Positions 1-32,000 of a stretch of DNA of 32,000 nucleotides are shown here, piece after piece; position 1 is the first letter of the stretch, and every line of letters begins with the position of its first letter. The stretch comes from Microcystis aeruginosa NIES-843 (GTDB lineage: Bacteria; Cyanobacteriota; Cyanobacteriia; Cyanobacteriales; Microcystaceae): NCBI RefSeq assembly GCF_000010625.1, contig NC_010296.1, positions 2,880,001 through 2,912,000 of the forward strand. The letters run 5' to 3'. The position numbers and the translations under genes were made by a program. The notes under the pieces are model-generated. The model did not search any database and was not told the origin of the DNA. It saw only the letters and a program-made list of their open reading frames with translations.

Positions 1-154
1 CAGGCTTTATCAATTTATTCATAATCAATATTGGCAGAGGATTAAAGATTAGTTATTGTCACTAACTCTTTTGATTAGAAAAAGATAAACTTGAGAATTT
101 TCATTCAAATTTATTGACTCAAAATCAGCTGTAATTAATTTAAATGAAACAGCC

Positions 155-222
155 CTACCCTTATCAAGGGGGGCAGGGGGATCGAACCTAAAATCCATTT
201 TTAATTTAATTATAACCAGCTA
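155..222. repeat. Dispersed ~68-bp repeat, copy 1. It has a C-run/TTATCAA/G-run hairpin followed by GGGGGATCGAACC and AATTTAATTATAACCAGCTA. Copy 2 is at 3145-3213.
   Basis: Near-identical string at 3145-3213 by direct comparison. Both copies are intergenic. Confidence 0.6.
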
Positions 223-574
223 CTTATGAATAATTTATGGATAAAAACTTTAAAATTTAACGAACCCTCGATCCCATGGTTTTACATCTCTTTGTTCTCC
301 AAGTTCATTATCGCAAACCCTTGCACTTTACGGAAGCGGCGATCGATTAAGGGAACAATTAAAAACGAGGGGAATTACCTTAGTTGATTTACCCGATGGA
401 CAAAGCCAATGGTATCCTAGAGAAAAGAGCCATAACCATGATTAATATCCCAAGAAACCGCCAATTTTTCCCAAAATAACCTGGCTAAGTCTAGAGGATT
501 GGTTAAGGAAGATTACTTGCCCCAATCTGACTTATGCTAGAATGATTATCATTATCACAGTAGAGAAGGAGCAA

Positions 575-1354
575 ATGATTATCGTGGTAACGGGGGGTAT
601 AGCAGCGGGAAAAACCCACTGGATTCGCGAACAAATCGCCAAACAGACGCAGCCAAGTCTATATTTTAGTCCCCAGACGGAAACTTTTCCCATTGATCGC
701 CTCACTTTAGAGAGTGACTTTCCCCAGTTGTCCTGTGTTTCTAGGGAAGAAGAAGACCTTTTGAGCAGTTTATCCATGGAAAACACGATCTATATGGAAG
801 TACCATGGCATTTAGACACGCAATCCCTCGAAAGCTTTCTAAAACCCCTCAATTGTCATCGGGTAGCGATTACGTCTCCAGAAGCAGAAATCCCCGAAGG
901 ACAAGTGCCCGTCGATGAAATTGTCTTCAGTCCCGTCAAAACAACCATAAAAGGCGATCAATGGTTAAAAAAACGAGAAATACAGATTTATAGAGCCGTT
1001 TTAACGGGAGAAGTCCTCGATTTTTCCAGTTTAACTACCTTTTGGACAGAATTAACCCAAGGGGCCTATGGGGAAGTGCTGCGGGTTAAAAGTATCTTCG
1101 ATATCATCGATGGTCAGTGTATTTATGGGGAATTTATGGATGAATGGCCAGAAAAAGACTTTCAAAGCTTAAATTTCCCCTTAAATCTCGATGGGAGACC
1201 GAATCGCTTTAGTGGGATTGAAATCGTCGGTCGCAATCTCGATAAACCGACAATTGCCGATACCCTGAGTGATTGTTGTCTGTCCGATGAGGCACTTTTG
1301 TATTATCAACAACAATTTCAAGAATCTTTAGAGCCAGAAATGGATTTAATCTGA
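575..1354 (+). CDS. P-loop NTPase with a CobW-C-like C-terminal region (divergent COG0523/G3E-like). Function unknown.
   Basis: Walker A GGIAAGKT lies right after the ATG at 575, which is preceded by GAAGGAG. The ORF-track start at 542 is less likely. The C-terminal half (RVKSIFDI...GIEIVGRNLD) resembles CobW_C. The stop overlaps the next start (TGATG at 1352-1356). Confidence 0.6.
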   Translation: MIIVVTGGIAAGKTHWIREQIAKQTQPSLYFSPQTETFPIDRLTLESDFPQLSCVSREEEDLLSSLSMENTIYMEVPWHLDTQSLESFLKPLNCHRVAITSPEAEIPEGQVPVDEIVFSPVKTTIKGDQWLKKREIQIYRAVLTGEVLDFSSLTTFWTELTQGAYGEVLRVKSIFDIIDGQCIYGEFMDEWPEKDFQSLNFPLNLDGRPNRFSGIEIVGRNLDKPTIADTLSDCCLSDEALLYYQQQFQESLEPEMDLI

Positions 1355-2163
1355 TGAAAATAGCCGTTTTATCCTGTATTCATGGCAATATGCCCGCTTT
1401 TAATGCTGTTTTGCGAGATTTAGGCCAACAGGGTTGTCAAGAAATCTACTGTTTAGGGGATTTGGTTGGGTATGGACCCCATCCTAACCAAGTGGTGGAA
1501 AAAATCCGTCAACTGGGTATTACCACGGTACAAGGGTGTTGGGATGAGGATATCGTTGAGGGATTAAATGCCTGTGAGTGCAGTTATCCGTCGCTTTTAG
1601 CAGAAAAACGGGGTAGATTAGCTCATGAGTGGACAAATCAAATAATTACCTCGGAAAACCGTAATTATTTGTCAAAACTGCCCGAAATTTTTAAGCTAGA
1701 TCACCTCTGTTTTGTCCATGGTAGTCCCCAAAGTAACCATGAGTACCTTTTAGCCGAAATGGACGCTTTTACGGCTTTAGAACGGGTTTTATCGGTAGAT
1801 ACAGAGGTTTTATTCTGTGGACATACCCACATCCCCTACATTCGCACTCTCGACGCGGGAAGCTTGCAAATAAAAGTGTATCAACCCGATGGGGAACAGT
1901 CGCGGCAATTTACCACACCGGTTAAACGTATCATCAACGTGGGATCGGTGGGAGAACCGCGTCACGGTCGTCCAAATGCCACCTATGTGATTTACGATCG
2001 AGAAACGGCAGCGGTACAACTGCGAGAAGTGGCCTATAACTATCAGGAAACCTGTCAGGCTATTTTAGCATCGGGTTTACCTCCTATTTTCGCTTGGCGA
2101 TTGGCTAAGGGTCTAGAATATGCGGAAAAAGCCGATGATCCGACTCATGTTTGCGAACGTTAA
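1354..2163 (+). CDS. Metallophosphoesterase family protein (YfcE/MJ0936-like) with atypical motif I and III residues.
   Basis: Motifs seen are LSCIHGN, GDLVGYGP, FVHGSP, GHTH and GSVGEPR. The first Asp of the canonical DxHGN is Cys, and GNHD is replaced by GCWDE. Confidence 0.75.
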   Translation: MKIAVLSCIHGNMPAFNAVLRDLGQQGCQEIYCLGDLVGYGPHPNQVVEKIRQLGITTVQGCWDEDIVEGLNACECSYPSLLAEKRGRLAHEWTNQIITSENRNYLSKLPEIFKLDHLCFVHGSPQSNHEYLLAEMDAFTALERVLSVDTEVLFCGHTHIPYIRTLDAGSLQIKVYQPDGEQSRQFTTPVKRIINVGSVGEPRHGRPNATYVIYDRETAAVQLREVAYNYQETCQAILASGLPPIFAWRLAKGLEYAEKADDPTHVCER

Positions 2164-2166
2164 TTT

Positions 2167-2883
2167 GTGATAAATCAAGAAATTATGTGGGCGATTTTAA
2201 GCGGTATTCAAGGCAATTTACCAGCCTATCAAGCGGTCTTGGAAGATATTCAGCAACGGTCAGTTACTGTAGAAAATTTATATATTTTAGGAGATTTTAT
2301 CGGTGTTAATCCCGATAGTGAAATGCTGGTAGAACAAATACGTTATCCCACTAAAAATAACTTATATCCGCAGGTTTGTCGGGGATGGTGGGAAGAACAA
2401 TGTCTAATTTTACACAGTTTAGGAGCAACAGGAGAACCGACGGAATTAATCGATAAACATGGAATTGACAGCACTAAACAACTCTGGGACGCAGTTTCTT
2501 TAGAAACAGTGCAATGGTTACGAAATCTCGATTTTGGTTTTGTCGAGTTGGATTGTTTATTAATTCATGGCAGTAGTGTCAGTGTTAGTGAAGAATTAAC
2601 CCCCGATACTCCCCCATGGCAAATTTTAGATCGACTGCAACGGGTGGGAGTTAATAATCTATTTTGTGGTCGTGCGGGAAAAGTTTTTGATTATTCTTTA
2701 CAGTCCGCTAATTTAACTAGCACTGTTACTACTTTAGATAAACGGCAACCAAGTCAAACTTTGACGATTCAAGATAAGCGTTTAATTGGGGTTGGTAGCG
2801 TTGGTAAAGAATTAAATAAAGCAGTTTACACTCTCTATAATCCTAGTAATAATTGCGTGGAGTTTAGAACCGTACCTTATTAA
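2167..2883 (+). CDS. Metallophosphoesterase-like paralog with degenerate metal-binding motifs (probable pseudoenzyme).
   Basis: Colinear with the upstream paralog, but the motifs read SGIQGN, GDFIGVNP, RGWWEE, LIHGSS and CGRAGK instead of GHTH. The start is GTG at 2167 or ATG at 2185. Confidence 0.6.
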   Translation: MINQEIMWAILSGIQGNLPAYQAVLEDIQQRSVTVENLYILGDFIGVNPDSEMLVEQIRYPTKNNLYPQVCRGWWEEQCLILHSLGATGEPTELIDKHGIDSTKQLWDAVSLETVQWLRNLDFGFVELDCLLIHGSSVSVSEELTPDTPPWQILDRLQRVGVNNLFCGRAGKVFDYSLQSANLTSTVTTLDKRQPSQTLTIQDKRLIGVGSVGKELNKAVYTLYNPSNNCVEFRTVPY

Positions 2884-2898
2884 TTTTTCAGAGATTAA

Positions 2899-3116
2899 TT
2901 AGGGTCTGCTGAAAAAGTTTTTCCTGGGGGCAGGGTGTGGGGTGTGGGGTGTGGGGTGTGGGGTTTTACCAGTTTTGAGGTGGCCAATTACCTAATTTTC
3001 AGGGAAAAAGTGCCTAAATTTCCCCCCGATCACTCCCAGATCCAGTACTTTTTGATTGACAAAAGGTCTAAAAGTCTTACCCAACAAAGTTTTTAGATTT
3101 ATTCAGCCAGCCCTAA
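2899..3116 (+). mobile_element. MITE-like element, family A, copy 1 (~220 bp). Terminal inverted repeats are TTAGGGTCTGCTGAA...TTCAGCCAGCCCTAA, with an internal (GGGTGTG)n array at 2933-2964.
   Basis: Aligns end to end with 12930-13150, and in inverted orientation with 22073-22296. Confidence 0.7.
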
Positions 3117-3144
3117 GTAGGTAGGTGTTAAAAATTATCAGATA

Positions 3145-3213
3145 CCCCCCTTATCAAGGGGGGCAGGGGGGATCGAACCCAAAATTTATCTTCAATTTAA
3201 TTATAACCAGCTA
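3145..3213. repeat. Dispersed ~68-bp repeat, copy 2 (partner of 155-222). The adjacent 3210-3250 is repeated in inverted orientation at 17818-17860.
   Basis: Direct string comparison. Confidence 0.6.
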
Positions 3214-3315
3214 AGTACCTAAGCAAAATTAATTACACATCTAAGCCACTACTCCGTCAGACTTCTGGTGTGAGGAAACAGTGAACTGAAAACTCAAATC
3301 CGATCCCTAATAGCT

Positions 3316-3374
3316 GTCTCCCGTCTCGGAGTCTCCCGTCTCGGAGTCTCCTGTCTCAGAGTCTCCTGTCTCGA
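3316..3374. repeat. Tandem 15-bp repeat x4: GTCTCCCGTCTCGGA twice, then GTCTCCTGTCTCAGA and GTCTCCTGTCTCGA.
   Basis: Read directly. It lies just 3' of the methyltransferase stop codon. Confidence 0.9.
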
Positions 3375-3400
3375 CTAGGAAATTAATTTTGCACGACTAC

Positions 3401-4411
3401 TTACATAACTGAGGTAAGAGACTCTTGCTGACTTGCTTGCAGATGGGATTTAGCGCGAACAGCGCGGAACATCCCAAAACGACATAAACCCGTGCCAAAG
3501 GCCAAACGCATCAGCAGAATTGTCGGCACTTCTCGGACGGATTTAACCAACCCAGTTAGACCAAATTGCCACCAACCTTGGGGACGAATCACCCCCTGCC
3601 AAATGGTATCAATCCAAGAGGGTAGAGTGGCTTTTGTCCAGTCAGCAGTCACCACTTCCCCATCTACCAATCCCGTGGCCGCTAACTGTTCGGCAAAACC
3701 TTCGATACTGGCAAAAGCGGGGTGGGACCACTGATCCAAAAGTTGGCGCATTACAGGACTTTCCCAGAAATTGAGCGGTTTTTGACGTTCATCTCGCTGA
3801 TTCCAGTCCGCTACCACCAGGACTCCCCCCGGCTTAAGAACTCGCAGTAATTCCCGAGCAAAAACGGCTTTGTCCGGCATATGGGGGCCGGCTTCAATTG
3901 ACCAGACCACATCAAAACTCTCGTCGGGAAAAGAAAGGGCCATGGCATCATCGACCAAAAAGCGAGCATTTAAATCTGGGGGTGTTAGTTCTTTGGCCCG
4001 TGCCACTTGTTTGGGACTAATGGTGACACCGGTAACTGTAAATCCGTAGTCGCGCGCGAGAATGCGACTGCTGCCACCAATACCACAACCGACATCGAGG
4101 AGAGTTGCACCGGTGGGTAGTTTATCCAAACCTCCCCAAGAGACCATTTCCGCCACAAAGTCAGCTTTTGCCTGTAGAAAGTCTTTTTTTTCTGGTGGGG
4201 AACCGTAGTGACCTAAATGGATGTGTTCGCCCCAATAATATTCTAAAATCCCGTCTTCGGTCCATTGGTCGTAGGAATTGGCCACCGAGTCCGACGATTG
4301 GTACTTGCGAGAGGAAACAAAATAGACGACGATAGCGATCGCTAGGAGTAAACCTAAAGATGATGTCACCAAAAGTATATTCATTAAATGCTGCCGAGCA
4401 AACTGATACAA
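3401..4411 (-). CDS. 2-methyl-6-phytyl-1,4-benzoquinol (MPBQ/MSBQ) methyltransferase, Synechocystis sll0418-type, for tocopherol and plastoquinone synthesis.
   Basis: SAM-binding VLDVGCGIGGSS, an N-terminal TM helix, and long stretches (SDSVANSYDQWTEDGILEYYWGEHIHLGHYG, VVADWNQRD, REVPTILLMRLAFG) that match my recollection of sll0418. Confidence 0.75.
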   Translation of the reverse strand: MYQFARQHLMNILLVTSSLGLLLAIAIVVYFVSSRKYQSSDSVANSYDQWTEDGILEYYWGEHIHLGHYGSPPEKKDFLQAKADFVAEMVSWGGLDKLPTGATLLDVGCGIGGSSRILARDYGFTVTGVTISPKQVARAKELTPPDLNARFLVDDAMALSFPDESFDVVWSIEAGPHMPDKAVFARELLRVLKPGGVLVVADWNQRDERQKPLNFWESPVMRQLLDQWSHPAFASIEGFAEQLAATGLVDGEVVTADWTKATLPSWIDTIWQGVIRPQGWWQFGLTGLVKSVREVPTILLMRLAFGTGLCRFGMFRAVRAKSHLQASQQESLTSVM

Positions 4412-4560
4412 AGCTTAATAACTCTTAAAAATTATACAACCTTGAGGTTCTGCGGTTGAGTGACTTTGGTTCCTCGCCAGAAATTAACTATCCCCGTTGA
4501 AAGCGACCGGTAATACAGCAGTTATCTTAATGGTGAGATCACTTCTGTAGTGGTGAACTT

Positions 4561-4800
4561 TTATCTGTTTGTCCCTGTGGAATTGCCTTCAATCCATTCG
4601 TAAAAAACCATAGATTCTGGGGAACAACGGCTGCATCCTCCGCATTTTTCTAGGGAAATCAGGCGAATTCGCCCTTTTTTCAGCAAGCGATCGAGCATAG
4701 GACTTAAGGCATCCGCTGACATCCGAAAGTGTGTAGATAAGTCAGACAGAGATGCTTTCTGATTTTTGGCAAGATAAGCCTGTATATCGATTAAAATCAT
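4561..4800 (-). CDS. feoC: FeoC-like winged-helix protein with a C-terminal Cys cluster.
   Basis: 79 aa, immediately downstream of feoB. The N-terminal pattern LIDIQAYLAKNQKASLSDLS...MLDRLLKKGRI parallels E. coli FeoC/YhgG. The cluster is CGGCSRC. Confidence 0.65.
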   Translation of the reverse strand: MILIDIQAYLAKNQKASLSDLSTHFRMSADALSPMLDRLLKKGRIRLISLEKCGGCSRCSPESMVFYEWIEGNSTGTNR

Positions 4801-4909
4801 GGTTTATAAGCGAAAAAAATCGAGAAAAGTTGCTTGATTGCGGTGGGTTACGGCGAATCTAAATAATTTGTTAGTTGCCTAGCTTTTTGTCGCCTAACCC
4901 ACCCTACTT

Positions 4910-7234
4910 TTAAATTGCCGGACGGTTGATTTTTCGGGGACGGAGATTTTTTAAGGTGAATAAAACCCCGACTACGGTTAAACCCATCAAGACTATCCAA
5001 AAGAGAGAAAATCCCGGATGTCGAGAAAAAGTGGCGATTTGATAGAAGGAAGTGGCAACAATATAGGCCATTCCTGTGGTCCAGAGGGCAATAAAAGCAG
5101 TCCAACCGGCATTAGTTTCGCGATATACTGCCGATGTGGCCGAAACACAGGGAAAATAGAGCAGAACAAACAATAGATAGGCAAAAGCACCCGCTTGACC
5201 ATCAAATCTTTTCGCCATTGCCCCAAAGATTCCTAAATCTACTTCTTGCTTCTCGGCAGCCGTTTTTTGATCTTGCAAATTACCAATATTCAAACCCAAG
5301 GGATCAAGTAATTGATTGGGTAATTGCGCTAAATTGGCGGGAATAGTGGCAATAGCTTCCTGAATTTGCCGCCAAAAGTCGAATTTTACCTGTGCTGCCC
5401 CCTTATTCGGGTTATCTTCCCCTGCTAGTTGGCTGTAAATCGAGTTTAAGGTGCCTACCATTGCTTCTTTGGCAAAAACTCCCGTAAAAATTCCCACCGT
5501 TGCCGGCCAATTTTCCGGTTCTAGTCCCATGGGTGAGAAAATAGGAGTTACAGCTTTACTGGTAGCACTTAAAACCGATCGCTCGCTGTCTTGATTACCA
5601 AAAGAACCATCAAAACTGACGGAGTTGAGTAGTCCCAAAATCATCACCATTAAAACGATAACTCGTCCAGCTTTCCACAAAAACGCTTGCAGACGTTCCC
5701 AAGTGCGAATTAAAACCCCTTTTAGACGCGGTAGATGATAGGGAGGCAATTCCATAATAAAGTGACTGACTTCTCCCTTGAGTAGGGTTTTTTTCATCAC
5801 CAATCCCGTCAAAATAGCGGCGAGAATTCCTAAGATATAAAGACCAAAAACGATGTTTTGACCACCTATGGGGAAAAAAGCCGCCGCAAATAGGGCATAA
5901 ACAGGTAATCTGGCCCCACAGGACATAAAAGGGTTCATCATAATCGTCATTAAACGATCGCGGGAATTTTCTAGGGTCCTGGTGGCCATAATTGCCGGTA
6001 CACTGCAACCAAATCCCACTAGCATGGGAACAAAGGATTTACCCGGCAATCCCACCAAACGCATCAATCGGTCCATGACGAAGGCTGCCCGGGCCATATA
6101 GCCGGAATCCTCTAAAATTGACAAAAAGAGGAACATAAAGCCAATTACGGGGATAAAAGTGGCGACGGTTTGCACACCTCCCCCCGCTCCATCAGCGAGC
6201 AGAGCAATTAGCCAACCCGGGGTAGGGATTGTTTGTAAAACTTGGGACAAACCATCGACAAAGATAGTCTGGGCAGTTAAATCGAAGAAATCGATAAAGG
6301 CAGCACTAACATTGATGGTAAACAAGAACATTAGGTACATTACGCCCAAAAATATCGGAATTCCCCACCAGCGATCGAGAACAATCCGATCAAGGCGATC
6401 GGACATGGTATCGTTTATCTGTCCAGTCCGTTGAGTGGCTCCCTGGGTAACTTGTTGAATAAAGCCATAACGAGTATCAGCAATTAAAATATCAAGGTCT
6501 TCCCCTAAAACTTGGTGTATTTGTCGTCTATGCTTGACGATAATGCTTAATAGTTCCTGGGAGCGCAATTCTGGGGCGATGCGATCCTCGTATTGCAGTA
6601 GATTTAAAGCAGTCCATCTTGGCTCAACAATCCTTTTACTGCTATGGTCGTTAATGTAGGCAATAATCTCGTTAAGAGCTTCCTCAATTACCGCAGGATA
6701 AGCCACATAAGCGGCAGTATGGTTAATATTACCAACTAATTCCCCAATTTTTTGCTTTAATTCTCCGATTCCCTCCCCTTTAACCGCACTAATCGCCACG
6801 ACAATTGCATCCATGCGATCGCTTAAGAGTTGCGGATTAACCACAATACCCCTAGTTTTGGCCACATCCATCATATTCAGGGCAATCAACATCGGTAAAC
6901 GCATCTCCATGATTTGGGTAGTAAGGTAGAGATTGCGCTCTAAATTGGCAGCATCGACGATATTAATCACTAAATCCGCTTCTCCTGACAGCAGATAGTC
7001 CCTAGCGACTAATTCATCCATTCCTGTCTCCCCTTCTTCCACATCAAGGGAATAGACTCCGGGTAAATCCACAAGGGTGATATCTTCCCCGTTAACTTGA
7101 AATCTTCCCTCTTTGCGATCGACTGTTACTCCCGGCCAGTTGCCAGTGCGTTGATTGGCCCCCGTGAGAGCATTAAAAAGGGTAGTTTTGCCACAGTTAG
7201 GATTGCCAATTAAGGCGATAATCGGTTTGACCAT
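4910..7234 (-). CDS. feoB: Ferrous iron transporter FeoB (N-terminal G-domain plus polytopic permease).
   Basis: G1 motif GNPNCGKTTLFNALTG, then DLPGVYSL and NMMD, followed by a long hydrophobic C-terminal region. Confidence 0.95.
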   Translation of the reverse strand: MVKPIIALIGNPNCGKTTLFNALTGANQRTGNWPGVTVDRKEGRFQVNGEDITLVDLPGVYSLDVEEGETGMDELVARDYLLSGEADLVINIVDAANLERNLYLTTQIMEMRLPMLIALNMMDVAKTRGIVVNPQLLSDRMDAIVVAISAVKGEGIGELKQKIGELVGNINHTAAYVAYPAVIEEALNEIIAYINDHSSKRIVEPRWTALNLLQYEDRIAPELRSQELLSIIVKHRRQIHQVLGEDLDILIADTRYGFIQQVTQGATQRTGQINDTMSDRLDRIVLDRWWGIPIFLGVMYLMFLFTINVSAAFIDFFDLTAQTIFVDGLSQVLQTIPTPGWLIALLADGAGGGVQTVATFIPVIGFMFLFLSILEDSGYMARAAFVMDRLMRLVGLPGKSFVPMLVGFGCSVPAIMATRTLENSRDRLMTIMMNPFMSCGARLPVYALFAAAFFPIGGQNIVFGLYILGILAAILTGLVMKKTLLKGEVSHFIMELPPYHLPRLKGVLIRTWERLQAFLWKAGRVIVLMVMILGLLNSVSFDGSFGNQDSERSVLSATSKAVTPIFSPMGLEPENWPATVGIFTGVFAKEAMVGTLNSIYSQLAGEDNPNKGAAQVKFDFWRQIQEAIATIPANLAQLPNQLLDPLGLNIGNLQDQKTAAEKQEVDLGIFGAMAKRFDGQAGAFAYLLFVLLYFPCVSATSAVYRETNAGWTAFIALWTTGMAYIVATSFYQIATFSRHPGFSLFWIVLMGLTVVGVLFTLKNLRPRKINRPAI

Positions 7235-7275
7235 AATTAGGATATTGAGTGACGAATAGGCTTAGATGATTAAAT

Positions 7276-7911
7276 TTAGCTTTTTGGGTCTATTTGTTCG
7301 ACGATTAAAGTGTCTGCCTCCTGTTTTCGCAGACTGAGATGAAATCCCCGCACTCGAATCTCGACGGGATCCCCCAAAGGTGCGACGCGAATGACGGTAA
7401 ACTCTGTCCCCGGAGTTAATCCCATTGATAACAATTTTCCTTTGTATCCGCGCAATGCTCGGTCATAACCGACAACTTTACCCGCTTTTCCTATGGGTAT
7501 CTCCCGCAGAAATGTTCTTACTTCAGGTAGGTCTTTTTTGGGTTCCAGTTTTTTTGGTTGACTGTCACTAACGAGGATTTTTTCGGCCATTTCTGCCCCG
7601 ATACCGATACGATTGTCTTGAATGGCAATTAAAACTGATCCCCTCCCTTGGGAGCTAATTACCTGTAATTGAATGCCGGGGTTTAATCCCATACCTAGGA
7701 GTCGATTGATTCCTCCTGTCCCCTGAAATCCCACTAACCAGACGGTTTTTCCCATTTCCACTTGTGCGAGGGGATAGGTGGCTGTTAGCTCAGTACCCAT
7801 GGTGTTAGTACGTTCTGCTGCTGCCTCTGTACCGCCCCAATGGGAAAATTGGGCTTTATTTGGCGATTTTTCTGGTTTTTCTGCTTCATTAGGTCTAATT
7901 TTATCGTCCAT
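7276..7911 (-). CDS. feoA: FeoA-family protein with two tandem FeoA (SH3-like) domains and an N-terminal extension.
   Basis: Two FeoA-like segments: LAQVEMGKTVWLVGF...IGIGAEMAEKILV and LREIPIGKAGKVVGY...FHLSLRKQEADTLIV. It sits 41 nt upstream of feoB. The true start may be the internal Met (MGTELT). Confidence 0.85.
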   Translation of the reverse strand: MDDKIRPNEAEKPEKSPNKAQFSHWGGTEAAAERTNTMGTELTATYPLAQVEMGKTVWLVGFQGTGGINRLLGMGLNPGIQLQVISSQGRGSVLIAIQDNRIGIGAEMAEKILVSDSQPKKLEPKKDLPEVRTFLREIPIGKAGKVVGYDRALRGYKGKLLSMGLTPGTEFTVIRVAPLGDPVEIRVRGFHLSLRKQEADTLIVEQIDPKS

Positions 7912-8077
7912 GCTTTTCTTATCTCCAAAGGCAAAGAAGGTCTTTCATTCAAGAGTGACAATAATTCCTTAATAGCTCATCGAGTTTACTGAATTAGCCA
8001 AAGGGTGATAACTGCACTACTGTCAGTCTCAGTCAACGGTTTTGAAACTGTCTAAGACTTGCGATCGCTGAAATAAA

Positions 8078-8092
8078 TGCTAATTATTCTCA
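8078..8092. promoter_or_regulatory. Candidate Fur box upstream of feoA.
   Basis: TGCTAATTATTCTCA matches the palindromic Fur core TGATAATNATTATCA except for two symmetric mismatches. It lies ~167 nt upstream of the feoA start. Confidence 0.3.
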
Positions 8093-8139
8093 ATTACCAG
8101 TCTAATCCAAAAGGGGAGACAGAAAAGAAAAATATTTAT

Positions 8140-9154
8140 TTAGGGTCGGCTGAATAATGGTAAAACCCTTTGAAAATAAGGCTTTTGACCTGTTAAAATC
8201 CGATGTTAGTGCTGCGAAAATCGGATTGGGACCCCCAAAAACCTGGCATTATCCTCCTTTCAGTACATAAGTTAGTACAAAAAGAGAGGGCAACAAAGCC
8301 TGAAACGACCGGCTACTGACGACCGGCTACTGACGACCGACTCCTAACCCCACCAACAAACTTTTTGCCGCAAACCCTACCTAGTGGTCTGCTGAAAAAG
8401 TAGGGGCGAAGCATTCGGGCAATAACCTATCGGTGAAACCGTAGATTTTCTATCCGAATGCTTCGCCCCTACAGGACGCGGGCCGATGAAGACGCCAGGT
8501 TTTGAAGCACGATTCTCTCAAAATCTTGCACCTGTTTCGCAAGAAAAGCCACAAAACCCTTACCATGCCTACATTTCACATTTATTCAGCCAGCCCTAAG
8601 TAAATCGAATCTGTCTTTCTGTTTGTGTTCTTTATGCCTTTGTGTTTATCCTTAACTCTTATGGGATAACCGGACAGAAAAAAGTTTAGTTTTAAATATT
8701 GGCGATACTTTCAACACTTTAGCCCCCCTATTCTCTGGGTCTTCTTGTAGCTTAAAAAAGGGTGCATCTCACATTTGCAGAAATATCGACAATCAGCAAT
8801 TATCAGTGACTCTTAAATTATTACAAATATATCAACAACTGCCTGTAATACCATTTTTCTTTATTCGTTTCCCTCACCCCCTTCCCTGTCCCAGAGCGTT
8901 AGAGGGGAGGGGGTGAGGGCAATTAACCATCTCTGCCATTACTTTTGAAAAATGGGATAATTCGTTGTCAGTATCTCCAAACAATGACTAATGAAATTAA
9001 AAACTTGACTAACTATCATTGGCTAACCTATCGCTGAAACCGTAGATTTCCTATCGGAATGTTTCGCCCCTACTTTTTCAGCCAACCCCAATTAGGGTTG
9101 GCTGAAAAAGTTTCTCCTGTGGGGACTGACGCAGGTTCGTTCAGCATACCCTAA
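8140..9154. mobile_element. Nest of at least four abutting MITE-like elements that share TTAGGG..CTGAA-type termini.
   Basis: Elements at ~8140-8383 and ~8385-8600, the latter carrying the GTAGGGGCGAAGCATTC hairpin module at 8399-8472. An element end lies at 9016-9091. A 63-bp minimal element spans 9092-9154 (TTAGGGTTGGCTGAA...TTCAGCATACCCTAA). Confidence 0.65.
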
Positions 9155-9156
9155 TT

Positions 9157-9178
9157 AAAAACCGCCCCCAAAGGACGG
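9157..9178 (-). terminator. Candidate intrinsic terminator of the PEP-CTERM gene.
   Basis: On the minus strand: CCGTCC-TTTGG-GGGCGG followed by TTTTT, ~65 nt after the stop codon. Confidence 0.4.
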
Positions 9179-9243
9179 AGTTTCAAACCGAGAAGCTACG
9201 ATGCCTCTCCTCATCCCTCATCTTATCTTGACGTTAAGCTCGG

Positions 9244-10011
9244 TTAGCTATCCTTTTGTCGGCGTTTCATCGCCAGACCCAAGCCACCAGCAGCCAGCAG
9301 CCCAACAACAGTCCCCGGTTCGGGAATAGCAAATTGGGTTTGGGTGAAGGTTTGTTTGAACTGGGAAATGACGGATATTCCCGGACCGCCAGGACCCATA
9401 ACAGCTGACCCATTCAACATAGTGCTGACTGAAGTTGAAACGGGAAGCCCTGGGAAGACTGCCGATGCTGTTAAGACGTCTGGAACGAGGTTCGAGTCTA
9501 CAACTGTTAGGCTGGTGGGGACTGTTGGTTCGCTAAAGTCATCCATGATTTGGACCAAATTAATCAGACCACCCGTTGCCGTCGAGTTTTGCAGTTCTAA
9601 TTTTGCCTCAGCCAGGCGTAGCGTTGTGGGAAGAACCGTGAGATTATACCCAAAAGAGGAGGTAAAATTTTGAGAAAAAGCCGGAGCACCTGCGTCGTAT
9701 TGCAGACCAGCAGATAAAGTTGACCCAAAACCAGTTACGGTGACTGCATTCGAGACATTTAATGGAATGATATTCATTCCCGCGTTGCCATTTATCCATT
9801 CGTCAAATAGCTTGTCAAAGGTGCCATCTCCGTTCTCATCAATTTTGATGTAAGCGCCCGAATTAAAAAGTTGTGTTAAGGTGATCGGCCCACCAACCAC
9901 GTTGGTGCCATCGAAATATTCTATTATGGCGGCTGCCTGGACCGGTGCAGTGGCGAGGCCTAGAAGAGCGGCGACGGCACTAGGAATGGTAAATCTGAGT
10001 AATTTTGTCAT
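9244..10011 (-). CDS. Secreted PEP-CTERM sorting-domain protein.
   Basis: The C-terminus is PEPGTVVGLLAAGGLGLAMKRRQK (PEP motif, TM helix, basic tail). A signal peptide MTKLLRFTIPSAVAALLGLATAPVQAAA starts at the internal ATG 10011, preceded by GGGAG. The ORF-track start at 10092 is less likely. Confidence 0.8.
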   Translation of the reverse strand: MTKLLRFTIPSAVAALLGLATAPVQAAAIIEYFDGTNVVGGPITLTQLFNSGAYIKIDENGDGTFDKLFDEWINGNAGMNIIPLNVSNAVTVTGFGSTLSAGLQYDAGAPAFSQNFTSSFGYNLTVLPTTLRLAEAKLELQNSTATGGLINLVQIMDDFSEPTVPTSLTVVDSNLVPDVLTASAVFPGLPVSTSVSTMLNGSAVMGPGGPGISVISQFKQTFTQTQFAIPEPGTVVGLLAAGGLGLAMKRRQKDS

Positions 10012-10415
10012 CTGTATAGACTCCCACAGAGGTAAAGTGGATGTATAAATTATTATCGCAATGCTAACAGCAAATTTTTCCTTTGTCAACACAGAATTGC
10101 CTATTTGTCAAGAGATCACTGAAAAATTAGACCTCTTGCAAAAGTCTTAAGTCGATCCTTGTACAGCAACATTTTTGAAGATTATCAACTACTAATAAAT
10201 AATTAACTGAAAGTCCCTCCCATTATTGTTTCTATCGTTTGTTTTCGGATTTATGCAAGAAGTCTATTGTCAACAGATCACTGAAAAGAGTTTCTCCCCA
10301 CTTCCCCACTTCCCTAGATCTGATTCATTCTCCGAATCTAATTCTTTGTTTTGTTACCTTTAATCGCTTATGAGGTAAGCAAAGCACGACGTTTTGACAA
10401 ATTTTCAGCTATTTA

Positions 10416-10511
10416 GGGTTTGCGGCAAAAAGTAGGGGCGAAGCATTCTGATAGAAAATCTCCGGTTTCACCGATAGGTTATGCCCGAATGCTTCGCCCC
10501 TACAGGACGCG
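10416..10511. mobile_element. Hairpin MITE module (GTAGGGGCGAAGCATTC ... GAATGCTTCGCCCCTAC), a copy of 8385-8482 with its loop inverted.
   Basis: Direct comparison shows shared sequence through CTACAGGACGCG. This copy overlaps the last codons of the histidine kinase. Confidence 0.65.
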
Positions 10512-12887
10512 ATCGCCGCTCAAGTGGCCAGAAAAAGCCAGATCAGCAGTCTCGATTACCTTTAATAGCTGTTCGATGCGGTTTTCCGTCGGGGGGGCCA
10601 AACAGGGAAAAACGGCTAAACCGGGGATTTGATTGGCCACCTCGGTGACAGCCACATCAAGGGTGACTAGGGGTAAATTAGCGAGGGTTTGCGACTCGCT
10701 CAAGGTTTGCAGATAAGAGTATAAATCTTCTGCGATCGAACTATCGATTAAGATAGCGTCCACCTCCCAGACACCAGCTAAAAGTTCCGCCTGTTCGCAA
10801 CTATCGGCCTCAATAAAACGATAATTCTCCCGAACTAATTGATTATTCCAAATCCAGCTAAAGGAAGATAAATCGGAGAAATTGGGGGCATAATGGCCGT
10901 GTAAACGCAGCAGAGTCGGAGCAGTGCGCCGTTTGCGGCTAGGAATGGGGGAAACGGTCAGATTCAGGCAAGCTTGCAGCGCTGCCGATGTGATCGGCGG
11001 AACCAGAAAACTATCGGCCCCTTGCTGTTGACTGCGGTTGCGCTCAGAATCAGCGGCGGTGACAATAACTTTCATATCTTTGGTTTGGGGATGGGATTTC
11101 AGCAGCGTTAACACATCCCAACCGGACAACAGGGGTAGATTGGGATTGAGAAAAACACAACGGGGTTTTAACTGACGGGCTTTTTCGATCGCCTCAGTGC
11201 CGCTACGGGCGATAATGGCTTTTAATCCCAATTCACTCAAGCGATCGACAAACTGTTCGATCACTTGGGGATTAGCTTCCACCACTAACACCAGACGCTG
11301 GGGAGTGGCGGACTCCTGCTCGGCACCTTGAGGATGAACCGGCAGCAGTAAAGTGAATTGACTCCCTTCCCGGTCCTTGGAGACAAAGGATAGATCGCCA
11401 CCGTGACAGCGCGCTAATTTTTGGCTGAGGAGTAAACCTAAACCTGCACCCTCAAATTGACGGGTGAAAGGACTTTCTAGCTGTTGGAATTTCTGAAAAA
11501 TCAGATGCTGGGATTCTTCCGGAATACCGATCCCCGTATCCCAGACGGTAAAAGCCAGCCAATTTTCCCAACGATTGACTTTAATGCCGAAATTACCGCC
11601 ATCAATGGTGAATTTAACCGCATTATCTAACAAATTCACTAACATCTGTTGTAAACGGGCTTCATCGGCCAGGGCATAATCTAACCCTGATTCAATGTCA
11701 AGACGATAGCTGCCGGGGAGATCGAGACGTTGGGGATACTTATCGACGATGATATCGTACACCCGTTGACAGAGGCGATCGATTTTGACTCTAGTGAAAG
11801 TTAATTTTAGTTGTCCTGTCTCCAGGCGGGTTAAATCGAGGAGATCATTGACCAAAGCCATCAACTGGCGACCGCTGCGATAGATTAAATCGGCATATTT
11901 CGACTGTCGGGGGTTAAGTTCACCGATTTTTTGTTCCCGCAGCAGATTGGAGAGACCGATCACGGCGGTGAGGGGCGATTTAAACTCATGGCTGACACAG
12001 GCGAGAAATTCATCCTTAAGACGATTTAAATGGACTAAATCGGCATTTTTAACCGCTAATTCCTGACAATATTGCTGTTGTTCCGTGATATCGGTGGCCA
12101 ACAGTAACCACAGTCCCGAAGTTTTCTCGATCAAGGGATAATTATCCGCCCAATTTAACGGCACGGACAACAGTCGCCAAGTCTTGGCTAAACCCGATGT
12201 CACCGTTTCTAGACGCTGGGGAAACAGGGGGGGGGTGGGGGATGGGAGGGTTAAGGGGTCATTAACCAAAGCAAAGGGAGATTTATCGATATTAGCGGGG
12301 AAAGCCGCCCCGATTTGTTGACACCAAGCCTGATTTTGGTATAAAATTCCCGCTTCTGGACTGTAGAGCAGCAGCGGCAGCGGTAATTGTTCCAGAAATT
12401 CCAGAGGACGATCGCTGCGGGGGGGGGGATTGCGATCGCTGATGCGGGGCTGCGGGGGAGGATCATCGAGAATCGAGCGCCCGAGACAAAATTGGAGAAG
12501 TTTGCCCGTGTCTAAGCGTCCTAACAGTTTGCCCTGAGCATCCACTAAAATGGGGACTAAGGCGAGCGCTTCTCCCGTCAGGGTTGCCAGAAACTCACTT
12601 ACGGCCATGCGAGCGTTAAGAGGGATAATCGGACGCAGCCAACCGCTCAGATCCAGGCAGCTGGAGGAGGGGTTTTTGGTGTCGGGGTGCTGTTGTTGAT
12701 AGAGGAGGTAAGCAATCAGGGTTTGACTCTCAATCAGTCCTAGGGGACAATACCGCTCATCCACCACCACGATCGCTTCTGGATTGCCCGTATTAATTAA
12801 ATCGCAAAGACTGGCCCGGTCAATAATTAATTCACAGGCAGTGACGGATTGATTAAAGTGATCGAGGCTGAGGGTAACGCTAGGCAT
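10500..12887 (-). CDS. Hybrid sensor histidine kinase: CBS pair, PAS-like region, HisKA, HATPase, pseudo-receiver, and a second degenerate receiver-like domain.
   Basis: H-box CVSHEFKSPLTAV and G2 box GAGLGLLLSQKLARCHGG. The receiver-like domain has EA in place of DD, Asn (codon 11145-11147) in place of the phospho-Asp (FLNPNLP), and no conserved Lys (FLVPP). Confidence 0.85.
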   Translation of the reverse strand: MPSVTLSLDHFNQSVTACELIIDRASLCDLINTGNPEAIVVVDERYCPLGLIESQTLIAYLLYQQQHPDTKNPSSSCLDLSGWLRPIIPLNARMAVSEFLATLTGEALALVPILVDAQGKLLGRLDTGKLLQFCLGRSILDDPPPQPRISDRNPPPRSDRPLEFLEQLPLPLLLYSPEAGILYQNQAWCQQIGAAFPANIDKSPFALVNDPLTLPSPTPPLFPQRLETVTSGLAKTWRLLSVPLNWADNYPLIEKTSGLWLLLATDITEQQQYCQELAVKNADLVHLNRLKDEFLACVSHEFKSPLTAVIGLSNLLREQKIGELNPRQSKYADLIYRSGRQLMALVNDLLDLTRLETGQLKLTFTRVKIDRLCQRVYDIIVDKYPQRLDLPGSYRLDIESGLDYALADEARLQQMLVNLLDNAVKFTIDGGNFGIKVNRWENWLAFTVWDTGIGIPEESQHLIFQKFQQLESPFTRQFEGAGLGLLLSQKLARCHGGDLSFVSKDREGSQFTLLLPVHPQGAEQESATPQRLVLVVEANPQVIEQFVDRLSELGLKAIIARSGTEAIEKARQLKPRCVFLNPNLPLLSGWDVLTLLKSHPQTKDMKVIVTAADSERNRSQQQGADSFLVPPITSAALQACLNLTVSPIPSRKRRTAPTLLRLHGHYAPNFSDLSSFSWIWNNQLVRENYRFIEADSCEQAELLAGVWEVDAILIDSSIAEDLYSYLQTLSESQTLANLPLVTLDVAVTEVANQIPGLAVFPCLAPPTENRIEQLLKVIETADLAFSGHLSGDRVL

Positions 12888-12929
12888 GGGGATAATTGGG
12901 TGGGCGGTGGCGGTAACTTTAGGGCATAA

Positions 12930-13150
12930 TTAGGGTTTGCGGCAAAAAGTTTTTCGGTGGGGGCAGGGTGTAGGGTGTAGGGTGTAGGGTATAGGGTTTT
13001 ACCGATTTTCAGGTGGTCAATTACCTAATTTTCAGGGCAAAAGTCCCGGAATTTTCCCCCTGCTCACTCCCATCCCCGGCACTTTTGGATTTCAAAAAGG
13101 TCTAAAAGTATTATCCAACAAGGTTTTTAGATTTATTCAGCCAGCCCTAA
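12930..13150 (+). mobile_element. MITE-like element, family A, copy 2, with an internal (GGGTGTA)n array.
   Basis: Colinear with 2899-3116. It sits in the divergent HK-kaiA intergenic region. Confidence 0.75.
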
Positions 13151-13348
13151 TTAACAAACTGATGGCCAAACTATTAGTAGTCCTAGAACTTGAATCTACC
13201 TTGATTATGACGCTCGCTCATCTAGACGGCCTCCCCATTGATTACAATTAACTACAATACCCACTGCCAAAAAGCAAAGTTAACTTTAACTTCCCCGATC
13301 TGATGGCGAGGGGGTTGTCTTCTCAACAGAGAAAGCCTAACCTATAGT

Positions 13349-14314
13349 TTGTTATTTTCTATCTACCTTGCGGGTGAGAAAACGTTGCCTCCGAGACTGA
13401 CTATTTATGCTTTTGTCCCAACGGACCCACCCTTGACGGGAGTGAGTTCACCTCCGGGGCTGGTTAATTCTTTGACGGCTTTATTGGCTAATGAACGCTA
13501 TCATCTGACCCTAGGGTCGTCTTCTAGCGAATTACTGGCTAATATCGAGGCACAGAAGGAAAAAATCGATTGTTTGCTGGTGGTCTTTCATCCTTCCCTA
13601 CAGCCGACTTTTAATCAACTCTACGAAGGGGGGATTTTACTGCCAGTAGTGATCATTGTCGCTGACAAGAACATCACTGCCAAGACGAATGACTCTCCCA
13701 CCTGTCTCTATCATAGTGCCGAATTACAAATCACCGTCAACGAATTAGACAGCATCACCTCGGTCATCGACCAAGCGATCGCTCGATTTCTCCATTTAGC
13801 TCCTAATTGCTCTTTTTCCGAACCTACCACGATTGTTAACCAACCAAATCCCGTGGAAAATAATCACAGTTTTCTCCTCCTACAACAGCGCCGTTTAGCG
13901 GAAAAATTAAAAGAAAGACTCGGCTATTTAGGTGTTTACTACAAACGCAACCCGCAGCTATTCTATCGCAATCTTGCCCCGGAGGAAAAAAAAGAATTAC
14001 TACGGGAAGTAAGAGCAGATTATCGGGAGATTATTTTAAATTACTTCCAACAGGATTATCCGATTAATCAAGCGATCGATGAGTTGGTTAATAATGTCTT
14101 TTTTACCGATCTCTCAGTGTCGCAAATTCTGGAAATTCACATGGAGTTAATGGATGAATTTTCCCAACAGTTAAAATTAGAAGGCAGAAGTGAGGAAATT
14201 CTCCTAGATTATCGTCTCGCTCTCATTGATATCCTTGCTCACTTGGGGGAAATGTACCGTCGTTCCATACCTCGCGAGGATATCCCTTATGATTTATTAT
14301 TGGGAATAGACTAA
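13349..14314 (+). CDS. kaiA: Circadian clock protein KaiA.
   Basis: The C-terminal EIHMELMDEFSQQLKLEGRSEEILLDYRLALIDILAHLGEMYRRSIPRE is canonical KaiA. There is no in-frame ATG, so the start must be TTG 13349 or TTG 13385. Confidence 0.9.
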   Translation: MLFSIYLAGEKTLPPRLTIYAFVPTDPPLTGVSSPPGLVNSLTALLANERYHLTLGSSSSELLANIEAQKEKIDCLLVVFHPSLQPTFNQLYEGGILLPVVIIVADKNITAKTNDSPTCLYHSAELQITVNELDSITSVIDQAIARFLHLAPNCSFSEPTTIVNQPNPVENNHSFLLLQQRRLAEKLKERLGYLGVYYKRNPQLFYRNLAPEEKKELLREVRADYREIILNYFQQDYPINQAIDELVNNVFFTDLSVSQILEIHMELMDEFSQQLKLEGRSEEILLDYRLALIDILAHLGEMYRRSIPREDIPYDLLLGID

Positions 14315-14370
14315 AATATCCCCAATAAATAACAATGAACTCATATCCCCAGCCCCTTTGATCTTAACCT

Positions 14371-14685
14371 ATGAGCGTCTTTAAAAAAACCTATGTTTTA
14401 AAACTGTACGTCGCTGGGAACACCCCCAACTCCGTGCGCGCCTTGAAAACCCTGAAAAATATCCTAGAAGAGGAATTTCAGGGAGTTTATGCGCTCAAGG
14501 TGATTGACGTGCTGAAAAACCCGCAACTAGCGGAGGAAGACAAGATTCTCGCTACTCCTACCCTCGCGAAAGTCCTCCCTCCCCCGGTGCGGAAAATTAT
14601 CGGTGATTTGTCCGATCGAGAGAAGGTTCTGATCGGTTTAGACTTACTGTACGAGGAAATTCGTGAACGAGAAAATGATAGCTAG
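14371..14685 (+). CDS. kaiB: Circadian clock protein KaiB.
   Basis: [26 protein letters not shown]...[35 protein letters not shown] is canonical KaiB. Confidence 0.95.
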
Positions 14686-14878
14686 GCCTTCGGCAATAGG
14701 TGATTAGACGGGTTATATTTATTGAAGGAGAAATGATCGGGGCGTAATCTAGTACGTTTATGGGAAAGTCAAGAGTCAAGGGACATCAAGATGGTATAAA
14801 GTATCTAGTCAGGCCTGATATGTTTCTGTGGAAAAATTAGATAAAAATCCTACTCTTTAAATATTCGCTGGATAAATA

Positions 14879-16441
14879 ATGACTCAATCTAACTCTAATA
14901 GCCAATTGAATCCACCGATTAAACCGAAAGGTGTTCGCAAAATTAGAACCCTAATTGAAGGTTTTGATGAGATCACTCACGGTGGTTTACCCATGGGGCG
15001 AACTACCTTAGTTAGTGGCACTTCTGGCACGGGAAAAACCCTGCTTGCTGTGCAATTTCTCTACCACGGGATCAAGTATTTTGACTATCCGGGACTGTTT
15101 GTTACTTTTGAAGAATCTCCCACCGATATTATCCAAAATGCCTATAGTTTTGGTTGGGATTTAGAAGAATTAATTGACCAGGGTAAGTTATTTATTCTCG
15201 ATGCTTCTCCGGATCCGGAAGGTCAAGAGGTGGTGGGTAGTTTTGATCTTTCGGCCCTGATCGAGCGCATTCAATACGCAATTACCAAATATAAAGCAAA
15301 ACTGGTATCAATTGACTCTGTAACTGCTGTTTTTCAGCAGTACGAAGCGGTGTCAGTGGTGCGGCGGGAAATTTTTCGGCTCGTGGCCCGGTTAAAATTA
15401 TTAGGAGTGACTTCAATTATGACCACGGAACGTATCGAAGAATACGGAGCGGTGGCCCGTTTTGGTGTAGAGGAATTTGTCTCTGATAATGTGGTAATTA
15501 TGCGGAACGTCCTAGAGGGAGAAAGGCGACGCAGAACGGCGGAAATCCTCAAATTACGGGGAACAACCCACATGAAGGGGGAATATCCCTTTACTATCAC
15601 CAATGATGGCATTAATATCTTCCCCCTCGGTGCGATGCGTTTAACTCAGCGCTCCTCTAATGTCCGCATTTCTTCGGGAGTAAAAACCCTCGATGATATG
15701 TGTGGGGGCGGTTTTTTCAAGGATTCGATTATTTTGGCTACAGGAGCAACAGGTACGGGTAAAACTCTCTTAGTCAGTAAATTTCTGGAAGAAGGCTGTC
15801 GGCGCGGTGAGCGGGCGATTTTGTTCGCTTATGAAGAATCTCGCGCCCAATTGTCCCGAAATGCTTCTTCTTGGGGGATCGATTTTGAGGAGATGGAACG
15901 CAAGGGATTATTAAAATTATTGTGTTCTTACCCGGAATCGGCGGGATTAGAAGACCATTTACAGATGATTAAGTCGGAAATCTCGGAATTTAAACCCTCC
16001 CGTATTGCCATCGATTCTCTATCGGCGCTCGCGCGCGGGGTGACAAATAATGCTTTTCGGCAATTTGTGATCGGGGTGACAGGATACGCCAAACAGGAGG
16101 AAATTACGGGATTTTTCACCAATACCACCGACCAATTTATGGGAGCGCACTCGATCACCGAATCCCATATTTCTACGATTACCGACACGATTTTAATGTT
16201 GCAGTATGTGGAAATTCGCGGCGAAATGTCGCGAGCGATTAACGTCTTTAAGATGCGCGGTTCTTGGCACGATAAAGGGATTCGTGAATATACTATCAGT
16301 CAGGACGGGGCCGATATCAAGGATTCTTTCCGCAATTACGAGCGGATTATTAGTGGTTCCCCGACTAAAATTAGCGTCGATGAAAAGACTGAATTATCGC
16401 GGATTGTTCGCAATGTACGCGAAAAATTACAGGATGAATAA
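14879..16441 (+). CDS. kaiC: Circadian clock ATPase/autokinase KaiC.
   Basis: Duplicated RecA-like halves with Walker A motifs GTSGTGKT and GATGTGKT. The phosphosite context is ESHISTITDTILMLQYVEIRGEMSRAINVFKMRGSWHD. Confidence 0.97.
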   Translation: MTQSNSNSQLNPPIKPKGVRKIRTLIEGFDEITHGGLPMGRTTLVSGTSGTGKTLLAVQFLYHGIKYFDYPGLFVTFEESPTDIIQNAYSFGWDLEELIDQGKLFILDASPDPEGQEVVGSFDLSALIERIQYAITKYKAKLVSIDSVTAVFQQYEAVSVVRREIFRLVARLKLLGVTSIMTTERIEEYGAVARFGVEEFVSDNVVIMRNVLEGERRRRTAEILKLRGTTHMKGEYPFTITNDGINIFPLGAMRLTQRSSNVRISSGVKTLDDMCGGGFFKDSIILATGATGTGKTLLVSKFLEEGCRRGERAILFAYEESRAQLSRNASSWGIDFEEMERKGLLKLLCSYPESAGLEDHLQMIKSEISEFKPSRIAIDSLSALARGVTNNAFRQFVIGVTGYAKQEEITGFFTNTTDQFMGAHSITESHISTITDTILMLQYVEIRGEMSRAINVFKMRGSWHDKGIREYTISQDGADIKDSFRNYERIISGSPTKISVDEKTELSRIVRNVREKLQDE

Positions 16442-16454
16442 TCGGGAGTTGACT

Positions 16455-16612
16455 AGACCTCTTGTAACAATCAAAAATTGTTGTTAGGGTTAGGAGTCAG
16501 TAGCCAGTAGTCAGTAGTCAGGAGAATTAAGAATGAATAATAATCAATTAAAGGGTCTATTTACAGATTTTAGGTAATTTAATCCTTATTTTTGCCGTTT
16601 TTGACCCCTGAA
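16455..16612. repeat. ~155-bp dispersed repeat whose inverted partner is at 23705-23861.
   Basis: The core 16488-16553 differs by about one mismatch from the reverse complement of 23764-23829. The flanks are ~75-80% similar by eye. Confidence 0.7.
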
Positions 16613-16754
16613 ACATTAATTATGCAAGAAGTTGACTGATACTAAATCCGGTTATCAAAGACTGATTATCTATTGCCCCTTTTGCCTTTTGACTCTTGCA
16701 TGAGTGCCTATCCTGATATGTAACCTATACTCAACGGATTTAATATGATTGAGA

Positions 16755-17750
16755 TTATTTTGAAGAGCGATCGGGTAAAGTCGGTCTTAGGGAAAATAAC
16801 CACCAGATCAATAAACCTAATATAATCCAGAGAATATCTTTAACCCGGCGAATTACAGAAATCGCTAAACCTAATTCTAGACTACCGGTTAAAGAAGCAC
16901 CCAGCAGCACTAAAGAACCTTCTAAAGTACCGATATTAGCGGGAATAAAAAAGGTTCCAGCGCGCACCAATTGGGCAACGGAATCAAATAACCAAGCATC
17001 GGCAAAACTGATCGGATGTTGGAGAAACTCCATTAAAACATAGATTTCTAAAACTCCGAGGGGCCAATTGAGAAAACCGACGATCAAGCCATTTCTAAAT
17101 AGTGGCAGATTCCGGTAAAATTCCCCTAAACGATCATCGACACTGCGAAGATTTTCTAAAGGTTTAGCTAGGCGATCGCCTAAAAAAGAATGACCTAATC
17201 GATTAACTATTCTGGAGGATAAACGGAATCGCTGAATCAAGAAAAATATCAGGATACAACTGGAGAATATAGCGAGACTTAATCCAGTAAAAGTTTTAAA
17301 AGAATTGGAGAATTTTGGGGAAGCTAGGAGCAGAAAAAAACCGATAATTGCAAAGAAGACAAGGGAAGCAGTATTTAATGTCTTGGTCAAAATAATCGAG
17401 GCACTGGTTTCTTTATAGCTAATCTGATAGTGAGTTTTCAACATCACTGCTTTAAAACCTTCTCCTCCCAAAGAAGCGAAGGGAGTCACGCGATTAAAGG
17501 CGGCCCCTACCATGTAAATTAATAATAGGCGAATTGTCCATCGAGGTTGGATAGGAATACTTTTAAAAGTTAGTTGCCAAGTAAAAACATCGGTGAGAAA
17601 TTCTAGGAAATAAAAAATAATTACTAATGTCATTCCCCACCAACCGACTAGGGTGATTTGTTGCCAAACTTCTTGCAGATTTGTTTGGCGTAAAATTACC
17701 CCTAGTAAAACAAAACCTAAACCCAGAAAGATAAATTTAAGATATTTCAT
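16755..17750 (-). CDS. Flippase-like / lysylphosphatidylglycerol-synthase TM-domain (UPF0104) membrane protein.
   Basis: Polytopic, with the motif AAFNRVTPFASLGGEGFKAVML typical of the LPG_synthase_TM family. The start is probably MKYLKF at 17750, because the ORF-track start lies inside a GGCAATAG repeat. Confidence 0.65.
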   Translation of the reverse strand: MKYLKFIFLGLGFVLLGVILRQTNLQEVWQQITLVGWWGMTLVIIFYFLEFLTDVFTWQLTFKSIPIQPRWTIRLLLIYMVGAAFNRVTPFASLGGEGFKAVMLKTHYQISYKETSASIILTKTLNTASLVFFAIIGFFLLLASPKFSNSFKTFTGLSLAIFSSCILIFFLIQRFRLSSRIVNRLGHSFLGDRLAKPLENLRSVDDRLGEFYRNLPLFRNGLIVGFLNWPLGVLEIYVLMEFLQHPISFADAWLFDSVAQLVRAGTFFIPANIGTLEGSLVLLGASLTGSLELGLAISVIRRVKDILWIILGLLIWWLFSLRPTLPDRSSK

Positions 17751-17884
17751 AAGTAGTCGTGCCAAATTAATTTCTTGGTTAGGATAGGCAATAGGCAATA
17801 GGCAATAGGCAAGAAGTAGTTAGATAGGTGTAATTAATTTTGCTTAGGTACTTACTAAATCCTGTTTAAAAGGTCTAGGAGAGC

Positions 17885-17958
17885 GGGAAGTGGGGAAGTG
17901 GGGTAGTGGGGAGATGGGGAATTATGAATTATAACTGATAACTGATAACTGATAACTA
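17885..17958. repeat. Composite STR block: (GGGGAAGT)-like G-rich units, then GGAATTATGAATTAT, then (ATAACTG)x4.
   Basis: Read directly. It has the same architecture as 28093-28266, and the last unit overlaps the sulfotransferase stop codon. Confidence 0.85.
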
Positions 17959-19053
17959 AAAATAGTTCCAACGTTGAATAAATGGGAGCCAATGAGATTC
18001 GACTAACTCGATCGCTTTGGCATCTGGGGGATAATTATTTTTTTTATATCCTTGCAGACTGGCAATATATTTCTCAAAGCGAGGCATAGCTATTTTTAAG
18101 TCGGGAAGTTGCAGTTGACCGTAAATTTTTTCGATTTGTTCTAGGGGGGTTTTTTCTAAATCTTCAAAACGAATTTCTACAAAACTATCGGCGGGTAAAT
18201 CGGCACTATCTCGCAGGAGAGAATTGATCATTGGGGGATAACTTTTCAGAATTACCTGCTCGATTTCATCCGTGGATAAATTATCGTAGGATTGTAGTGC
18301 TAGTTCCGGTAGGATGCGGGTAAAAAAGTGACGAGTTGAGGGAAAAACTAGATAGGGATTGCGGTAGATATGAATAAATTTAGCATCGGGCCAGATAGCT
18401 CGCAATTTGGCAATGTGTGCCGTATAAACGGGGTTTTTGATGAGTAATTGTTTGCCTCTTTGATGGATGGAAACTTTTTTTAATAGATGAGTATGCCAAC
18501 GCTGCCAAGTGGCGATTTCCCCCTCGCTGCAGCCCTGAAAAAAAACCCCTCGCTGGAAATGATACTGAAAACGTTGGGGAAAGTATAAACCATGGTAGTA
18601 GGAAAGGGGGATCATGCTGGCCAGGGCGATCGAATCTTCTTGGGGGGAATCGGGAGTAACGGCAACGTTATCCACATGGCGATCGCTCGGTAGGGCCAAT
18701 TCTAGCAGCGGTTGAAATAAACGGACGATACCGAGGATATCCCAGGGTAATCCCACCGCTAGGGGCGAAATATAGCCAAAATGCTCCGATTGACCGAGTA
18801 AATTGTGCAGATGGGTCGTGCCGCTGCGCCAATAGCCGACAATAAAAATGGGTGCTTTTACCTGCACGCCGCGCTCATAAAACCCTGTGATTAAAATTCG
18901 TTCTAGGGTAGAAAAAGGCAGTCGCGCCAGGGTAACTGCCATTGCCAGGGTTGCCGGGGCCAAATTGGGGCGATCGATGCCGCCATTGGTCAAAAACAAA
19001 CGAAGGAGAGTGCTAAGGTTACTACCGCAGAGGGGATGAAACAAACTGGACAT
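17956..19053 (-). CDS. Sulfotransferase family protein.
   Basis: 5'-PSB loop GYWRSGTTHLHNLL and a later IHIYRNPY motif. The start is taken as ATG 19053 (MSSLFHPL), 5 nt after the aminotransferase stop. The ORF-track start at 19119 would overlap that gene by 61 nt. Confidence 0.75.
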   Translation of the reverse strand: MSSLFHPLCGSNLSTLLRLFLTNGGIDRPNLAPATLAMAVTLARLPFSTLERILITGFYERGVQVKAPIFIVGYWRSGTTHLHNLLGQSEHFGYISPLAVGLPWDILGIVRLFQPLLELALPSDRHVDNVAVTPDSPQEDSIALASMIPLSYYHGLYFPQRFQYHFQRGVFFQGCSEGEIATWQRWHTHLLKKVSIHQRGKQLLIKNPVYTAHIAKLRAIWPDAKFIHIYRNPYLVFPSTRHFFTRILPELALQSYDNLSTDEIEQVILKSYPPMINSLLRDSADLPADSFVEIRFEDLEKTPLEQIEKIYGQLQLPDLKIAMPRFEKYIASLQGYKKNNYPPDAKAIELVESHWLPFIQRWNYF

Positions 19054-19058
19054 ATTAA

Positions 19059-20447
19059 CTATTTTTGGGCGGTTTTTTGGCGGATAGCTTGGCTGGCCAA
19101 GGTTTTGCCGAATTCCCAAGCGGCTCCGGGGAAGCGGTGAGCATCGGCCACCACATCTTTAACGGCGGTGACAAGCCAACGGCAATCCTCATCGGAGAGG
19201 GTGAGGGGGGGGATAAACTTGATGATATTCATGCCGTGGCCGGAAACCTGCGAGAGAATTTGATGGCGGGTAAAGAGGGGAACGACGATTAACTGGGAAA
19301 ATAGCCCTTTATTGGCGGTTTCTAGCATTTTCCAGGCGGCTTTTAGTGACCAACTGCTCGGCTCGGCAAATTCCAAGGCCATCATCATACCCAATCCCCG
19401 CACTTCCTGCAAACATTCGTACTGATCTACGAGCGGCTGTAGTTCTGCGATAATTTGTTGACCGATTACAGCCGATCGCTCGACTAATTTTTCCTCCTCA
19501 ATCACCTGTAAAGTGGCAATACCGGCGGCCATGGCCAGATTATTTTTACCAAAAGTGCTACCGTGCACCACAGAACGATCCATGCGATCAAATACTCGAT
19601 CGAAGATCCAGCGACGACAGAGAACCGCTCCCACTGGCACAAAACCGCCCGAAAGAGCCTTGGCAACACATAAAATGTCCGGTTCTACCCCCCAATGTTC
19701 CACTGCCCAAATTTTGCCAGTCCGGCCCAAACCAGTCTGCACTTCATCGGCCACAAAAAGAGTGCCGTAACGACGACAAAGGGCAGCCGCCGCGGGGAGA
19801 TAGTTCGGTTCGGGAATTCTCACCCCGTGACCTTGGATCGGTTCGGTAATAAAAGCCGCTACGTCTTGGTTAATTAGAGCTTTTTCGAGCGCAGCTAGAT
19901 CGCCGAAGGGAATTTCCTTAAAATCGGCGACAAAAGGCCCAAATCCCTCACGATAATGGGGATCGCCGGTGGCGGAAAGGGAACCCATGGTTAACCCGTG
20001 GTAGCCCCCCTGACAGTAAACAATTTGGCTGCGTCCAGTGGCGTAGCGGCTGAATTTAATGGCGGCCTCGACGGTTTCCGTGCCGGAATTAGCAAAGAAA
20101 ACTCGTTCTAATCCGGGAGGTGCGATCGCTGCTAACCGTTCCGCCAGCAATCCCGCTAGGATGGAAGCATCCAATTGGACTAAATTGGGCAATGCTGCCG
20201 TCAATACCTCTTGTAAAGCTTGCACGATCTTGGGGTGATTGCGTCCGAGGGCAAAAACACCAAAACCACTCAGTAAGTCCAGATACTTTTCCCCCTGATT
20301 GTCGAATAGGTATGCACCTTGGGCTTTAACGTAGTGGCGATCGTAGCCGATCGTTTTTAGTACCCTGACCATCTGGGGGTTTAGGTATTGTTCGTGGAGG
20401 GCAAAGTTTTCTTCTAGTCTTTTTTCTATCAGTTCTAAAATGCTCAT
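19059..20447 (-). CDS. Class-III (aspartate aminotransferase family) PLP-dependent aminotransferase.
   Basis: NSGTETVEAAIK, FVADEVQTGLGRTG, and the PLP-lysine context ILCVAKALSGG. Confidence 0.85.
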   Translation of the reverse strand: MSILELIEKRLEENFALHEQYLNPQMVRVLKTIGYDRHYVKAQGAYLFDNQGEKYLDLLSGFGVFALGRNHPKIVQALQEVLTAALPNLVQLDASILAGLLAERLAAIAPPGLERVFFANSGTETVEAAIKFSRYATGRSQIVYCQGGYHGLTMGSLSATGDPHYREGFGPFVADFKEIPFGDLAALEKALINQDVAAFITEPIQGHGVRIPEPNYLPAAAALCRRYGTLFVADEVQTGLGRTGKIWAVEHWGVEPDILCVAKALSGGFVPVGAVLCRRWIFDRVFDRMDRSVVHGSTFGKNNLAMAAGIATLQVIEEEKLVERSAVIGQQIIAELQPLVDQYECLQEVRGLGMMMALEFAEPSSWSLKAAWKMLETANKGLFSQLIVVPLFTRHQILSQVSGHGMNIIKFIPPLTLSDEDCRWLVTAVKDVVADAHRFPGAAWEFGKTLASQAIRQKTAQK

Positions 20448-20598
20448 AAATTCCAGATTTGATTACTGAAAAACTATTTTTCAAACACCTCAAAACCGAT
20501 TATGTCCATAGCACATTATCATTATTTTTTTGGTTATTTAATATAATAAATTATTTCAATATATTTTGTCAAGTATTTAAGAACTTATCTAGGATAAT

Positions 20599-20709
20599 TA
20601 TAGCGTTTCCCAATCTCATGAGGTACACCAAAATCTTAACTCCTGAATCCCGAATCCTGACTCCTCAAAACCTAAGACTCTGTACCTCACAACTATGGTA
20701 ATTGCTATA
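20599..20709. mobile_element. MITE-like element, family C (TATAGCGTTTCC... termini), copy 1.
   Basis: Shares its termini and the GAGGTACA/TGTACCT inner inverted repeat with 31643-31746. Confidence 0.55.
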
Positions 20710-20830
20710 AACTAATTAGCTCTTGTGGGCTAAAGGTTAAAGCGACTTTTAGATAATTTATTAGTCAGTTTTTATATGGTAGAGGCGCATCGCGTGCGCC
20801 CAAAATGTAATATCAGTAAACAGTGAACTG

Positions 20831-20890
20831 ATCACTGATAACTGATAACTGATAACTGATAACTGATAACTGATAACTGATAACTGATAC
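20831..20890. repeat. (GATAACT)n heptamer array, ~8 units.
   Basis: Read directly. It is preceded by GTAAACAGTGAACTGAT, as is the array at 28208-28266. Confidence 0.9.
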
Positions 20891-20905
20891 AAGGCTGACA
20901 GCTAT

Positions 20906-20949
20906 AAAAAAACCGACCAACAAGAGAGAATTCCTGTCAGTCAGTCGGT
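20906..20949 (-). terminator. Candidate intrinsic terminator of psaE.
   Basis: On the minus strand: ACCGACTGAC ... GTTGGTCGGT (10-bp stem including G:U pairs) followed by TTTTTTT, ~30 nt after the psaE stop. Confidence 0.5.
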
Positions 20950-20975
20950 GATGATAGGCCGAATTTTACTCAGCT

Positions 20976-21209
20976 TTATTTCTTAGCGGGGGCAGCCTTA
21001 ACGAGTTCCAATTCACTTTCAGCGAAGTTATTGGTATTCAGTCCACTGGCGCTACCACTAAAACCGTGGTAGTTAACAGTATCAAAACGGACGATAACGG
21101 GATAGTGGATACCACTTTTATCAACACTGGCTACGGTTCCTACATCGTTGTACCAGTAAGACTCTTTCCGTTTGACTCTAACTTTGGCTCCGCGTTCGAT
21201 TCCAGGCAT
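20976..21209 (-). CDS. psaE: Photosystem I reaction centre subunit IV (PsaE).
   Basis: [63 protein letters not shown] is canonical PsaE. Confidence 0.95.
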
Positions 21210-21287
21210 AGCTGTTGTTTTTTTTTAGGGTTTAGTTAACAGGTTACAATCAGAGCGAGTTTGCCGAAAGGGTTTTTACTTTAAGTT

Positions 21288-21917
21288 TTATTGCAAATCT
21301 TGCCACTCTGTTTGGACAAAATGCCCCGAACGTCCCCATAGGTCTGCCTTTGGTGCAATGTTAACGATTGTTAAGTTAAAGGGAATAGCCGTAGTCAGGT
21401 ATTTTTGGGCCGACATTCCCACATCTGGTCCGATTTGAAAAGCGGCGGCGGTGGCTAAACCTAAGCCTAATAACTGAGAAATCGGACCTCTGGGTAAGAG
21501 AAGATGAGTTCCTAAGACTAAGCCAGCGGTTAAGGCTAAAGTTACCGATAAATTGGTGCCACAACGCGGATGTAATGCCAATTGCCCCTCGCCATTTTTG
21601 AGACGATGGAGTGCCTGTTTGGCCGCAATTCGCAGTTCATTTGTATTAATCTGTCCGTAGAGATAAAAACCCCTATCGGTGGACAGTCCCCCCAGGGCCT
21701 CGTTATCCGCAGGGGAGTGGTCAAAAGGCGATTGACGACGGGCAGCCATTTCGCTTAATACCCAGACGGTGGCGTGTTCCAAGGCGTGAACCTGTCGCAG
21801 GGTCAGAAATTCTTTGAAACCGGGGATAAAGCCGATTTGTGCCAGTAAATCGCTGTCTTGCTGGGGCGAGGGGTTAAACCAGTCAAAAGAGGGGTTAGAA
21901 GGGCTACTAGGGGTCAT
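21288..21917 (-). CDS. Conserved hypothetical protein with HxxEH and HPRCGT motifs and a hydrophobic C-terminal half.
   Basis: Clean 209-aa ORF with motifs QVHALEHATVW and LHPRCGTNLSV. I do not recognise the family. Confidence 0.6.
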   Translation of the reverse strand: MTPSSPSNPSFDWFNPSPQQDSDLLAQIGFIPGFKEFLTLRQVHALEHATVWVLSEMAARRQSPFDHSPADNEALGGLSTDRGFYLYGQINTNELRIAAKQALHRLKNGEGQLALHPRCGTNLSVTLALTAGLVLGTHLLLPRGPISQLLGLGLATAAAFQIGPDVGMSAQKYLTTAIPFNLTIVNIAPKADLWGRSGHFVQTEWQDLQ

Positions 21918-22072
21918 AAAGTTGCGGTAGGGGGAGTTTTTTCGAGGAATATGAGGGTGCTATAGAGTGGCAAGGCGGTGTCCCAGTAGGTGTCTTTAAT
22001 GGGGATTGACCATGGTGATTTTGGCAAAAAAGGGAAAATCTGACCATAGGAGAACTACTGCCAGTTGTTGCT

Positions 22073-22296
22073 TTAGGTAAGGTTTGCTGAATAAATCTAA
22101 AAACCTTGTTGGATAAGACTTCTAGACTTTTTTGAAATCCAAAAGTGCCGGGCATGGGAGTGAGCAGGGGGAAAATTCCGGGACTTTTTCCCTGAAAATT
22201 GGGTAATTGACCACCTGAAAACCGGTAAAACCCTACACCCTACACCCTACACCCTACACCCTGCCCCCACGAAAAACTTTTTGCCGCAAACCCTAG
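22073..22296 (-). mobile_element. MITE-like element, family A, copy 3 (inverted), with an internal (ACCCTAC)n array.
   Basis: Its reverse complement aligns with 12930-13150 along the whole length. The outer terminus is slightly degenerate. Confidence 0.75.
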
Positions 22297-22359
22297 TTAA
22301 GAAGCGAAATGATTCCAGTTATCTCGATTGCTGGTCTTGGTCATAGAAACTATAGTCAA

Positions 22360-23061
22360 TTAGCTGTCTAAATAGGCGTTAATGATAGCGAGAGCCACTA
22401 AGGGAGCGGTAATTGTTCTCAAAATCCGTTTTCCCAGTGATACAGGTAGAAAATCAGCGGCGATCGCTTGTTCTATTTCTGCCTCCGTCCATCCCCCTTC
22501 CGGTCCGATGGCCATGGTTATCTCGGTTGATGTTTGCAATTGAGAAAGTAGCGGGTCCACTGTTCTACGGGTAACACCAATATAACAAGTTGTCCCTGGG
22601 CTAACTCCCCGGTTAAGGATGGCTAAAAATGGTTGTGGTTCTTCGATAATAGGAATAATCTGTCTTTCTGATTGTTCTACAGCTTCCCGGGCAATTTTTC
22701 GCCAACGGTCAATTTTTTGAGGACTAGGATTAACTAAACCGCGTTCTGTTAGCAGCGGAATAATCCGATAAACTCCTAATTCGGTGGCAGCGCGAACGAT
22801 ATCATCAAAGCCATTTTTGGGAATTGCTACCATTAAATTCACTTGTACTGGTAGTTCGGTGGTTTCGTTTATCGCTTCTAAAAGATGGGCCGAATTATCA
22901 ATTATTTCTGCTAACCACGCTTGTCCTTGTCCATTTAGGGCAATAAAATGGTCATGGGATTTTAAACGAACAACTTTTTTAAGATAATGACTTTGTTCGG
23001 GTGTTAAGGCAATTAACCCGTTTTCTAGGGTATTAAAATCAAGAAGAAGACGATAATACAA
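22360..23061 (-). CDS. rsmE: 16S rRNA (uracil1498-N3)-methyltransferase RsmE.
   Basis: N-terminal PUA-like region (HYLKKVVRLKSHDHFIALNGQG) and C-terminal SPOUT motifs IGPEGGWTEAE and LGKRILRTITA. Confidence 0.85.
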   Translation of the reverse strand: MYYRLLLDFNTLENGLIALTPEQSHYLKKVVRLKSHDHFIALNGQGQAWLAEIIDNSAHLLEAINETTELPVQVNLMVAIPKNGFDDIVRAATELGVYRIIPLLTERGLVNPSPQKIDRWRKIAREAVEQSERQIIPIIEEPQPFLAILNRGVSPGTTCYIGVTRRTVDPLLSQLQTSTEITMAIGPEGGWTEAEIEQAIAADFLPVSLGKRILRTITAPLVALAIINAYLDS

Positions 23062-23383
23062 GGCGGTTTAGTCTATATTACTATTGTGTTCAGAATCACT
23101 GTCAGCTATCTATTTTAGCTTTTATGGTGTTTTTGTATAAGGTTGAGAGTAGATCAGCTTATAGCAGTTATCTTAATGGTGAAGTACGAAGTTTTCCTTT
23201 TGGGTAGTCAGTCGTCAATACCAAATTAGGTTATACTTCATGTTTATGACAAAGGCTATAACTTACTATGGCCTTACCTACTCAGATATGTTATAAAATT
23301 TATCCTCATCAAGGTATCTCTTGCCAAATAAGAATTAAGACTTGACAATCTCCACTCCCTAACCCCTAACCCCCAGAAAATCC

Positions 23384-23554
23384 ATGGACATAACTGCTAA
23401 AATTGAAGAACTGGCACAAAAATATGAGATACCTCCCCAACTGCTCAAGGAAGCCATGGCTTTAGAAGTAGAAAAAATTACTCTAAAAAATCGGCAGCTA
23501 TCACCTAAAATTGTCAAACTTATCGAAAAATATACCGACTCCTCACAATCATAA
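23384..23554 (+). CDS. Small 56-aa helical protein missed by the ORF track. Possible partner of the downstream DndD-like ATPase.
   Basis: ATG 23384 to TAA 23552-23554 encodes MDITAKIEELAQKYEIPPQLLKEAMALEVEKITLKNRQLSPKIVKLIEKYTDSSQS. Its composition is protein-like, unlike the low-complexity 71-aa antisense ORF 23359-23574. Confidence 0.5.
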   Translation: MDITAKIEELAQKYEIPPQLLKEAMALEVEKITLKNRQLSPKIVKLIEKYTDSSQS

Positions 23555-23610
23555 ATTTTATGGCTCTCTTGCATGATTTATTTTTTGTAAGTAGGGAGGC
23601 ACAATTATTT

Positions 23611-23675
23611 GTAGGATGGGTTAGCGGTAGCGTAACATGAGCGGAAGTTGGGTTTCATGCTTCAACCCAAACTAC
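23611..23675. repeat. Hairpin repeat (GTTGGGTTTCATGCTTCAACCCAA core inside GTAGG...CTAC arms). A second copy lies at ~31575-31625.
   Basis: Direct comparison of the two loci. Confidence 0.55.
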
Positions 23676-23704
23676 ATTCATCTTATATTTAATTCCACCC
23701 ACCC

Positions 23705-23861
23705 ACTTAGTTTAAAAACGACAAAAATAAATATTAAGTTGCATAAAATCTCTAAATAAACCATTTAATTGATTATTATTCATTCTTAATTCTCCTGATT
23801 ACTGACTACTGGCTACTGACTCCTAACCAACCACAAAATTTTTGATTTTTACAAGAGTTCT
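23705..23861. repeat. ~155-bp dispersed repeat, the inverted partner of 16455-16612. It ends at the ATG of the DndD-like gene.
   Basis: Reverse-complement alignment to the kaiC-downstream copy. Confidence 0.7.
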
Positions 23862-23862
23862 T

Positions 23863-25809
23863 ATGACTTTGAGACTGAAACAAATTCGCTTAACTAATTG
23901 GAAATGTTACCCTAGTCAAAATATTACTTTTAACCTGCATCCCGACAGAAAAATTCAGATTATCTTCGGTAATAATGGTCACGGTAAAACTTCTCTGATG
24001 ACGGCGATTTTATGGTGTCTCTATGGGGTAGATATTGTATCTAAAGAGACTCTGAAAACCTATTTTTATCGAGGTAAGGATGATTCTTCATCAGTAGAAG
24101 AAAAAGAAATGCGGGTAGAATTAAATTTTACTAGAAACGAGAAAAATTACTTTATCAGTCGCACAGCGAAATTAAAAGATAATGGTAGCACTTCTTATCC
24201 CAGCGTAGAGGAAGCATTATTTTATGAAGATGGAACCATGAGAAGTAACTCTAGGGAATATATCGAAGCATTGCTTCCTAAATCTATTCGAGATTTTTTC
24301 TGTTTTGATGGTTTAAAAATTGAACAATATACCCAGATAACCCAAACTAAAGAAGCAAAAGAAGCAATTGAAAAAGTTTTGGGTATCCCTGAATTAAGAA
24401 ATCTGCGCGATGATACAGAAAAAGCCTTACAAGAATTAGAAAACCGTTTCAATAAAGCAGAGGGAACCAGTCAAGCTTTAAAAGATAAGAGAAAACAATT
24501 GCGAGAATTAGAAGGAGACCTTGACCTTCAAAAAGGTCAGCTTAAAAATGCTAAAGATGAGGAAAAAAATGCTATAATTATTCATCAAGATGCTCAAGAA
24601 AAAGCCGCTCATATTGAAAGTTTACGAGAAAAATTAGAGGAAATTCATAACTTAGAGAAAAAGCGTATCGGTTTACAAACTCAGTTAGATAACCTGCAAA
24701 AGTCTATCGATTCTTGGTTAAAAAAAGCTTCGATACCTTTGCTGATTAACTTTGTACAGGAAATGGCCGATGATTTGCAAGTTACTAGCTTAAAAAGCAC
24801 TTATAAAACTAATTCCACAGCAATTTTACAAGCAATACTTGACGATAAAAGCTGTCTATGTGGTCGTTGTTTAGATAAAAATTCTCGGGACTTTATCCTG
24901 CAACAAATTGCCGAACTAGAGTCCTTAGAAGTGGACAACGCCACCAGAATAGAAAAAGACCAAATTAGAATTGATTTACAGGGAATTATGCGAGATAATG
25001 CTAAATTTAGCAATTATAGTCAATTACTTTTGCAAAGAGATCGTTTAGAAGAAGAAATCGAAGAAATTAATCAACATATTAGACAGCTAAAACAGGAAAA
25101 CACGGGAATAGATCAAGACTCGGTGAGGCAGATTTGGCGAAAAGTTGGCGAATCTGGTAAAAATGTTGAGATGATCCAAGAAAGGATCGAACGCTTGCAA
25201 AAGGAAATTGAAATCAAAGAAAAGCAATTAGAAAATTTACGCAAAGAAGTGGAAATTTTAGCTAGTGAAAATCAAACCACACTGATGTTATCTAATCAGG
25301 TTAAAATGGCCAGAGGTTTAAAAAATGCCACTAACGAATTAATCGAATGGCATATCGATAATTCCCAAAAAATGATTAATCAAGTAACCAGCGATCGCTA
25401 TTTACAAGTAACCAACAAACCGGAGGAATATAGAGGAGTAGAAATCACTCCCGAATACACTTTAGGAATCCGTACCATCACAGGAAAATTATTAAATCCC
25501 GATGTTTTAAGTGCGGGAGAAAAGGAAGCTTTAGCTTTTGCTTTTATCACCGGTTTAAATCAAATAACTGATACTTGTGTTCCCCTAATTATGGATACAC
25601 CTTTTGGCCATTTAGACAAAGAACATCAAAAAAATATTATTAACTCTCTCCCTAATTTAAACTCCCAAGTAATTATTTTAGCCACCGATCGCGATCTTCC
25701 CGATCCACTTTTACATCTGCTGCGTCCCCACAGTACTGATATTTTTAAAATACACCGTTTGGCTGCCGATGAAGATGCTTCCGTGATTGAAGTAATGGAG
25801 AGTTACTAA
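23863..25809 (+). CDS. DndD-like SMC/ABC-type ATPase with a long coiled-coil insert and a central CxCxxC motif.
   Basis: Walker A GNNGHGKTS (23968-23994), FCFDGLKIEQY, ~350 aa of E/K/L/Q heptad-rich sequence, signature LSAGEKEAL (25507-), Walker B/D-loop PLIMDTPFGHLD (25582-25617), and QVIILATDRD. The start is taken as ATG 23863 (MTLRLKQIRL) rather than TTG 23842. Confidence 0.8.
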   Translation: MTLRLKQIRLTNWKCYPSQNITFNLHPDRKIQIIFGNNGHGKTSLMTAILWCLYGVDIVSKETLKTYFYRGKDDSSSVEEKEMRVELNFTRNEKNYFISRTAKLKDNGSTSYPSVEEALFYEDGTMRSNSREYIEALLPKSIRDFFCFDGLKIEQYTQITQTKEAKEAIEKVLGIPELRNLRDDTEKALQELENRFNKAEGTSQALKDKRKQLRELEGDLDLQKGQLKNAKDEEKNAIIIHQDAQEKAAHIESLREKLEEIHNLEKKRIGLQTQLDNLQKSIDSWLKKASIPLLINFVQEMADDLQVTSLKSTYKTNSTAILQAILDDKSCLCGRCLDKNSRDFILQQIAELESLEVDNATRIEKDQIRIDLQGIMRDNAKFSNYSQLLLQRDRLEEEIEEINQHIRQLKQENTGIDQDSVRQIWRKVGESGKNVEMIQERIERLQKEIEIKEKQLENLRKEVEILASENQTTLMLSNQVKMARGLKNATNELIEWHIDNSQKMINQVTSDRYLQVTNKPEEYRGVEITPEYTLGIRTITGKLLNPDVLSAGEKEALAFAFITGLNQITDTCVPLIMDTPFGHLDKEHQKNIINSLPNLNSQVIILATDRDLPDPLLHLLRPHSTDIFKIHRLAADEDASVIEVMESY

Positions 25810-26216
25810 TGCAGAGAATCGATCCCAGTTTGAAGATTTATGCCTCGGAAACTTCCAGAAATTATCTACAGGTACTAAAAGATAATAAAACCTTTGAGCG
25901 CATGGTAGATGCCTATTTATTCGCGGCTGCTTTTGCCATTAAACAAGACTTCAGTATCTACGGAACCACTCTGAGCAATCGACAAGATTTAATTACTATT
26001 AGCCAAATCGATCCAGAAGTTATTTTAGCTTTAACCGCAGGAATTTATATTATCTGTAAAAAGAATTCCTATCCTCAACCCAGCGATGGCAAAGAAGTTT
26101 TAGATAAGATCTGTCAATACGCAGAAGTGGGATTAAGGGAATTAAAAGAACGCTGGCAAGGCAAAGTCAGCAATCAAATCCAAGCTGATATTGAGAGAAT
26201 TATCGATAATCTCTGA
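25809..26216 (+). CDS. 135-aa helical protein translationally coupled to the ATPase. Possibly DndE-like or Dnd-associated-protein-4-like (unverified).
   Basis: TAATG overlap at 25807-25811. The pattern FERMVDAYLFAAAFAIKQD and its size recall small Dnd-cluster accessory proteins. No search was possible. Confidence 0.65.
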   Translation: MQRIDPSLKIYASETSRNYLQVLKDNKTFERMVDAYLFAAAFAIKQDFSIYGTTLSNRQDLITISQIDPEVILALTAGIYIICKKNSYPQPSDGKEVLDKICQYAEVGLRELKERWQGKVSNQIQADIERIIDNL

Positions 26217-26258
26217 AATTCTCTGGCTCTAACTATCTTTTTTAGCGATAACGACAAA

Positions 26259-26510
26259 TTACATTCTTTCCACACTGCCAAAAAAGACGGGTTCCACCCG
26301 AATAGCAACGATACTAGCCGGACGTAAAACCATATATTCCCCTTGGATATTTCTGATCGGAACATTGATAAAATCTTGGGAATCGGCTTTCGGAACTAAT
26401 TCGTTACTGTACCACTTTTGAAATTCTTGGATAGTCAAAAAACGGACTTCCTCGCGATGTCCACTGCTTAAGAACAAATGTACTGCGTACTCGTCAGCTT
26501 TTCTACTCAT
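26259..26510 (-). CDS. 83-aa hypothetical protein, last gene of the minus-strand three-gene operon.
   Basis: Its start lies 5 nt after the stop of the 259-aa gene. The sequence is non-repetitive and protein-like. Confidence 0.6.
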   Translation of the reverse strand: MSRKADEYAVHLFLSSGHREEVRFLTIQEFQKWYSNELVPKADSQDFINVPIRNIQGEYMVLRPASIVAIRVEPVFFGSVERM

Positions 26511-26515
26511 TTTTT

Positions 26516-27295
26516 TTAACTAATCAGATTGAATTTTTGTAATAAAGTTGCCATTAAAGGCGGAAAAGTGAGACGCAATTCGCTAAGATCCGAGAAAATT
26601 AATTTTTGGTAGCTTGGCAGGTCAAAAGCCAGTTTACCCTTTAATTCCGCCCGATTTTGATAGGTCAGCAGAATTTGTCCGCCCTGTTTACAAGCGATCG
26701 CATAACCTAATTCTACACCCACTAGGGGACTGGGCAGTAATTCCGTTTCCTTTTGGCTAATCGCCGTAGCATCGGCAATAAATAATAAACTTTTGCGAAT
26801 TTTGCGTAGTTGACTATCACTCAATCTGGTGACATTGCCCTCAGTTCGGGGCGTTTCTTCGATGGTTAAGGGCAAACGGGAGCGTTTATTGAGATTTTCG
26901 ACGGTTTCGGTCAAAATTGTTCTTAAAGCGGTGCTAGAGTCCTTAAATTGGCTTTGGGAGCTAAAATAAATGACGGGATCCAACCAAGCGCTGAGGTCCT
27001 GTTTAGTAAAGTAAATTTCTTGGGAAATCAGGTCAATATTCGAGATGACGTAACCGCCACTACCTTCGAGGTAAAATTCCACCCTTTCCCCTTCTAGATA
27101 GCGTTGGAACCAGACAGAACCCTGTATCGTCAGACTATCATCGAGAAAATCGGCTCTTAAACCCGATTTTAGGAGACTATTGCGACTTAAGCGCAAGTCG
27201 TGGGGACGTTTGACAACCTCGCGGATAGGTTCGTATTTGTCCAGATACCAAGCTTTCAGGGCAATGATGGCCATAGGTGTGGCGATTAAAGACAC
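26516..27295 (-). CDS. 259-aa hypothetical protein whose C-terminal half resembles a nucleoside 2-deoxyribosyltransferase / TIR-like Rossmannoid domain.
   Basis: C-terminal pattern PVIYFSSQSQ ... LLFIADATA ... PLVGVELGYAIACKQGGQILL (VELGYA at 26699-26716). This matches the beta1, ADxxxA and xE(L/I)GYAxAxxKP layout of the NDT/TIR-like fold. Confidence 0.6.
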   Translation of the reverse strand: MSLIATPMAIIALKAWYLDKYEPIREVVKRPHDLRLSRNSLLKSGLRADFLDDSLTIQGSVWFQRYLEGERVEFYLEGSGGYVISNIDLISQEIYFTKQDLSAWLDPVIYFSSQSQFKDSSTALRTILTETVENLNKRSRLPLTIEETPRTEGNVTRLSDSQLRKIRKSLLFIADATAISQKETELLPSPLVGVELGYAIACKQGGQILLTYQNRAELKGKLAFDLPSYQKLIFSDLSELRLTFPPLMATLLQKFNLIS

Positions 27296-27304
27296 TCTCC
27301 CATT

Positions 27305-27697
27305 TTAGCAGTAAGCACCGATATCCTCTCCACATTCATCGGCTAGGTAAGAAAGAGCGCGAAATCTTAACATCATCAGGTTTTCGTAGAGGGGATTTAG
27401 CTTGCAAAGGGGCGGAATCTCTAGAATTGTCCGGCTAAATAGGGTAATTTTCCTAGCAAAGGGACATTGAGCCGGAATTAGACGACAAATCCGATGAGCC
27501 AGTGCAGGTGTATTAATCTCTAGGCGATCAATTCGTTGCCGCAGGGGTTGCCATAAATCCCATTTTGGTTGCGGTGACGGGTTTTTCCGATTGCCTTTCG
27601 ACCAAGGGGCGATCCAATTAGACAAAATTATTTTATTTGTGGTATAATCCGATACATCAGCATCGACCATAGCTTTACCTTCTATTGATTGACTCAT
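27305..27697 (-). CDS. Protein with a Mo-dependent-nitrogenase C-terminal domain (Mo-nitro_C family). Function unknown.
   Basis: LAHRICRLIPAQCPFARKITLFSRTILEIPPLCKLNPLYENLMMLRFRALSYLADECGEDIGAYC matches the conserved Cys-rich core of this cyanobacterial family as I recall it. Confidence 0.75.
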   Translation of the reverse strand: MSQSIEGKAMVDADVSDYTTNKIILSNWIAPWSKGNRKNPSPQPKWDLWQPLRQRIDRLEINTPALAHRICRLIPAQCPFARKITLFSRTILEIPPLCKLNPLYENLMMLRFRALSYLADECGEDIGAYC

Positions 27698-28046
27698 AAG
27701 GTTCTATCTGAGATTACGACAGGGCGAACAATCTTTCCCGAAAATCCTCTGGGACGTTCGGACATTTGACCGCTTTAACGATAACATCTCTGGGATAAAA
27801 TTACCCGTTAAGACTGCACGGGAACGCTGGGGCTGCGGCGAGGAAACTTGAACATTTGTACTAATTTTCCATCTCCGAGTTATCACCTGAAAGCTAATAG
27901 GCAACAGACGACAATAAGATAACGTCACCAGTGAGTTAACTAGATTAATCTCTAAGCTTCACCCAAAGATATTGGCTCTGATTAGAGCTATTACTAGGTT
28001 AGCAAAAAGTCAGGTTTTTTCACGTCAGCATAGTACACTTTTTCTG

Positions 28047-28074
28047 GGTATAAAATAGCACCCAGTTTTGTCAA
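28047..28074 (-). promoter_or_regulatory. Candidate sigma70-type promoter for the minus-strand operon.
   Basis: On the minus strand: TTGACA (28069-28074), a 16-nt spacer, then TATACC (28047-52). This implies a ~340-nt leader. Confidence 0.3.
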
Positions 28075-28092
28075 AGATACGCAATCCAAGAA

Positions 28093-28266
28093 GTGGGGTA
28101 TGGGGTGTAGGGTGTAGGGTGTGGGGTGTAGGGTGTGGGGTGTGGGAATTATGAATTATCAATTATAAATTATAAATTGGGTAGTTTTTTGCTGTGAATA
28201 GTAAACGGTGAACTGATAACTGATAACTGATAACTGATAACTGATAACTGATAACTGATAACTGAT
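28093..28266. repeat. Composite STR block: (GGGTGTR)n G-rich array, then GGAATTATGAATTAT with AT-rich repeats, then (GATAACT)x7-8.
   Basis: Read directly. It abuts the argS stop codon (28267-28269) and has the same architecture as 17885-17958. Confidence 0.85.
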
Positions 28267-30024
28267 TTACATTCTTTCCAAAACGGGGATTCCCAGGAGA
28301 GATAAGCCTAATTTTAGGGTTCTTGCCGTTAAATCACACAAAAATAAACGAGAGGTTTTAATCGGTTCTGCTGCTTTCAGAACGGGACAATTCTCGTAGA
28401 AACGATTATACTTTTTACTGAGTTCGTAAAGATAATCACATAGACGATTGGGTAATAAATCCTCTTCCACGGCACTAATTACTTCTGGCAGTTGCAGTAA
28501 TTGTTTAGCCAGAATTAATTCGCTTTCATCCTTGAGAATTAGCGATGAATTGGCACTTAAATCCTGAAAATTAATACCACCTTCGCGACTGATACTCTGG
28601 ACTCTAGCGTAAGCGTACAGCATATAGGGGGCGGTGTTGCCTTGCAGATTGAGCATTTTGTCGTAACTGAAAACGTAGTTACTATGGCGATTTTGGCTGA
28701 GATCGGCGTATTTAACGGCACTTAATCCGACAGTTTCGGCAGTCTTAGCGATAAAATCGCCGGTTTCTTCTCTTTCCTCGCTTGCCAGTCTTTTTTCTAA
28801 GTCAGCCAGGGAACAGGCGATCGCTTGATCGAGTAATTCTTGTAATTTTACCGTCTCCCCGGAACGAGTTTTTAATTTTTTACCATCTTCCCCTAAAACT
28901 AATCCAAAAGCGACGTGAACCACTGCCACATTATCGGGTAAAAATCCCGCTTTTTTAGCCACCTGAAATACTTGGGCAAAATGGTTAGCTTGTCCAGCAT
29001 CAGTAACATAAATTATTCTTTCGGCCTTATCTTCACGCACTCGATAACAAATTGCCGCTAAATCGGTGGTAGCGTAATTATAACCGCCGTCGGATTTCTT
29101 GACAATTAGGGGTAAAGGCTCCCCCTCTTTGTTGGTAAAACCATCGAGAAAGACGCATAAAGCACCGTTGTCTTCTGTTAGCAATCCCTGTTGATCTAAT
29201 TCTCTGATTACTGCTTCCAGGTAGGGATTATAAAAAGATTCCCCCCTTTCGGTCAGTTTTATATCGAGAATATCATAGATTTTCTGAAATTCCCGTCGTG
29301 ATTGTTGACAAAGTAACTGCCATGCTTGACGACTTTGAGGATCACCCGACTGTAATTTTACTACAGCTTGACGGGCAGTTTCTTTAAAGTTTTCGTCTTC
29401 ATCAAAACGAATTTTGGCCTTTTTATAAAAGCTAACTAAATCCCCTAAATCTAGGGCATCTGCTTGGGTTAAAGCACTAGGATAAGCTTCTTGCAAATAG
29501 GTGATTAACATCCCGAATTGAGTCCCCCAATCCCCGACGTGATTAAGACGAATTACTTGATGATGACGAAATTCCAAAATCCGAGCAATACAATCACCGA
29601 TTATAGTCGATCGCAAGTGACCGACGTGCATTTCTTTGGCAATATTGGGACTGGAAAAATCGACAATAATTTTTTGACTGGGGTTAGCGGTGGCAACTCC
29701 TAAACGGTTGTCAGTAATTAGGTCTTTTAATTGGGTTTCTAGATAACTGGGTTTAAGGGTAAGATTAATAAAACCGGGTCCGGCAATTTCGGGGGTTTGA
29801 CAGAGATCATCTATCTCTAGATTTTTTAGTAAAGTCGCCGCCACTTCCCGCGGTTTTTGTTTTAATTCTTTGGCTAAAGAGAGGGAAATATTACATTGAT
29901 AATCGCCAAAACGGGGGTTACTAGCGGCCACAATTAGAGGATCGGTATCAGCGAAGTTTTCCCCAAAGGATTTAACTAGGGATTGGGAAAAGCGTTCTTT
30001 TATTTGTTGGATAATGGCAGTCAT
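28267..30024 (-). CDS. argS: Arginine--tRNA ligase.
   Basis: Class I HIGH-type motif [14 protein letters not shown] and the typical ArgRS N-terminal and DALR anticodon-binding regions. 585 aa. Confidence 0.95.
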
Positions 30025-30329
30025 AGAGAGAATTTAGCAATTAGGGATTAGACAAAAATTGAGAAGGAATCGGTTAGCTTCCTAGCAGTAACCAGATTAT
30101 GGGTCGAATTAGCTACTGAAGATGCCGATTGATGGTATTCTTTCAAGACTTTTGTGATAATCTTTTGTGGTGTATTCATTATAGTTTCGAGCCAAGGAGA
30201 TTAACACTCCAGATAAATCAGGTTATTGACCATCTTACCTTATCATAATCTGAAGACGAATCCAATGCAGCTGGCTGCTGGGAAACATTTGCTTTAATAT
30301 AGTAAGTAAGCTTTACCAATAGTACAACC

Positions 30330-30584
30330 ATGTTAGCCAGTTATATTGATCAAGCGATGGCATTAGCTCGATACGAAATCATTGAAGAAGATGGCACTTA
30401 TTGGGGTGAAATTCCACCCCTTCAGGGAGTTTGGGCAAATCACGCCAATCTAGAAGATTGCCAGCAAGAATTGCGCGAAGCTTTAAGCGATTGGATTGCT
30501 TTGCGTCTGTGTTTAGGTTTGCCGATTCCAGTGTTAGCAGGAATAGATCTTAATCTCCTTCCTCAACCCATGTCTTCAATTTAA
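30330..30584 (+). CDS. hicB: HicB-like antitoxin (UPF0150 / HicB_lk_antitox type).
   Basis: YEIIEEDGTYWGEIPPLQGVWANHANLEDCQQELREALSDWI pattern. It ends 3 nt upstream of hicA. Confidence 0.7.
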   Translation: MLASYIDQAMALARYEIIEEDGTYWGEIPPLQGVWANHANLEDCQQELREALSDWIALRLCLGLPIPVLAGIDLNLLPQPMSSI

Positions 30585-30587
30585 GAT

Positions 30588-30806
30588 ATGCCTAAATTAA
30601 CCGCCGTATCATGGCTTAATCTAGTTCAAAGATTACGAGAACTTGGGTTTGACGGTCCCTACGCTGGGGGTAAACACCCTCAAATGCGTCGGGATAATTT
30701 AACGATAATTATCCCCAATCCCCATCAAGGTGAAATAGGGGTAGGACTGTTAAAACGCATTCTCAATCAAGCGGGTATTACCAGAGAAGAATGGCTGGGA
30801 AAATAG
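30588..30806 (+). CDS. hicA: HicA-family mRNA interferase toxin.
   Basis: LVQRLRELGF...GGKHPQMRRDNLTIIIPNPHQGEIGVGLLKRILNQAGITREEW matches the HicA/YcfA pattern, including the catalytic His context. Confidence 0.8.
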   Translation: MPKLTAVSWLNLVQRLRELGFDGPYAGGKHPQMRRDNLTIIIPNPHQGEIGVGLLKRILNQAGITREEWLGK

Positions 30807-30828
30807 CAGGGAAAACACCGCATTTAAC

Positions 30829-31308
30829 CTACTGCTTAACCAATAAAACCACGGCATAAACTGCGATACCTTCTTCTCGTCCCACCGGTCCCAATTGTTC
30901 GTTAGTAGTGGCTTTAATTCCCACCTGGTCCGGATTAATCTTGAGAGTTGCTGCTAACTTGGCTCGCATCGCAATAAGGTGGGGTTTCATTTTCGGTTTT
31001 TCGGCAATAATTACCGAATCAATATTATTAATCCGCCAACCTTTATCGATAATTAATTGATTAACTTGTTCTAATAATTTTAAACTATTCGCCCCTTGCC
31101 ATTGTGGGTCTGTGGGGGGAAAATAATGACCGATATCGCCTAAACTAAGCGCCCCCAGCATGGCATCCATGATAGCGTGGGTTAAGACATCGGCATCACT
31201 GTGACCCAATAAACCGACAGTATGGGCAATCTCTACTCCTCCTAAAATTAAAGGTCTTCCTGTTACCAATCGGTGGATATCGTAGCCGTTACCAATACGA
31301 ATATTCAT
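30829..31308 (-). CDS. ispF: 2-C-methyl-D-erythritol 2,4-cyclodiphosphate synthase.
   Basis: [31 protein letters not shown] and [16 protein letters not shown] are canonical IspF. Confidence 0.95.
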
Positions 31309-31642
31309 AGAGCAGTCTCCTTGAAGTTATATTAATTATCTTATCGCAAAAGGGAACAAGTTAGGGAAAAGATTTCCCTAACTTGTCCTTATTAGTTAAT
31401 TAGCTAGGAAGGATGAACTATTCTGCTGAAGTTTTTCCCAATACAATGAAAGCTTATACTAAATTGATTTTTGATAGTATCATTAACTGCCAATCCAACT
31501 TTAAAAACCCACTTCCCACTTGCCACTCTATACTTGTTAAATAAGATTTAGTATAACTCGATCGCTGTTAAAATTGCGGTAGAATCGGGAGAGGGTTGGG
31601 TTTCATGCTTCAAACCAACCTACGTTCTTTTTAAATAAGATT

Positions 31643-31746
31643 TATAGCGTTTTTCAGTCTGCTGAGGTACAAAAGTTATGGGTTTTAGGCACTCATGCAA
31701 AAGGGAAGAAAAATAGGTGTACCTTACTAGCTTAGGAAACGCTATA
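31643..31746. mobile_element. MITE-like element, family C, copy 2.
   Basis: TATAGCGTTTT...GGAAACGCTATA termini, related to 20599-20709. Confidence 0.55.
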
Positions 31747-31855
31747 GTTAAACACCGAATTTTGAACAATTATGCAACAATTTATTCAACAGTTAAAAAT
31801 CGATTTATCCTTGACAGTGATCTAGCAGTTTCATCATTTACTTTCCTAAATATCC

Positions 31856-32000
31856 TTAGCTAATCATCGCCAATAAACCTTGATAAAAAATCTGAAAACT
31901 AGGAGAACAATTATGAGCAGGAGTCATAAATTGAGAAATTTCTCGGGCTGCTTTCACTTTTTCTAAACCTCCTCGATCATACCCAGCTTTTTGAAGTATC
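31856..32000 (-). CDS. 3' end of a minus-strand ORF that runs off the window edge (product unknown).
   Basis: Open frame from the window edge to TAA (31856-31858), encoding ...ILQKAGYDRGGLEKVKAAREISQFMTPAHNCSPSFQIFYQGLLAMIS. Only 47 codons are visible. Confidence 0.3.
   Translation of the reverse strand, partial: ILQKAGYDRGGLEKVKAAREISQFMTPAHNCSPSFQIFYQGLLAMIS

What the first reader, a model, noticed from the sequence alone, without database searches (positions are those of the whole stretch)
23384..26216. Orphan DndD-like ATPase with a coupled 135-aa protein and an upstream 56-aa protein, and no Dnd/Ssp modification or nuclease genes in view
The 648-aa ORF has a split ABC/SMC head. Its parts are GNNGHGKTS, FCFDGLKIEQY, LSAGEKEAL, PLIMDTPFGHLD and QVIILATDRD, wrapped around ~350 aa of coiled coil. 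I associate the FFDG, DTPxGxLD and ILxTD motifs with the DndD/SspC-type clade rather than RecF, RecN or SbcC. Its stop overlaps the start of a 135-aa helical protein (TAATG), which implies co-translation. A well-formed 56-aa helical ORF that the ORF track missed lies upstream on the same strand. Nothing in 32 kb resembles DndA/IscS, the PAPS-reductase-like DndC, DndB/DGQHR, or any nuclease, TIR or HNH effector on this strand. The trio sits in repeat-bounded accessory DNA between housekeeping rsmE and argS. It could be a minimal stand-alone DNA-surveillance or defence module. It could also be a remote sensor arm of a phosphorothioation system encoded elsewhere. I vaguely recall RefSeq families named DNA phosphorothioation-associated protein 4 and DNA modification system-associated small protein that co-occur with DndD-like ATPases, but I cannot verify membership here.
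Basis: partly seen in the sequence, partly recalled or inferred. Interest (0 to 1): 0.8.

Follow-up and report, generated by a model that had tools for sequence, protein, structure and literature searches.

The report
Pbe defence locus missing its nuclease
The "orphan" ATPase trio is the PbeB-PbeC-PbeD part of the already described PbeABCD anti-virus system of Microcystis, in a strain that has lost the nuclease-helicase gene pbeA through a 2.4-kb deletion, so it is a damaged copy of a known system and not a new stand-alone module.

Summary
The 648-aa ATPase is not DndD proper (TIGR03185 186 bits, cutoff 245.85). It is PbeC, the "CxC ABC-ATPase" sister clade (PADLOC PbeC 1100 bits, CxCxxC zinc hook at C331-C336). 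The 56-aa protein is PbeB/Sp-DndD-like, just under threshold. The 135-aa protein has a DndE-like predicted fold, as expected for PbeD.

The window is a Microcystis chromosome. In 22 Microcystis genomes pbeB-pbeC-pbeD sits at this same site between rsmE and argS. Eleven of them also carry an intact 683-aa PbeA (HKD nuclease fused to an SF2 helicase, PADLOC 729 bits) and a 108-aa membrane protein just upstream. Five have an internally deleted, decaying pbeA. Six, including the window, have none. The window still holds the last 12 codons and stop of pbeA at 23259-23296.

No dnd gene, DNA methylase or nuclease lies in the 32 kb. PbeC and PbeD remain under purifying selection without pbeA (ω about 0.3 and 0.14), so the core may keep a weak nuclease-independent function. 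Microcystis pbeAC loci are already listed in Xiong et al. 2019. This is a known system, and interest is low to moderate.

The parts
23147..23258 (.). 112-bp filler at the deletion junction. It replaces 2,385 bp (the p108 gene and all but the last 38 bp of pbeA) found in pbeA-intact Microcystis genomes.
   Evidence: blastn of the window against L002: window 23042-23146 matches L002 7216-7320 and window 23259-23388 matches L002 9706-9828. The filler is shared at 95% identity by the pbeA-less loci L001, L008 and L009 only.
23259..23296 (+). Remnant of the 3' end of pbeA: the last 12 codons plus the stop.
   Evidence: The window reads ...YYGLTYSDML*. Intact PbeA in L002 ends ...YYGLTYSDLL*. Nucleotide identity over the 38 bp is 94.7%.
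23384..23554 (+). pbeB-like small protein (56 aa, Sp-DndD type).
   Evidence: Pfam Sp-DndD PF20306 scores 22.7 bits, below the gathering score of 27.2. PADLOC PbeB E=8e-4. Two relatives at 83-88% identity carry a precomputed PF20306 hit. It is conserved directly upstream of pbeC in all Microcystis loci and in Pannus. It evolves fast, with ω 0.4-0.8.
23555..23862 (.). 308-bp insertion between pbeB and pbeC, made of dispersed short repeats (MITE-like).
   Evidence: It is absent from L002-L012, where the pbeB stop lies 12 bp before the pbeC ATG, and it is shared with L001. Its 3' half matches window 16455-16602 on the opposite strand at 88.7% identity, and another piece matches 31595-31636. Spacers of 189, 309 and 434 bp occur in other strains, including pbeA-intact ones.
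23863..25809 (+). pbeC: CxC-type ABC ATPase (648 aa), the sister clade of DndD.
   Evidence: PADLOC PbeC PDLC02726 scores 1100 bits with E=0, against 201 bits for the best DndD model. NCBIfam DndD TIGR03185 scores 186.3, below the 245.85 cutoff. Rad50, RecF, SbcC and SMC are all far below their cutoffs. Pfam AAA_23 and SMC_N match. All ABC motifs are intact. ω is about 0.32.
24853..24870 (+). CxCxxC zinc-hook motif (C331, C333, C336) at the midpoint of the coiled coil.
   Evidence: The sequence is SCLCGRC at residues 330-336 of 648. It is identical in L002 and in the 58%-identical Pannus orthologue. The NAR 2024 paper names this as the defining feature of the CxC ABC-ATPase clade.
25809..26216 (+). 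pbeD-like protein (135 aa) with a predicted DndE-like fold, translationally coupled to pbeC.
   Evidence: TAATG overlap. The AF2 model has pLDDT 92.7 and pTM 0.88. The eight best Foldseek PDB hits are all DndE (4LRV, 7X4E), with TM 0.61-0.70 by target and probability 0.84-0.96, but E is only about 0.4. One of 25 family members hits PADLOC PbeD at E=1.4e-5. There is no direct Pfam, NCBIfam or PADLOC hit. ω is about 0.14.

Best explanation
The region is the chromosomal PbeABCD locus of Microcystis, also called the CxC ABC-ATPase-DndE anti-invader system, in an allele that has lost its effector gene.

Shown here:
- The ancestral cassette at this site is p108-pbeA-pbeB-pbeC-pbeD.
- In the window's lineage a 2.4-kb deletion removed p108 and pbeA (HKD nuclease fused to an SF2 helicase). 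It left 38 bp of the pbeA 3' end, then pbeB, a 308-bp repeat insertion, pbeC and pbeD.

Inferred from the literature on the family:
- PbeC dimerises through its CxCxxC zinc hook and its ABC heads, and loads on or scans DNA using ATP.
- It does this together with the DndE-like DNA-binding protein PbeD.
- The small, fast-evolving PbeB acts as a regulator or trigger-sensing subunit.
- In the full system this sensor core directs PbeA to invading DNA.

Inferred for this allele: without PbeA the locus cannot cleave or translocate DNA. What remains is the sensor core. It is intact and still under purifying selection. It therefore most likely keeps a weak, nuclease-independent activity, binding foreign DNA and blocking its replication, as reported for the pbeA deletion mutant in Haloarchaea. 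In effect this is a low-activity allele within a population-wide pbeA presence/absence polymorphism.
For: Identity of the parts:
- PbeC: PADLOC 1100 bits, CxCxxC hook conserved in Pannus, DndD cutoff failed.
- PbeB: near-threshold hits to Sp-DndD and PADLOC PbeB.
- PbeD: DndE-like fold and a transitive PADLOC PbeD hit.

Full cassette at the same site:
- L002, L003, L004 and L006 have a 683-aa PbeA (PADLOC PbeA 729 bits; Pfam PLDc_2, ResIII and Helicase_C) immediately upstream of pbeB.
- Seven further strains have the same.
- Pannus keeps p108-pbeA-pbeB-pbeC-pbeD in a different neighbourhood.

Deletion, not insertion: breakpoints are mapped and the pbeA 3' remnant is retained.

State counts in 22 genomes: 11 full, 5 internally deleted, 6 none.

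Continued selection:
- PbeC ω is 0.33 (full), 0.30 (partial) and 0.32 (none). PbeD ω is 0.28, 0.14 and 0.14.
- PbeC is intact in 10 of 11 pbeA-defective genomes. The pbeA remnants in the same genomes carry frameshifts, stops and 5-10% nucleotide divergence.
- Simulated neutral substitution leaves only 1.5% of ORFs intact at 4% divergence.

Literature:
- All four pbe genes are needed for full protection, but pbeBCD without pbeA still gave low-level resistance, and viral DNA was not degraded (PMC6459918).
- Component assignments come from PMC10853773.
- The Microcystis pbeAC loci are already tabulated without linked dndCD.
Against: - Residual function is inferred and not shown. The PbeC tree interleaves the three pbeA states, so recombination or repeated loss blurs the timing. 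Some of the divergence used for ω may predate the deletions.
- One pbeA-less MAG (L009) has pbeC interrupted at codon 176, which fits the start of decay.
- The 308-bp insertion uncouples pbeB from pbeC in the window and may affect expression. No promoter signal above chance was found.
- PbeD and PbeB membership rests on sub-threshold sequence scores, a Foldseek E-value of about 0.4, and gene position.
- The mechanism of PbeABCD itself is disputed: no DNA cleavage in Xiong 2019, against predicted HKD cleavage in the NAR 2024 paper.
Confidence: 0.85

Rival explanations
1. Dead relic. After losing its effector, the pbeBCD remnant has no function and is drifting towards loss. The ORFs are intact only because the deletion is recent or because recombination with pbeA-intact strains keeps refreshing them.
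For: Xiong 2019 found all four genes indispensable for full protection. L009 has a disrupted pbeC. The window has a repeat insertion between pbeB and pbeC. The PbeC tree interleaves the pbeA states, which fits allele exchange.
Against: ω for PbeC and PbeD is the same or lower in pbeA-defective genomes. Ten of 11 keep a 645-648-codon ORF, although synonymous divergence within the defective groups is 0.12-0.19. The adjacent pbeA remnants did decay. No sampled genome has lost pbeC-pbeD outright.
Confidence: 0.3
2. Remote arm of a modification system. PbeBCD here works with phosphorothioation (dnd or ssp) or methylation genes, and perhaps with another nuclease, encoded elsewhere in the genome.
For: PbeABCD activity depended on PT modification in Haloarchaea. 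M. aeruginosa PCC 7806 is reported to have unlinked DndB/C/D/E homologues. CxC systems are often combined with Dnd systems.
Against: Nothing of the kind lies within 32 kb. Xiong's table marks the Microcystis pbeAC loci as lacking dndC and dndD nearby, and the one 'MTase' it lists is the rRNA methyltransferase RsmE. The Pbe locus is present in every sampled Microcystis genome, whereas a dnd cluster is on record here for one strain only (PCC 7806). A remote modification system would still not replace the missing PbeA effector.
Confidence: 0.12
3. A new, minimal stand-alone DNA-surveillance module: an ATPase and two small proteins that evolved to work without any nuclease.
For: The trio is co-conserved, coupled and under purifying selection.
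Against: The orthologous site in 11 of 22 genomes and the Pannus copy all carry pbeA. The window retains a pbeA fragment, so the three-gene state is a secondary deletion and not a designed architecture. The ATPase scores 1100 bits on an existing PbeC model.
Confidence: 0.03

Closest known systems
PbeABCD (Xiong et al. [quoted passage not shown]
   Same: The gene order pbeB-pbeC-pbeD matches. PbeC matches the HMM at 1100 bits and has the CxCxxC hook. A small, fast-evolving protein lies upstream and a protein with a DndE-like fold lies downstream. Sister Microcystis genomes and Pannus carry the full four-gene cassette at the orthologous locus. Microcystis pbeAC loci are already listed in that paper's Supplementary Data 4.
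   Different: pbeA (HKD nuclease-SF2 helicase) is deleted in the window. A 308-bp repeat separates pbeB from pbeC. No linked dndCDEA or cytosine methylase is present. The intact Microcystis and Pannus cassettes have an extra 108-aa membrane protein gene upstream of pbeA that is not part of the published description.
DndD of the DndABCDE phosphorothioation machinery (TIGR03185)
   Same: Same ABC/SMC-like head, about 350-400 aa of coiled coil, full-length alignment to the DndD model, and pairing with a DndE-like protein.
   Different: The score (186 bits) is below the curated cutoff (245.85). A CxC zinc hook is present, and the NAR 2024 paper states that DndD lacks one. No DndC, DndB or DndA is nearby.
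Rad50/SbcC zinc-hook ABC ATPases
   Same: ABC head split by a coiled coil with a cysteine hook at the apex. The N-terminal head aligns weakly (Rad50 83 bits).
   Different: Scores are far below the cutoffs of 700-1087 bits. The coiled coil is much shorter. There is no Mre11/SbcD nuclease partner.

Membership tests
PbeABCD / CxC ABC-ATPase-DndE system | PbeC: an ABC ATPase of the CxC clade that matches the PbeC HMM | tested here: met
   PADLOC PDLC02726 scores 1100.2 bits, E=0, over residues 3-643 of 648. Twenty-one further PbeC models score 118-217 bits.
PbeABCD / CxC ABC-ATPase-DndE system | CxC-type zinc hook at the apex of a roughly 400-aa coiled coil | tested here: met
   C331-x-C333-x-x-C336 lies at the midpoint between the Walker A (residue 36) and the signature motif (residue 549). 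It is identical in Microcystis L002 and in Pannus. Metal binding was not tested.
PbeABCD / CxC ABC-ATPase-DndE system | Cognate DndE-like protein (PbeD) encoded next to the ATPase | tested here: inconclusive
   There is no direct Pfam DndE, NCBIfam or PADLOC PbeD hit. In support: a confident AF2 model (pLDDT 92.7) whose eight best PDB matches are all DndE (TM 0.61-0.70 by target, probability 0.84-0.96, E about 0.4); one distant family member hits PADLOC PbeD at 1.4e-5; and the gene sits in the right position with a TAATG coupling. This leans towards met.
PbeABCD / CxC ABC-ATPase-DndE system | Small, rapidly evolving protein (PbeB / Sp-DndD) upstream of the ATPase | tested here: inconclusive
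   PF20306 scores 22.7 bits against a gathering score of 27.2. PADLOC PbeB gives E=8e-4. Relatives at 83-88% identity carry a precomputed PF20306 hit. ω is 0.4-0.8, the highest in the locus. This leans towards met.
PbeABCD / CxC ABC-ATPase-DndE system | PbeA: HKD endonuclease fused to an SF2 helicase | tested here: not met
   PbeA is absent from the window and only 38 bp of its 3' end remain. It is present and intact at the orthologous site in 11 of 22 Microcystis genomes and in Pannus.
PbeABCD / CxC ABC-ATPase-DndE system | Linked DNA modification module (dndCDEA or a cytosine methylase). This is frequent but not universal: 320 of 553 pbeAC loci are solitary. | tested here: not met
   None lies in the 32-kb window. 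The rest of the genome cannot be tested with these tools.
DndD (TIGR03185, DNA sulfur modification protein) | Score at or above the curated equivalog cutoff | tested here: not met
   186.3 bits against a cutoff of 245.85. The best PADLOC DndD model scores 200.8 bits, against 1100 for PbeC.
DndD (TIGR03185, DNA sulfur modification protein) | Operon partners DndC (PAPS-reductase-like), DndE, and optionally DndB and DndA | tested here: not met
   No such domains were found in any ORF of the window.
RecF / RecN / SbcC / Rad50 / SMC | Score at or above the curated family cutoff | tested here: not met
   Rad50 scores 82.6 against a cutoff of 700, RecF 41.1 against 172, SbcC 25.3 against 478.5, and SMC 23.9 against 729.
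   NCBIfam release 20 gave no family at E<=0.1 for either protein.

The most novel reading that the evidence does not exclude
The PbeB-PbeC-PbeD core has a selectable function of its own that does not need the PbeA nuclease-helicase. It could, for example, clamp DNA in an ATP-dependent way and stall replication of invading DNA, or do a chromosome-maintenance job. Microcystis populations would then keep pbeA as a costly add-on that is present in some strains and absent in others. That would separate the sensing half of CxC/Dnd-type systems from the effector half in nature. It would also bear on the dispute over whether Pbe acts with or without DNA cleavage.
Probability: 0.3. Interest if true: 0.5.

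Novelty: already known. Interest (0 to 1): 0.25.

Why it matters
For annotation, this shows that an apparent orphan defence ATPase can be resolved by comparing the same site in sister genomes. The missing effector was deleted, and a 38-bp scar proves it.

For biology, the modest point of interest is a natural experiment. Across 22 Microcystis genomes the nuclease-helicase gene is intact, broken or gone, while the ATPase-DndE core is always kept and still evolves under constraint. If the core works alone, that would support the reported non-degradative mode of Pbe action. It would also make Microcystis, a bloom-forming cyanobacterium under heavy phage pressure, a useful system for separating sensing from killing in Dnd-type defences.

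The work also corrects a small item in the literature. The "methyltransferase" listed next to the Microcystis pbeAC loci is the rRNA methyltransferase RsmE, not a DNA-modification partner.

Tried and rejected
- p259 (26516-27295, -) as a hidden effector. It had weak hits to nucleoside 2-deoxyribosyltransferase (E=0.003) and to a PADLOC TIR-PNTD model (E=0.014). I rejected it because it has 1,815 relatives at 60-75% identity across cyanobacteria, lies on a different contig from the Pbe module in Pannus, and has ω of about 0.1.
- Repeat boundaries or a mobile island around the trio. Only chance-level repeats were found.
- Sequence-level link of p135 to DndE. Profile searches against PDB sequences with 12 and with 25 family members gave only noise. 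Pfam scans of 25 members gave no DndE hit.
- PF27807, precomputed for two p135 relatives. It is not in the local Pfam copy, so its name stayed unknown.
- Promoter and terminator scans. Counts equalled the shuffled expectation and were uninformative.
- Identifying the strain through an exact PbeC lookup. Only 2-3 kb metagenome contigs were returned.
- Dating the deletions from the PbeC tree. The pbeA states are interleaved, so no clean post-deletion branches could be defined.
- Searching this genome for dnd or ssp genes.
Full report

Yes, in its essentials. The + strand carries three ORFs:
- a 56-aa ORF at 23384-23554;
- a 648-aa ORF at 23863-25809, counted from the ATG that aligns with all orthologues (an upstream TTG would give 655 aa);
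- a 135-aa ORF at 25809-26216.

The stop of the ATPase gene and the start of the 135-aa gene share one base: TAA at 25807-25809 and ATG at 25809-25811.

The window is a cyanobacterial chromosome. It carries kaiABC, psaE, feoAB, ispF, rsmE and argS. None of the other 18 larger ORFs has a Dnd, helicase, nuclease or DNA-methylase domain. GC falls to 0.33-0.36 across the trio, against about 0.43 nearby.

Two descriptive claims fail. The region is not bounded by meaningful repeats. It is also not strain-variable in the usual sense of "accessory" (section 3).

**2. What the three proteins are**

*The ATPase.* It aligns end to end with NCBIfam DndD (TIGR03185) but scores 186.3 bits, below the curated cutoff of 245.85. 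Rad50, RecF, SbcC and SMC models are far below their cutoffs. In PADLOC one PbeC model (PDLC02726) scores 1100 bits with E=0, while the best DndD model reaches 201 bits.

The protein has C331-x-C333-x-x-C336 exactly midway along the coiled coil. This motif is identical in a 58%-identical orthologue from Pannus brasiliensis. According to the NAR 2024 reappraisal of Dnd systems, a CxC zinc hook at the coiled-coil apex defines the "CxC ABC-ATPase" clade, which is the sister of DndD. That paper equates the clade with PbeC of PbeABCD.

*The 56-aa protein.* It hits Pfam Sp-DndD (PF20306) at 22.7 bits, against a gathering score of 27.2. It hits PADLOC PbeB at E=8e-4. Two relatives at 83-88% identity carry a precomputed PF20306 hit. 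It is the fastest-evolving gene of the locus, with ω 0.4-0.8. That matches the published description of PbeB as a small, rapidly evolving protein.

*The 135-aa protein.* It hits nothing directly in Pfam, NCBIfam or PADLOC.
- An AlphaFold2 model built on 12 homologues is confident, with pLDDT 92.7 and pTM 0.88.
- Its eight best matches among solved structures are all DndE (4LRV from E. coli B7A, 7X4E from Natronorubrum). TM is 0.61-0.70 normalised to the target and probability is 0.84-0.96. The Foldseek E-values are only about 0.4.
- A profile search of 1.8 billion representatives finds a small family of 56 proteins. One of 25 distant full-length members hits PADLOC PbeD at 1.4e-5, and none hits Pfam DndE.

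Given its position and its coupling to pbeC, I read it as a divergent PbeD, the DndE cognate. That membership is supported and not proven.

**3. Why it looks orphaned**

A scan of one genome per species found the ATPase in 12 Microcystis genomes (85-92% identity) and in Pannus (58%). In all 12 Microcystis loci the trio lies in the same place: psaE-DUF6391-rsmE, then pbeB-pbeC-pbeD, then p83-p259-MoNitroC-argS.

Four of these loci have an extra 2.4 kb between rsmE and pbeB. It encodes a 108-aa membrane protein and a 683-aa protein on the pbe strand. The 683-aa protein is PbeA. It scores 729 bits on PADLOC PbeA and carries Pfam PLDc_2, ResIII and Helicase_C domains. Pannus has the same five genes in an unrelated neighbourhood.

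Five loci carry a pbeA that has lost codons 29-541, all with the same breakpoints. Its remnants have frameshifts, stops and 5-10% nucleotide divergence. The window, L001, L008 and L009 have neither p108 nor pbeA.

The breakpoints map as follows:
- window 23042-23146 matches L002 7216-7320;
- window 23259-23388 matches L002 9706-9828;
- the 2,385 bp in between are replaced by a 112-bp filler, which the other three pbeA-less loci share.

The window still reads ...YYGLTYSDML* at 23258-23296, against ...YYGLTYSDLL* at the end of intact PbeA. The three-gene state is therefore a secondary deletion.

For a sample chosen without regard to Pbe, I looked up contigs encoding the exact neighbouring 83-aa protein. 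All 10 have pbeC-pbeD at the site. Seven have intact p108-pbeA, one has the partial deletion and two have none.

Over 22 distinct genomes the counts are 11 full, 5 partial and 6 none.

A second change in the window is a 308-bp insertion (23555-23862) between pbeB and pbeC. In most genomes these genes are 12 bp apart. The insert is built from dispersed repeats, with copies at 16455-16602 and 31595-31636. Spacers of other sizes occur in pbeA-intact strains too, so the insertion is independent of the deletion.

**4. Is the remnant alive?**

Pairwise Nei-Gojobori estimates give the following ω values.

| Gene | pbeA full | pbeA partial | pbeA none |
|---|---|---|---|
| PbeC | 0.33 | 0.30 | 0.32 |
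| PbeD | 0.28 | 0.14 | 0.14 |

Flanking housekeeping genes have ω of 0.06-0.21.

PbeC keeps a 645-648-codon ORF in 10 of 11 pbeA-defective genomes. Synonymous divergence within those groups is 0.12-0.19. Simulated neutral substitution keeps the ORF open in only 1.5% of trials at 4% divergence. The pbeA remnants next door did decay.

This argues that pbeC and pbeD stayed under selection after the effector was lost. There are caveats:
- the PbeC tree interleaves the three pbeA states, so recombination or repeated loss prevents clean dating;
- one MAG (L009) has a disrupted pbeC;
- expression was not tested, and the consensus promoter scan was uninformative.

**5. How it most likely works**

Established in the literature: in Haloarchaea, PbeABCD with DndCDEA blocks viral DNA replication without detectable DNA degradation. 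All four genes are needed for full protection, but the pbeA deletion mutant retained low-level resistance (PMC6459918). The Aravind group reads PbeA as the HKD nuclease-helicase effector. They read PbeC-PbeD as an ATP-driven DNA-scanning pair and PbeB as a regulator or trigger sensor (PMC10853773).

Inferred for the window: the sensor core (PbeB, PbeC, PbeD) is intact and the effector is gone. The locus can at best bind or clamp DNA and interfere weakly with invader replication. At worst it is an inactivated allele kept by recombination. I put identity at about 0.9 or higher, and retained function at roughly even odds.

**6. Partners elsewhere?**

Nothing in 32 kb qualifies. The one neighbour with a hint of an effector-like domain is p259, with a weak nucleoside deoxyribosyltransferase hit. 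It is a pan-cyanobacterial core protein that is unlinked to Pbe in Pannus.

Xiong's Supplementary Data 4 lists three Microcystis strains with PbeA and PbeC, no DndC or DndD nearby, and "MTase existing". For NIES-44, that MTase (BBPA01000066.1, 97117-97818) is exactly rsmE in locus L020. RsmE is an rRNA methyltransferase.

Frangeul 2008 reports unlinked DndB/C/D/E homologues in strain PCC 7806. Phosphorothioation genes therefore exist in at least some Microcystis strains. I could not test whether the window's strain has them.

**7. Comparison with known systems, and verdict**

The locus belongs to the described PbeABCD / CxC ABC-ATPase-DndE kind. Microcystis examples are already tabulated in the literature. 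The window's copy fails one defining feature, PbeA, because of a mapped deletion, so it is an incomplete member and not a new architecture.

What remains of interest is the population-level pbeA polymorphism combined with a constrained sensor core. It is worth a follow-up by someone working on Dnd/Pbe mechanisms, but it is not surprising to a specialist. I score interest at 0.25 and class the system as already known.

Noticed in passing
L020 13033-13734 (M. aeruginosa NIES-44, BBPA01000066.1 97117-97818); window 22360-23061: The 'MTase existing' entry next to the Microcystis pbeAC loci in Xiong 2019 Supplementary Data 4 has exactly the coordinates of rsmE, a 16S rRNA methyltransferase (Pfam Methyltrans_RNA + PUA_4). 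It is not a DNA methylase. At least these three of the 155 'solitary pbeAC near an MTase' cases are therefore false partners.
   Followed up: yes
L002 7364-7690; L013 4251-4538 (absent from the window): A 108-aa protein with an N-terminal membrane helix is encoded immediately upstream of pbeA, 2 bp before its start in Microcystis. It is conserved in Pannus at 53% identity. It has no Pfam or PADLOC family and is not part of the published PbeABCD description, so it may be a fifth component of this cyanobacterial subtype. It was lost together with pbeA in the window.
   Followed up: partly
window 23555-23862; L019, L020 and L023 about 9643-10075; L022 and L026 about 9640-9827: The pbeB-pbeC spacer is a hot spot for small repeat insertions. 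It is 12 bp in most species representatives and 189, 309 or 434 bp in other strains, both with and without pbeA.
   Followed up: partly
L009 10001-12064: In one pbeA-less MAG (Microcystis aeruginosa W13-11) pbeC is interrupted at codon 176 by an insertion of about 126 bp. This is the only broken pbeC among the 22 genomes.
   Followed up: partly
window 30330-30806 (+): A HicB-like (84 aa) and HicA (72 aa) toxin-antitoxin pair sits between argS and ispF. Other Microcystis strains have a DUF2281-PIN pair at the same spot (L019-L024), so this site swaps toxin-antitoxin cassettes.
   Followed up: no
window 26516-27295 (-) and 26259-26510 (-): p259 is an uncharacterised protein conserved across cyanobacteria, with 1,815 relatives at 60-75% identity. 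It has a weak, sub-threshold resemblance to nucleoside 2-deoxyribosyltransferase. It is always followed by the very highly conserved 83-aa protein (ω about 0.06). The function of both is unknown, and they are unrelated to Pbe.
   Followed up: partly
L013 9641-11335 (-) and 9148-9606 (-): In Pannus the Pbe cassette is followed on the opposite strand by a 564-aa ATPase that hits the PADLOC mad3 and mad8 models, plus a 152-aa protein. This suggests the Pbe cassette lies in a defence island there.
   Followed up: no
Xiong 2019 Supplementary Data 4: Several cyanobacteria (Arthrospira spp., Anabaena cylindrica, Anabaena sp. PCC 7108, Aulosira) are listed with 'PbeA' spans of only 660-760 bp next to a full-length PbeC. 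Erosion of pbeA may therefore be recurrent in cyanobacteria and not peculiar to Microcystis.
   Followed up: no
L017 1-1736, and the same in L019, L020, L021, L023 and L025: Beyond ispF, several Microcystis strains carry an AAA_15/AAA_21 ATPase plus a DUF4276 gene pair, which is a candidate defence pair. Other strains have secA there. I did not check which arrangement the window has past position 31309.
   Followed up: no
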